A stretch of 64,000 bases of DNA from NCBI GenBank assembly GCA_965644295.1, contig CBFFRP010000357.1, positions 186,001 through 250,000 on the forward strand, read 5' to 3'. The position numbers and the translations under genes are program-made. Origin of the DNA: Paraphysomonas bandaiensis (taxonomy: Eukaryota > Protista > Chrysophyceae). The notes beneath the pieces were generated by a model, which worked only from the letters and a program-made list of their open reading frames with translations, was not told where the DNA came from and did not search any database. Below are positions 1-64,000 of the stretch, piece by piece; the first letter of the stretch is position 1; every line of letters begins with the position of its first letter.

Positions 1-5
1 GACAT

Positions 6-1442
6 TTATTTCTTCTCTCTAAGATTATATTTCTCGATATACCAAGAGAACCTCTCGAGAACCATATCCTCGGAAAGGCCATAGTCCTGTAAACTGTACG
101 CATGTAACACTGCCTTCTTCTTGAGTCCAGCCGACTCCTCCTTAATCTTCTGTTCCTTGAGCTTCCTACGCTGCTCGGCATTCTTAGCAAGGTATGAGTC
201 GATGCGCTCATCGTACTCAGTTGAGAATGGAAGCTCCGCCTTCTCGAACACTTTGCGACAAATTTCCTTCGGGTTCTTGATGTTATCTGCATACCGAACG
301 TGCAATATGCGCATGGTGGCGGATGCCTTTTCGATGCTAGCCACAGCCTTGTCCAAAGAATACGCAGTGTAGTCCATGACAGCCTTACCAAGGGCATGCT
401 TATCAATGGTCCAACTGTTGATTACCATCTTAATAATGGTTTCGTAAAGCGAACAGGCTGACGCAATGCATTCGACAGGATCCCTGTGAGTCCATACAAC
501 AGTTGCATCGGGGAAGGAAGCATGAAGCTCTGACAAATAAGGAAGGTGAAAAGGACACTTAAGCATCCAAGTAAATTCTCCTTGTCTGTTCTCGTCTTGC
601 CAAGCCAGAACTTGCAAATACTTCTTGTACAGGTTGAAAGCATTGCCAGCACCAAGATCTCCAACTTCTTTCGCTACGAATGGAAGCAACGGGATAGTAG
701 TGATGTTAAAAGGAACCTCCATGCCGCAAGGTGTGCTGCACTCCTCGGGTTCATCATACCCAATACGATGAATAGATTGAATGGCATCACCAGCAACCAT
801 CAATATCTTGGCGAGTTCTCCCTTGTTCTTGTTGTAGCGCTTCTTTCGGTCCAATGTGCGCATTGCCAGCGATTCGTGATCACAGTTCGGAATAGGCTCC
901 ATTTGCTCCCAGCTATAATGCATGCGAACTTCAGGATGAAGGCCCAAGAGTTCATGAAGGAAAGTTGTCCCAGTGCGAGGAAAGCCAATGACAAAAACAG
1001 GTCTGCGGACATTAATTGAAGAAATATCAGGATGCTTTTTGAGGAAGTCAATTAACTTTAAACGAGTCTCCACACGTTTTGTTAAAGTTGATACAGAAAA
1101 ATATATTCCTGAAGGACTGAGTTGAACATTACTACGAGATAGCCCAAGTTTAAATAATGGATCATATCTCTTGACCATATCCAACTCATCTCCCCCCATA
1201 TCACTCAATCCAGTCGATTGTTTGGCATTTTTTACAATCTCATTCATAGAAATTTCCTTATTCTTCCATATCCCAATACGGAATATATGTGGAAGGTAAC
1301 AGATCGTGTCTAGTAAGCATGCTATAGTGGGTTTCACACCTGAGAGTTTCTTTCGCTTATAAGTGTCATATGCTATAGCAATTAATATGACATACACTAC
1401 TGTAATAAGAATAAGAAAATAAGGGGATGAATAGAATGCCAT
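6..1442 (-). CDS. Sulfotransferase (Sulfotransfer_3 / Stf3-like) with N-terminal membrane anchor
   Basis: Intronless 478-aa ORF with PAPS-binding motif VFVIGFPRTGTTFLHELL, LKCPFHL and VVWTHRDP motifs, and a hydrophobic N-terminus. Confidence 0.9.
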   Translation of the reverse strand: MAFYSSPYFLILITVVYVILIAIAYDTYKRKKLSGVKPTIACLLDTICYLPHIFRIGIWKNKEISMNEIVKNAKQSTGLSDMGGDELDMVKRYDPLFKLGLSRSNVQLSPSGIYFSVSTLTKRVETRLKLIDFLKKHPDISSINVRRPVFVIGFPRTGTTFLHELLGLHPEVRMHYSWEQMEPIPNCDHESLAMRTLDRKKRYNKNKGELAKILMVAGDAIQSIHRIGYDEPEECSTPCGMEVPFNITTIPLLPFVAKEVGDLGAGNAFNLYKKYLQVLAWQDENRQGEFTWMLKCPFHLPYLSELHASFPDATVVWTHRDPVECIASACSLYETIIKMVINSWTIDKHALGKAVMDYTAYSLDKAVASIEKASATMRILHVRYADNIKNPKEICRKVFEKAELPFSTEYDERIDSYLAKNAEQRRKLKEQKIKEESAGLKKKAVLHAYSLQDYGLSEDMVLERFSWYIEKYNLREKK

Positions 1443-2129
1443 CGATGAATTGTATGGGATATCTCCTTATGATAATGGAGACTCTAACCAGACCTAATTA
1501 ATGAGAAGGAGATGGAGTTATATATGGAAACATACGCTTCCTTATGTCCACATTCCACTCGTAGTTAATGTATAGGATTTGACGTATGTTTCTATAGATA
1601 TTCAGTTCTAAAAAAAAAAGATGAAGTTGATGTCCATGGAATATTTATATCCAATTATATTGTAGAAGAGAAGTAGATAGAGTATATGATTGGTTGATAA
1701 TGAATGGTACAGGGAGAGTGACGATGTTGAACATCACCAGCAGCAGACTAATCAAGCGGTTTCAGTTTTTTTTTCAATGAAGTCTCCAGACATATACATA
1801 CATACTGTACATGTATGTATATATGTATATACACACACTGTAGCTGGAAGTTACGTATATAGATAGACCTCTACATGTATGTATGTGTGTACATATAGTA
1901 CTATATCTACAGCAGTATACATACAGACACTGTACATCATACACAGTCCTCGTAGTCTCGTAGTGGTTATTTCTGCCTGTGTATCTGACAGTGTTGGAAG
2001 GGTATGTATGTATATGTCTATATATACACACCCCTGTCACTATATAACAACACAGCACTAGATTCCGTGTATATCATAAACAAATAAAAAGATCATTTCA
2101 TTTATCAGTATCTTTCTTTCTCGTTCAAG

Positions 2130-2931
2130 ATGCATCACCCTCCTGAAGATATATGCTACTTAACTATGCAACGGGACCATTATATCCAACACCTCGAAAG
2201 AGTTCGAGATGTTCGTATAACCATCTCCACACGTTTCTATACATCTCAATCGTTTTCAATATAGGCGGCTCCATGTACAGATACTTCTAAGCCATACACT
2301 TTTGGTCTGAAACATCTTGATGAACGCGGTAAAAAGAAGCAGGTAACTGGCTTGAGTTATTGCGGCTCAACTCCTAACGAAATGCTAGTTGGAACGTGAC
2401 AGATTAAATCATATCATGAAGACAGATAAAATGTTGAATGACACGTTGACGAAGGTATATCGTTGTATTCTTCCCCATGAGTTGTCGCTAATAGAGACGT
2501 AGATCATGATGGAGGATCGAAGTCAGCCACTGCATATTGGATTGTCAAGTTTAAACGAAAAGTCCCGTGTTCGAGAAATCGAAAAACTCAACCGCAATAA
2601 TAGGTATATGTTTGAAAAGCTCAGTAAAACTGGTGCCGCTGTTACTAGTCGGGAAAAAATGAAAGCAGATTTCGAGAAGCATAAACAGCTGAGTCATAAC
2701 ATGAGCAAGAAACACTTCGGTGTACTACCGGTCAAACAGTCACCGATAAAGCGCAAGAAAGGCTCATCTGTTAAAGGTGGGAGCGTAACCTCCTCTTCAT
2801 CTCGAGTTGATACTGTAAAATCTGCTGCCTCGGAAAACGTAGATACGGATATAATCATGACCGCCGCCGCTTATTTAAAGACTGTGAAGCACTCTCCAAG
2901 TGTAACTTTTAAAGAGAGTAGCCCAAGTTGA
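2130..2931 (+). CDS. CFAP97/KIAA1430 (hemingway)-like ciliary protein, spliced
   Basis: Exons read MHHPPE..HYIQHLERVRD / AAPCTDTSKP..RGKKKQ / ..REIEKLNRNNRYMFEKLSK, with GT-AG introns near 2210-2263 and 2343-2502. Family call is from recalled motif pattern. Confidence 0.55.
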
Positions 2932-3495
2932 GTCAGTAGTATACATGTGGGTGTATATTACTGATATGTGTTATTCATTTACATTGAATATGTGGAGCCA
3001 TTGACCTTTTTTCTAGAGTTGCACGCTCTGTATAGTAGCTAGTAAATGGGTCCGTATAGCGTATAGTGGGTGATACACGCAATATGACGAGACATCGTCG
3101 TCTTGTGTAAGCACAGTGTTGATATATTGTGATGTGATATACCTGTAGTAACTCTGTGATTGTGCAACATGTATAGTATGTGACAAAGCCAGTCAGTAAT
3201 AATGTATTAAATTTGTATTTATGATGCTTCGTAGTATTACCGACTTTGTAGAAAACCACAACAGCCCAAACTAATCGCGAGTTTGAACTAAGACCAATTG
3301 TTGATGACGACATACATCTAATCTACGTTGGCCAAATACTGCATACATCATTACGGCATTATACACAATACACACACAGAATAAAGGTAAACATCAGCTC
3401 GATCTCCCTCCACGACGCTCGTACATTGTTGAAGAAACTCTTCACAACGCACACGATTGTCGAGCGTCATCTGGTTAGAACCCAGTTCTATATTA

Positions 3496-3996
3496 AATGT
3501 CTTTTTATTTAGCAATAGGCGTTAAAAACTCGTTCCGATATAGTGGCTAGTTGAATACTAGATCTACTAGTTAGACCTCTACCCATAACTAATCAGCACA
3601 AATTCTATTATCCTACTATTTAACGCTACAGAAGCTGCTTGTGCGTCGCCGCTAGCACCAAGGTGCAACCACTTCCGTTCTTGATGTTGTGTGTGAGTTC
3701 GCCCTGCTCGTGTGTCTGAGGACTCACTGGCGCGTGTTGTCCGGGGGTCTCCCCTTGGGATAAGGTTCCGCCTGGCTCTGAGGTGCCGGGTTCTGTATTA
3801 AGGTCCTGAGTGTACCGAGCACTAGATGTGTGTTGTGTGTACTGAGATGTTGATGGTGTGGTGGAATGTGGCGGTGTCACCATGCACCGTCTGGGCGTTT
3901 GGCATAGGAGGAGTTGCCGGAGACGTCGTCGCCGTTGTCTAGGGCCTGTTGGTTTTATACGGTCCGGTGCTATGGTCCTTTGTGTATGGTTGGTAG
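3496..3996 (-). mobile_element. 5'-truncated non-LTR retrotransposon (3' end only)
   Basis: Near-identical to about 9305-9798; flanked by 18-bp TSD gaacccagttctatatta (3478-3495 and 3997-4014). Confidence 0.92.
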
Positions 3997-4358
3997 GAAC
4001 CCAGTTCTATATTACATATTAACTGTCCTTTCTTATTAATTTAAGTAGGATATGTGAAAGTGAGCCGGATGACCTAGCCTAATATCATATAACTAGGATA
4101 TGCAAAGTTATTATTGACGGTCAATACAGTATCTACGTGCATCGTGGATTAATTTACGATATATTTATCAAGTGCCTACAATGATAAAACATTCCGTGGT
4201 ACATAGGGATATCACAACTGCATTGAATCTACATATTTTTTCAGATAGTAATAAATGCATCATCACGTACCAACATATAATTCAATAATATCTACGTACA
4301 CGGTAGTATTGAAAAATTTCTCTATGATAACACGGATAACTCAGGTCTATATATGCCA

Positions 4359-7300
4359 TTAAACACTACTCAAATCAGATGTACTCATATCAGCACTATC
4401 CCTGCTCTCCTCTTTGGCATTCTCTCCTGCAGATTGGTCAGCAGGTTTATCAGCAGATTTCCTAGCCGAGCTGTAGACGTTGGCTGGATCCGGAGGGCTC
4501 AACAAATCAACCATCTCAAGAACCTCTTTCATGCGCAAGGAGTAGTCTGTATGTTTGGCTACAATGGATGACATGTCAATGTTTTCCACACCATCTACAG
4601 CTATCTCCTGAACACCCGCGACCAAAACACGGACGTTCTCGTATCTGTATATTAATGCCAGACAATAATCTCGTTTCGAGTACCCATTAACCAGCCGTCC
4701 AGCTACCACTGACCTTGCCTCCCGCCAGCTAGTGGCATTGACGCCAATAGGGCCACCAAGAAGGACCACATCCTGCACAATGCTGTCTGCATATCTGTGC
4801 TCATCTTTCGATTGCTGCTCAGGTGGGACTGACTTCGAGTCAGCAGGAAGTTCATTTGTGTTTTTTCCCTTACTCGAATGGCCGTAGAGCAGGCCCCCTC
4901 CCATTTCCCCAATCTTATGACCCACATCGCCAATTGCGTGCCCAACGTTGACACCAAACTTTCCAATCTCATCAGTCACTATTTCCATCCGCCCTTTACC
5001 AACCCTACTGTTAGGATCAACAGTGCGAGCTTTGTACTTGGCCAGTTCCCTCAGACAGCTAAATATAACACGAGCACCTAGTGAGTGACCTACAAGAGTA
5101 ACGGCACGACTGCCTTGTGGTCTCTGCACTAGAGCTCGTGCCAACTCCACCCCTGCCATATCCGCCCGCTCGATGGCGATCGTCCAGGTCCTATCAATGA
5201 CGTCCGTGAGTTTTATGAGACTGTACGGCAGAGCCACAGCAGCAATTAGACCAGCCATCACGGTGGTGTTCAGTATAGCAGTGATAGCCTTTTCTTTTAA
5301 CGAACTTAGCAGAGTCATTAGACTGTTTCCTAACTCAACTTGCATGTCGATTTCCCACCTAAGAAGGTTCAGTTCATACACCCTCGATAGATCCGTCGAG
5401 TTCCAGTGCCAGAAATTCCCTTCAAGTGACCGCTGTGTCTCATTTCTGACACTCTCTACGTGTCCCTCCTCTACCAGTCCTTCGCTCACAGCAACACTCT
5501 CAATAGCCTCAGCATGACCTTCCACCTGTTCAGCTTGCTTTTCATCAGCGAATTCACCTCGATCGGCATCTTCACACCCAGTGGTCAAGTCAGATGTGGC
5601 TAAATTAGTCGGACGCGATGGCAGCGGAGTTGAGGCGGACTGTGTAGATGCTGATGTGGGTTTCTTATTGTCACGCTTGGCCGTAGCATCTTGGCTTGAT
5701 TGCCCAGGAGTAACAGTATGAAGCATACTCCCAAATCCACGGGTCAAAGACTGTCGTATGTCGGAAATGGTATTCCCCATCCCTCCTCGTTGACCACTTT
5801 CAGCTTTATCTGTTGCTTTTGAACCCTGTTCATGGGACCGAGATGACACACTTTCCGATTGTTTTTCTTTGGATGCTGCCTCTGATTGTTTCTTCGCTTT
5901 GCCGTGTGCAATAGCATCACGGAAAAGCAAATTCTCTACACACTCGAAAAGTCTCTTGGCCTCATCTTCGTCTATCACAGGGTCTAAATCCTTCTCAGGA
6001 GGGGTAAGAGTACTAACTAATCGGGGATCGACACCATAGAATTCAGTCATCTGTCAACACGAAAATAAACTTAAACGCGACCAATATCCATAGATCATTC
6101 CTACCTGGTCCAGGAGCTCATCTTCATTGTTCTTCCACTTCTTGGCTTCTTCCTTGGCTTTGCCGACTCTATCATGTGTACAATTAAAACTGAAGCCTGC
6201 AAAACCTAAGAAACATACCTATCCTTGCAATGTATCTGGTAAAACCGTACCAAGCGCTCCTGTCCAAGCAACAGCAGTTAGGAAAACAATACGAGAGTGA
6301 TTATATCTGATGTGACCTCCAGTGACATAGTATCTGGCACTATACCGAAGGTTCGCTTGTAATCTTCTTTGTGCAATACCCATCCAGATACCATAACCAT
6401 CACTGCAGCTTTACCCTATAAATACTGATGAGATACCAAGTCAGATACTCAGCGTGGGGGAAGATAACTACCTGCTTTCCATGACTCTCAAATTCAAAAT
6501 CTGTAATGCCCTTGGTTCGACGCGACTACGTAAAAACAAAGATTATACTTCGTCAACAGAACACCTTGTGTAGATGAAACATAACATAGAAACATATACC
6601 ACATTATATCAGTGTGTCCATTACCATTTTGTAAGTAGCAAGTCCACCTCCGACAGTGCCAAATATGGATGCCATGACTGCAGTAGTGGAAAGAGCAGCA
6701 GCAGCTACAGCAGTGGAGCCCCCTAGAAGAAGAAATGCTGCAGCCACAGCAGGAGCAGCCATGCCACCAGTCACAGCAATTATACCTCCAGCAGCTAGGC
6801 CGGTGGCACCAATTTTAGCATACCTCACATATGAGTTTGGCTTATTCTCCGCTTCCGAGCGCTGAATTGCATCTCCAATGGAATGCAGTGACTCTACCAT
6901 GTGCACTTCAATATGACAGTACTCCATTCGGCTTACATTTAACATATTTCTAACCCGACGCAACAATACACGACCTTTTGAATCATAACAAGAGTTTAAT
7001 AGAAGTGTGATAGCAATCTTGGCCACTGTATCCACACAATTGATACCAGATGATTGAATAATATCCAAAAAAGGAGATACTGCCTTATAAGTATGTGCCA
7101 TATCCTCCTCATAACTCCTCCGTACAAGTGACTTATAAGCCTGTACATAACTATCAGGCACTTCCATCTCTTGAGCTAATACACGCATAACTCTTTTATT
7201 CCATGATATCCATACAGTTTGTTTCGTGTCAATTGATTCATTCTCTATAGAGTTATAGTCATATTCCTCTACAGGTAAACACATCACGCATATCACAAAT

Positions 7301-7377
7301 ACAGCAACACGTTCATCTGTTTTCATTTGATGAAATAAACGTTCAGTTGATGGGGATACATTTGTTTGATTACTCAT
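4359..7377 (-). CDS. TMCO4: TMCO4 / DUF726 family alpha/beta-hydrolase-like membrane protein, multi-exon
   Basis: CYDSKGRVLL, IGATGLAAGGIIAVTGGMAAP, AIERADMAGVELA, VTLVGHSLGARVIF, VVAGRLVNGYS; several short introns between 6050 and 6624. Confidence 0.88.
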
Positions 7378-8159
7378 GTTTGGTTATTAGGAGAGGAGGG
7401 TGTATTGAGGTATATGTATGTGTGTAAGTGTGTTACTATGAGACTATGGGAGGAATTTAAAGTATGAAAACATACGTATAAACATCTCTGCAGAGCATAC
7501 ATACATATACATACATAACATACATACATACATACATATACATACAGGCAAACTTACGTATATACAGAACACTGATATTGTAATGATTGTATCAAATGAA
7601 AACACTTGAAATAAAATTAAAGATATTTTATTGGTTTACCAGGAGGTGAAGAAAGAACATCTTCAGAAAAAAACAAAAACAGATTTTTGGGACATACATA
7701 TACACTACATGTCCGGATATCCGGATATCTAGATATCTGTCATTAGAATATGTCGAAAACGCAAAAAAACTACCCATTTTCGTGTATTTGTATATAAAAA
7801 AGTATATATTACCACAAAAAATTAGAGTTTTCTTTGTCCTCATCGACACACTGCCTCTGCAGTACTATGGATGGATCTATAGAGAGTGCTGTGAGCCGTG
7901 TATATTAGACCATATGCCCTATTGAGCTGATGCATATTGTATATGTTGCTCTGTATGGGCGTATATGCATCTGCTTGTTTCTATAGTTGTGTTGCCTATA
8001 CATGGAAAGGAGAGGGCAACCAATGACTGGGTAGGTATAGCTGTATACGTATATACATATGGTGATTAGAGGGTGAAGGAACCACACTGTTAAGGACAGT
8101 AGAGGCATACAGTAAACTGCTATGGGGTTGGGTCACTGCGAAGAATTGTCGCTAAATAT

Positions 8160-11100
8160 CAGGGCTAGGGAGCAATATATTGATTGGTGGAGTGTTTCTG
8201 TTGTTTGATTCTCAACTGCAGGATGCAAAATATACGCCCATGTACATAAAGAATCACATGATATCATATAATGACTGGGTATTTACGGGCTGTCAGTATC
8301 ACTAGTCTGATGAATGCATTCGTTATTCAATCGTCCAATAAAACGAAGAAGATTTATGAGGGCAGAGTGGATTGTGGAACAAAACCTTCCATTCACTTTA
8401 TCTTAGTCATAAATCTTTCTCGCTTTATCGGACGGTTGAAAAACGAAAGTATCCATCCGACCAGTGTGCATTTTATCGTCGTTATCTTGCTGTCAATGAA
8501 TTTATCGGTAGTAAAGAAAAGAAAAATAGTCAAGAAGATGTGACACAACCTGGTCAAGGAAGTAGACCTCTCATTCGGCAGGTAGACCTTCTCATGGGGA
8601 AGTTAAATCAGATTAAGAATGCCTCCTTGCTACGTGGCCAGTCCACTCTGCTACAGAAAGAATTAATGTCACACGATGGTCCTCTATCTTTCAAGTTCTT
8701 CCAGGGCTTATAAAAGATGCTGTATTAAGAACCCAAGGCTTACCGTATGTAGGGACTGATATGAAATACCCTGCTGCTCGACAGAATACCGAAATCAATA
8801 CCCTCGTAAACAACTTGAAATTTATTGAAAGTGTTTCCAAGGTACTTCAAACAGGAGGTTCTAGTCAAGTGAATCTCTATGATTGCCTTTTTGATGGCTT
8901 ATTGATTGACTTGGGGTACGAATCCCCTATCTCCTTCACAGAAAAGGTGCTCCATTGATAATGGAATTTGAGAACGGAAGGAGACGAAGAATGTACTTTG
9001 ACAAGACGTGAGAAAGATTCTCTTAGAATATATCTCATTTCTTACTGTGATGGAAATAATACAGAGAATAATGAAACTGATGTTGGCTATGCGGAAAAAT
9101 TTTTCAGCCAGTTCAAAACTATAAAAAACGAAGATTTGAAATATCTAAGTAGAGGTGCACGAGTCATGTTGTATGTACTTCAACTACATGTGAACGCCTG
9201 TTTATCTCAGTGTGCCGCAAAAGTATGCATCCTACTACACTCAATATGATGCTATTTCTGAAAGCTAATCGACGGACGCATGCATTTTTCAATTATATAT
9301 ATTGAATGTCTTTTTATTTAGCAATAGGCGTTAAAAACCCGTTCCGATATAGCGGCTAGTTGAATACTAGTCTACTAGTTAGACCTCTACCCATAACTAA
9401 TCAGCGCAAATTCTATTATCCTACTATTTAACGCTACAGAAGCTGCTTGTGCGTCGCCGCAAGCACCAAGGTGCAACCACTTCCGTTCTTGATGTTGTGT
9501 GTGAATTCGCCCTGCTCGTGTGTCTGAGGACTCACTGGCGCGTGTTGTCCGGGGGTCTCCCCTTGGGATACGGTTCCGCCTGACTCTGAGGTACCGGGTT
9601 CTGTATTAAGGTCCTGAGTGTACCGAGCACTAGATGTGTGGACTGAGAGGTTGATGGTGTGGTGGAATGTGGCGGTGTCGCCATGCACCGTTTGGGCGTT
9701 GGGCATAGGTGGAGTTGCCGGAGACGTCGTCGCCGTTGTCTAGGGCCTGTTGGTTTCATACGGTCCGTTGCTATGGTCCTCTGTGTATGGTTGGTAGGGT
9801 TCAGAGGTACGGTGGGCGGTGTTCCAGTCTCGGTTCGTCTGTGGATTCCTAGTAATCTTAGCACCCTTGGGCGTTTCCGTTTCTGTCTGTGGTTTGGACT
9901 CGGCCGCGGTAGTAGCCTTGGGGGGCCTTTCCGTAGGGTCACGTATCTTCTTCCGCGATCTTGGATCATGAGCTTTGCTGCAGCGAACAGCGGTAGCAGT
10001 AATTTGATGATCGCTGATTCGATGCTGCGCAGTCCTTGGGATGACAGTGATTCATGGATGTGATCTCCAAAAACCATTTCAAGCTGTGTCATTGTGATGG
10101 TACCCGTCCAGAATCTCTCCACCTGTGGCACGGAAGGGTTCCAGGCCCTGCTGGAGATTCGCTGGAGTACAGTGGTGGTCCATTGGGGTAATTCCGGATT
10201 CCTCATTTCTTCTAGGAGCGCGTTTTTGTGGCTGTGAAATGCAGACTCCCTTATCTGCGTTATGGTGTCGTTTGTGCAGTCTAGACACATATGCTTGAGT
10301 GAGTCTAGTCTAAATCCGCAGTCAGAGCATACGGCTTTAGCCATGTCGAGTCCGTGTTTGGTTTTCGCCCGGTTTCTTCCTATGCTGAATGATTTGTCCC
10401 ATGTCAGTGCTGCATTTAGTACTCTTTGGCGCAGGTGGGAGCTCACTTTGTCCTTTGATGGTCCACCATCTGCTTGCGCCAGTTTGCGCGGAAGTAGTGC
10501 TCCGCTGTCTTTCCAGTATCCAGGAGCCCGGTCGGGATTGTGACCGTAGCGTTGGTCTCGGAGAGCTGTATATGCCTCCAGCGTCCGTTGATTACGGAGG
10601 GATTGGAAATCCGTGAGCAGGGGGCTAGTGCGATACGGCCGTCGTTCCCCAGTTAGGCGCCAGTGCCATAAACCCTCGGTGAGTATTCTCTCGATGGCTT
10701 GGTCCACTTCCATGTTACAGACAGTGTAATTTTGTCGTCCGAGTAGTCGATCTACCTCAAGCCAGTCCCCTCCTGCTACTGCGTCGGCAATGTAAATTCC
10801 TTTGTCTTCATATGTCCATTCAGACTCATCAGAGGTGCGTCGTTCGGGGTGTGATCGGACCCAGGCTACTGTCCTTTTGCAATCGTTATTTGCTGCAATG
10901 CTTTCGAGCAGTACACCTTTGGCACGATGCCCCAGTGCCCGACGTCTGGCGGAGAGTGCTTCGTGTGTGCGTATGCAGACGGCCTTACAGTCCGTATTTA
11001 TCGGTATGTGTGATGGGAGTCGCGCAGACAGTATAAGCGCCATTGCTGCTCCCATGAGCTCGTATGCATACGGGCCAAGTCCAGGCACGTCGCTGAAGGG

Positions 11101-11460
11101 TGTCTCTAATCGCAGTATTTTTGTTGTACCGTTCTTCCATTCATCCTCCGGGGGGAGCATTTTTCAATTAATTTTGTATGAATGTGGAGATGATGACGTC
11201 ACCGATGATGGCCCCGATAATGAGTATGAGGAAAGTTGTGACTGACTAAGCAGTAGAAAGTCTTCTCTTGGCAGCAGTGGAAACTGGTAGGCAACATGTC
11301 CAAAATGAAGCACTTCGTTTTGAGTATTTGAAATTTGCAACAATCTGAAGAGAGTCAAAGAAGTATTATTTTTCAATTTTTATTTGTCTATATTTCTTAG
11401 ATCATGAGTTGGTATATAGTTTTCCAGGTATTGGATTGCAATGGTCATATCACAATCCCT
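8160..11460 (+). mobile_element. Degenerate hAT element (relative of 18643-20398) interrupted by a LINE; right end approximate
   Basis: Starts cagggctagggagcaatatattg, matching the hAT TIR; decayed transposase (KFIESVSKVLQTGGSSQVNLY, VGYAEK); the C-terminal GDDDVTDDG resumes after the LINE, near 11186. Confidence 0.8.
9296..11156 (-). mobile_element. 5'-truncated non-LTR retrotransposon encoding RNase H and a CCHC zinc finger
   Basis: 14-bp TSD gcatttttcaatta (9282-9295 and 11157-11170); short (TA)n tail; ORF 9532-11160 has RNase H motifs (YAYELMG, INTDCK, WVRSHPE, IADAVA) and CSDC..HMCLDC. Confidence 0.9.
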
Positions 11461-11686
11461 CTGACTATTATCTATGGGTTACACTTTATTACTTCTTGTT
11501 TCATGAACTTGTACAATATCTCTTATAAAACAAACATGTTAGGTTATTAATCTGAGTATATCCCAACCATCAAAAATGAAGAGTTGTCATTTAACATATG
11601 CACCACAGGCAATACACATTTTCTGCTATGTGATAAAATTCTTTCTATTTGTCAAAATAGCCTCAATAAAAGATCGAGGTCACTGC

Positions 11687-13691
11687 TCATGAAGATGAAG
11701 TTACATCGTTGTCGGAATAAGTAGGAATAGAGTCATAGCCCTTCCTCCGGCGAAGTGGTGAGGACTGTGTTCCATTTTTTGATAGAAAAAACACAGAAAC
11801 AGCCCCGACAATAATTCCTACGATGATTGAAGATTATAAAACATTTAGATATAGAAATATTAACACACCGGCGCAAAGTACTACCACAATTTGTGGTAGG
11901 TAGTCCTGCCAGCGAGGCGGGGTTAGTATGAAGGGCAAACCATTGATTTCGTACAACATAGATCCCAGAGCCCATCCCACCTGCATAGCTGTTTAAACAG
12001 AATCGACCAGCAAGATGGTATCAACAAGTGACCTTGTGTCCATTTATTTCGTCTACAACCTTGAATGTCTGGTTATTCGTAAAACCATATCCATCTATAT
12101 TCATACACAAAACATCATAACTGACTGTTCAAATAGAAGTATCTACACCTACCCTCAAGAAGGACAGTAATGTAGCTACTCAAAAAGCAATAGTAAGGAA
12201 CGAGGTCACTTCTCTGCACGGTTGAATTGAGAGTGCCACTATAGTCGATAATATCCTTGTAGTTCATGGCACACACCGATTTAGCACGTTTTTTGAACAT
12301 ATCCAAGGTTCCATAATCGGGCATCTGGAGAAAAACCCAAGGGTACTTATATGTTGCGGAACCTATGAAATGTCCATCTTTAGATGTGGGAAGCGTCGGT
12401 TGGTAGTGGCCACTGATGCTGCATTCGCCATCAAACACTTTATTACAGAACCCATTTAAGTCTTTCTCCATCAGTGGCTTAACACTGTTCACGCAATGAT
12501 CAAACTGATGCCGATGAGATTTATCAGGACCGCTTACGATGAAGGAACTATCGTAACCGGCAAAAGACTCCTCATACCCCGCATAAAAGCAGTCATTTAC
12601 CATACGCCGCGCAGAAGAGTTTGTAGACAGTAAGTTACCGACTAACAATTCTAGGTGTCGACGACGGGCTTCAGTATGCCCATACGTCAAAAACGACTTG
12701 GCATATATGTTCCAGTGCCGCTGCGACCCTATTTGAAGTTTGAACAGGCTCTCAGACACGTCCTGTGAGGGAACAAAAAATGATATCTGCGTCGAAGCTC
12801 CACCGAGATCTACAACACCGTATGTGCCGTCAATGGGTCTGTTGACGGCCCCCGATCCATGTGAATTCGGAAGAAGAGTGTCAAAAAGAAAATTAGATGC
12901 AGCCCAGGCATATGCCGCCTCTTCTTCACCAGAAATCACGCGTGCGAAGTCGAATTGAAAGTAAAATGGGCAAAATGATTTGTCCGATAGGATGTCACGG
13001 GTGTAGGCCATTACTTTGGCTCTTTGGCTAACAGGGAGTAGTCGCATCCCGCCTAAAGACATCATCTCTCAATAAATATAACTACACAAAAATGATACAA
13101 CCTGTAGCTTTTACATAGAAGGGGAAACTTTGCCAGTGTTCTTCGTACGGTGCCAGGGTTGTCTTAGCCACGGAAATAAGATGCCCGAAGTATTTTTTAA
13201 GTCCTTGAAGATTATCAGCAAACTTAGCCATGCCTGGGCTTATTCTCTCTGTCGTTTTCTCATCTGATTCGGGGAAGGACAGAGGAGGTGGGGATGTGTC
13301 AAAGACTCGCTACATAAAAAATATGCATCCGTTAAAGAATAACACGAATAGCTGTTCATATCATACTGGCTGCCACGAAAAGATATGCATCCGCGACCCC
13401 TCACTACCTATACGATAAGCATATCATGTTAGATTATAAACTATATGACTCAATGAACTCACCCGCATCGATTAATATGCCTCTGTTGCCGAATACAGGG
13501 TCTATACTAGGAGCCCCTGGATCATCTTATGTACAGTAAAGTACAGGAGAATACAGTCAATGCAATGAAATTAACAACATTGACTTACATATATGATACA
13601 TGTCATTAGGTCGACCCATTCCAACACCAGGCTGTGCTAATGATGGAGATGAATGATAAGATATGAGGAGTATGGCGATATATATAAACAT
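11687..13691 (-). CDS. GDA1/CD39 family apyrase (NTPDase), multi-exon, with signal peptide and C-terminal TM
   Basis: Apyrase conserved regions IDAG|SEGSR, ISGEEEAAYAW, DLGGASTQ, VGWALGSML. Confidence 0.9.
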
Positions 13692-14010
13692 TGTAGTAAT
13701 CAGATGATATGGAGACACTATAGGGAGGGATAATACATTGTAATGAGGATGTGAGGTGATGGGAGAGATGGAATGAGTGGTGGAGTGTTCTAATGTATGG
13801 ATTAATAGATAAGTGAGAGAGTTAGTATGATGAGCAGGGAGTAACAGTATGCATGTATACATACATACAGTGCGTATATTCTACTGCAAATACACTGTAC
13901 AAATAGTTCTATATAAGGATATGCCGTAGAATAAATACATACAATGAACTATACGGCGGTGTGCGGTGACGCTAACTCTTGCTTCAAGTTGCACCGATAT
14001 GAAACTCAAG

Positions 14011-14050
14011 TACATACATACATACATACATACATACATACATACATACA

Positions 14051-14080
<30 letters not shown>
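14011..14080. repeat. (TACA)n microsatellite, left part, split by the Tc1 element
   Basis: Pure TACA repeat that continues at 17556. Confidence 0.95.
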
Positions 14081-14081
<1 letters not shown>

Positions 14082-14288
14082 TGTGAGGGAGAGCGGGTGT
14101 GAAAAAAACTTTTTTTTCTCTCTTCTTCAATCTTCTTTGATCGCGATTACAAAACTTGCTCACCTACATTAAACAGTACCATAAACCCACAATTACCATG
14201 ATAAGCACTGCAAATCAAGGTGATTTCTTCTACAATGTGTTGAAGCAACCTTCTCTCACATGTTTGTCATTCGCAGCACCATATTTAC

Positions 14289-15319
14289 ATGTATTCCGAG
14301 GCTTTCCGTCTTTTAATTTTGGATGTGTTTGATCACTCTCTGGAAATCACAAATTCTGTGGCCGCATCACTAGATCATATATACGAGAAATACGATGTGT
14401 CCCAAAGCACAGTTAGAAGGTGGTTGGACAAATATCTGGACACTGGATCAGTTAAACCAGAGTCTTCACACCATTCGCACCACACTGTCATTTCACTCGA
14501 GCATATCAATTTTGTTAAAGAGTTGCTGGCAGAAAATTCAACTTATTCCAACGAAGAATTATGCGAAAAGGTTTTTAATGTGTACGGCGTGGCGTACTTG
14601 GAGCACCAAATGAAGCATGCCATGAACACTGAGGGCTATACCGTAAAAGTTTGTCAAAGAATTTCCCACAACAGAAATGAGGGCTTGAGGCGTTACTATA
14701 AGAATAATTTGGCCCGATCATTGGATGAAATTCCAGCTCGCTGCTATGCTGTTGTGGACGAATCACATCTCCAGCCGGCAGAAGTTCTACGCCGATATGG
14801 GCGTTCACCACATGGCTACCCTGCCTTCGTGAGTGGTGATGTTATAGGCCACTTCAATCCCCAAGTTAGTTGTTGTGCCATTGCTGCAATGTCTATCGAA
14901 GGAGTTTTTGCTGTTACTGTACACGAAGAAAATGTTGATCATAATACATTTCTAGATGCCCTAGAACATGACATCTTTCCCCACATGAACCCTTTTCCTG
15001 GGGATCGCAGTGTGCTGCTCATGGATAATGCTTCGACGCACGTGAAGATAGATATTTATAATATGTGTGCAGAATTCGGCGTGATGGTTGTGTTTCTCCC
15101 CCTTATTCTTATGATTTTTCACCAATTGAACCCGTATTTCATCTTGCCAAAGCGCACATTAGAAAGAAGTGGGGAATTATGTACGCATATAAACCACTTG
15201 CAGCTCAACTACATGAAGCTTTGTGGTCATGCTGTACTGCCGAAACTGCGTGCAATTTATTCAATCGAGTGGATATTACCGTTACTTGGAAAGAACAGTG
15301 CGAAGCCTGTAACTATTGA
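14289..15319 (+). CDS. DD34E Tc1/IS630-type transposase with a 1-bp frameshift near 15100
   Basis: HTH (VSQSTVRRWL), VVDES, LLMDNASTH; FLP|PYSYDFSPIE continues in another frame (ORF 15065-15319); 34 residues between the second D and E. Confidence 0.88.
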
Positions 15320-15720
15320 TCATTTGCAGATTATACTCTATACTCTACTCACTAGTTACTAATATAGATGTACTGATGATTGAATGTGATATGCTTGCTA
15401 CTACTTCGTGATAGAATATGATTAATTATACGCAATAGATTCAAGTAATATTAATAAATCAAAAAAACAAAATTTTGAAAAGTTTGTGGAGAATTTAAAA
15501 TATCAGTTCATACAGTTGCATACTAAGAAGAAAAAAGAAAATCGGTTAGTGAGTCTAAACCTAAATTTCGATGCATCGGAGCGTATGTGTTAAATTCATC
15601 CAAAAATTACCAAGATTCGAAATAAATAATAAATGAGACCCGGCAGATAACGATTGACTGCAATCTGTTCTATTTAGTAAGGGTCGGCAGGATAAGGAAT
15701 TTCATACTCGGCCTCATATG

Positions 15721-17358
15721 CTATCCACTCACCCCTCTCATCCTTTCGCATTCCTTCTCCCCAGGCAAATCGCTGTTGGCGATAACGCGATGCATAATCA
15801 AAATCCCTGTGGCCGTGGTAATATTCTGGCGGGTAGCCATACAGCATGTGATGCGGATAATGCCGAGGAGCAGATCCCTGTGGGTAATACGGAGGAAGCT
15901 GCTGCTGAAAAGGAAAACCCCCAGTTGGATAAATAGGAGGGGGTATACCCCGTAGGGCGATGGTCCACAGTCTGGTGGAAGGGGAAAAGGGACACCAAAA
16001 GAAGGGCCACTACTTCCAGCAGGGGGAACACCAATTGGGATAGGCCAACCTTGTGCTGGAACACCTGGAGGAGCTGGTAGAGCAGGGGGCGGTGGTGGTG
16101 GCGGGTGTGGTCCTATTCGAACCGACGAGAATATGATATTTTCACGGGCTGCAGGTATTGGCTTATTACCCCCCTTGAGGTCACTATATTTTGGGAAGTC
16201 TTGACCCATCCAATCCAACTTGAGAACCCATGTATCGAGTGTCGGGTCATACTCCAACGGGTCTTCAGCTGCACGTTCTTCACCTTCTAGGGTACTAAAG
16301 TATTCACATAAGTATGTTCTTAACTGCGAGTAGCTCTTTACTTTCTTGCCCTCGGGAAGCTCGAGTAGATCTTTCAATTTGCTATCAGAAATCAAATCTT
16401 TCTTGCTCCAAGCTTTGGCACGACATCGCTCGATATGCAAGCGATTCCTTTGTGCTTCCAAATGACTCGATGTGTCCGCCGCATCATGTTCACTGGCGGT
16501 TGAAAGCTTAAGACCTGATTGACCACCGTGACCAAATCCTCTCTGCTTGCGGATACCACTTTGCATACTTTTTGGAGGATTAAGCTCGAAGAGTCTTTGA
16601 CCCTCTTCACTGCACTCGGTCATGGCTTCTTTCATTGCCGGTGACCAGTACGTGTTCATATCATTTCCTGGACGATGATTCAGGCCAACTTTGAAATATT
16701 TTGAGTGCATGTATTTACAGAGGGGAAGATCATTCTGTTTATGTTTAACAAGCGCAAGGGAAGAATCAACAAAGCTGAGCTGTCTCTGTAGTATCACATC
16801 GTCTGGGCAATTTTGGAACGGGACACCAGCAATCACCACATAGTGGGAAGCGTTTTCCCGACAACACTTCCTATCGTGATCTGTCTGGCGTCTAGTGGGA
16901 AGTAACGGTATGTCCAATTCTCCATCGGGAGGGATCATGTGGAAATTACCAATGATACCAGAACTTGTTGCAGTTCGAACAGTAATACCTCTGCTGAAGT
17001 CTATCCTGAGTTGGTCGTTGAAGTCTGATAGTGGTGGCAATAACTTTTGATTATACGCTTGCCTCGCTACGCCCTCAACGAGTGCATGCAAGAATGCATG
17101 ACCTTTGACACGCCAGATATTACTATCGTCTTCAAAAAGATTACCTCCTGGAATCTAAAAAAAATGTTATATTAAAACATCTTTAGCAGTAATTGCAGTA
17201 ATTCTCACCCAAATCGTTAATTGGTCTGTCGAAGAAGTTAACTCGGACCGATTTACAGAGAATGCCTGTGCTTCCTCTCGAAATTTAGTCAAAGCGACAA
17301 TTTTTACTCGCACCCACAGACCTTCTTCTATTTCAGAGTTTTGGCTGTCTGATGACAT
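15721..17358 (-). CDS. Transposon-borne orphan protein (~527 aa, Pro-rich C-terminal region), one intron
   Basis: ATG overlaps the inner end of the right TIR; exon 17358-17209 joins the long ORF in frame via a phase-0 GT-AG intron 17208-17155. Confidence 0.65.
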
Positions 17359-17555
17359 GCTGCGAATGACAAACATGTGAGAGAAGGTTGCTTCAACACA
17401 TTGTAGAAGAAATCACCTTGATTTGCAGTGCTTATCATGGTAATTGTGGGTTTATGGTACTGTTTAATGTAGGTGAGCAAGTTTTGTAATCGCGATCAAA
17501 GAAGATTGAAGAAGAGAGAAAAAAAAGTTTTTTTCACACCCGCTCTCCCTCACAA

Positions 17556-17718
17556 TACATACATACATACATACATACATACATACATACATACATACAT
17601 ACATACACACATACATACATACATACATACATACATACATACATACATACATACATACATACATACATACATACATACATACATACATACATACATACAT
17701 ACATACATACATACATAC
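17556..17718. repeat. (TACA)n microsatellite, right part
   Basis: TACA tandem repeat. Confidence 0.95.
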
Positions 17719-17861
17719 CTATATATGTACACCTACAAGAATTCCTACACACATCCAGCATCAGCAGTATCTACACAGCAGTATCTACACACCCATATGC
17801 CACATATAGATGTGGATATACACACTATTATTCCCTTATTTTTGATCAGTATCTTTCAACA

Positions 17862-18467
17862 ATGACAGAAACACAATACAGAACAAAACCAATACTAGAA
17901 CCCCTTCAACCTGTACCTGGTAATGTCTTATTTCCTCCTCGTTCGACTAGTGAATCAGTGTCGTGTTGTTGTAACAGTAATACAAAAAGCATTACATATG
18001 AAACAGATGCAAATGGAATAATGCAGTATAAGATACGTCCTAATAATATGGACACGTTTCTAATGTTACCACCATGTTTGTTTGTTGGTTGTTGTCTTTC
18101 TGTTAGTGCGAATGTTATATTTGATGATAACAATCACACTGTTCGTATATCTAATTGGATGGGATACATGTGTATACCTCCATGTTACTCATACGCGACT
18201 ATATCTTATTATGATATTGCCAACATTGGCTTATTATATACTGGAATAAAGGAGGGAACAGAGCCAAATGAAGTGCCAATTTATGATGTAGTTCTTGTGA
18301 CTCATAAAAGGAAGATGTGGAGAGTAGGAAACCGAAGTTCCTATAATTCAGCTGCGAGTGAAGCAAGCAATTTGCTAAGATTTGTGTTTGGTAGGAGTAA
18401 CCCTGACTATGTACTTCGTGTAGAAACTTTTAAAACCAATTCTTGTTGTTCTTGTTGTGCTTATTAG
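17862..18467 (+). CDS. Hypothetical Cys-rich protein (201 aa)
   Basis: Intronless ORF just downstream of a TACA tract; Cys clusters (SCCC, CCSCC); no family recognised. Confidence 0.6.
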   Translation: MTETQYRTKPILEPLQPVPGNVLFPPRSTSESVSCCCNSNTKSITYETDANGIMQYKIRPNNMDTFLMLPPCLFVGCCLSVSANVIFDDNNHTVRISNWMGYMCIPPCYSYATISYYDIANIGLLYTGIKEGTEPNEVPIYDVVLVTHKRKMWRVGNRSSYNSAASEASNLLRFVFGRSNPDYVLRVETFKTNSCCSCCAY

Positions 18468-18642
18468 TATATATCGCATGACAACGATTTTGTAAGAGAT
18501 GCTGTAGTTGAATCACGCATCGGAAAATATTATTATTGTTGGCCAATGATGGTAATGAAACTAAGGTAATTGCTATTTATTTTTAGATTTTTCTTGTTGC
18601 GAGGGTTGCTAGACAAAACCAAATGAGAGGTGTACTGCTACC

Positions 18643-20398
18643 CAGGGATAGGGAACAATATATTGTATTGCAATATATTGTACAATATATTGCAATATAT
18701 TGTAAAATATATTGATTGGTGGACTGGTCAAATATTCCATCAATAGTGTTTCTGTTAATAGAGCTCACAATACTATTGCAATATATTGCAATCAATATTA
18801 TGATAGTCATATAAGAGAAGATCCTCAACTGTATGGTGCAAAATATACGCCTCTGTATACAAATATCCGGAAAATAAGAAAAAAAGCCTATTTTTGATGT
18901 TATTTTCTATTTTTTATGTATCGCCAGCTCAAACAGCACTCTACACCTCTCCACATGTATGTACAGTACTTCTCTTAATATAGTATATATATCCTATAGT
19001 GACAAGAAGAGACAACTGAATGATGAGTGCATACAAGAGTAGGGACATTTACCGCTGTTTTTGGAGTCCGGTCGAAGGTGTCCCGAACAAACACGAGTGT
19101 AAAATCTGCGGACGTAAACGACAACAGAATATTCGGAATGGATACAACAATCTAAAGGATCACACTTTCTCTCATGATGTGTGGGAGGAGACATTGAAGA
19201 GGTATTTACGGGCTGTCTGCACCAATGGTCCCATGGATGCTTTTGTTCTGCAGCCTTCAGACAAGGCGAAAACAATTTATGAGTGGGTGGAGTGGATTGT
19301 CGAGGAAAATCTTCCATTAAATTTCTGTGAGAAGAAATTAACTAGAAATAAGACTTCTTTGGGTAAGATAACTACAAAAACACTGAAAAAATATATGAGA
19401 CTGTTGGAACTGAAGCTACGTGATATGATTAAAGATGCGTATAAAAGATCATGTATTAAAAATTGAAGACTTACCGCTTGCAGTTACTGATATGATTCCT
19501 ACTCCTCGACAGAATACCGAAATAATCGCCCTTGTAGACGACCTGAGGAAGTTTGAAAGCGTCTCGAAATTGCTTCAAACTGGAGGATCAAGTCAAGTGA
19601 ATCTTTATGAATGCCGGAACATATTTGATGGCTTATTGAGGGACTTTAGGCCAAAGTATCCACTATCTGCTTTACAGAAAAACAGTCCCATTGTTAATGA
19701 TCCGAATTTCGAGAATGGAATTGCAAAACTCCAAGCAGGCGAAGAATTGGACTTGACAAGATCTGAGAAAGATGCTGTTAGAATATATCTCCGTTCAGAC
19801 AGTGATTATTGCAACAATACAGAGGATGATGAAGCTGAAGTTGGCTATGCGGAAAAAATTCTTCAATCAGCTCAAAAACTTAAGAAGCGAAAAGTTGAAA
19901 TATCTAAGTACAGGTGCACGAGTCATGTAGTATGTACTTCCAATACGTGTGAACGCCTGTTCAGCGCAGCAAAACTGATTATATCAGTGTTGCGCAAACG
20001 TATGCACCCTACTACACTTAATATGCTGTTGTTTCTGAAAGCTAACCGACAGTTGTGGCCGGATGCAAGCATATTTCAATCAATATTGAATGAATATGGT
20101 GATGATGATGTCACCGATGATGGCTCAGAGGATGAGTATGAGGAAACTTTTAATTAGTTAAGAGTAGTGGGTTTGATTATCAAGTGACCTTAGACCTTAT
20201 AAAATATGGCAAGTACTAAAAATGAAAACTACGGATGTGTTTACTTACTGATTAGTCATACTAATATATTGCAATATATTGTACAATATATTGCAATATA
20301 TTGCAATAGTATTGTAGGGCCGGTTTAAAAAATCCATCAATACTATTGATGGAACGCTACCTAACAATAGTATTGCAATATATTGTTCCCTATCCCTG
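18643..20398 (+). mobile_element. Internally deleted hAT transposon
   Basis: TIR cagggatagggaacaatatattg at both ends; 8-bp TSD ctgctacc; subterminal tattgcaata repeats; BED finger (CKICG..HTFSH) and dimerization domain (TSNTCERLFSAAK) with the catalytic core missing at a frame break near 19435-19466. Confidence 0.93.
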
Positions 20399-21954
20399 CT
20401 GCTACCTCCCTCGGGGCCTGGTAACTACGAACTACTAACTATTAATGGTGTAGATATAATTATTATGGCATTAAAGGGGAATGTCCCGGCGACTATAATG
20501 GTCATTACTACCTAAGCAGATAATACCGCTCAAAATAGATAGTGTAGTGCTCCCCTAAATTTCTCCTAACTAATAATGATGTACCCCCTAGCCCCCTAGT
20601 AAAGTAAAATTTAAGTATAGTAGCCACCTATGCGGTTCCGCACTTTCAAGAGGTAGGCCAGCCAGAGCACCTCTAGGTACTATATTTAACGACGTCATTA
20701 CTGAACTGCCACAGGATATTAAATGATAGAATATCTTAAAAATAATAAGGCGAACTAATGGTTCATGGGGGCACTTTGCTTAGTTGGTGAGTTTATTAAT
20801 CCAAGCGGAAGTAGGGAGTGCATTATACATGGACATGTAATATACAGAGCGTGTATAAAATATCGCACATATTTTAGAGTGTTAACTCTTATTACAGCAG
20901 CCTGATGAACTGCCCTATCCCAACCGTGTGGCCAAAGTGTAGGCTCGAAGTTTCTTTGATTGTATGGAGCACCCAGTCACTCACACGTTCACCAACTCCC
21001 AACTCACGCGACCATATAGGTCGCGCATATATTTTGTGAAAGCCACCCTACTGTCCCGCCCGTGTTTGCCTTCACAAAGAGTATGCAGAATTTCTCATAA
21101 TTGATGAATTATGTATATAATTCGCACAAATTTAGCAACAGCATGTTCACCTTCTCATCTCTTACCAAAGATTACACGAAGCATGAATCCGGATAGGTCT
21201 AGCATGGCTGAGATACCTTCTCCTCTAAAATATATATGGGTTATACGGATATACCAGTATAGTGTAGACGTGTAGACCTAGCTGTTGCTTGTGTGGCACT
21301 ACACACATTTAGTTACACTCTCAGTAAGGGAATTTCTTCACTCTGCGTGTTTTTTCTTGTAAGCAAATAGAAAGTATCTTCATCACGAGCGGATTCGTAA
21401 AACGTATGTGTATGCTAATTGAGGCTCTCAGCTTTGTGATGTAGATGCCAAAGTAAGTGTGAATATTAATGGTTGAATAATGACTATGTAATGAAATATT
21501 CATCAACATCTAGAGCTTCAGGGTACTCTGTATCCACGCTGTAATGTCGCCAACCTTTGCTTGTATGCTGCTTTCATTCCTGCTTCTGTTCGTTTCTTCT
21601 TATAGTCAGATATAGCATACTATCAGCATTGGAGTCAACAGACACAACCGGCTATCGGCGTATACGGCCACTTCCTCTTCCCCTTTGAGGTAACTCTTCC
21701 TCCCTGTCTGAACATGTCTCACTCATGTTTGCAGTAACTATGGTCGAATATTGATATATGCCACTAACGGCTGTCATGTTCAAGGAGAATAGTAGAGTAT
21801 TCTAACAGTGTTTTACAACTAATAAAGTGGCTATTTCCCTGTAAAATAGTATTTTTATTATATAAAAGTGCCAGTTTTAGTGTGAAGCCAAAAGCTTCAC
21901 AGTGGGGGTTTTTAGATGAGGAAAAAAACCATAGAGCTTCACATATGCAGTCCA

Positions 21955-22214
21955 TACATACATACATACATACATACATACATACATACATACATACATA
22001 CATACATACATACATACATACATACATACATACATACATACATACATACATACATACATACATACATACATACATACATACATACATACATACATACATA
22101 CATACATACATACATACATACATACATACATACATACATACATACATACATACATACATACATACATACATACATACATACATACATACATACATACATA
22201 CATACATACATACA
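21955..22214. repeat. (TACA)n microsatellite
   Basis: About 260 bp of pure repeat upstream of the hydrolase gene. Confidence 0.95.
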
Positions 22215-22323
22215 GCAGTATATGCACAGCACTGCGTTATATGGATCTGTGTCATTGTTATGGATATTACAACCATATCAACTCCATTCCCTGAACTCAC
22301 GTAACCACCCTCCCTCTTCTATT

Positions 22324-23619
22324 ATGTTCACCGAGTCTTGCTATACTCACAACAGTATTGTACCTATTAAATATCTTCTCTACACTCCTTCTACAGACAA
22401 TAATACAATCAGTATTCCACCCCTACCACTACTTCTCTTCTTACATGGTGCAACTTCACGTGGTGCAGATATCAGTAGAGGTATACGTATACAAGTCTCT
22501 TCATACATACATCATCTAATTATCATATAGTGGCATCTCAGTCACTTCCTCGTATACTGACACACTCGAATCCTATCAGAGGTATACATACATACATAGC
22601 TACTCATACCTGACTATACGTACATTGCTACTCATACATACATATCTATAAGTACTTATCTACACGTACATATCTAGTCATACCTATATATGTATATACA
22701 AGCATATCTAACTTATAATTCAGATGATAATACATACGAAGAGTATCCTCATCATGTCCCAATAATAATCGTATGTCCTCAATGTCCCAACGGCTCAGAA
22801 TGGAAGACTGATAGTATCCATAAGAGTGTGATGTCTCTCGTATACAGTTTAATGGATAATCACATGGAATCATATGCAATTGATCCAAAGAGAGTGTATA
22901 TAACTGGCATAAGTATAAGATGAGATGTTATGAGGGTGTATCTTATGAGACCGTGTGTATAGGTATGGGAGGATTGGGTGCATGGTTGTTATCGGCAAGA
23001 TACAGAGGTATTTCTCTATAAGTTAGTTGTGTTCATGTAAAGTTGCTTATATAGATGTGTTTGCGGCAGCGGTGCCCATATGTGGAGGTGGTCATCCTGT
23101 ATTCGCTCCTTTGCTGAAAGACATGCCCATGTAGGCCCCATAATGCGTGTATGATAAATATACTGAAAGTTTATACTAGTATAGTCATATATTGATAATA
23201 TGAAATGTACTGTGGTGCGTATTGTTGTATTCGGATTTGGCAATAGACTGGTCAGAATGATAAACACGCAGTGACATTGGTGGTGATTCTTAACTGAACT
23301 CCGATAGGTGGTTCTTTCACAGTGCAGATGACAATGTAATTGGCGTAGAGGAAACTGATGCCATCGTTGAAGCGTTGCGTCGAAGTGGTAGGAAAACTAT
23401 GTGTAACGGTGCTATAAGAGTAGTTATGCTGTAGTCCTATAAATTATGAATTCGATTTCACTCGACTTTGTTTCAGGCAGCACCTCAGTACGATACACTC
23501 GATATGACGAATCACTTGACCCGTCGGCCTGTAACTGGATGGTGGGACATAACTGCTGGGACAAAGCGTATAGAATGAAGGATTTGTGGGAGTGGTTATT
23601 GCAGCAGTCGAAGTGTTGA
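22324..23619 (+). CDS. Alpha/beta-hydrolase (COG4099 predicted peptidase/esterase), multi-exon
   Basis: PLLLFLHGA, IIVCPQCP, IDPKRVYITGISMGGLG (nucleophile across an intron), FAAAVPICGGG, WFFHSADD, GHNCWDKAY. Confidence 0.85.
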
Positions 23620-24137
23620 TATGTAGATACCTTTACTACATGATGGTGTTGTACACATTGTATTTTGTATTATGTTTCCTTCTTTAGATGTCAATACCAT
23701 GAGCTTCATACATGGTGATGACACTAAAAACTATTATCTCTTTTGGCTTCACTTCATTACCTTGTGGACTTAGCAATGATGGAATACATGTTGTCGTGTA
23801 AAACAACTAGTGGCTCCGTAAGATGCAGTGTACGAAAATAAATTGTATGTTATTAGAAAGAAGCTAAAATATCATATCTATAGGATATATGAAGTCAATC
23901 AATGATAGTTGACGTTATATATTTTGATGCTTATTTATCTTGTGGGCCTTAAAATAAGGAATAGGATCTAATAACCAGTATATGATTTCGAAATATTGAA
24001 GTAACTGAGCTCTCAATTCATTGCAACTTTTGATTTATTTAACTACCACCAATTAATAAAAAGTTACTATCGCACTTTGTTTGACAATGTACCTAATTCT
24101 TCGTCATCTGGGCGACAATGCTGCTATTGTTTATAAC

Positions 24138-24260
24138 GGGATATATTATTCAACCTAGTCAATTTGGTTGACTTTCCTAGTCACACCAAAATTGGTGTAA
24201 TAACCTAGTCAAAGCAATAAATGACTCAACCTAGCCAATTATAGTATTAAACCTAGTCAT
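24138..24260 (+). mobile_element. Isolated terminal repeat of a Mutator-like element
   Basis: gggatatattattcaacctagtc..cacaccaaaattggtgta is homologous to the reverse complement of about 36200-36340; internal aacctagtc subrepeats. Confidence 0.65.
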
Positions 24261-25517
24261 GAATTGTACTCGCATATAGCTACGAATTACAGAAGCATGA
24301 GGTCATAGAAGGTGAATTAAAATCAATACAACATAGATCAGGCGAACACAAAGCTAAAGAGCAGTAATATAGTAAGATATAACAGCATGGGCAGGACTCC
24401 ATCGCTCTCTCCAATGCTAAAGTAGGCTTTTGTACACCATTCTTTCTCAACACAATCTCCATGGATGTCCTTCAGTCGCCTTCAGAAACATTGATGAACG
24501 CTGCTTCAAGGTGGCAACTAAAAGCTTTCCTGACCCGGAAGTAAAAGAATCGAATTAATATATCGTCGCCTCTGGGATGAAATAACAGTTGAGCAAAACC
24601 AATGTTAGCATCTAACGTATAGATACGTAGTTTAGTTTAAATTAAATTGCAATTCAATTAATAGGGACAGCAAGTAATAACGTAATAACTGCAATTATAA
24701 TTGACTACAACCTGCGTCGATTAGGGTTAGGGTTAATTGACAATTACTTGTTACTTGTTACGCAGCCCTTCTTGTTGAGGTATGTTTTGAGATAAAAACG
24801 ACACATTATGTACGCGTGGTATCTCCAGTATATACAGTTGTGCCAAAACAGAACAAAGCTTTATAGTTAGAGAAGTACTACTACAAAAGTAGATGAGCAA
24901 CTTCATCTCCATCAAGTGTACCAATCTTTAATTAGTGTGGTACATAGTAGAAACAGATATATTTTTATTCTTGCGTGTGTTGATGGTATATAAGTTTGAT
25001 ATATACCGCTTATGTGTGCTGTAAGCATGTGAGCATTGTGACTTCTACTGTTTTTATATATATACAAGTCAATTATTTGATAATAAAAGTGTATTATTAT
25101 AGGATGCTTATATGAATGTAAAACCAATTTCGTTGCTGTTTCATGTGTGTAACATACTTTATCAACATTGGTCATGATATTACGAACGCAAAGTTCTAAC
25201 AATTCTTGCAGAACACAAAATCGGCCTAATCTGGTCATATATAATCTGTTATCTGTTTTATATGCTCTTGTAGATATAATATATATTACAGTAGTTGCGT
25301 ATGAAAATGGATCATGCCTGAATTTTAGCGAAAAACAATACTCACACCAATGAGTACTCAATGTTCAGCGGGAACAAATTTCCACCAGAACGATATACTT
25401 TACTTATCACTGAAAACACTTCATTTTATATGATTTACAAGGACAACCAGTTACTACTTTCACAAACTTGATTTAACACATATTGCATAGCCAATGTAAA
25501 ATAGCCATCGTTGCGAC

Positions 25518-27242
25518 TCAACGAGTGGCAGCCATAGAGTTCTTTGATTTTCCCTTCGCTTTACTCTTGTTAGTACTGCTCTGGTGCCCACGCTTCTGTA
25601 GCCGGTTAAGAGTTCTTGCCTTCAGTTCTTCCCTCGTCAGAGGGCGGGTATCATCCTCATCATCATCTTCCTCATCATCTGATTGATAGTCATCGAGCTT
25701 AGGAGGGTTGACATGAAGAAGGTCCTGTCCCATCGGTACCTTTGGTCCCACACCCAGGACCGAAGTAAGGGTTGCAGCCTTACTCGGGGAACCTCCTGCT
25801 ACCGGGGACTCTTGGCCCTCTGTGGAATCTGCGGTCACCAACTGAGAAGCGGACATGGATGGCTGAAGTAGCTCCTGACGGATGTCAGCATATGCTCGTA
25901 AAATACGATTAGCTTGTTGCTCCACTACACCCAGATAGTGAACCATGTTGCTCTCCGTCACAGTCGGATCCACGAAACTATCTTCATCCACCTCTAGCTT
26001 CTCATAGATACTCTGTATGCCACGCTTAAGCGATTCAATAATACGCTGCAAGTCCTGGCATCGAATCTCATACTTTTCAGCCATCGACTCGGAATTCTGA
26101 AGCTTCGCCTCAAGTTCCTTTAGGATCTGTTTGTGTTGATGTACATCCTCACCACTTTCGTGAGCGAATTTGCGTTCTTCTTCACGAAGCATCTGAATTT
26201 GCTCATCTAGCTTTTCAATTTCATTGTTTTGTTCATTGACGTAATTAAACAAACTGAAATTGTGATCTTCGTTTTTGATGAATGTCTTGACCAGTTCGTC
26301 GATATCAGTGATGCCTGTGGCCGCTTTGATTTTATTAAACGCCTCCTCAAAGTTTTGAACACGCTCATATGAGGCCAACACGTCCATTTTCTCCGCATTT
26401 TGATTCCATGTACCACCTGACTTCTTGAGAGTGTCGTCGTCACTTGTATTCGCCATTTGAGCCGAGCCAACGGAGGAGACTCGACTTGCTGGCCTTGTAG
26501 GTCCTGGCAACTTTAGTTCTGTCTCAAGCATTCGGCCAAGCTCAACCATTTGTTCCTCGAATTCCTCTTGTTCCTTGCGATTCGCCTGCTCAATAGCAGC
26601 AACCTCCATTTGATAAGTGTCTCTTTGTTCATAAGACTGGTTCGAAACCTCTATAATCTCAGCCATTTTCTGCTTCTTTTCCTGAAGCTCTCGCTCCATC
26701 TTACGGTATATGTTTTCAAACACTACACGTTCTCGTCTTAAATCATCGATAGCATCACGAAGAGTTTTGTTGTGAGCAATAGCTTCATTGAACTTAACCA
26801 ATGACTTATCAAGACGATTTTCCAATATACGTATTTGTTTTTGAATCATTTGGTAATTTTCTTTTGCTGCATTCACACCACCCATAGCTTTTCTTTGTTG
26901 TAAAACTTTTTGTTTCATAATATGTATTTGTTCTTCCATTGTTTGAATATTTCTTCTTTCATAATCAACTGAATTTGCCATACGATCACACTGATCTTGT
27001 AATTTATTGACAGTCTCTTGTTGACTACTTGATATATTCCTACTTGAACTACGCATCATCATAGCAATCTCACTTTTAATAGTTTCATTATCTTTACGTA
27101 ATTTTTCAATTGTTGTTTGTTGTTTACGTAAAACTGTTTGACTTTCTTCAGCATATGCACGTCGATTTAATTCCATATGACGATATTCACGCTGTAATTG
27201 CTGTAATTCAGCTATACGAAGATCACTTGTTTCGTTACTCAT
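25518..27242 (-). CDS. ODAD1: Outer dynein arm docking complex subunit DC2 (CCDC114/ODAD1 family)
   Basis: 574-aa coiled coil with QIRILENRLDKSLVKFN..IDDLRRER and FIKNEDHNFSLFNYVNE. Confidence 0.88.
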   Translation of the reverse strand: MSNETSDLRIAELQQLQREYRHMELNRRAYAEESQTVLRKQQTTIEKLRKDNETIKSEIAMMMRSSSRNISSSQQETVNKLQDQCDRMANSVDYERRNIQTMEEQIHIMKQKVLQQRKAMGGVNAAKENYQMIQKQIRILENRLDKSLVKFNEAIAHNKTLRDAIDDLRRERVVFENIYRKMERELQEKKQKMAEIIEVSNQSYEQRDTYQMEVAAIEQANRKEQEEFEEQMVELGRMLETELKLPGPTRPASRVSSVGSAQMANTSDDDTLKKSGGTWNQNAEKMDVLASYERVQNFEEAFNKIKAATGITDIDELVKTFIKNEDHNFSLFNYVNEQNNEIEKLDEQIQMLREEERKFAHESGEDVHQHKQILKELEAKLQNSESMAEKYEIRCQDLQRIIESLKRGIQSIYEKLEVDEDSFVDPTVTESNMVHYLGVVEQQANRILRAYADIRQELLQPSMSASQLVTADSTEGQESPVAGGSPSKAATLTSVLGVGPKVPMGQDLLHVNPPKLDDYQSDDEEDDDEDDTRPLTREELKARTLNRLQKRGHQSSTNKSKAKGKSKNSMAATR

Positions 27243-27355
27243 ATTTATAGTAATGTGATAAGAAGAAAACTATTCAATGTATGTACAGCATATGCTGAGA
27301 TGATCTCTGTGACTATATAACACTCACTTGACAGACATATACGTGACTTAACACT

Positions 27356-27528
27356 CATACCATACATACATACATACATACATACATACATACATACATA
27401 CATACATACATACATACATACATACATACATACATACATACATACATACATACATACATACATACATACATACATACATACATACATACATACATACATA
27501 CATACATACATACATACATACATACATA
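27356..27528. repeat. (TACA)n microsatellite, left of the pogo element
   Basis: Tandem repeat. Confidence 0.95.
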
Positions 27529-29107
27529 CAGTCAGTTCGCGTTATGGTGGACGACGTATGGTGGATATCGCCGTTATAGTGGATGAATTTAGGCTTGGTA
27601 CGGGGATTTTCGTATAAAATCCCCGATTTATATACAAACCTATAGTTTTAAATAAAAATCCCTATTTTGGTGGATTGTTGTGAAAAAATTGATAGGCAAT
27701 ATACAGAAAAGTACAATTAATTATCATATGGTCATTTCATATACTTACATCACTGCATCTGTTCGTCTGCTGTATGTAGCGATGTCAGATGAATGCAAAG
27801 GAAGGGTTCATTTCCTAAAGTGGAGAGAAAACTTGTTGAGTACATTAATTTTCGCCAGGAGCACTACAAAGTAGATAAATGCGGGTTGAGCTGGCAATTT
27901 CTGAAGCAGAAGGCTAAGACTATGCAAAGGTTAGCAATACTAAGAAGCAAGTATATGCTCATACTTAACATTTTTGTACTGTATAGATAATCTATGCGGA
28001 TGATGAAGAAGCGCTGAGTTCTTTTCGAGTTTCATCTGGTTGGCTACGTAATGTGTTGAAGAGTCGGAACAATTATGTTCATGTGCATCTTCACGGAGAA
28101 GCTAATGAAATCAGCGATGCTGACGCAGCGGTTGCTATAAGAGTTCAAACAGAAGTTGGGTGAATTATGTGAAATTAAAAAAGTACCAATACAGAGAATT
28201 TTCAACGCCGATCAAACTGGGCTGTATTATGGGAAAACCCCCAACGGAATGTACTGCGAGGCAGAATTGAGTAAGACTATACGGTTTGACAGACGTATTA
28301 CTGTATGGTGGATCAATTCGGTATTTGAACCTTGGTATAAGCGCCGATATGGATCACAGAAATATCTTATTCTGCTGGACAATTGCTCTTCTCAATGTTG
28401 ACATTGAGAGATCCTTATATCCTTCGTACATTACTCTAGTTTTTTTCCCGCCAAAGCTGAGACCCTATGGTCGTAGAAGCTGAAATCGAGGAAGCCAAGG
28501 AGAGCTTCGAAGCTTTTCTATTTCTCCACTAACAGCTACGGTAGATGATGATGATGATCTAACTGAAACGAGTGTTGATACTACTACCACTTCATCTATA
28601 GTAACTTTGAATCAATTTCATGATGCAATGCGTGTAGTATACGACTTCACCATGCAAAGTAGTTGTGAAAATGCTCCTGCTATTCACTACAATTTCTTCA
28701 AGAACGCTTGTGAATTGACTAAATGCTACTCACAGGAGCGCACCCAATCTTCGTCACAATGAACGATACAGCATTTTTTCTCTGTCCGAAGACCTAAGTC
28801 AACACTATAACAACGTAGTTAAGAGCTCAGCGCATTCCTATCACGTAATAACAAGGCTTTTTACATAATTATTTATCTGTAGTGCGATAATAGAAAGTTT
28901 TACGAACTAGAGTGTGGAATACGATATTTTAAACATTTACTTAGGGGTTTCAGTAGAAAACCATGGTTTTATAAGACAAAAACTGTGTTTTGTATAAAAA
29001 CCTGGTTTTTTGCAGAAAAAACCCGGGTTTTCTAATCGTGGATGGTGCCGTTGTGGTGGACAGTATGGCTTATGGTACACACCATCCACCATAACGCGAA
29101 CTGACTG
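27529..29107 (+). mobile_element. Degenerate pogo/Tigger-like DNA transposon
   Basis: 23-bp TIR cagtcagttcgcgttatggtgga; TA flanks; fragments of a CENP-B/Tc5 HTH (FPKVERKL, SSGWL) and DDE_1 (IFNADQTGL, ILLDNCS) with frameshifts and deletions. Confidence 0.9.
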
Positions 29108-29243
29108 TACATACATACATACATACATACATACATACATACATACATACATACATACATACATACATACATACATACATACATACATACATACATACAT
29201 ACATACATACATACATACATACATACATACATACATACATACA

Positions 29244-29277
<34 letters not shown>

Positions 29278-29501
29278 CATACATACATACATACATACAT
29301 ACATACATACGTACATACATACATACATACATACATACATACATACATACATACATACATACATACATACATACATACATACATACATACATACATACAT
29401 ACATACATACATACATACATACATACATACATACATACATACATACATACATACATACATACATACATACATACATACATACATACATACATACATACAT
29501 A
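29108..29501. repeat. (TACA)n microsatellite, right of the pogo element
   Basis: About 390-bp repeat with rare variant units. Confidence 0.95.
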
Positions 29502-29715
29502 CGTATGGATCTGTATAGTGGATATGAGCGATGTGGAGAAGCAAATTGGAGGAATTCATTCGAGTGCTGACCATCATATAATCTGAGCATCATATGTCAT
29601 CACCTCTCTACCTCTCTCTTACCTATCCATATACAGTGATATGTATGTCTCGTATACGCTGTTAGTGATATCCTAACTGTACATATATACATACACACAG
29701 CTGTATACTCACAGT

Positions 29716-31015
29716 ATGAGTCTATACGCCTTCTATCTCCTCTTATCCCTCATACACACATCGCATATACATCTCAGTGATTCCGTTACAGTGTCTTATT
29801 CTCTATTATATAAGAATGTATCAGAGAGCAACAGGAGAGCTCGTGTATCTACTGATCATTTGTTCTGCTTACAGCCTGCATCAGGTACACTATCCACATA
29901 TGGAGGATTCGGGTATGTGCTATAGACTCATAAGAGATTATCTTATATGAGATGTATATTGCAGGAACTTGATGATGGGAGTCAATGCGGTGCAAGCTCT
30001 AGCTCTAGTATCAGGTAGCATTCCTGTTATTAATCACGCCATGTTTCTAGCAATGTTCAGTCATCCGAACCCTAAAGAATCGTATGATGTGTTTAAACCT
30101 AGTCAAATTCGGTTAGGAAGCGTCAGAAGAATTTATTGTCAGTCCAGCAAATTTTTTCGTAGTAAGCTTTCAAAGCTTGGAAGGTCAGGTGTCAATGTTT
30201 TGTGTAACAAAGATGCCTACATGCACCGTGAGAGTATCGCGTTCTTCTCTACTGCTCTCTCTATTTCTCCTACAGATGCGCGCTATTACGATATGGCTAG
30301 CAGTAGTGTAGCTCATTGGATGCTGAGCAACCCAACGGCGTACTTTGAATCAATCGTCCGCCGTCACAGGGATAAAGTCTTGCATCGCTGTGGAGGCACA
30401 CAGTCACGGCTCGATGTCGCTGTTCAGATTCGTACCTGGGCGGATGTCCCCGAGCGCAGGGAGCAATTTTTTACGCAAATACCGTGTGTTATGAGATGTA
30501 TAATGAATCTTGTCCGATTCGTGGCCTCTGGTAAAGGTGTGCATATAGACACATACGACCCTGACTCTGGAGAAGCACCACTGTGTATATTTGTTACCAC
30601 GGATAATTCCACTGTTACAAATGATATCGTGGAGTACTTGGAGGGAATTTCTACCGCAATACGGGCTACTTCTAGCACTAGTATCTCACCTGAGTATCTC
30701 AATTTTACTGCTCCTCGGACTCACGTTAGCCACTGGCACTCTGCTCACACAATCAAGAGTTCTCAACATGAGTTTTCAGCTAGTGAACTTGATTCTCATA
30801 TTGAGCTGTTAGATTGGATGTTAGTAGGAGAAGCGAGCGCTGCGCTGTACACAAAAAGGTCCACATACGCCCGTACTGCGCGGATGAGATTGGGTTACGA
30901 TCACCAGCAAGACGATTTCATATTTGATGTCGTGGATGCTAACCCCTGCGAATGTAAGCCCGTTAGACCAGTATCTGGGGATATTAAACATTCCGTAGTT
31001 GGGGTACTTTTATAG
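29716..31015 (+). CDS. Putative fucosyltransferase-like GT-B glycosyltransferase, two exons
   Basis: Signal/anchor; GGFG|NLMMG, VAVQIRTW, IFVTTDN, LLDWMLVGE..STYARTA resemble fucosyltransferase motifs; intron about 29914-29964. Confidence 0.55.
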
Positions 31016-31656
31016 CATGTAGTTGTTGTTTCTACACACGTAGAGTCAATCAGATATGGAAGCTATACATCACTCATGCTGCTAGACTTCCAAATATGTA
31101 TATGAACTAAACAATGAACAAATTATTTATAATAGACAGAAATACTTGCAGTTCCATGATTATCGCGTACTGTATATATAATCTATCTCATCTAGAATAT
31201 GGTTTGTACATAAAGTACTACTAGTAATACTAACAAGACTGCGTATCTATTAATTCTCAATTATTGAAATTGCAACATTTGGTATTGGGACATCAAATTA
31301 TAATAGACTTCAGATAATGCAATTAATTGATTAAGAAATACCATTTTCATTGTTTTGAAAAGTCAATTTCTACGATTAATGAAAGATTATAATATCCATA
31401 AAATTGTCTCACATAATAATTCGTTTAAATAATTGGCGATAAAAGCGATTAATTGGTACTAAAAAGTTAATGATAATAACGAAGTAGTTGCAATAGAGAC
31501 TAATATTACTGTAGCGTTTGTGATTCATAGCTTAAATATTGTGAATTATTAAATATTCTGTAATATTTATATATATACAAAACTACTATGAAAAAATACA
31601 CTGTTTCTTAAATAAGTTAGAAATAAGTAAAAACAATGCTACATTGCATACATTAT

Positions 31657-33553
31657 CTATGTTTGAGATAAAAAATGTTTTTCAAGTAGTGCAACAGCTT
31701 CCTCTGCGTTTCTGCTTACATGTGCATTCTCTTCTCTGAGGCACTCAATTTCCGCTTCTAATTCGGATTTATCTTTCAATAGATCGGCAATATATACAGT
31801 CCGTGCCTCTCGTTCAGCTGTCAATGTGTCAACAGCCACCTCATGGTCTGCCATGATTTTCTTTGTGCTTGCCAACTCCTTTGATAAATCATCCTTTTGT
31901 CGCTCAAGTTGCCCAATCTCTTTGGTTAGAGAAGAAATCATTTCGTTTAGCTCCATTTTTTTCGCTTCATATGTTTCTATGGTGTTTGTGAGAGTTGCAA
32001 TCTTTTGTTTCTTTGAAACGAGTATTTCCTTTATTATTGCAATATTTTCCTCTCTTGTAGACCCAGCTTTAAAATCTTCACCTTCCGTGTCTATTATGAA
32101 CTTCACTGTGGCATCAATTCCAGTCATTTCTCCTTCGGTGATAGCTTGTCTCTTGCGAGACTCTTCTAGTGCTGATGTGACTTCAACCAGTGATTTCCTG
32201 AGATTGTCTATTTCATTGCTAATTCTTACATTTTCAGCCTTACACTCCGTCAGTTGTGCTTTGATTGCCACATAGTGCTTGTTACCCTCTTCGAATTGTG
32301 ATTTCACCTTTTCATATACCTTGCGTTTAGCATCCGCAACAGCTGTATTCATATTTTCTTTTAGGGCTTCCGCTCTCTCGGTAGATTCCTTCAGTTCTTG
32401 TCGTAACTGTTCTGATATAGCCTTCTCATCACGCAATTGGACTTCATACTTTTCTGTTATTTCGGCAGAAAGCTTCAACCGCATATCATTTATTGAGTCA
32501 CCCTGAGACTTGAACATGTCATTCAATCGTTTCGTGTGAGACGCTTGAACTGAATGAAGTTCTTCAGCATGGGAAGCTTTCATAGATACAATTTCATTTA
32601 CGGAATTCTGTAAGCAATACGTGAACACCTGAAAGGCAGTTTTAAATATACTATATGACCTGCAATTTCTTATTCAATTCACTAATTGTATGATGTGATT
32701 GCTCTGAAGCTCTTTGATGACTCTGCTGCTTGACTGTCATTTCTTCCTGCAGCGATATATTCTTCTTTTCCAATGCCAAGCATTTCTCCTCAAGAGCTTG
32801 CATCTTGTCCCTCAGAAGTGTGTATTTCATAACATCTACACCCGGAGTTGTTCCATTAATAGCATCACAGGAATCGCAAACATTCTGACTTGTATCATTA
32901 GAGACAACAGTAGTTTCTATATTTCTCTCAACGCCCTCACAAGTATCGTTTGGGCCAGAAAGAGATTCACAATCCTCATCGGTAACATCGTCACCAAACA
33001 ACACAGTGCTAGCAGCATAGTGACTGCTTTCTATAGAACTACTGGAATCTCCTCTAAGAAAAGTAGACCCCATCATAGGTGACGGTATTTTGGCAGATGG
33101 GGAGGATAAGGGAGGCAGTGACTCTGCATGTTTTCTTGATGACGTTGAAACCAAGCGAATTGCTTTCTTGTATGCACTAGCCAAGAAACGTGATGGAGTG
33201 GCCTTGGATTTCTTCGATTTCTTGTTCACGGAAATCGATGCGGATTTCAGACATACTGGAGTTTTATCGACTTCAATTACAGATCGATCAGTCGCACGAT
33301 TAGGAGTTATGGCTTCGCTTAGCCTTCTGTTCTCGATATCGAAATCTTCGTAAGTCCGAGTCAATGATGCGATCGGCTTTGTTGAGTATGTCAAACGTGG
33401 CGGGGTGGGGCATTCCTCCCTTCCACTGTCTTGCTGCCTATCTGATTCTTGCAATGTGTTAGAGTCCAATACTTGAAATGGACAACCTCTGGTCTGGGCC
33501 TTAAATGATATTTCATCATCAACTTCAAGAACGAATGGACATTCTGTATCCAT
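31657..33553 (-). CDS. Coiled-coil protein with disordered Ser-rich N-terminus, two exons
   Basis: Two ORFs joined by a short intron near 32630-32660; long heptad-rich C-terminus. Confidence 0.75.
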
Positions 33554-33766
33554 GATTGAATGATGTGTCTGTATAGGTATCGTTCAGTTGGTTAGAAACA
33601 GTTAAAGTAATTATATTACGTAGTGTAGCAATGCACAACATGCATTTGTGTAACTATTACCTGATTATTGTTGCATAATTATGCACAATTCTCTGAAATC
33701 CTGTGCAACTATATGCATATGATACAGCAATACATACATAGATGGCATATGTAGATTGCATATATA

Positions 33767-35102
33767 GAATTCCACTCGCTCCGTTTTCCGGTGCCGCTGT
33801 TTTTTGAGGTGCCATTCTTTAGTGTGTTTTTTATCATCAGAATTGCTTGGATTTGGATTTTCATATAGATATACATGTATGTATATTCCTTTAAAATCAT
33901 CATATTTGTACACTCCTGTCATAATAAATACACCAATACATAAGAATGGATAGTTCCTGTGGTTAGTCACATCAACACTGATATCTGGTTGAAATATCAG
34001 ATGATGGGGAGTGAGAGGGATGTATTCCTGGTCCTCTGAACCTGGTGATGCACTCAGCGTTGTTGCCGCTTCCTGTAAGCTCACTGTTTGTATTTTTAGG
34101 GGAGATAATCCTTCAGCTGCTATGTAGACAATAGCGAGTCTTCCATGCGCAGACCTCACTTCATTATTAGTCTCATTTGTAGTGTATTTGCGGATATATA
34201 TCGAATCTATGCGATATATGGCTTCATTGTGTTTGTGTCATCTGTGTTGAAGTGTAGGTGTTTGAGTGGAAGAGTATATAAGTGTGTTATATTGTCTCTT
34301 GTTGCATTCTGCTGCTTGTTTACATGATTATAGATGCTAGTGCTACACATGACCTTGTTATTATTCGTATTCTCGTTACAATATTTTAAGACTGTGTTTT
34401 CACGAATATTGAAGTCGTCATCTTATGGCATATCAGCATAGATTACCTATTCACCAGCTATACATGTATGCACTCCGTGTGTTCATGTTCATGCAACAGT
34501 TCAAGATCTAGATATGTGGTATATGTTCTGTGTTTTCGCTCTGTGTGCTTCATACAACATATATAGACCATGTATGTGGTATATGTTCTCTGTATGTGCT
34601 TCATACAACACATTGAGACCATATATGTGGTATATGATCTGTATGTTCGCTGTGTGTGCTTTACACAGCACACAGAGACTGTATATGTGAAATGTGCTCT
34701 GTATATTCACTCTGCGTGCTTCATACAACACGCAAGAACTATATATGTGGTATATGATCTGTGTGTTCGCTGTGTGTGCTTTACACCGCACACAGAGACT
34801 GTCTGTATATTCACTCTGCGTGCTTCATACAACACGCAAGAACTATATATGTGGTATATGATCTGTATGTTCGCTGTGTGTGCTTTACACCGCACACAGA
34901 GACTGTCTGTATATTCACTCTGCGTGCTTCATACAACACGCAAGAACTATATATGTGGTATATGATGTGAATATATTACTCTGTGCTCTTCATGCAACAT
35001 ACAGGGACTATATATGTGTTATATGGTGTGTAGTATCACACTTTGCCCCTCATACAACACGCAAAGACTATATATGTGGTATATGATATATGCGTTCACT
35101 CT
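33767..35102. repeat. Left arm of a ~1.3-kb inverted duplication
   Basis: Reverse complement of 36342-37573, with one extra 104-bp unit. Confidence 0.92.
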
Positions 35103-35340
35103 TCGCACCATGCGACACGCAGGGACTATATAAGTATTGTATGATGTATGTATTATGTATTCACTATGTGCTCTTCATGCAATACAAAAGGACTATTTAA
35201 GTGCTATATGATGTGTATTTTTGCACTCTGTGGTTCATATAACACAGAGAGACTATTGAAGTGTTTTTTTAGTGATCTGTATGTTTACTATGTGCGTTTC
35301 GTACAGTACACAAGCACTCAATTTATGGTATATGACGTGT
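34500..35340. repeat. ~60-bp minisatellite array, decaying rightwards
   Basis: Repeated atatatgtggtatatgatctgt..tgcttcatacaacac units. Confidence 0.85.
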
Positions 35341-35499
35341 AGTAAATAGTAAATAGTAAACCCTTAAAGCAAAAACTACGTTATCTATTAAAAACTTAAA
35401 ACAAGCGTGCACTGTGGATTAGAGTGTTCAAATATAAAAATCAGCAACATCAAACTTAACCATACGCTGTGCGTGCTACCACCACCATATGATACGCTA

Positions 35500-36340
35500 C
35501 TTCCATCGCCCCGATGTATGTGTTTACTCAGTATGTATGTTGTTCGAGAGGTTCCCTACAAAGTGAAGCGCAAGACCTGTACCTCTCTTGTTTGTAGCTG
35601 CCCTAGGTTTTGGGACAATGGTCGATACCGCCCCCACTCGCTAGCAGTACATCACTTGAGAGGTATGGGTAGTACATTTCTTTCTTAATTATATTTCTTA
35701 ATATTACCACCAGGGGACATTGATGTGAAGCACATGTCCAGCTCAATCAGGCCTGCTAGGAAACGCGGCCGGCCTCGCAATGCAGCCAAAGCTTTAATCA
35801 ATGATGAATCCATTGATGTCATGGCCCTCAAGCCAGGGAACTGGAAGAATACGTACGTTCGTCACCCCCAGTACCTGAATGGTATGTGCGTAGATTACCG
35901 CGTAGTGCCGAATCACAAGAATCAAAAACTCCTTCGATGGCAGTGTCGGTTCTCGGATGCCCCTGATGACATACTTCCACACCCTAAGATTGTTGGGTTC
36001 GATGTCCATGAAATGAAGGAGGCTGTCGAACACCACCGGACTTGATCACGAGAAACTGCGCATTTCTCGTTCGATTGCGAAGACGAAATGTGATGCATTG
36101 CATGTGTACAATAGATGCATTTGCATTAATTGATGGCTAGAGTATGCTCCCATGTTTGAGTAGAAGTTATTATTTTTGACTAGGTGAATACATTAAAACA
36201 CCTAGTCAACCTAGTCATTGTAAACTGAAAATATGAATTATTAAATGACTAAACTTTTCACCTACTTAACTAGGTTTTTACACCAATTTTGGTGTGACTA
36301 GGTAGTTCAACCATTTCGACTAGGTTAAATAATACATCCC
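35500..36340 (+). mobile_element. 3' fragment of a Mutator-like element (SWIM finger remnant, AT-hook, terminal repeat)
   Basis: VCSCPRFWDNGRY(R)PHSLAV is a decayed SWIM motif; RKRGRPR follows; terminus ..aatacatccc is shared with 24138. Confidence 0.65.
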
Positions 36341-36341
36341 T

Positions 36342-37573
36342 AGAGTGAACGCATATATCATATACCACATATATAGTCTTTGCGTGTTGTATGAGGGGCA
36401 AAGTGTGATACTACACACCATATAACACATATATAGTCCCTGTATGTTGCATGAAGAGCACAGAGTAATATATTCACATCATATACCACATATATAGTTC
36501 TTGCGTGTTGTATGAAGCACGCAGAGTGAATATACAGACAGTCTCTGTGTGCGGTGTAAAGCACACACAGCGAACATACAGATCATATACCACATATATA
36601 GTTCTTGCGTGTTGTATGAAGCACGCAGAGTGAATATACAGAGCACATTTCACATATACAGTCTCTGTGTGCTGTGTAAAGCACACACAGCGAACATACA
36701 GATCATATACCACATATATGGTCTCAATGTGTTGTATGAAGCACATACAGAGAACATATACCACATACATGGTCTATATATGTTGTATGAAGCACACAGA
36801 GCGAAAACACAGAACATATACCACATATCTAGATCTTGAACTGTTGCATGAACATGAACACACGGAGTGCATACATGTATAGCTGGTGAATAGGTAATCT
36901 ATGCTGATATGCCATAAGATGACGACTTCAATATTCGTGAAAACACAGTCTTAAAATATTGTAACGAGAATACGAATAATAACAAGGTCATGTGTAGCAC
37001 TAGCATCTATAATCATGTAAACAAGCAGCAGAATGCAACAAGAGACAATATAACACACTTATATACTCTTCCACTCAAACACCTACACTTCAACACAGAT
37101 GACACAAACACAATGAAGCCATATATCGCATAGATTCGATATATATCCGCAAATACACTACAAATGAGACTAATAATGAAGTGAGGTCTGCGCATGGAAG
37201 ACTCGCTATTGTCTACATAGCAGCTGAAGGATTATCTCCCCTAAAAATACAAACAGTGAGCTTACAGGAAGCGGCAACAACGCTGAGTGCATCACCAGGT
37301 TCAGAGGACCAGGAATACATCCCTCTCACTCCCCATCATCTGATATTTCAACCAGATATCAGTGTTGATGTGACTAACCACAGGAACTATCCATTCTTAT
37401 GTATTGGTGTATTTATTATGACAGGAGTGTACAAATATGATGATTTTAAAGGAATATACATACATGTATATCTATATGAAAATCCAAATCCAAGCAATTC
37501 TGATGATAAAAAACACACTAAAGAATGGCACCTCAAAAAACAGCGGCACCGGAAAACGGAGCGAGTGGAATTC
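36342..37573. repeat. Right arm of the inverted duplication
   Basis: Reverse complement of 33767-35102; begins 1 bp from the MULE terminus. Confidence 0.92.
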
Positions 37574-37710
37574 GTCTACATTCAACGGCTATTTGCAATC
37601 ACCAGCAGCAAAAAAAGAATTATGTAGCCCGTATATCCCAGTATTTATAGTCTCACAACTATATGCATCTTCAAAACCACGGATAGAAGTAGCCCGTAAT
37701 TACTTTTAAT

Positions 37711-37721
37711 AAACAAAAAAA
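37711..37721 (-). terminator. Pol III oligo-T terminator for the permuted tRNA
   Basis: TTTTTTTGTTT starts 9 nt after the end of the 5' half on the minus strand. Confidence 0.65.
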
Positions 37722-37729
37722 TAATCAGA

Positions 37730-37808
37730 TAGGAGGCTGACGCCGTATCCATTGGGCCAGCAGGGCACAAGTAACCCTACCCGGGATTCGAACCCGGAAT
37801 CTTCAGCT
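37730..37808 (-). tRNA. trnR-CCT: Circularly permuted tRNA-Arg(CCT) gene: 3' half 37808-37773, 6-nt spacer, 5' half 37766-37730
   Basis: The halves reassemble into a 73-nt cloverleaf GCCCTGC TG GCCC AATGGATA CGGC G TCAGC CTCCTA|A GCTGA AGATT CCGGG TTCGAAT CCCGG GTAGGGT T; the flanks form a BHB motif at 37/38; a T-run lies downstream. Confidence 0.88.
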
Positions 37809-38601
37809 TACTCCCAGAGTCTTGTCATCCCGGCTGGGGCTTCAAGACATCAATGTATGATGTAGTCCTATAAAATTATATAATATAAAGTACATTCTGT
37901 ATTTATAATGTATGGGATATATCGCTTCAATTGTTGCATGCATTATCAATCCAATGATCACATCATGCACTGCACAATCATATAACAGAAGATGAATCTG
38001 TGGATTACTATGAATAATCTTATTATTACTCATTCTATCAGCAGTGCATATGTTAGCTCTTCGAAGCTTATCACATCAGGCATATGTGGCGTGCGAGATT
38101 CATTAGGTTGTTGTTAACCGAGATATGACTATAAGCTGCAACGCAATAGTAGACGACTCTATTCCTGCATCATGATCCTGAATGTGAATGGAACTGATCA
38201 TCAAAAATTATCGATTAGCTTCTTGTACTTTATCACTTAATTGCACGTATATCATAACAGTGTTTGTGAAATATGGAAACACTGCAGAGAACATTTGTCT
38301 GATTTTAATAAGAATTATTTTTAAGTTCAGATCATAGGCCAATTTCTTGTATTATGATAAATTACTTAAATATTTATCCAGAACCTGTGCAGACACTCAT
38401 TCCGTTTTGGGTTAACGAAGTATATAAGGAGGGCCTAACTAGCAATCCCTTGTGTACAACTACATCATTAGATTACTCTAACTCAATGACTGTGTTGATT
38501 AAATGCATCTTTTGGAGCAAATTCAGAATACTATATCCACAATCCACAGTAAGCTACAAATTATCGGATATATCTAGAGTTTATTATTACTATCGCCCTC
38601 A

Positions 38602-40197
38602 TTATTGGATATCCTCAGCGTCACCCCCACGTCCCTTCCCTCTAGCAAAAACTCCAGCCCCTTTCACCGCCTCTTCAATAACTACAGGGGTTTCACCCTC
38701 CGACGCTTCCATGCTTAGGGCATCATCGGCACTCATACCCCATTGTCTGTTTAGGTGTATCAGAGGAAAATAGTACAGAGTGCCGTTATACACTTCTTAC
38801 CTGAGGAGAGCATCACGATCCTTTCGTAGACATAGTTGAGGATAGCGAGATAGATCCTGTGCATACTCCAATGCTGCCGCCAGAGCTTGTCCCTGTGGAA
38901 CCACTCTATTAACCAATCCTATGTGCAGAGCTTCTTCCGACCCCACAGCTCGTCCTGCAGAGTAAATAAACTCATGATTACACACGAGATATATTATGCT
39001 CACCTGTAAGGACCATATCCATAGCCCTACATTAAGATTACAATATTAGATACAGTGATCGTCATATATAGTAATTTCATATAATGTAGTGTGTGGGGAT
39101 TACCTGGAGTGACCGATGAGTCTAGGCAGTCGAACTGTTCCCCCATCAACAAGAGGAACTCCCCATCTCCGGCAAAACACACCGAAAACAGAAGATGCAG
39201 AAGATATACGTATATCACACCATAGAGCTAGCTCCAGTCCTCCTGTAAGCACACATACGAAAGTTAGTTTTTTAACACAGCTACCTCTACCAGTAACACA
39301 TGCAAGGCAGCCACTGCAGTACATAATACACAATATATGAGTGTAGCATATCACAGTACGATAATATATAAGTGCACCTGCCACAGCGTGCCCCTCGACT
39401 GCTGCTATAACCGGTTTTGACAGCTGCATCCGCGTAGGTCCCATAGGCCCACTGCGCTCAAACGGCTTAGCCCTACTTTCGGATCGCGGGACGCCCCCAT
39501 GACCCTCAGGAGACGAAAGATATTTCAAGTCATAGCCTGAACAGAACGTTCCCCCTTCTCCTGTAAGGACTGCAGCATCCACAGAACTGTCGGTGTCGAT
39601 GTTCTCGAAAGCTTGGAGGAGCTCTGCAGCAGTTGTCTCGTCCACAGCATTTCGCTTGGACTCTCTATTAATAGTGACCACAACAACTCTGCCGATTCTT
39701 ACAACTTTAATCTGTGAATATTCAATAGGGGTCTCACCGCTGGGATACAATCTCCCATCAACACCAACAGTTTTTCCATCTTCTAGCGTGTATGGCTTAA
39801 GCTGAGGTTCCGGTAATATATCCAGAACTGTGTGAGACGGGCGACAGAGCTTAATATGCTGCTGAGTTACCACCACAGGCCTGTTGATTAGTATCGGATT
39901 TTCAGATACAGCAGCTAATAGATCATCATCAGTTATTTTTGGATCGTCTAATCCGAGTGATGTGTATAGAGCCTCTTTCTTTCTTAGTAAAGTGTGTATT
40001 CCAATACGAGAAACAATATTCTGCAACTCAGATATAGAAGGAGGATTTGTAAGATACTCAATAACACGTGGTTCCATGCCAGTGTTACGTATGAGACCTA
40101 ATACATTACGACTAGTGCTGCATTTGGGATTATGATACAAAGTAATCGCCTTTGTAGTAGTAAAGCTATTAGATATTAGCTTCGAAGCTCTATTCAT
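38602..40197 (-). CDS. ArsC-type arsenate reductase / enoyl-CoA hydratase fusion, multi-exon
   Basis: YHNPKCSTSR..LINRP..LCRP (ArsC) is in frame within one exon with crotonase motifs (VTINRESKRNAVD, FCSGYDL, GHAVAG|GLEL, CRRWGVPLVDGGTVRLPRLIG). Confidence 0.85.
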
Positions 40198-41251
40198 ATC
40201 AGGATACAAGATGATTCAATGAATAATGTAAATGAATTGCACGATACGGCTTCAATGTAGTGGTTAATGCAGCAGAGGTTATATATACACTCTCTCGTAT
40301 ATAGGCATCAATGGATGCATGTATGTATGTATGTATGTATGTTCCTATTGACGAAGTGGAAGAGTTGCCTTACAAAAGCATTTGTAATTTTGTCTGATGT
40401 ATTGTGTAATTTTGTCTGTCGTTGTGTGTAATTTTGTCGTTACTTTATTAATGTATACTATACATATAATGTTGTTTTTTAATAAATTTTGTGGTGAAAA
40501 TCAGTTTTTTACATTGAAAGTTTTACAAAAAATTCTGTTCAATATTCAACATGTTGATGCATGCTGGTGTATCAATACAAGTCTGTATCTATTCCATTAA
40601 GTGTCACCATATATAGCAACCCCTCGCATTAGCAATGCATTAGCTGATAATAGTTAGAAGCAATGATTTCATATATTTCAACAATATCATAGTAGAAATT
40701 AGTAATAACTCTTGTGGTTAATCATATGTGTATATTACTGAATCAGTTCCGTTGTTTGTGAGGGTGTTATTAGTGTATGTTGCATTGATAATACATACAT
40801 AAGAGAACATTATCTTTGTATTATTAACTGATGAAATCTATAGTTTAGAACAGTCAGTGTTCTAAAAACGAAGTTCATGCAAAGTACAGAACCAAACCTA
40901 TTCCCATGATTTTTTATATTTAAATCAAGCAGACTTGTGAAGGCCTCTTTTGTTAAGACTCCACGCAAGGACACTAGACATCGAATCTGATATGACATAC
41001 TTAGCCAACATTACTCCAATTAGATACGGTTTCGAGATAAGAGTTTAGTATATTCAATGGACAATGGACTAATTTAGCAAAGTAAAATCATAGTTTTATC
41101 AACGAATAATTGAAGTACTGAGTATTATTTTTATTCTTATTTCATTTCTTGGTCTTGACCTACTTATTTCCAAGGACTAGGCACATCAGTATCGCAATAT
41201 ATATATATGCCACCACTATACTATAGCAAGGAAACGAAGAGCCAACTACTG

Positions 41252-42591
41252 CTAATATATTCGTGGAGGGTTACTCATTTCTTCATGAATAAATTGAATA
41301 ACCATAACAGAAACATTGTCCTGACAGCCTTTCTCATAAACTGCATCTTCCACCAGCCCTTTACATATACTGTCTAGTGACCACCTGCGTGAAATATTAC
41401 GACAGCGTATGTGTACAGGATCACACAAATGCCAAAATACCAAGGCATACGTATGTCTCAAACGAAACGTACTTGTGTTCTACTCCATTACTCCAAGTTG
41501 TTCCAGCATAGAGACGATTCCGCACGAAAGACAACGCAGTGGCCGGTGAGTATCTAGCCCAGAGACCGTCACAAGCGAGCAGAAGAAATTCAGGATATGG
41601 GTTGTCTACGACGGAGCCGTTGTCGCCATTATCCTTAGGAGGGGGTACTATGCTGAATCTAATACGCAAGTCTGGTTCACTGGACACACCAAATCTGCAA
41701 GTCAAGAGCACAACCACGAATGAGCCCGGTAGATTCACGTTGTATGTCATCATGGAAGTCGTATTCATAGCATACGCTTCGCCCATACACATCACATAAA
41801 AAAATACTTCCTTACTTCTTCATATAACCATCCCCTAATGTCCTCGCCACACCAATTGAATGAGACATCCCATTTTTATCGCTCGGCCCATACACTCTTC
41901 CAGCCTCCACTCGGCCACCGGCTGCTACCACTCTGGTTCGTTCATCCGGTACATCAGGATCATGATCAACAGTAAGTGGTACGCACTCAGCTGCAGGTGG
42001 GGGTGATATCTCACCACGTGTCCACGGGAATGAGTGAACTGACAATCGGTTACGTACAGATGAGCCAGACACATCCTCAGTGCCGATCACATCTTTAGTT
42101 CGCATATCCTCATCAGTGGCACTAGATTTCAATCGACGACAGAGAACTGCCTTGGAGTCCCCCAAATTCGCAATGTACGTTACATCATTCACGATCAAAG
42201 CAAGAACTACACAACAACCCTGATGGGTACCATGACTGGACTGCAAAACGGCTTCTTCCGTCTCTTTAAAGGCAATTTCTAATGCACGTAACACATATTT
42301 GCTAGTTGTTTTAAATTTTCCATTTTTTTGCATATTTTGAATGATTTTATCCGGCAGCAGTTGACTGGCCTGTTTCGCTACCTCTGCCCCTCCATGTCCA
42401 TCAAGAATTCCATAGATAGCTAGCCTACAGGCGGGAGGTACTGTCGGATACATATGTTTTATATCCATATCAGAGAGATTAATATGAGCGTCCTCCATAG
42501 CACTCCTGCGGCCTATGTGTCCACTGCATCCCGTGTGGAGGGTGGGAGAGAGAGGGCTGGGAGTGGGAGAGGTGTTTAGTTTTCGTTTCAT
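41252..42591 (-). CDS. Protein phosphatase 2C, multi-exon
   Basis: GRRSAMEDAH, ILDGHGG, ANLGDSKAV, DHDP, VARTLGD, LACDGLW, QDNVSV. Confidence 0.92.
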
Positions 42592-43008
42592 AGTGTGAAT
42601 GAGCTCATATATGCTTCTATGTCTATATGTATGTAAACTATGCTGCATGGTAGCTACATACATACATAGTACATAGTAGTACATACTGGTGTACAAGTAA
42701 CCAATGTACTGCTCTACATCTCTGTATGTACATTTAGAGCAGCATAGTACACACAGCAGTACTATATGCCACTCTACTTCTAGAATTTTTTGCATAGGTA
42801 CTCCATAAGTGTCATGTATTCTTGTTATACTGTTATATACAGCACAGTCCACATATAGTAGATGTATCCTGCTGTAGTCCAAGAATACACGGTGTGTATA
42901 CAATCACTGTTACTTTAACAGCAGTCTGCACTGTAGCATATGGTTGCAACTCCAAGCTATTCGATATCATTCATATCATCTCAACAGTGACTTGAGAGTG
43001 TGTTTGCA

Positions 43009-44243
43009 ATGGATTACAGAAAGAAGCTTGTGGAGATTATTGCCAGAGACTTTACGCGAGGATCATTCTCTGAAGTTTTGGGTGCTAATGCCGCATATTT
43101 GCAATCCGCAACTTTGTGCCCCACACAATCGCTGACTGTAAAATATGTAGTTCCTACTGGGTTATGCAGAATATCTGCGAGAAATTCGATACCTGTTTTA
43201 TCGACTGGTGCAACTTTAGCATTATTTGATGATATCTCAACTTATGGGTCCATTCTAACGGACAAGAATTCTCGGCCTGGTGTTTCAGTGTTACTAGCTG
43301 CTGAAAATTTGATTGAATGTGAGGCTGGAAGTGAAGTAAATATTGTTTCCAACACTGTTAAGCTCGGCAAAACTCTTGGTTTTTGTGATATAAAAATGGT
43401 AGATGCCGATAACCGGCTGCTTGCACGGGGTCGACACATTAAGTACCTGGATATGGGAAGCTTCTGGAACTTTATTTCTCATCCATCCAGAATGTCCGCA
43501 GTATTAAAATGTTATGATATGTTTGGACATTACCTTCGTGATACAAAGTTTGGAAACAGAATTGTACATAAGCTAGTTGGCGGGGTAAACAGCCAAGAAG
43601 ATGTCGGCATGGTATCTGCGAATAGTGAGGCCGGATGTGTGATCAATGCTTTAGACATGCATGACATTACAGATAATAGCTTAAATCAGTCGGAAGTTGA
43701 GACAAAGCAGCGACCGATTAAGTTAAATTCGAGAAAATGGCAAAACAATAGCATGGGGAAAATTCATGGTGGTGCAATAGCCCTGGCCGCAGAGCAGGCT
43801 GAGGTTATGAGACGTCAAGGTCATACAAACTTCATTATGTACTGTTATATTCATATATTTTAGTTCACGCTGACAATGCTATATCGTACATATATATTTT
43901 CTAAATATGTGTGTACTTGCTTGATTTATTTTTATATTAACCACACTGCGTAGACTTGTATGACAGCGGCGGCAGAGTGACATCGATGGAGGTGACATAT
44001 CTATCGCCATTGAAGGTGGGTGATGTGCAGATAGTAGTGCGCAATTCAACACTTCTCATCGGAATTAATGTATGCGTGATATTATAGGGAGGAGAGGTGA
44101 CGTTTGATGCCGATTCGTCATTATTATCGAGCGCAGCGATTCCTAGTTTTAACAAAACTGGTGGGCGAGTTTACGCTAAAGATCGAGGAGCCAAACCGCA
44201 TCTATGTGCTCAATACACATGTGGATGGCGATATATAGAGTAA
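43009..44243 (+). CDS. Double hotdog-fold acyl-CoA thioesterase (ACOT13/PaaI-like)
   Basis: GATLALFD, PGVSV, KLGKTLGF, LARGRHIKY; second domain NSMGKIHGGAI; introns near 43820-43950 and 44030-44086. Confidence 0.75.
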
Positions 44244-45162
44244 AAAATGCGTGAATGACCATAATATTACAATGTAACAGATATCTCGTGGTCTAGTAGT
44301 TGTTAAATATTTTGCTGTATGTAGCCCACATGATGACTTCGACATAAAATACTAATTGCACTTCATTCAACTTCTTGTAAATCGATACATTGTCTTTATT
44401 AAATAACTAATTTACTGTTTGACTTGTATTATAGCTTCGACATGCTACACACTACACGTTGAGGATGTATTCTAAATTCTTAATAAATAATAATTACGAA
44501 GGTATAGTGTATAGCGCTTCGAATTAAAACTAAAGATGTGATTTTCCAGCAAACACGAAATAGGGAGGGGCGTTATGGGAGAGATATGACCCGGGAATCA
44601 GTCTTCTTTCCGTAGACCCCTTGTTCTCCCAAAATTTCTCTGTTCTAAATTCTAAACAGTCATAAATATTACGGGCTAATTGATAACACCTAAATCATAG
44701 AAACCACTAAATCGCATATTAATTTGCTAGGTTTTTGACTAGATTTCTTATCCGCTATTTCATCTTAAATATTGTTAAACCAAAAATAGCTTCCACGAGG
44801 TTGAATAAAACCCCTTTTAGGCAAAATAAATTACGCATAAATATGTATGTTAGCGGAACGTTATTTTCTAAATCAACCTAGTGTATGTATGTGTGTATGG
44901 AAAGACAGCTTGAGTCGTGTTTGCCGTGCTCACACCGGCTTCTACGTAAAAGTACCCACTATCATACTTCGACAACAAAGTAGATACTGGTCGAAGACAT
45001 AAGTTGGTACTAGAGAAGAGAGAGTATCACACTAATATTGCCTACTAAAAATTAAGGAGTATCTTTCGTTACTATGAGTTACTTATTTCATTCAACTTCT
45101 CACTTCTGTTAGTTGATTCTCTCCTCAAAAACACACTACGCAGTCGATGTTTTAAACGTTTC

Positions 45163-45677
45163 TTAAAAGGAAACAAACGCAGCACCAAGACTGATACCTA
45201 GTGACAAACCTCCAATGATAAGGCTGGTAGCTTGGACTTTCTCATTGGTTAGCTCATCGGGCATATGGTCCCATACAGTGTGGCGGACAGCAGCGATGTA
45301 GTGATAGGAGATAGGAAAAGCAACCATAAACTTTGCGAGGGCTCCAACATCAGAACTTCCAATCGAAGACATGATAACAGGTACATCCGCACCAGTTAAA
45401 GCCATCGCAGCAGCTCCAGTGAACCCCGCGGCCATCCCCACACCAGTGATACGATTAGTAATTGAAGAGATTGCAACAATAGGGAAAGAGTATATCATAA
45501 CATGAGGAGATACAGGACGGCCTATATCTCTAATCAACTCTATATATAAGATTATAAGGGGTTACCTGTCTTCTCTTGTTTCTCAGTGTAGGTCGCCATT
45601 GAACGAACAGAGTGCTTTGTAACCAATCCATTCATAGAAAGGTTTAATCTGTTAATTCTTCCACAAGATCGGATCAT
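45163..45677 (-). CDS. SDH3: Succinate dehydrogenase cytochrome b560 subunit
   Basis: Mitochondrial presequence; G|RPVSPHVMIY, SSITNRITG, HYIAAVRHTVWD; one short intron. Confidence 0.92.
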
Positions 45678-45861
45678 ATTTATTTATTAATTCAATTCAA
45701 AATATTATAATTTGTATTGAGTAGTTTATTAGAGATACTTGGAGGTCATTTAATGGCGTGCATTCCATAGTCACAGTCTGATGTATATGCATACACACAC
45801 ACACACAAGACACACAAACATATACACAAGCATCACGCACAGACTGCAACAAAAAAAACAG

Positions 45862-46065
45862 GTATGTAGGTAGGTAGGTACGTAGGTAGGTATGTACGTA
45901 TGTACGTATGTATGTATGTATGTATGTATGTATGTATGTATGTATGTATGTATGTATGTATGTATGTATGTATGTATGTATGTATGTATGTACGTAGGTA
46001 GGTAGGTAGGTAGGTATGTATGTATGTATGTATGTATGTATGTATGTATGTATGTATGTATGTAC

Positions 46066-46096
<31 letters not shown>

Positions 46097-46125
46097 TGTA
46101 TGTATGTATGTATGTATGTATGTAC

Positions 46126-46156
<31 letters not shown>

Positions 46157-46460
46157 TGTATGTATGTATGTATGTATGTATGTATGTATGTATGTATGTA
46201 TGTATGTATGTATGTATGTATGTATGTATGTATGTATGTATGTATGTATGTATGTATGTATGTATGTATGTATGTATGTATGTATGTATGTATGTATGTA
46301 TGTATGTATGTATGTATGTATGTATGTATGTATGTATGTATGTATGTATGTATGTATGTATGTATGTATGTATGTATGTATGTATGTATGTATGTATGTA
46401 TGTATGTATGTATGTATGTATGTATGTATGTATGTATGTGTGTATGTATGTATGTGTGTA
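45862..46460. repeat. (TATG)n microsatellite with TAGG/TACG variants
   Basis: About 600 bp between divergent genes. Confidence 0.95.
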
Positions 46461-46510
46461 TGATAGTGTAGACATGCATCATTATCCTCCTCATCATAAC
46501 GGTGAATCTA

Positions 46511-47611
46511 ATGCCAGAAGAAGACCCCACTCATCAGATGGACAAACCATTGTCCCTAACCGGTCCATCTCTTCAACAAACTCTTCTATCAGAATCATCT
46601 GATATATTATTTTATCTTAATTTGTTTGGATCTTATCGTCCATCTCGTCACGACTATTCTCTGCCTGTATTATTATGGCACTATTTTATTAGTTTTTCTT
46701 TTTTATGTTATACATTATTCTTTTTAGTTGTCGGTATTCTCGCTGTATATTATGATACAGCAGAGTATTGGTGGGTACTTCAATTTATATCACTCTTAAA
46801 GTGTATCGCTTTACGTATTGCAATAATTACAATTAGAAAACATTTTCAATCAGAGGTTGATTCTGTTTTTATTGAAGAACTTCATACATCAATGAATTCT
46901 TCGAAGTTATACTTCTTTGTGACTGAATTTGCTAATATTTTCGCTTTAAGTTTTTATGTCGCTTTTTATCCGGATCCGATTGCGGTTACTTTCTATTTAG
47001 GGTCATACGCATTTACAGGGTATATGGCAACTGTTGTGTTAGTTACTATTGCAGATGCGCGTCATGCTCAAAGACTCACCCAGTCTTTAATTGCATCCGC
47101 TTCCGATGGTACGCTCAGCCCATCTGTGTATACACGTACACAAGCACGGATCGAAAGTATCGCAGAGAAATCATTTTGGATTCATGGCTTATTGTTAATT
47201 GGAATGCTGTGTGATGCATTGTGTATCATCATTGTAGCATTTCAATACAATGGTGCTATTGATAATCATAGTGTCAGCTATGCCGTTGCGTTTGTTCTTT
47301 TCGTTGTGGTATTGATCTGTGTTCCAGATGCCATGTTTCTTGGATTCATATGCCCAGAAATTTTACAAGTTAACATCCTTGCGACTCAATTGCATCGAAC
47401 ACTGGCATCGGCAAAGTGGCCAGCTATGTCCAGTAAAGAAATAAATAGGCATGATACTCTCCAGGTTTTGCTGGCGTTTCCGATACAATTTAAGACTGCT
47501 GGTGTACATTTAACAAAATCAGAACTAAGAAATAGAGGAATGGGAATTGCTCTCGCTATAAGTTTGTCTATAGTTAGAGTAATTGTAACCCTTGCTATAA
47601 GTGATGGTTAG
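46511..47611 (+). CDS. Multi-pass (~7 TM) membrane protein, possibly gustatory-receptor-like / 7TM ion channel superfamily
   Basis: Intronless; multiple hydrophobic segments; C-terminal FPIQFKTAGVHLT precedes the last TM. Confidence 0.6.
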   Translation: MPEEDPTHQMDKPLSLTGPSLQQTLLSESSDILFYLNLFGSYRPSRHDYSLPVLLWHYFISFSFLCYTLFFLVVGILAVYYDTAEYWWVLQFISLLKCIALRIAIITIRKHFQSEVDSVFIEELHTSMNSSKLYFFVTEFANIFALSFYVAFYPDPIAVTFYLGSYAFTGYMATVVLVTIADARHAQRLTQSLIASASDGTLSPSVYTRTQARIESIAEKSFWIHGLLLIGMLCDALCIIIVAFQYNGAIDNHSVSYAVAFVLFVVVLICVPDAMFLGFICPEILQVNILATQLHRTLASAKWPAMSSKEINRHDTLQVLLAFPIQFKTAGVHLTKSELRNRGMGIALAISLSIVRVIVTLAISDG

Positions 47612-48240
47612 TGAATTTATTAGTGTAACTTCTAATGTCATGTATCATGAATCTAAAAGACCAAAAACTCTTATGGCTGACTCTAGCATGTGATTCTAGA
47701 TACTAGTATCTAGTATGTCTTATCCTGTAGCTTTATGTCCATAGATTTTACCCACGGTGCTAATCTGAAATTCATAGGTTAAAATGGCATAATAATTTCA
47801 CCTCCCCTTGGTTCCGGTTTCCTACAGCTACTCCATAGGTTTAAATTTGTCCACAATAACAATAATGGCAATCTAACTGCGGAACTAAGCTTCAAGAAGC
47901 TGAGTCATATCGTTAACTCATAATTCCTACCTACAATTGCAATGTATTGTTCCCTTGCGATGATGACCTCCAACGTGTTGTACACTTGTACGCGAAGTAC
48001 TATAACGATAGGACTAAGAGGAAAATACGTGAAATGCAACTGTATTATCGGATAATATGACAGTGTTGTTTCATTTCAAGCATAAATTCTGCATAAGCAC
48101 CACAAAAAACACTAAAGTGATTATATGTTAGATAACAAGGTGGCTAGTTATTACACATGTACGAGACACTATAATGCTGTAAATCATATTTATTATCATT
48201 CCATTCAAGAATGATCACTGTACGTACAGACAGCTAAATA

Positions 48241-50160
48241 TTATTGCCAGGTAATGACGTGTGTTACACCAACCGCAGGCTTCTTCGTCTTCGCCTCAAT
48301 TCCAATCACATGATTGCCGGGCGGAAAGTCTTTCAACTCCACGCAATCGGTATTTCTGAAAAATTCTATAGCTGTCCATACTTTCCTCTCACTGCTTGGC
48401 TGGTACTCGACTATATTCTTCGCATCCACATTCAAGTCGACACGAAATTCCATTTCTTTCACAGCATCTTTCATTTTGTACGCGCACACAGTGGCAACAT
48501 TCCGGTCACTTGGAATTGTGACCTTAAAATATATCTCTCCCGCTTCTGGGCCGCTTGAAGTATATGCTGCTCGGGTTTCGTAATCACTTCGCGGCCGTTT
48601 TTGTTTGACTGACATAGTGGGCGTCGGCCCATTATTTAATATCCACTTCGTCGAGCCAACAACAAGACTCTGAAGCGTCTGGTTTGTATAATGGGGAGCA
48701 TACTCAGTGTAGCAGTAAGCGCGGTGAGTGCAAGCAACAGGATCCTTCTGACAGGTCTTAGGAGCAGGAAGCTCCCCATTATTTTGCAGAGTATTAAGGG
48801 ATGCAGTATATTCTAGAAAAATGGGAAATGATGTGATATTACAAAATATATATATGCACTTACTCTCTCTAAGTGTATTGACGGTCGAACCCCCTTTCAG
48901 ATCTCCTTGGACCATATACAGTGCGTCCAACAACGGAAGGCCATATAGCCACACCAGTAGCTCTCCACGGAGCATGTGTATCGACGCGGTGGGATGATGT
49001 TTGGCTCCTCCACCAAGGCCAAACCTTTGAATAAGCAATAAGATTTAATCAGTGACTGATATTGATACTAACTTCGCTCCTTCTTTGCGCAAAAACTTGA
49101 TTGCACACTTCGAATAAATAGCAGTTACAGCACACTCTTTGGAAAACAACTGTGGATTAAAACTACATATAGACTTTGGGTAGTTGGTCCAAATGTGCAT
49201 GCCAGATATTGAGACGCTTTTATAGAGATTCTGCAAAGGTCTGCAGAAATACATAATAATGAAAACGACCACAACACATTTCATAAATTAATTATATACA
49301 ATGTGCCACATGCCTATATAATGTTTCTGATAACATTTATTATCATATATATACAATGTCAATGCACATACCCAGCGCCAGAAGGAGTCAATGCATGCAT
49401 ATCGACCATCTGTTTCTTTAGGCTCTGTATCTCCGCTGCACTGGGCGCAAATGGTTCCAGTCCCACCACACTAGGTGTCCAATCCTCAGAGGAGTAGGGT
49501 ATAGAATATTCCGACATATTGCAAGCGGAGGGTACCCATGACCCTGACGACGGTTGATAGAATGAGGCTCTGTTTACACCTGCAAGGTATGCTACGGTTT
49601 CAGCGAACGATGGGTCTCGACCACAATTGAAAGACTGTTCCCTGTATACATATAACAATCAGACGTGAGTCGTAAATATACGCTGTATAACGTGCATATA
49701 AAACTATACATGCATGTAAACAAATCCAAATAGCAGCAGCTCATTAATTAAATATACTATAATCTGTTCTCTACGTACCACCCAAAAAAATCTCCATCAT
49801 ACCCTCCCATGGATTCATAGCACAGATTCGACGGCATGCAGTCGTTAGCACCCTGTGCAATATTACGAACCTCAAACTCAACACCCAATTTCTCGAATGT
49901 GGATCGGAGACGTTTTTCAAACACGAGTGGATAACTTTGATTGTATAAGTTATCGTGGCCTGCTGTAACGGAGGAACCTCCAAAAATCATCTTATACTTG
50001 GACCCTGGTGTCAGAATCTTGGTTGCAAACTTGTATTTCAATATATCCCAATCTGACCTGTAAAAGAGGTTAGTGGACAAGTTACTCATTCAATCATAAT
50101 CTCAACTTACTCCCTCATATTAGCTTGCATTAGAAGGAATAGCCGCCCGACATCCGTATT
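48241..50160 (-). CDS. SGNH/GDSL hydrolase-like protein, multi-exon (start not resolved)
   Basis: IFGGSSVTAGHD, RNIAQGAN, HHPTASIH blocks. Confidence 0.7.
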
Positions 50161-51121
50161 ATACTGAAAGATCCACATAAGATGATACATAAAACATGAT
50201 ATATATAAGACTGAGCATATATCAAGTCCACAGTATGTGTGTATGTACCTCATATCTGTGATAGATGAGACTGAGAGGCTCTCGTATGGATACAATCGCA
50301 GCCTCTAACTTACTACTTAACTGTTATATAAATCTATTAGAATACTCATATATATATATATAAACACATTACACTCTCATCTGCTGCTCTTCTTTGATGA
50401 TATGACTGTGTATTCTTATATAATCGAGCCTCTGTTATTGCCATAGCAGCTATACAGCATATATATATAGAGAGAGAGGGAATATACATACTCCTCCTGT
50501 ATTAAGATAGATGAATAGATTGTATTTGATTGATGGATGGTTCTTTTTATGTATTGAAGGTAAAGAGGATGGTTTTGATAGTGTGATGGATGGGTATGGA
50601 GATCAGGGCATTGCAATGGAGCTCATGGTTATATATATATGTATGTATGTGTATGGGTATATGTGTATGTGTATATATATGCACCTGTATGTTGTACAAG
50701 GACACCTCTAGGAATAGTACGTACTGTTGTACATATATGTGTACTCTGGTACTGCTGTAAAAGTACACCACAAGAGAATAGTACGTATATGCATAGAGAG
50801 ACTGCTGTACATGTGTACTACTGCTGTACATGTGTACTACTGCTGTACAAGTATACGAAGTAGAGTATAGTATCTAGTGTATCCTGTATTTCATGGAATA
50901 CATAGTGTCTATCTATCACTCATTTACATACATACATACTCATATACACACACACTCCTCTATATACACACACTCCTCTATACACACACACTTCTCTATA
51001 CACACACACTCCTCCATATACCCCCATATCTCACCATCTTAACTCAATCATCTCATATCACAACCAAATTCTCCTATTAAAAACCAATGAAACAATCTTA
51101 TTTATTCATTTAATACAATCG

Positions 51122-53587
51122 ATGTTGATTTCAGTCTTATCATCCCATAGAAAGTATCAGTTCCCAGTGACATGTCGACTGTATCGCCATATGAGTTCAT
51201 CATATACATATACTCATTTATTAAATCATACCAATCAAAGTAAACGTGAATCTTATATTCATAAAGAATCTAAACGTATCTTTACATCACCATCTATAAC
51301 AATCCATATGGTTGGGACTCATATTATTAAATATGCGAATGAGATGACTGCTAATCATATCGCTCAACTGTTATATAGTATTGGTCGTTATCAACTAATA
51401 GTACCATCAATGTATCTTGAATTACTTACTCCTGCATTTGAAAATAAATCATTTACTGCTTTTCAGTTGGGAAAAATCTTTTATGGTATGCGACGTATGA
51501 ATGCACACGACAAAGTTGTACAGGAAATGTTGCATATACTGGTGCCTGTAATTGAGAACCCACAACTGTATTTGAATTCGGATACACTGTCCAGAATTCT
51601 CTTTGGTATGCAGAGTATGTCCAGCAATAGTGGTGTTGTGCGGCAAGTGCTCCGTGCTTTATGTGTCAAATTTCGGGCTAGCAGATACCCTTTCAGGCCG
51701 AAGGAAATTTCTATGTGCCTTTACGGCCTTCGCAATATGAATAGCTCACACTCTGAAGTACGAGCATTGCTTTATGTTCTTGCTGGACTGGTGGACAATT
51801 GTGATGATATTATGTCGCCATTGGAGATCAGCAATGCCCTCTACGGCATACAAGGTATGACTTCGGAGCATGAAGAAACCCTCCGGGTCGTGAAATCTCT
51901 CAACTTTCATATCTCTAAATGTAAAAATTCTTTCAGTGCACGTGATATTATGACGGCGATGTATGGCCTACATCGTTTGTCCTCCAGTGAGTTAGAGGTG
52001 CGTACCATGTTGGAACACATCCGCAAGAAGTTGCTGTTATGCCAAGAGTCATTGTCGGGGACGCAAGTTTCGTTTTGTTTATATAGCATGCAGTGTATGA
52101 CAATACGTCATAAGGAGGTGCGTGCCATGTTGAGTGTGTTAGCGTTAAAGCTTGCTGGTGACAACTGCATCCTGGAGTCTGGCCGGTCGATAGGAAACGC
52201 ACTATATGGTATGCGTAGCATGAGTTCGGGGTGCCCTGAGGTCCTCCGAGTATTGCAGTTGCTCACTGCTGAGATATCGACTAGCGAGTCGAACCTATAT
52301 TCCCAGGATGTGGGGAACTGTTTGTATGGGTTGAAATCAATGCAGAGCACTCACTTCCGAGTGCAACAGCTGCTGTCTGCACTAGCGAATAAGGTCGATA
52401 AATTTAGTGGGAAGCTTTCTGCTCGGGATGCTTGCAGTAGTGTGTATGGACTGCAAGGCATGACATCAGAGCATGCGTCTGTTCGTGAACTAGTAGATGT
52501 GCTTTCGAAAAAGCTTCAATATAGTGCAGCAGCGAACAGTGGACAATACGTTGGCAACATGCTTTACGGTCTGAGAAGTATGAGTAGTAGTCACATCGAG
52601 GTCAGGCGTATTCTGTGTGCCATTTCCAACCTCGTCGAAGGATACAGGGGCCCGATAAATGCACATGAGCTCAGTAGTGCGCTGTTTGGCATGCAAGGCA
52701 TGAGCTCCGAATATGATGAAGTCACCCGTGCAATGTTGCTGATTTGTCAACATATGTCATCCGATAACCAAGGTTTGAACTGTCGCTGTATTGGAATGGG
52801 TCTTTATGGTCTGCAGCACATGAGTTTGTCTCATGATGCTACGTTAGATGTGCTAACGGCTTTGGGGAAATGGGTTGATCAGCATCGGAGTAATGGGGGA
52901 CATATGAGTGCAAATAGTTTGTCGCTTGCACTGTTTTCAATTTCATCTTTGATTTTTGAATTCGTGTCACGTAGTGAGCGTGGTCCCCTGCCATATGTTG
53001 TGGATTCAATCGCTAACACTCTTCTTTCCTTCATCCCACCTGACGTATCAACAATGAATGCCCCTGCAGGAAGTTTGGCAAGTTTGTACAGAAGTATTAG
53101 ACTCCTTTCTCACTTTGGAAATCCATGTTTTTCAATGGACACTACCGGGAAGCTTCATTCTTTAATGGAAGATTTCACAACTATGTCGGAGTGTGCGAAT
53201 TCTGATTTCGACAGTAAAAACCGTAGTCGGATTGAAACGGTCTTTTCGTCTTTTGCTGTAAACATTCTGTCAAAAGTAGACGAAGTGAAGTTTGTTTCTC
53301 CCAATAAAATACTCCATGGGTTCGAAGCTGATATCATTATCGGTTTATCACCAAGTGTACGCAGCGAAGGAGTCATGTACAATATTGAATTAGATGGGCC
53401 GAGTCATATATATCCGAGTAAAAAAAGATTTAGCTGTTTGAGAGACAGATACTTAGAAGAAGTGCACAGTGTTGTTGTGAAACGCATGTATATTGACACT
53501 TATGGTCACATGTCGAATAGTGAGATTGAGGAATGTGTTTTACCGTACTTACGGAAACACATATTTAATAATAACAACAATGGATGA
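51122..53587 (+). CDS. RAP-domain helical-repeat (OPR-like) organellar RNA-binding protein
   Basis: Tandem ~39-40-aa repeats with LYG(L/M)xxMSS cores; C-terminal HGFEADII..NIELDGPSH..RDRYL. Confidence 0.85.
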   Translation: MLISVLSSHRKYQFPVTCRLYRHMSSSYTYTHLLNHTNQSKRESYIHKESKRIFTSPSITIHMVGTHIIKYANEMTANHIAQLLYSIGRYQLIVPSMYLELLTPAFENKSFTAFQLGKIFYGMRRMNAHDKVVQEMLHILVPVIENPQLYLNSDTLSRILFGMQSMSSNSGVVRQVLRALCVKFRASRYPFRPKEISMCLYGLRNMNSSHSEVRALLYVLAGLVDNCDDIMSPLEISNALYGIQGMTSEHEETLRVVKSLNFHISKCKNSFSARDIMTAMYGLHRLSSSELEVRTMLEHIRKKLLLCQESLSGTQVSFCLYSMQCMTIRHKEVRAMLSVLALKLAGDNCILESGRSIGNALYGMRSMSSGCPEVLRVLQLLTAEISTSESNLYSQDVGNCLYGLKSMQSTHFRVQQLLSALANKVDKFSGKLSARDACSSVYGLQGMTSEHASVRELVDVLSKKLQYSAAANSGQYVGNMLYGLRSMSSSHIEVRRILCAISNLVEGYRGPINAHELSSALFGMQGMSSEYDEVTRAMLLICQHMSSDNQGLNCRCIGMGLYGLQHMSLSHDATLDVLTALGKWVDQHRSNGGHMSANSLSLALFSISSLIFEFVSRSERGPLPYVVDSIANTLLSFIPPDVSTMNAPAGSLASLYRSIRLLSHFGNPCFSMDTTGKLHSLMEDFTTMSECANSDFDSKNRSRIETVFSSFAVNILSKVDEVKFVSPNKILHGFEADIIIGLSPSVRSEGVMYNIELDGPSHIYPSKKRFSCLRDRYLEEVHSVVVKRMYIDTYGHMSNSEIEECVLPYLRKHIFNNNNNG

Positions 53588-53954
53588 TGATATCTAAAGT
53601 ATATGTTCACAGCTAGCTGTTCAGTAGAGTATAGAGAATGGGTTGTTTTACTTCTACAACATTGCTGTATCCTGCAGTCTTACGAGTCCGTTTAGAGTTT
53701 AGGCTATTATATATTTTCATTATATCTATATCAGGTAATATATAATCAAGTGATTTCCACTTGCACGGTGGTATATCTACCAGTAATACTTATTTTGACT
53801 TATATTTACAAGTAATACACCATACTGATCAGTAAATACATGAATGAATAGATCACAGAACGTAGTAATACTTGTACTTTGAACTTTGAATATATATCCC
53901 GTATTCAAGTGTATTAAACAAATCTTGAGCCTGATTATTGATAGAATTGATTGG

Positions 53955-54128
53955 ACATTTCACTGAAATTAACCTTGCTCTAGATTCTATACTTAAATCT
54001 TAAAAGTGTTTCATGAGAGATTCATAATTGTTAATCTAGACTTGAACATTACACTGAAGTTAACGTTGCTCTACATTCTACACGTAAACCTTAAAAGTGT
54101 TTCATGAGAGATTCATAATTGTTAATCT
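53955..54128. repeat. Two-copy direct repeat, 91-bp period
   Basis: ttaaaagtgtttcatgagagattcataattgttaatct and its flank occur twice. Confidence 0.85.
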
Positions 54129-54395
54129 CGATCACAGCATAAATGTAATAATTGGTGAATATCTGACAAACTATATTCATCCGTTAATACTGTGAGTTGA
54201 TTTATATCAATTTCAACAAAAAGTGTAACCAAAAATGGTGAAATTAATCAACTACGGTTCCACTATTTACTAGATATCATGACATCATCACTTTTAAATG
54301 CCCAGTCTGTTAAATGTGTTGAACTTCATTAATCAGCATTTCACGTCAATTCTATAACTATCACATTCACAAGTAATCATCATACAACAGATGAT

Positions 54396-55461
54396 TCACA
54401 AATCAGGGTATGACTGTCTATTAGCACTACCATGCGATGAGTCCGCAGTTTCAAATGGTAAAGGGTTTTCAGTCATAACAAGTCCTTTATCACTATAGGT
54501 CCTGCTTCGAGGAAAATCAGGTTTATCACTTTCATTGTTATCACCGATTATTAGCTTTCGCCACTTCGACAAAACAGCCGGTGACATACCGTAAGCCACA
54601 GCATCCAAAAATCCTTGAATTTTGAGGGATAGCGTATTGCTGTCATCATACCAGGTGTGGTCTGAGCCATTGAGTTCTGCAACTCTGAGAAATAAACAAG
54701 TAAGCCGCGCATATTCAGCTACGTGCAACAAACCTATGGAATACTGGAAATATGTACACCAAAACCAGTATAATAGGGTACCACTTTATTCTGTCGACAA
54801 CAGCAGCCACTCTTCTCGCAGTTACTGCATTGCTCCGCTGTATATATATGAGGGATTGTGTGAAGTCAAAAGCAATTGTTCATACCTGCCATGATCGAAT
54901 TCTTAATGACACCATTATATACACAGCAGTGTTAAACACAACAGCAACAAGTAGTGGTATATAAAAGATTCCTGCCATCCATAAAAAACCAACTTGCCGC
55001 CTTCTCTTGTCATCATATTCGGTTTTAATCCAACAGTAGTCATCCACACCATTTAATCCGTAACTACTTGTGGTGAGTGGAAGCAGAGCCAATATCAGAG
55101 GTGTCCCCCATACGAACACTTTATGAAAATCAGTAATCTTAACATCAAAATTATCTGAACGACGTTGAAGGAAAACTTTCCGCATACTATCTGCTACTAC
55201 TACAGTTGTAAATATACTTACAAGATTAGCATATGTTTCAATGATACCAAATAAGACACATACAGTATGATTATTATAAGCATATTGTTGTAAGAATGTT
55301 AAACAACAATATCCCCATGATCCCACAGCTAACCACATTGCAAAAGTTAATGATGTTTTCTTCCTTAAATCAGGAAATACAATATAATTAGTAAACGTAA
55401 AGCATCCTCCTATAAGGGAGAGGAGGGTAGCTACTATGATTAATTGTCTTAATAGAGTCAT
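54396..55461 (-). CDS. GPCR of the cAMP-receptor/GCR1-like family, spliced
   Basis: SLIGGCF, HKVFVWGTPLILALLP, YCWI, FYIPL, QGFLDAVAYG. Confidence 0.85.
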
Positions 55462-55591
55462 GTGATTAGATGTGAGGATTGAATAGAAGGGTTTTATATG
55501 ATGAAAAGAGAGAAGGGAAGGTATACATGAGGGAGATGAAGTATGGGTGGAGATAGATGGATATATATATGAGTATTAAACGGTCATGAGA

Positions 55592-55950
55592 TGTATGTAT
55601 GTATGTATGTATGTATGTATGTATGTATGTATGTATGTATGTATGTATGTATGTATGTATGTATGTATGTATGTATGTATGTATGTATGTATGTATGTAT
55701 GTATGTATGTATGTATGTATGTATGTATGTATGTATGTATGTATGTATGTATGTATGAATGTATGTATGTATGTATGTATGTATGTATGTATGTATGTAT
55801 GTATGTATGTATGTATGTATGTATGTATGTATGTATGTATGTATGTATGTATGTATGTATGTATGTATGTATGTATGTATGTATGTATGTATGTATGTAT
55901 GTATGTATGTATGTATGTATGTATGTATGTATGTATGTATGTATGTATGT
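55592..55950. repeat. (TATG)n microsatellite
   Basis: About 360 bp between divergent genes. Confidence 0.95.
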
Positions 55951-56190
55951 TTTTAAGTGGAATATCCTCATTTATAGTCTCAAAAACTGGTTTTTTGCTC
56001 TGTTTGTTACGAAGTTCTTTGAGTCATTTTCAGTCTGAGGGACGCACTTCCTCCAGGAGAGCGAAGTGTGAATGAAGTGTGCTGGTGTGTATCTTACATG
56101 TCAGAGTAGCTCTATGTGTAGCTCTATGTGTGTATGTATGTGTGTGTGTTTATATGGATATTAAGCCAATCTGATGATCGTCGCATGCAT

Positions 56191-57729
56191 ATGAATCAGT
56201 GTTATAAGTCGAGTATATCTGTTCTTAACGATGATGTGCTGCGTCTCATCATCTCTATGATCCCACACACGGCTCTTCTTCCTGTGGTCATGACTAGTAA
56301 GAGACTTCACGATATAGTCTACACTGATAAGAGGAGAAGGAGGCTACAGTCACATGCATCTCACTACTGTATGACCAACTCAATGGTCTCATGGGCTCTG
56401 TCTGTGGGCTGCCCACACACACTGATAATGAATACATGTGCACTATACGGCAGACTACAGCAGATGATACACCTCGCGAGACATATATATACCCATACAT
56501 ATATCCCACCATGTCCATGGGATGAATTGACTTGCGCTGCTGCTGCTGAGGGTGGGCACTTGGATGTTCTGAAGTGGCTTCGTTCACAGGACCCTCCATG
56601 CCCACTGTTAACATTCACTTGCGCTGCAGCTGCTGAGGGTGGGCACTTAGATATTCTGAAATGGCTTCGTTCACAGGACCCTCCTTGTCCATGGGATGAA
56701 GACACTTTTGATGCTGCTGCGAGGCATGGACACATAAATATTTTGAAATGGCTTCGTTCACAGGACCCTCCTTGTCCATGGAATGAATGGACTTGCGAAA
56801 CTGCTGCGAGGCATGGACACATGAATGTTCTGAAGTGGCTTCGTTCACAGGACCCTCCTTGTCCATGGAGTGAATGGACTTGCGAAACTGCTGCGACGCA
56901 TGGACACTTGAATGTTCTGAAGTGGCTTCGTTCACAGGACCCTCCTTGTCCATGGAGTGAATGGACTTGCGAAACTGCTGCGACGCATGGACACTTGAAT
57001 GTTCTGAAGTGGCTTCGTTCACAGGACCCTCCTTGTCCATGGCGTGAATCGATTTGCTGTGGTGCTGCTAGTGGTGGGCACTTGGATGTTCTGAAGTGGC
57101 TTCGTTCACAGGACCCTCCATGTCCATTGGGAAGAATCACTTGCGATGCTGCTGCTGTGGGTGGGAAATTGGGTGTTCTGAAGTGGCTTCGTTCACAGGA
57201 CCCTCCTTGTCCATTGGGAAGATTCACTTGCGATGCTGCTGCTGTGGGTGGGAAATTGGGTGTTCTGAAGTGGCTTCGTTCACAGGACCCTCCATGTTCA
57301 TGGCATGAAAGGACTTGTACTGCTGCTGCTGTGGGTGGGCACTTGAATGTTCTGAAGTGGCTTCGTTCACAGGACCCTCCATGTCCATGGCGTGAATATG
57401 CTTGTGATGTTGCTGCTGTGGGTGGGAACTTGGATGTTCTGAAGTGGCTTCGGCTACAGGACCCTCCATGTCCATGGCATGAAAGGACTTGTACTGCTGC
57501 TGCTGTGGGTGGGCACTTGGATGTTCTGAAGTGGCTTCGTTCACAGGACCCTCCATGTCCATGGGACGAAGACACTTGTGAAGCTGCTGCGAGGCATGGA
57601 CACGTGAATATTTGGGAGTGGCTTCGGCTACAGGATCCTTCTTGTCCATGGCATAAAAGGACTTGCGCTGCTGCTGCTGCGGGTAGGCACTTCGATATTG
57701 TGAATTGGCTTCAGAAATGTGCATGTTAG
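56191..57729 (+). CDS. Ankyrin-like repeat protein (WLRSQDPPCPW type) with F-box-like N-terminus
   Basis: 14 tandem 29-aa (87-bp) repeats TCxAAAxGGHLxVLKWLRSQDPPCPW; LNDDVLRLIISMI near the N-terminus; start codon uncertain. Confidence 0.85.
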   Translation: MNQCYKSSISVLNDDVLRLIISMIPHTALLPVVMTSKRLHDIVYTDKRRRRLQSHASHYCMTNSMVSWALSVGCPHTLIMNTCALYGRLQQMIHLARHIYTHTYIPPCPWDELTCAAAAEGGHLDVLKWLRSQDPPCPLLTFTCAAAAEGGHLDILKWLRSQDPPCPWDEDTFDAAARHGHINILKWLRSQDPPCPWNEWTCETAARHGHMNVLKWLRSQDPPCPWSEWTCETAATHGHLNVLKWLRSQDPPCPWSEWTCETAATHGHLNVLKWLRSQDPPCPWRESICCGAASGGHLDVLKWLRSQDPPCPLGRITCDAAAVGGKLGVLKWLRSQDPPCPLGRFTCDAAAVGGKLGVLKWLRSQDPPCSWHERTCTAAAVGGHLNVLKWLRSQDPPCPWREYACDVAAVGGNLDVLKWLRLQDPPCPWHERTCTAAAVGGHLDVLKWLRSQDPPCPWDEDTCEAAARHGHVNIWEWLRLQDPSCPWHKRTCAAAAAGRHFDIVNWLQKCAC

Positions 57730-58076
57730 GAACAAACGTGTGACACTTCTGCTTAAGTGTGCTTAAGGTGGACTCTTAGTCGTGCTGAATTGGTTTTCTT
57801 TGCGGCACCGAGAGGTTTATTTTATTATCCATGTATGAAATTATTATAATATCCTGATTATCGTGTGTATCGATTACTTTTTCTTTACTGATTGAACCCC
57901 AATCACCTTCTTAATTCCACTTTTATACCGCTTTGGGTCGCTTCGTAATGGTACCCTCTGTATATAGTAAATGGGGCTTGTAGCTGTATTATAAATATTA
58001 CAAATTAAGTTAAAATACTCTTACTTTAATTGTGAGATTGAAGAAAAGATGCCGCTAATTCAATATTCTATTATAC

Positions 58077-59150
58077 AGGGCCAGTCAACAATACATTGCA
58101 AGCAAAAATAAAAGATAATAATAATATTTTCAAGACCAATAATAATTATTAAATACGTTGCAATATATTGATATATATTGGGCGCTAAGGAGAAGAAATG
58201 AGCTCGATCGGTAGAAACTAGTTATTAGTAGAGGTTACAACATTACTAGTAGCTACTCTAAGTGTTCCAACTCTTCGTCACTGTCGTCCTTATTCTTATG
58301 ATCGGACAGTCCATCATCGATGACCTGTTGCACTGTCTTTGTGGTCCACAAGTGCTTATTGAAGCGAAGGAACAGCAGCAGTTCGAGGCGTCGTGGGGTC
58401 ATTCCATGTCAAAAGTGTGTCATGATAACATTAGCTCCGCTGAACAAACGCTCCACAACGTTTGTTGTACTATATATGTGCTTGGTCAAACGGTATTGGG
58501 TGTCAAGCTGCCGTCGTAACTTCGTGCTGGCTCTATGGCTTTCAAAAGCAGCAGCAGCGTTTCTTACATTTGTTACTTCGACGGCCCTATCCAGTGAATC
58601 AGCTTCTTCTATGTCTAACTGCAGTTCACCTTCTTGTTGTAGCAGCATATAGACACACAGCTAAATCCCTTAAATTCTTCTCGCAGCTGCAAAATTCGTG
58701 AATGCTCTGCTCTCTAAGAGATCGGTAGCAAAACTTTCATCATCCAAGTTGCAGTCGGACAGCTTTTCTTCAATCCCCACGTAGCGATTCACCATATATT
58801 AGCAAATACAGAACCCCATTTTATGCTGCTGAGAAGAGCCCACTTGGTCCCTCTTTTCCTCAGTTTACTGCTGTTCTTGAGTGTTCTCAAAGCGTTAGAA
58901 AGAGTTTGATGAGTCCGTGGTAATGAGTTTCAATGAAAGTCATCACTGCTAGATGCAGCTTGTGTGAAGAACAGCCAAACAGAGGAACGATTTCTTCAAT
59001 CTAAAGCCCAATAAGTCTTGCCAATGTAGGGCTAGTTGCTGCGTTCGAGGTTTTATACTTTCCAAGCAGTGGTTGCTATACCATTTCTAGATTTTTATCT
59101 TTATCTTCCATATCGGCATCCTTTGTATGTTTTTGTTCCAAGATGCCTCT
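58077..59150 (-). mobile_element. Degenerate hAT transposase remnant (right boundary approximate)
   Basis: STTNVVERLFSGAN dimerization motif; terminus cagggccagtcaacaata and ttgcaatatattg subterminal motif resemble the 18643 element. Confidence 0.7.
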
Positions 59151-59160
59151 AATATTGTAT

Positions 59161-59393
59161 CGGCAGTCAGTATCTTATTTTTCGGAAATAAATTGAAAGA
59201 AATATTTTCTATATTACTGCAATACAACTACGGCTGTAATACAGAGAATTGCTGTCTCAATATATGAGGCATTTTTGAACAAAAATACACCAAGGATGCC
59301 ATTGCGACAATAATTATCTGTATTTCAGCCGTAGTTCTACTTCAGAAGAATTTTAAATTTCCGAAGGAAAAATATGATGCTTCTTCACTGCCG
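59161..59393. mobile_element. Foldback/MITE-like imperfect palindrome
   Basis: cggcagt..ttcggaaat..aactacggctgtaatacaga pairs with tctgtatttcagccgtagtt..atttccgaa..actgccg. Confidence 0.6.
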
Positions 59394-59556
59394 GCGTATG
59401 TATGTATGTACAGTATGCACATTCCTGTACGTACATGACGGTGAATGTTCTGAGTTGAAGAATTTTCTTTTGTGTGGTCTGTGAAGTTGTGTTGAAGATA
59501 CTTTTGTAATTTTTTTGTTGTCTCTCCAGCACTTTTGATTAACTTCGAAGAGTACT

Positions 59557-60357
59557 AAGCAACAAGCAACCAGCAACAAGCAACCAGCAACAAGCAACCA
59601 GCAACCAGAAACCAGCAACCAGCAACAAGCAACCAGCAACCAGAAACCAGCAACCAGCAACAAGCAACCAGAAACAAGCAACCAGCAACAAGCAACCAGC
59701 AACAAGCAACCAGCAACCAGAAACCAGCAACCAGCAACAAGCAACCAGCAACCAGAAACCAGCAACCAGCAACAAGCAACCAGAAACAAGCAACCAGCAA
59801 CAAGCAACCAGCAACAAGCAACCAGCAACCAGAAACCAGCAACCAGCAACAAGCAACCAGCAACAAGCAACCAGCAACAAGCAACCAGCAACAAGCAACC
59901 AGCAAGAAGCAACAATCAACCAGCAACCAGCAACAAGCAACCAGCAACAAGCAACCAGAAACAAGCAACCAGAAACAATCAACAAGCAACCAGCAACCAG
60001 CAACAAGCAACCAGCAACAAGCAACCAGCAACAAGCAACCAGCAACCAGCAAGAAGCAACAATCAACCAGCAACCAGCAACAATCAACCAGAAACAAGCA
60101 ACAAGCAACCAGCAACAAGCAACCAGCAACAAGCAACCAGCAACAAGCAACCAGCAACAAGCAACCAGAAACAAGCAACCAGAAACAATCAACAAGCAAC
60201 CAGCAACCAGCAACAAGCAACCAGCAACAAGCAACCAGCAACAAGCAACCAGCAACCAGCAAGAAGCAACAATCAACCAGCAACCAGCAACAATCAACCA
60301 GAAACAAGCAACAAGCAACCAGAAACAAGCAACAAGCAACCAGCAAGAAGCAGCAAC
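59557..60357. repeat. Compound heptamer array (CAACCAG/CAACAAG/AAACCAG) with higher-order duplication
   Basis: About 800 bp, nearly T-free on the plus strand. Confidence 0.92.
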
Positions 60358-60375
60358 GGTAACCAGAAAGATACC

Positions 60376-61728
60376 ATGCAAGCATCATCCCCTCAACTGA
60401 AAAGTATCGTGTTCGTACATCCAACGAATTATCTCCGTTTTCAAATCCGTGGCATTCACGATAAGCCAACCACTCTCAACCAATGTACCAAGTCTACCCT
60501 AATAGACTTAGGTGAAAAACTCTGTGATGTCATACTCACTGGAAAGAAAATGGAAATTAAGGATGAATTGGAGGAACTTTTGTATAAAGCGTACCTTAAG
60601 CGTCCATTGAATAAGTACCCTCGCAAGAAAGGGAAGGTCACTCTTTCTCTTGGTGTTGGACTCTTCCAATTCGTTTTTCTTCAGGATCAGAATGATCGTA
60701 TTTCTACTAAAGACAAATTGAGTTCTTTAGAACTTGAAGTGATCTGTACTGCCCTTAAACTCAATGTCGGCTCGAAACGTACAAAGAAAGAAATGTTGGA
60801 ACTAATCATGACTCACCTTTATTCCCTCAAACCCCAGAGCTATCCTCTCAAATTTTCTCGCGATCACCGGGAATGTGCTCATGAAATGTGCCAGCAAGTG
60901 CTTGATGCAAATCGTTTTCACTACTGCTCTCGCCACCACAAGCAAGAAGTCATTGCGAATTACCTTGCAAGATACACTGAAAACAATGATGCCATGGGAG
61001 TGTACCTAGCAAAGTTACTGCTGCACGAAGCCTTGAATAAGCGTACAAACAACCTCCAACCTCTACTTCAAGCTGATCCTCCACCGATACCTCAATGGGT
61101 CAAGACAAATATGGATGTATTCAAATTTTACGAGCCATATATTCCTTTATTGCTGACAGCGCTTGGGGCGAATGTTGACAATTCGCCAAACTCTGCGCGA
61201 AAAGATCAGCAATTGCGTAGCAAGCAACTGGCGAATATGTTCCGCTCGAAGAGCCACACGAAGATACGCCTGATGGATGGACATTGTGGATTTCTCTTCC
61301 TCTTCATCTCCGAACTTATCAAAAAGTACTCCTATAAGGGAATGAAGAAAATTGAGCAAATAATTAATCGCACATGCATTGAGCTTGTGGATATTGATAA
61401 TGATGTGACCAAGTGGCATAGAATGATGTATCCGTCATTCAAATGCGTTACTGAAGATATCTTCTCAGGTCCCATTACCGATACCACACTACTGTATCCC
61501 AATTTCTGCGGTGTGAGCAAATCTTGGAAGAACGTGAAGCATTATCTGGAGCATGTTGAAGTGAAGGAGTTCTTGTTGTCTTTTTCACTTCGTAATGCAG
61601 GCGACAAGCCACGCTCTCTGAGATATATTTGTAGGGAAGCAAATCTCAAATGCACGAAGGTGGAGACTGGACGGAACAACTTTATCACGTTTATTATAAC
61701 CAATAAACGAAGTGCAAAGGATGACTAA
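60376..61728 (+). CDS. Orphan protein (450 aa) with C-C-C-H finger and possible SAM-binding fold
   Basis: Intronless ORF; CAHEMC..YCSRH; RLMDGHCG..IELVDID. Confidence 0.6.
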   Translation: MQASSPQLKSIVFVHPTNYLRFQIRGIHDKPTTLNQCTKSTLIDLGEKLCDVILTGKKMEIKDELEELLYKAYLKRPLNKYPRKKGKVTLSLGVGLFQFVFLQDQNDRISTKDKLSSLELEVICTALKLNVGSKRTKKEMLELIMTHLYSLKPQSYPLKFSRDHRECAHEMCQQVLDANRFHYCSRHHKQEVIANYLARYTENNDAMGVYLAKLLLHEALNKRTNNLQPLLQADPPPIPQWVKTNMDVFKFYEPYIPLLLTALGANVDNSPNSARKDQQLRSKQLANMFRSKSHTKIRLMDGHCGFLFLFISELIKKYSYKGMKKIEQIINRTCIELVDIDNDVTKWHRMMYPSFKCVTEDIFSGPITDTTLLYPNFCGVSKSWKNVKHYLEHVEVKEFLLSFSLRNAGDKPRSLRYICREANLKCTKVETGRNNFITFIITNKRSAKDD

Positions 61729-62103
61729 AGTTCGGGAAGGCATACTAGCACTTATTACTAATTACTATTCAAAATATTGAATAGAAACATGCCCAATAAT
61801 CACGGCCTTTTCGTGGCGGGTGTGATAAGTAGCAGCCAGTTATTGGCAGTAGCACGGCTGTGAAACTAACTGTGATTAAAAAATATCGTATTATACTTGC
61901 AAATAGTTTTCTACAACAAGGGTCTTTTTAACTCTTCACACATAGACCGACTATCTCTACAATATGTTTCTGTGGACTAAGCATTGTGTTTTACCTATCT
62001 TTTACACGATGAACACTTAACGTGCTTGAATTTTGTATTTTTCTTGAAAACTAAGACTATTCTTGCAATGTACATCACAAATAAATTGCATGTGTATATC
62101 GAG

Positions 62104-64000
62104 TTACTGGTTTGATCTACAGGTCAGAACGGAAGAATTTTTTCGCGAACAGGTGCGACACGATGCTGGCATAGATTTACTCAACAATTTATACAAATAT
62201 TGTTGAGTTAATCTAATACAATATTCATTCCCTGCCATTAATATTTTCATTTTCATTGAAACCATATTTTGCAGTTTCATACTCGAAACCATACTCGGGA
62301 AGACATATAACTACTAGAAAATAAATTTAGAAAGGAAAATTTTTTAGTTATAGGGCTGAGCCCAAACGAAAATCGGCATCACATATCTACACATTGATGT
62401 AAAGTGTAATACATTTCTCACCCAAGAAAACACACTCAATGATCACTTTTATTTTGGGAAAAAAACTTTTTCACGTCCCCATTTCCACCATCGGTAGCCA
62501 TGTCATATTCTCTATTGAAGTAGTCAACTGAAGTTTTCAGATTCATGAAGGTAATATTCAGCTCGTTTTGTAATTCTCTTAGCTTCCGCCAGAATAGAGT
62601 TCTACCTGTGAGAACTCTATCTCCCTGATAAAGCAAGTACAAAATAAAAAGATGTCGGGAATACGGCAACTATTCCCACCAATGTCAAATACATAACATA
62701 TTTTAATGGAAGTTGGAATCACATTACTAATAAATACAAACCTCATTCCAGTTTCCTTTGTGAGTAGCCCAAAACGCATACGTTACTGTGTTCTTTGGCA
62801 CATCCATGCCAACACAATACCATTCGAATTCCTATTACAAAGAAATAAGAGATGTCACATAGTTACTATATATGTTGTACATACGATGGGAAATCAGTAC
62901 CTACACAACCTACCTTCCAGTATTTGGGATGTTCCACGAGGAAGTAATGCTCCAGTCGCCCAATAAATTCATCGATACGATCCTGTGATACAAAAGCCAA
63001 TGGCATTTACAACTCATGTCGTACATCACACACAAGACCACAGTGACACATAAAACGTATACCCAATAGTCAAAAAGCTCGAATATCATTCAATTAAAAT
63101 TTAACAAGTAGCCATATATTCCCACCTCTGATACAGCATCTGGTCCAGAATTACAAAAATCCATCGATATATCAAATACAGCATTCTTACTGTCATTTAG
63201 ATTGATCACATTCGAATGGAACAATAGATGGTTGGGAATATTCAGCTGCAACCAAAAATCAGAACGTACTATTGTCACAGTGCTAGAAATAACTTACTTT
63301 TTCGTGGACTGGGGTAATTACGGTGGTATACATCAGCGTAATTGATGATACTGTCCCCAATACACCTGTCTTGCGGCTGTTGCCGATTACAATTTTATTC
63401 CCTACATCATAGGGGATGACGAATATAACGTATGACATAGAGAGGAACACGTTGCTTATCATTGGCCCAATTGCAAATGATACACCGAAGAGTATAGTAA
63501 GCAAAGGAGCGATTAGATTGAGTGTATTAAGCTCCAAGATAATTTGCCCCACCAAAAACATTATCACCCAGAACACTACATTGGCAATATTCAGGACAGA
63601 CTGATGCAAAACTTGAAGATCAGTAAGAGAGGCAGAGCTGAACCTAACCTCCTTGTACACAGTCACCAAGGCATCCACCACTTTATCCTCTGTAACAGTA
63701 TCCGTTTCCTTATCTTCCGTACAGAACAACTTCAGTGTGGTTGCTATATAATCCTTAATTGTCTCTTCATCCAAATCGCCAAAGTAACTCCGAACCGCAT
63801 TCACCAAAGCCCTTCCACTGATAACTTTTTCTGATGACCGGCGTGTTCGGTTGGTCATACCAGTCTGCATATGCATGTGAAGTCTCCGCCCGAAGAACTT
63901 CGCATGATTAGTTTTTCGAATTTTTACCACGCCGCTGCATGTTGTTACAGTCAGGGCACCAGATTGTAGCGCATGCACGCGCTTCCAGAATGACTTGTGA
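62104..64000 (-). CDS. MscS-family mechanosensitive channel, 3' part (runs off the window)
   Basis: TM hairpin then SFAIG..SNVFLS..IPYDVGNKIVI, ITLMYT, IPNHLL; multiple introns. Confidence 0.85.

Follow-up and report, generated by a model that had tools for sequence, protein, structure and literature searches.

In a review published in 2014, 34 permuted tRNA genes were listed from Cyanidioschyzon, two species of Ostreococcus, two of Micromonas, the nucleomorph of Bigelowiella and Thermofilum (PMC3978253), and a 2026 review of tRNA repertoires includes the same lineages and no further ones. Apart from one crenarchaeon, the sources of permuted tRNAs have so far been microalgae, both red and green, and a nucleomorph of green-algal origin, and hence such genes have been discussed as an algal or an ancient peculiarity. 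The intervening sequence of the known genes has a length of 1-74 nt, and of 5-64 nt in the type II genes of the green algae and the nucleomorph (PMC3978253). A literature search found no report of a permuted tRNA gene in a stramenopile among publications represented in part by their titles and abstracts, in line with a preliminary description of the locus presented here, which had known of none.

The locus lies in Paraphysomonas bandaiensis, within a 64-kb stretch of DNA that was analysed as a whole and is referred to as the window. It is probably a functional nuclear tRNA-Arg(CCU) gene with a circular permutation of type II (37/38), one of two paralogues (the second, on contig C363 of the same assembly, is called the C363 copy) that would be matured via a circle and would constitute, as far as the scans show, the only source of this tRNA in the genome.

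Organization and genomic setting of the locus

The permuted gene is located on the minus strand, as are all of its elements given below, and its boundaries were re-derived by script. The 3′ half (37773-37808) comprises the 36 nt of tRNA-Arg(CCU) positions 38-73, that is, the 3′ strand of the anticodon stem, the variable loop, the T arm with the B box, the 3′ strand of the acceptor stem and U73. It is followed by a 6-nt spacer, ACTTGT (37767-37772), which links U73 to G1, and by the 5′ half (37730-37766), whose 37 nt correspond to positions 1-37 and include the 5′ strand of the acceptor stem, the D arm with the A box, the 5′ strand of the anticodon stem and C32, U33, C34, C35, U36 and A37. Both halves were delimited by running ARAGORN on the swapped sequence. 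Downstream of A37 are found an 8-nt trailer, TCTGATTA (37722-37729), predicted to be removed at a 5′ splice-type cut after A37, and a run of seven T residues (37715-37721) that is the predicted RNA polymerase III terminator. The preliminary description had recognized the reversed halves on the minus strand, the spacer and the downstream oligo-T, as well as the inverted order of the A and B boxes, and the script-derived coordinates confirm both points, the half with the B box preceding that with the A box.

In the native order ARAGORN reported no tRNA in the whole 64-kb window and Rfam gave no match at gathering thresholds, while a permissive Rfam scan with the tRNA model recovered just 22 nt of the T arm; this agrees with the expectation that standard annotation misses the gene. 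When the halves were swapped ARAGORN called a 73-nt tRNA-Arg(CCT), in agreement with the cloverleaf proposed earlier, that has an acceptor stem of 7/7 pairs (two of them G-U), anticodon and T stems of 5 bp each and a D stem of 3 bp. The rejoined anticodon loop reads C-U-CCU-A-A, and U8, G18G19, U33 and T54-T55-C56 are present. The swapped sequence can be aligned with the other Arg tRNAs of the genome, from which it differs in the discriminator base (U73, compared with G73 in the normal Arg genes). Neither half was found by script elsewhere in the 64-kb window when up to 5 mismatches were allowed, so that there is no normal-order partner nearby, as had been stated before.

The permuted gene lies between genes in the nuclear genome. 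Next to it, at 38493-40278 on the minus strand, is a gene represented by spliced RNA-labelled contigs that define four GT..AG introns of 49-135 nt, and within it a single ORF (39100-40209, minus strand) includes ArsC-family and enoyl-CoA hydratase domains. Two repetitive elements are also present in the window. The region 36150-36340 is a very high-copy repeat, with a summed contig depth in the DNA-like run X15 of up to 24,934 compared with about 82 for unique sequence, and with many variant contigs and loose ends; an ORF on the plus strand (14289-15362) with DDE_3 transposase and HTH domains likely belongs to a DNA transposon. The 61.6-kb contig C669, which includes nad genes and cox1, is mitochondrial. 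One part of it, L091 (G000:C669:1-10000), has no ORF of at least 200 amino acids and may be a repeat or a non-coding region.

Protein matches and the other results that follow favour, with moderate confidence, a marine stramenopile flagellate that shows no sign of photosynthesis as the host. The best named matches of the ODAD1 flagellar protein of the window are those of Ectocarpus (68%), Mallomonas (65%) and Chromulina (60%), and the best named match of a DUF726 protein is from Ochromonadaceae sp. CCMP2298. A light-harvesting gene (PF00504) was not detected. Marine metatranscriptomes are among the sequencing runs in which the region is present. Symbiodinium microadriaticum has an entry named "ODA1" (P0266, on a 6.5-kb contig), homologous to the product of window region 25518-27242, that is 86% identical to the ODAD1 of this genome, far above any named stramenopile; it is probably a contaminant in the Symbiodinium assembly that comes from a relative of Paraphysomonas bandaiensis. 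Synteny was inspected on a 416-kb ENA contig that includes an 81%-identical ODAD1 gene: the gene and its 10-kb flanks include no tRNA, and the neighbours called there differ from those of the permuted gene.

Predicted precursor fold, transcription signals and processing

RNAfold predicted a cloverleaf for the native-order RNA of both copies, in which the acceptor stem is capped by the spacer as a loop and the remaining stems (T arm, D arm and that of the anticodon) are normal; RNAalifold on the pair of copies gave the same structure as the single-sequence folds. The strand UGGGAG of the leader (37811-37816) pairs with C32-U33-C34-C35-U36-A37 to form the central helix H, which is seen in the consensus fold as well as in the MFE structure of each precursor, with 6 bp in the window copy and 7 bp in the C363 copy. 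Between this helix and the anticodon stem there is a 3-nt bulge (37808-37810) composed of U, A (or G, in the C363 copy) and A38 that is unpaired in every fold, and the 3′ splice-type cut is predicted between 37809 and 37808. The leader G at −3 pairs with C32; with this pair, known as the anticodon-intron pair, the eukaryotic endonuclease positions the 3′ splice site (PMC3978253). Farther upstream both the single-sequence MFE folds and RNAalifold on the two copies include a leader hairpin (37820-37847 in the window copy; L009 1448-1475 in the other) whose loop, CCAGCCG, is the same in the two copies and whose stem has four pairs in which both bases differ; a comparison of these two sequences hints at a hairpin that is possibly conserved between the copies.

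The preliminary description had proposed a bulge-helix-bulge motif at the 37/38 junction. The helix between leader and anticodon loop and the 3-nt bulge at the 3′ cut agree with that proposal, but the second bulge and the short outer helix were not favoured in constrained folds. Keeping U36, A37 and U unpaired as a second bulge carries a penalty of 2.4-2.6 kcal/mol and gives neither copy an outer helix, on which basis the strict bulge-helix-bulge (hBHBh′) was rejected. In both copies the MFE structures, and likewise the consensus fold, contain the relaxed hBH motif, in which the anticodon stem is followed by a bulge of 3 nt and then by a helix with 4 bp or more. Type II permuted tRNAs in green algae and in the Bigelowiella nucleomorph have this motif too, and it suits a eukaryotic enzyme of the ruler type (PMC3978253).

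A TATA-like element, TTTATATTATATAA (37876-37889), is located 68-81 nt upstream of A38, the first mature nucleotide, and may serve as a promoter element for TFIIIB and Pol III. Of 32 normal nuclear tRNA genes examined, 30 have the motif T[TA]TATA[TA] within 90 nt upstream, compared with 9.4% of random 90-nt windows, and its position in these genes is mostly −63 to −31. It lies further upstream in the permuted genes, at −81/−74 in the window copy and −111/−109 in the C363 copy, and this distal position would give a leader long enough for the pairing strand. We infer that the motif is the promoter, and the start site likewise. Concerning termination, most normal tRNA genes have a run of at least five T residues 0-5 nt past the 3′ end, and the permuted genes have theirs (T7 in the window copy, T9 in the C363 copy) 8 nt after A37. 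There is no T4 or longer run between −50 and the terminal T7 in the window copy. The C363 copy does include a T4 run, at the boundary between U73 and the spacer, and given this internal run it may be the weaker gene. The spacers, of 6-7 nt, include no promoter, and in the window copy there is neither a promoter nor a terminator between the halves. An upstream promoter-like element, a downstream T-stretch and a signal-free spacer are thus present, as in a single transcription unit, with the boundary T4 run of the C363 copy as the exception.

Flanks were also compared among the normal tRNA loci (L095-L122). Families keep family-specific 5′ flanks, as in the case of five tRNA-Phe(GAA) copies on three contigs (G000:C158, C263 and C297, loci L109-L111) that share about 30 nt upstream, which, together with the TATA-like motif of nearly all tRNA genes, suggests that the tRNA genes of this genome depend on upstream promoters for their Pol III transcription and have long conserved leaders. 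Three RNA-labelled contig sets had zero depth over 37671-38004 and no back-joints; the RNA libraries for which there is a record are all polyA and so are silent on expression. Genes for candidate processing enzymes were located in the assembly. A Sen-type endonuclease domain, tRNA_int_endo (PF01974), is encoded at G000:C51:16424-16609 (30.2 bits, above the cut-off), and a full-length RtcB (PF01139) is encoded by a 414-residue open frame at G000:C281:480143-481225 (160 bits).

A possible course of expression and maturation is as follows. RNA polymerase III would start downstream of the TATA-like element and stop at the T7 run, generating one precursor made up of leader, 3′ half, 6-nt spacer, 5′ half and trailer. 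According to the folding results this precursor would adopt the cloverleaf with the acceptor stem closed by the spacer, and the pairing of UGGGAG with C32-A37 would set A38 in the 3-nt bulge adjoining the anticodon stem. The steps of cutting, ligation and spacer removal are modelled on those of Cyanidioschyzon, Ostreococcus and Micromonas: by analogy, the tRNA splicing endonuclease would cut before A38 and after A37, for which it may use the mature-domain ruler and the C32:G(−3) pair; a ligase of the RtcB type would join A37 to A38 and render a 79-nt circle; and RNase P and tRNase Z would remove the spacer after circularisation, with addition of CCA.

Second copy, other tRNA genes and alternative explanations

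BLAST of a 120-nt unit against the organism's own assembly (62.6 Mb, 669 contigs) identified exactly two loci, the one in the window and G000:C363:605575-605677. The 3′ halves of the two copies are identical at 36 of 36 positions and the 5′ halves at 37 of 37, which amounts to 73/73, while the spacers differ (the 6-nt ACTTGT in the window, the 7-nt TTCGTGT in C363). The leader UGGGAGU and A38 are kept in both copies. The first 3 nt of the trailer are conserved and the rest has diverged, identity in the flanks drops to 35-37% over no more than 100 nt, and an alignment of the two 3-kb loci covers only some 103 nt. Since the whole arrangement is repeated on a second contig with 100% identical halves, chance is excluded as its cause. 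The diverged spacer and flanks also rule out a recent duplication or gene conversion as the source of the 73/73 identity. A duplication or conversion tract would not skip 6-7 nt in its middle, which favours purifying selection, and the pattern points to such selection on the mature-tRNA nucleotides and on the leader strand. As their sequences indicate, the two loci are neither alleles nor an assembly duplicate.

The assembly was scanned by pattern for a normal Arg(CCT) gene and for further permuted tRNAs, both of which the preliminary description had recommended looking for. UCCUA followed by a T-loop at tRNA spacing gave 11 matches in the whole assembly, below the reversed-pattern control, and ARAGORN found no tRNA among them. 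A pattern that joins the end of the D-loop to a YUCCUR loop at fixed spacing, and that also catches intron-bearing genes, gave 9 matches compared with 11 in the control, and the permuted pair alone represented tRNA halves. With at most one mismatch, the Arg-type D-loop led to normal genes for Arg(CCG), Arg(TCT) and Arg(TCG), two of each (one locus was examined for Arg(TCT)), and to CCT only in the permuted pair; a variant of this D-loop also matches C324, the site of two tRNAs in the RF00005 listing. The Arg(CCG), Arg(TCT) and Arg(TCG) genes examined are all intronless, in normal order, and have G73. BLAST against the 62.6-Mb assembly found neither half outside the two permuted loci. A normal Arg(CCT) gene was therefore not found in the pattern scans of the assembly, whose reach ends at divergent intron-bearing genes in normal order; the RF00005 search of the assembly scored 63 of 2,525 candidates. 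As far as the pattern scans reach, the permuted genes would be the sole source of tRNA-Arg(CCU) in the genome. In five ORFs of the window that were confirmed by Pfam, 21 of the 146 Arg codons are AGG, and codons in use need a decoder. The tRNA-Arg(UCU) genes that are present could cover AGG by wobble, in which case tRNA-Arg(CCU) need not be essential. One of the patterns encountered belongs to a dispersed repeat, found in at least 45 places of G000 (for example C11:104379-104409 and C357:291431-291461) as identical 31-nt tRNA-like matches, and ARAGORN called no tRNA in the copies examined.

For further permuted tRNAs, two scans for a B box followed by an A box (T-loop, 19-45 nt, D-loop) gave 18 and 37 matches, in both cases fewer than the reversed controls. 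Leaving aside the packed mitochondrial tRNAs of C669, complementary acceptor strands, checked with ARAGORN for the 18 matches and by eye for the 37, were found only in the Arg(CCT) pair. Within the range of these scans, which is that of consensus boxes and of junctions in the interval from D-loop to T-loop (genes with other junctions or non-consensus boxes would be missed), Arg(CCT) with its two copies is the only permuted tRNA of the genome.

Metagenomes were examined for an orthologue in one exact-pattern scan (T-loop, 17-40 nt, Arg D-loop), and none was found among the 31 loci recovered. Thirty of these loci are tightly packed clusters of normal tRNA genes and one (L079) has an odd Arg(ACG) arrangement. 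The latter, on the minus strand of the marine metagenome contig Ga0115012_10078390 (approximately 1497-1546 plus about 60 nt upstream), is a different permuted-looking tRNA, in which the T-loop and acceptor 3′ strand are followed by a 7-nt spacer, the acceptor 5′ strand with the D arm, and a T8 run, and the ACG anticodon arm is found about 53 nt upstream of the T-loop. When the upstream part was linked to the initial ~24 nt of the 5′ part, with 26-31 nt deleted, ARAGORN called a tRNA-Arg(ACG) with an imperfect T stem. The locus may represent another organism's permuted gene that bears an intron and has its junction near positions 24-27.

The locus could also be a non-functional relic. Tandem duplication is the accepted model for the origin of permuted tRNA genes (PMC3978253), and a tandem duplicate of an intron-containing tRNA-Arg gene that lost its outer halves would leave a rearranged, unused pseudogene; the U73, atypical among the Arg genes of this genome, fits such an origin. 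We consider this improbable because the 73 mature nucleotides are identical on two contigs while the embedded spacer and the flanks have diverged to background, because the T-run terminator and the leader helix are kept in both copies, and because no other Arg(CCT) gene was found while AGG codons are in use. The presumed function of the permuted gene is supported by its conservation and its context.

Quite improbable is, in our opinion, a tRNA-like non-coding RNA that is used without rejoining of its halves, a Y RNA-like or mascRNA-like molecule in which the paired ends would be a protein-binding stem with a mimic of T arm, acceptor and D arm on top. The best sub-threshold Rfam matches are indeed to RNAs with such a topology or with a tRNA-like fold, namely YrlA (18.7 bits, E 0.19) and mascRNA (15.3 bits), but the gathering scores of these families are far higher (69 and 42.5 bits, respectively), and membership in YrlA or a Y RNA-like family (RF02553) was rejected on these values. 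Furthermore, with the halves joined at 37/38 an exact anticodon loop of 7 nt (with U33, CCU, A37 and A38) sits on a 5-bp stem, and an Arg-type D loop is present, all of which would be needless in a mimic, and the absence of a normal Arg(CCT) gene would be left unexplained.

An assembly artefact, by collapse or mis-joining of a tandem array of normal tRNA genes, is exceedingly improbable: the unitig of run X15 in Logan does break at 37779, within the gene, but such a break is expected of a two-copy exact repeat in a de Bruijn graph, X15 depth extends throughout the bin 37671-37837, the same order is found at two loci with unrelated unique flanks, and with neither half elsewhere in the 62.6-Mb assembly there is no normal-order array to collapse. 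Two other classes were discarded. A split, trans-spliced tRNA of the Nanoarchaeum type does not agree with halves that share a strand and are separated by 6 nt devoid of promoter and terminator, and a tRNA-derived SINE does not agree with only two copies in 62.6 Mb and a reversed box order. Points against the preferred reading, a functional permuted tRNA-Arg(CCU) gene, are the U73 where the normal genes have G73, the disfavoured strict hBHBh′, a TATA-like motif more distal than in normal genes, and the T4 run of the C363 copy.

Comparison with known permuted tRNA genes

If true, the occurrence of a permuted gene in a stramenopile without light-harvesting genes would mean that the standard eukaryotic splicing machinery tolerates and maintains such genes in an unrelated lineage, which favours their repeated origin by tandem duplication of intron-bearing genes. 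A more extensive reading, to which we assign an even chance, is that of an independent origin in a heterotrophic stramenopile, the first outside Archaeplastida-derived genomes and Archaea, with a tRNA-Arg(CCU) that would depend wholly on two permuted genes, a ruler-type endonuclease and a circular intermediate, and with the leader hairpin as a new processing or transcription signal. Standard annotation, be it with ARAGORN, Rfam or, owing to its design, tRNAscan-SE, would list no tRNA-Arg(CCU) for this genome. The two copies, which differ only outside the mature nucleotides, represent a simple system for the leader features that the endonuclease needs.

The gene shares with a canonical intron-containing pre-tRNA (37/38) the anticodon-intron helix, the pair of C32 with intron position −3, the 3′ site in a 3-nt bulge and an intact mature domain, on which the ruler mechanism of the endonuclease can act. 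It differs in that the canonical precursor releases its intron, whereas the "intron" is open here, its ends being the leader and the trailer, so that ligation would circularise the tRNA. A likeness to YrlA (RF02553) resides in the order of T arm, acceptor-like stem and D arm inside a stem formed by the two ends of the RNA; in contrast to YrlA, the stem that closes the structure is a genuine anticodon stem whose loop can be restored.

The gene logic is that of C. merolae (2007, 2013), where TATA-like upstream elements are also common to permuted and normal tRNA genes. Maturation via a circular intermediate has been demonstrated in that alga. The C. merolae permuted Arg(CCT) is of type IV (59/60) and has an extra intron at 14/15, while the one described here is of type II, and the 11 permuted genes of C. 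merolae, with four junction positions and many strict hBHBh′ motifs, compare with a single type II species with the relaxed motif.

The closest relatives in structure are the type II genes of Ostreococcus, Micromonas and the Bigelowiella natans nucleomorph (Maruyama et al. 2010; PMC3978253). As in these, the 3′ half is upstream, the junction is at 37/38 with an hBH motif, the spacer is short, there is no intron within the halves, an AT-rich or TATA-like region is found upstream and a T-run downstream. The type II (37/38) assignment of the gene described here is based on the order of the halves, the short spacer, a canonical cloverleaf, the hBH junction, transcription signals and genes for the endonuclease and the ligase. 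The differences include the possibly conserved leader hairpin and the number of permuted species, which is one (in two copies) compared with 3-6 per genome in the green-algal and nucleomorph type II sets. O. tauri has a permuted Arg(TCT) of type II. A type II Arg(CCU) is absent from the published list. The host is a stramenopile with no sign of photosynthesis, whereas those of the other type II genes are green algae or the relict nucleus of one. In its predicted properties the permuted Arg(CCT) gene matches the green-algal type II class in each feature that can be tested, and it differs from that class in host lineage, in being the single permuted species of its genome and in the isoacceptor.
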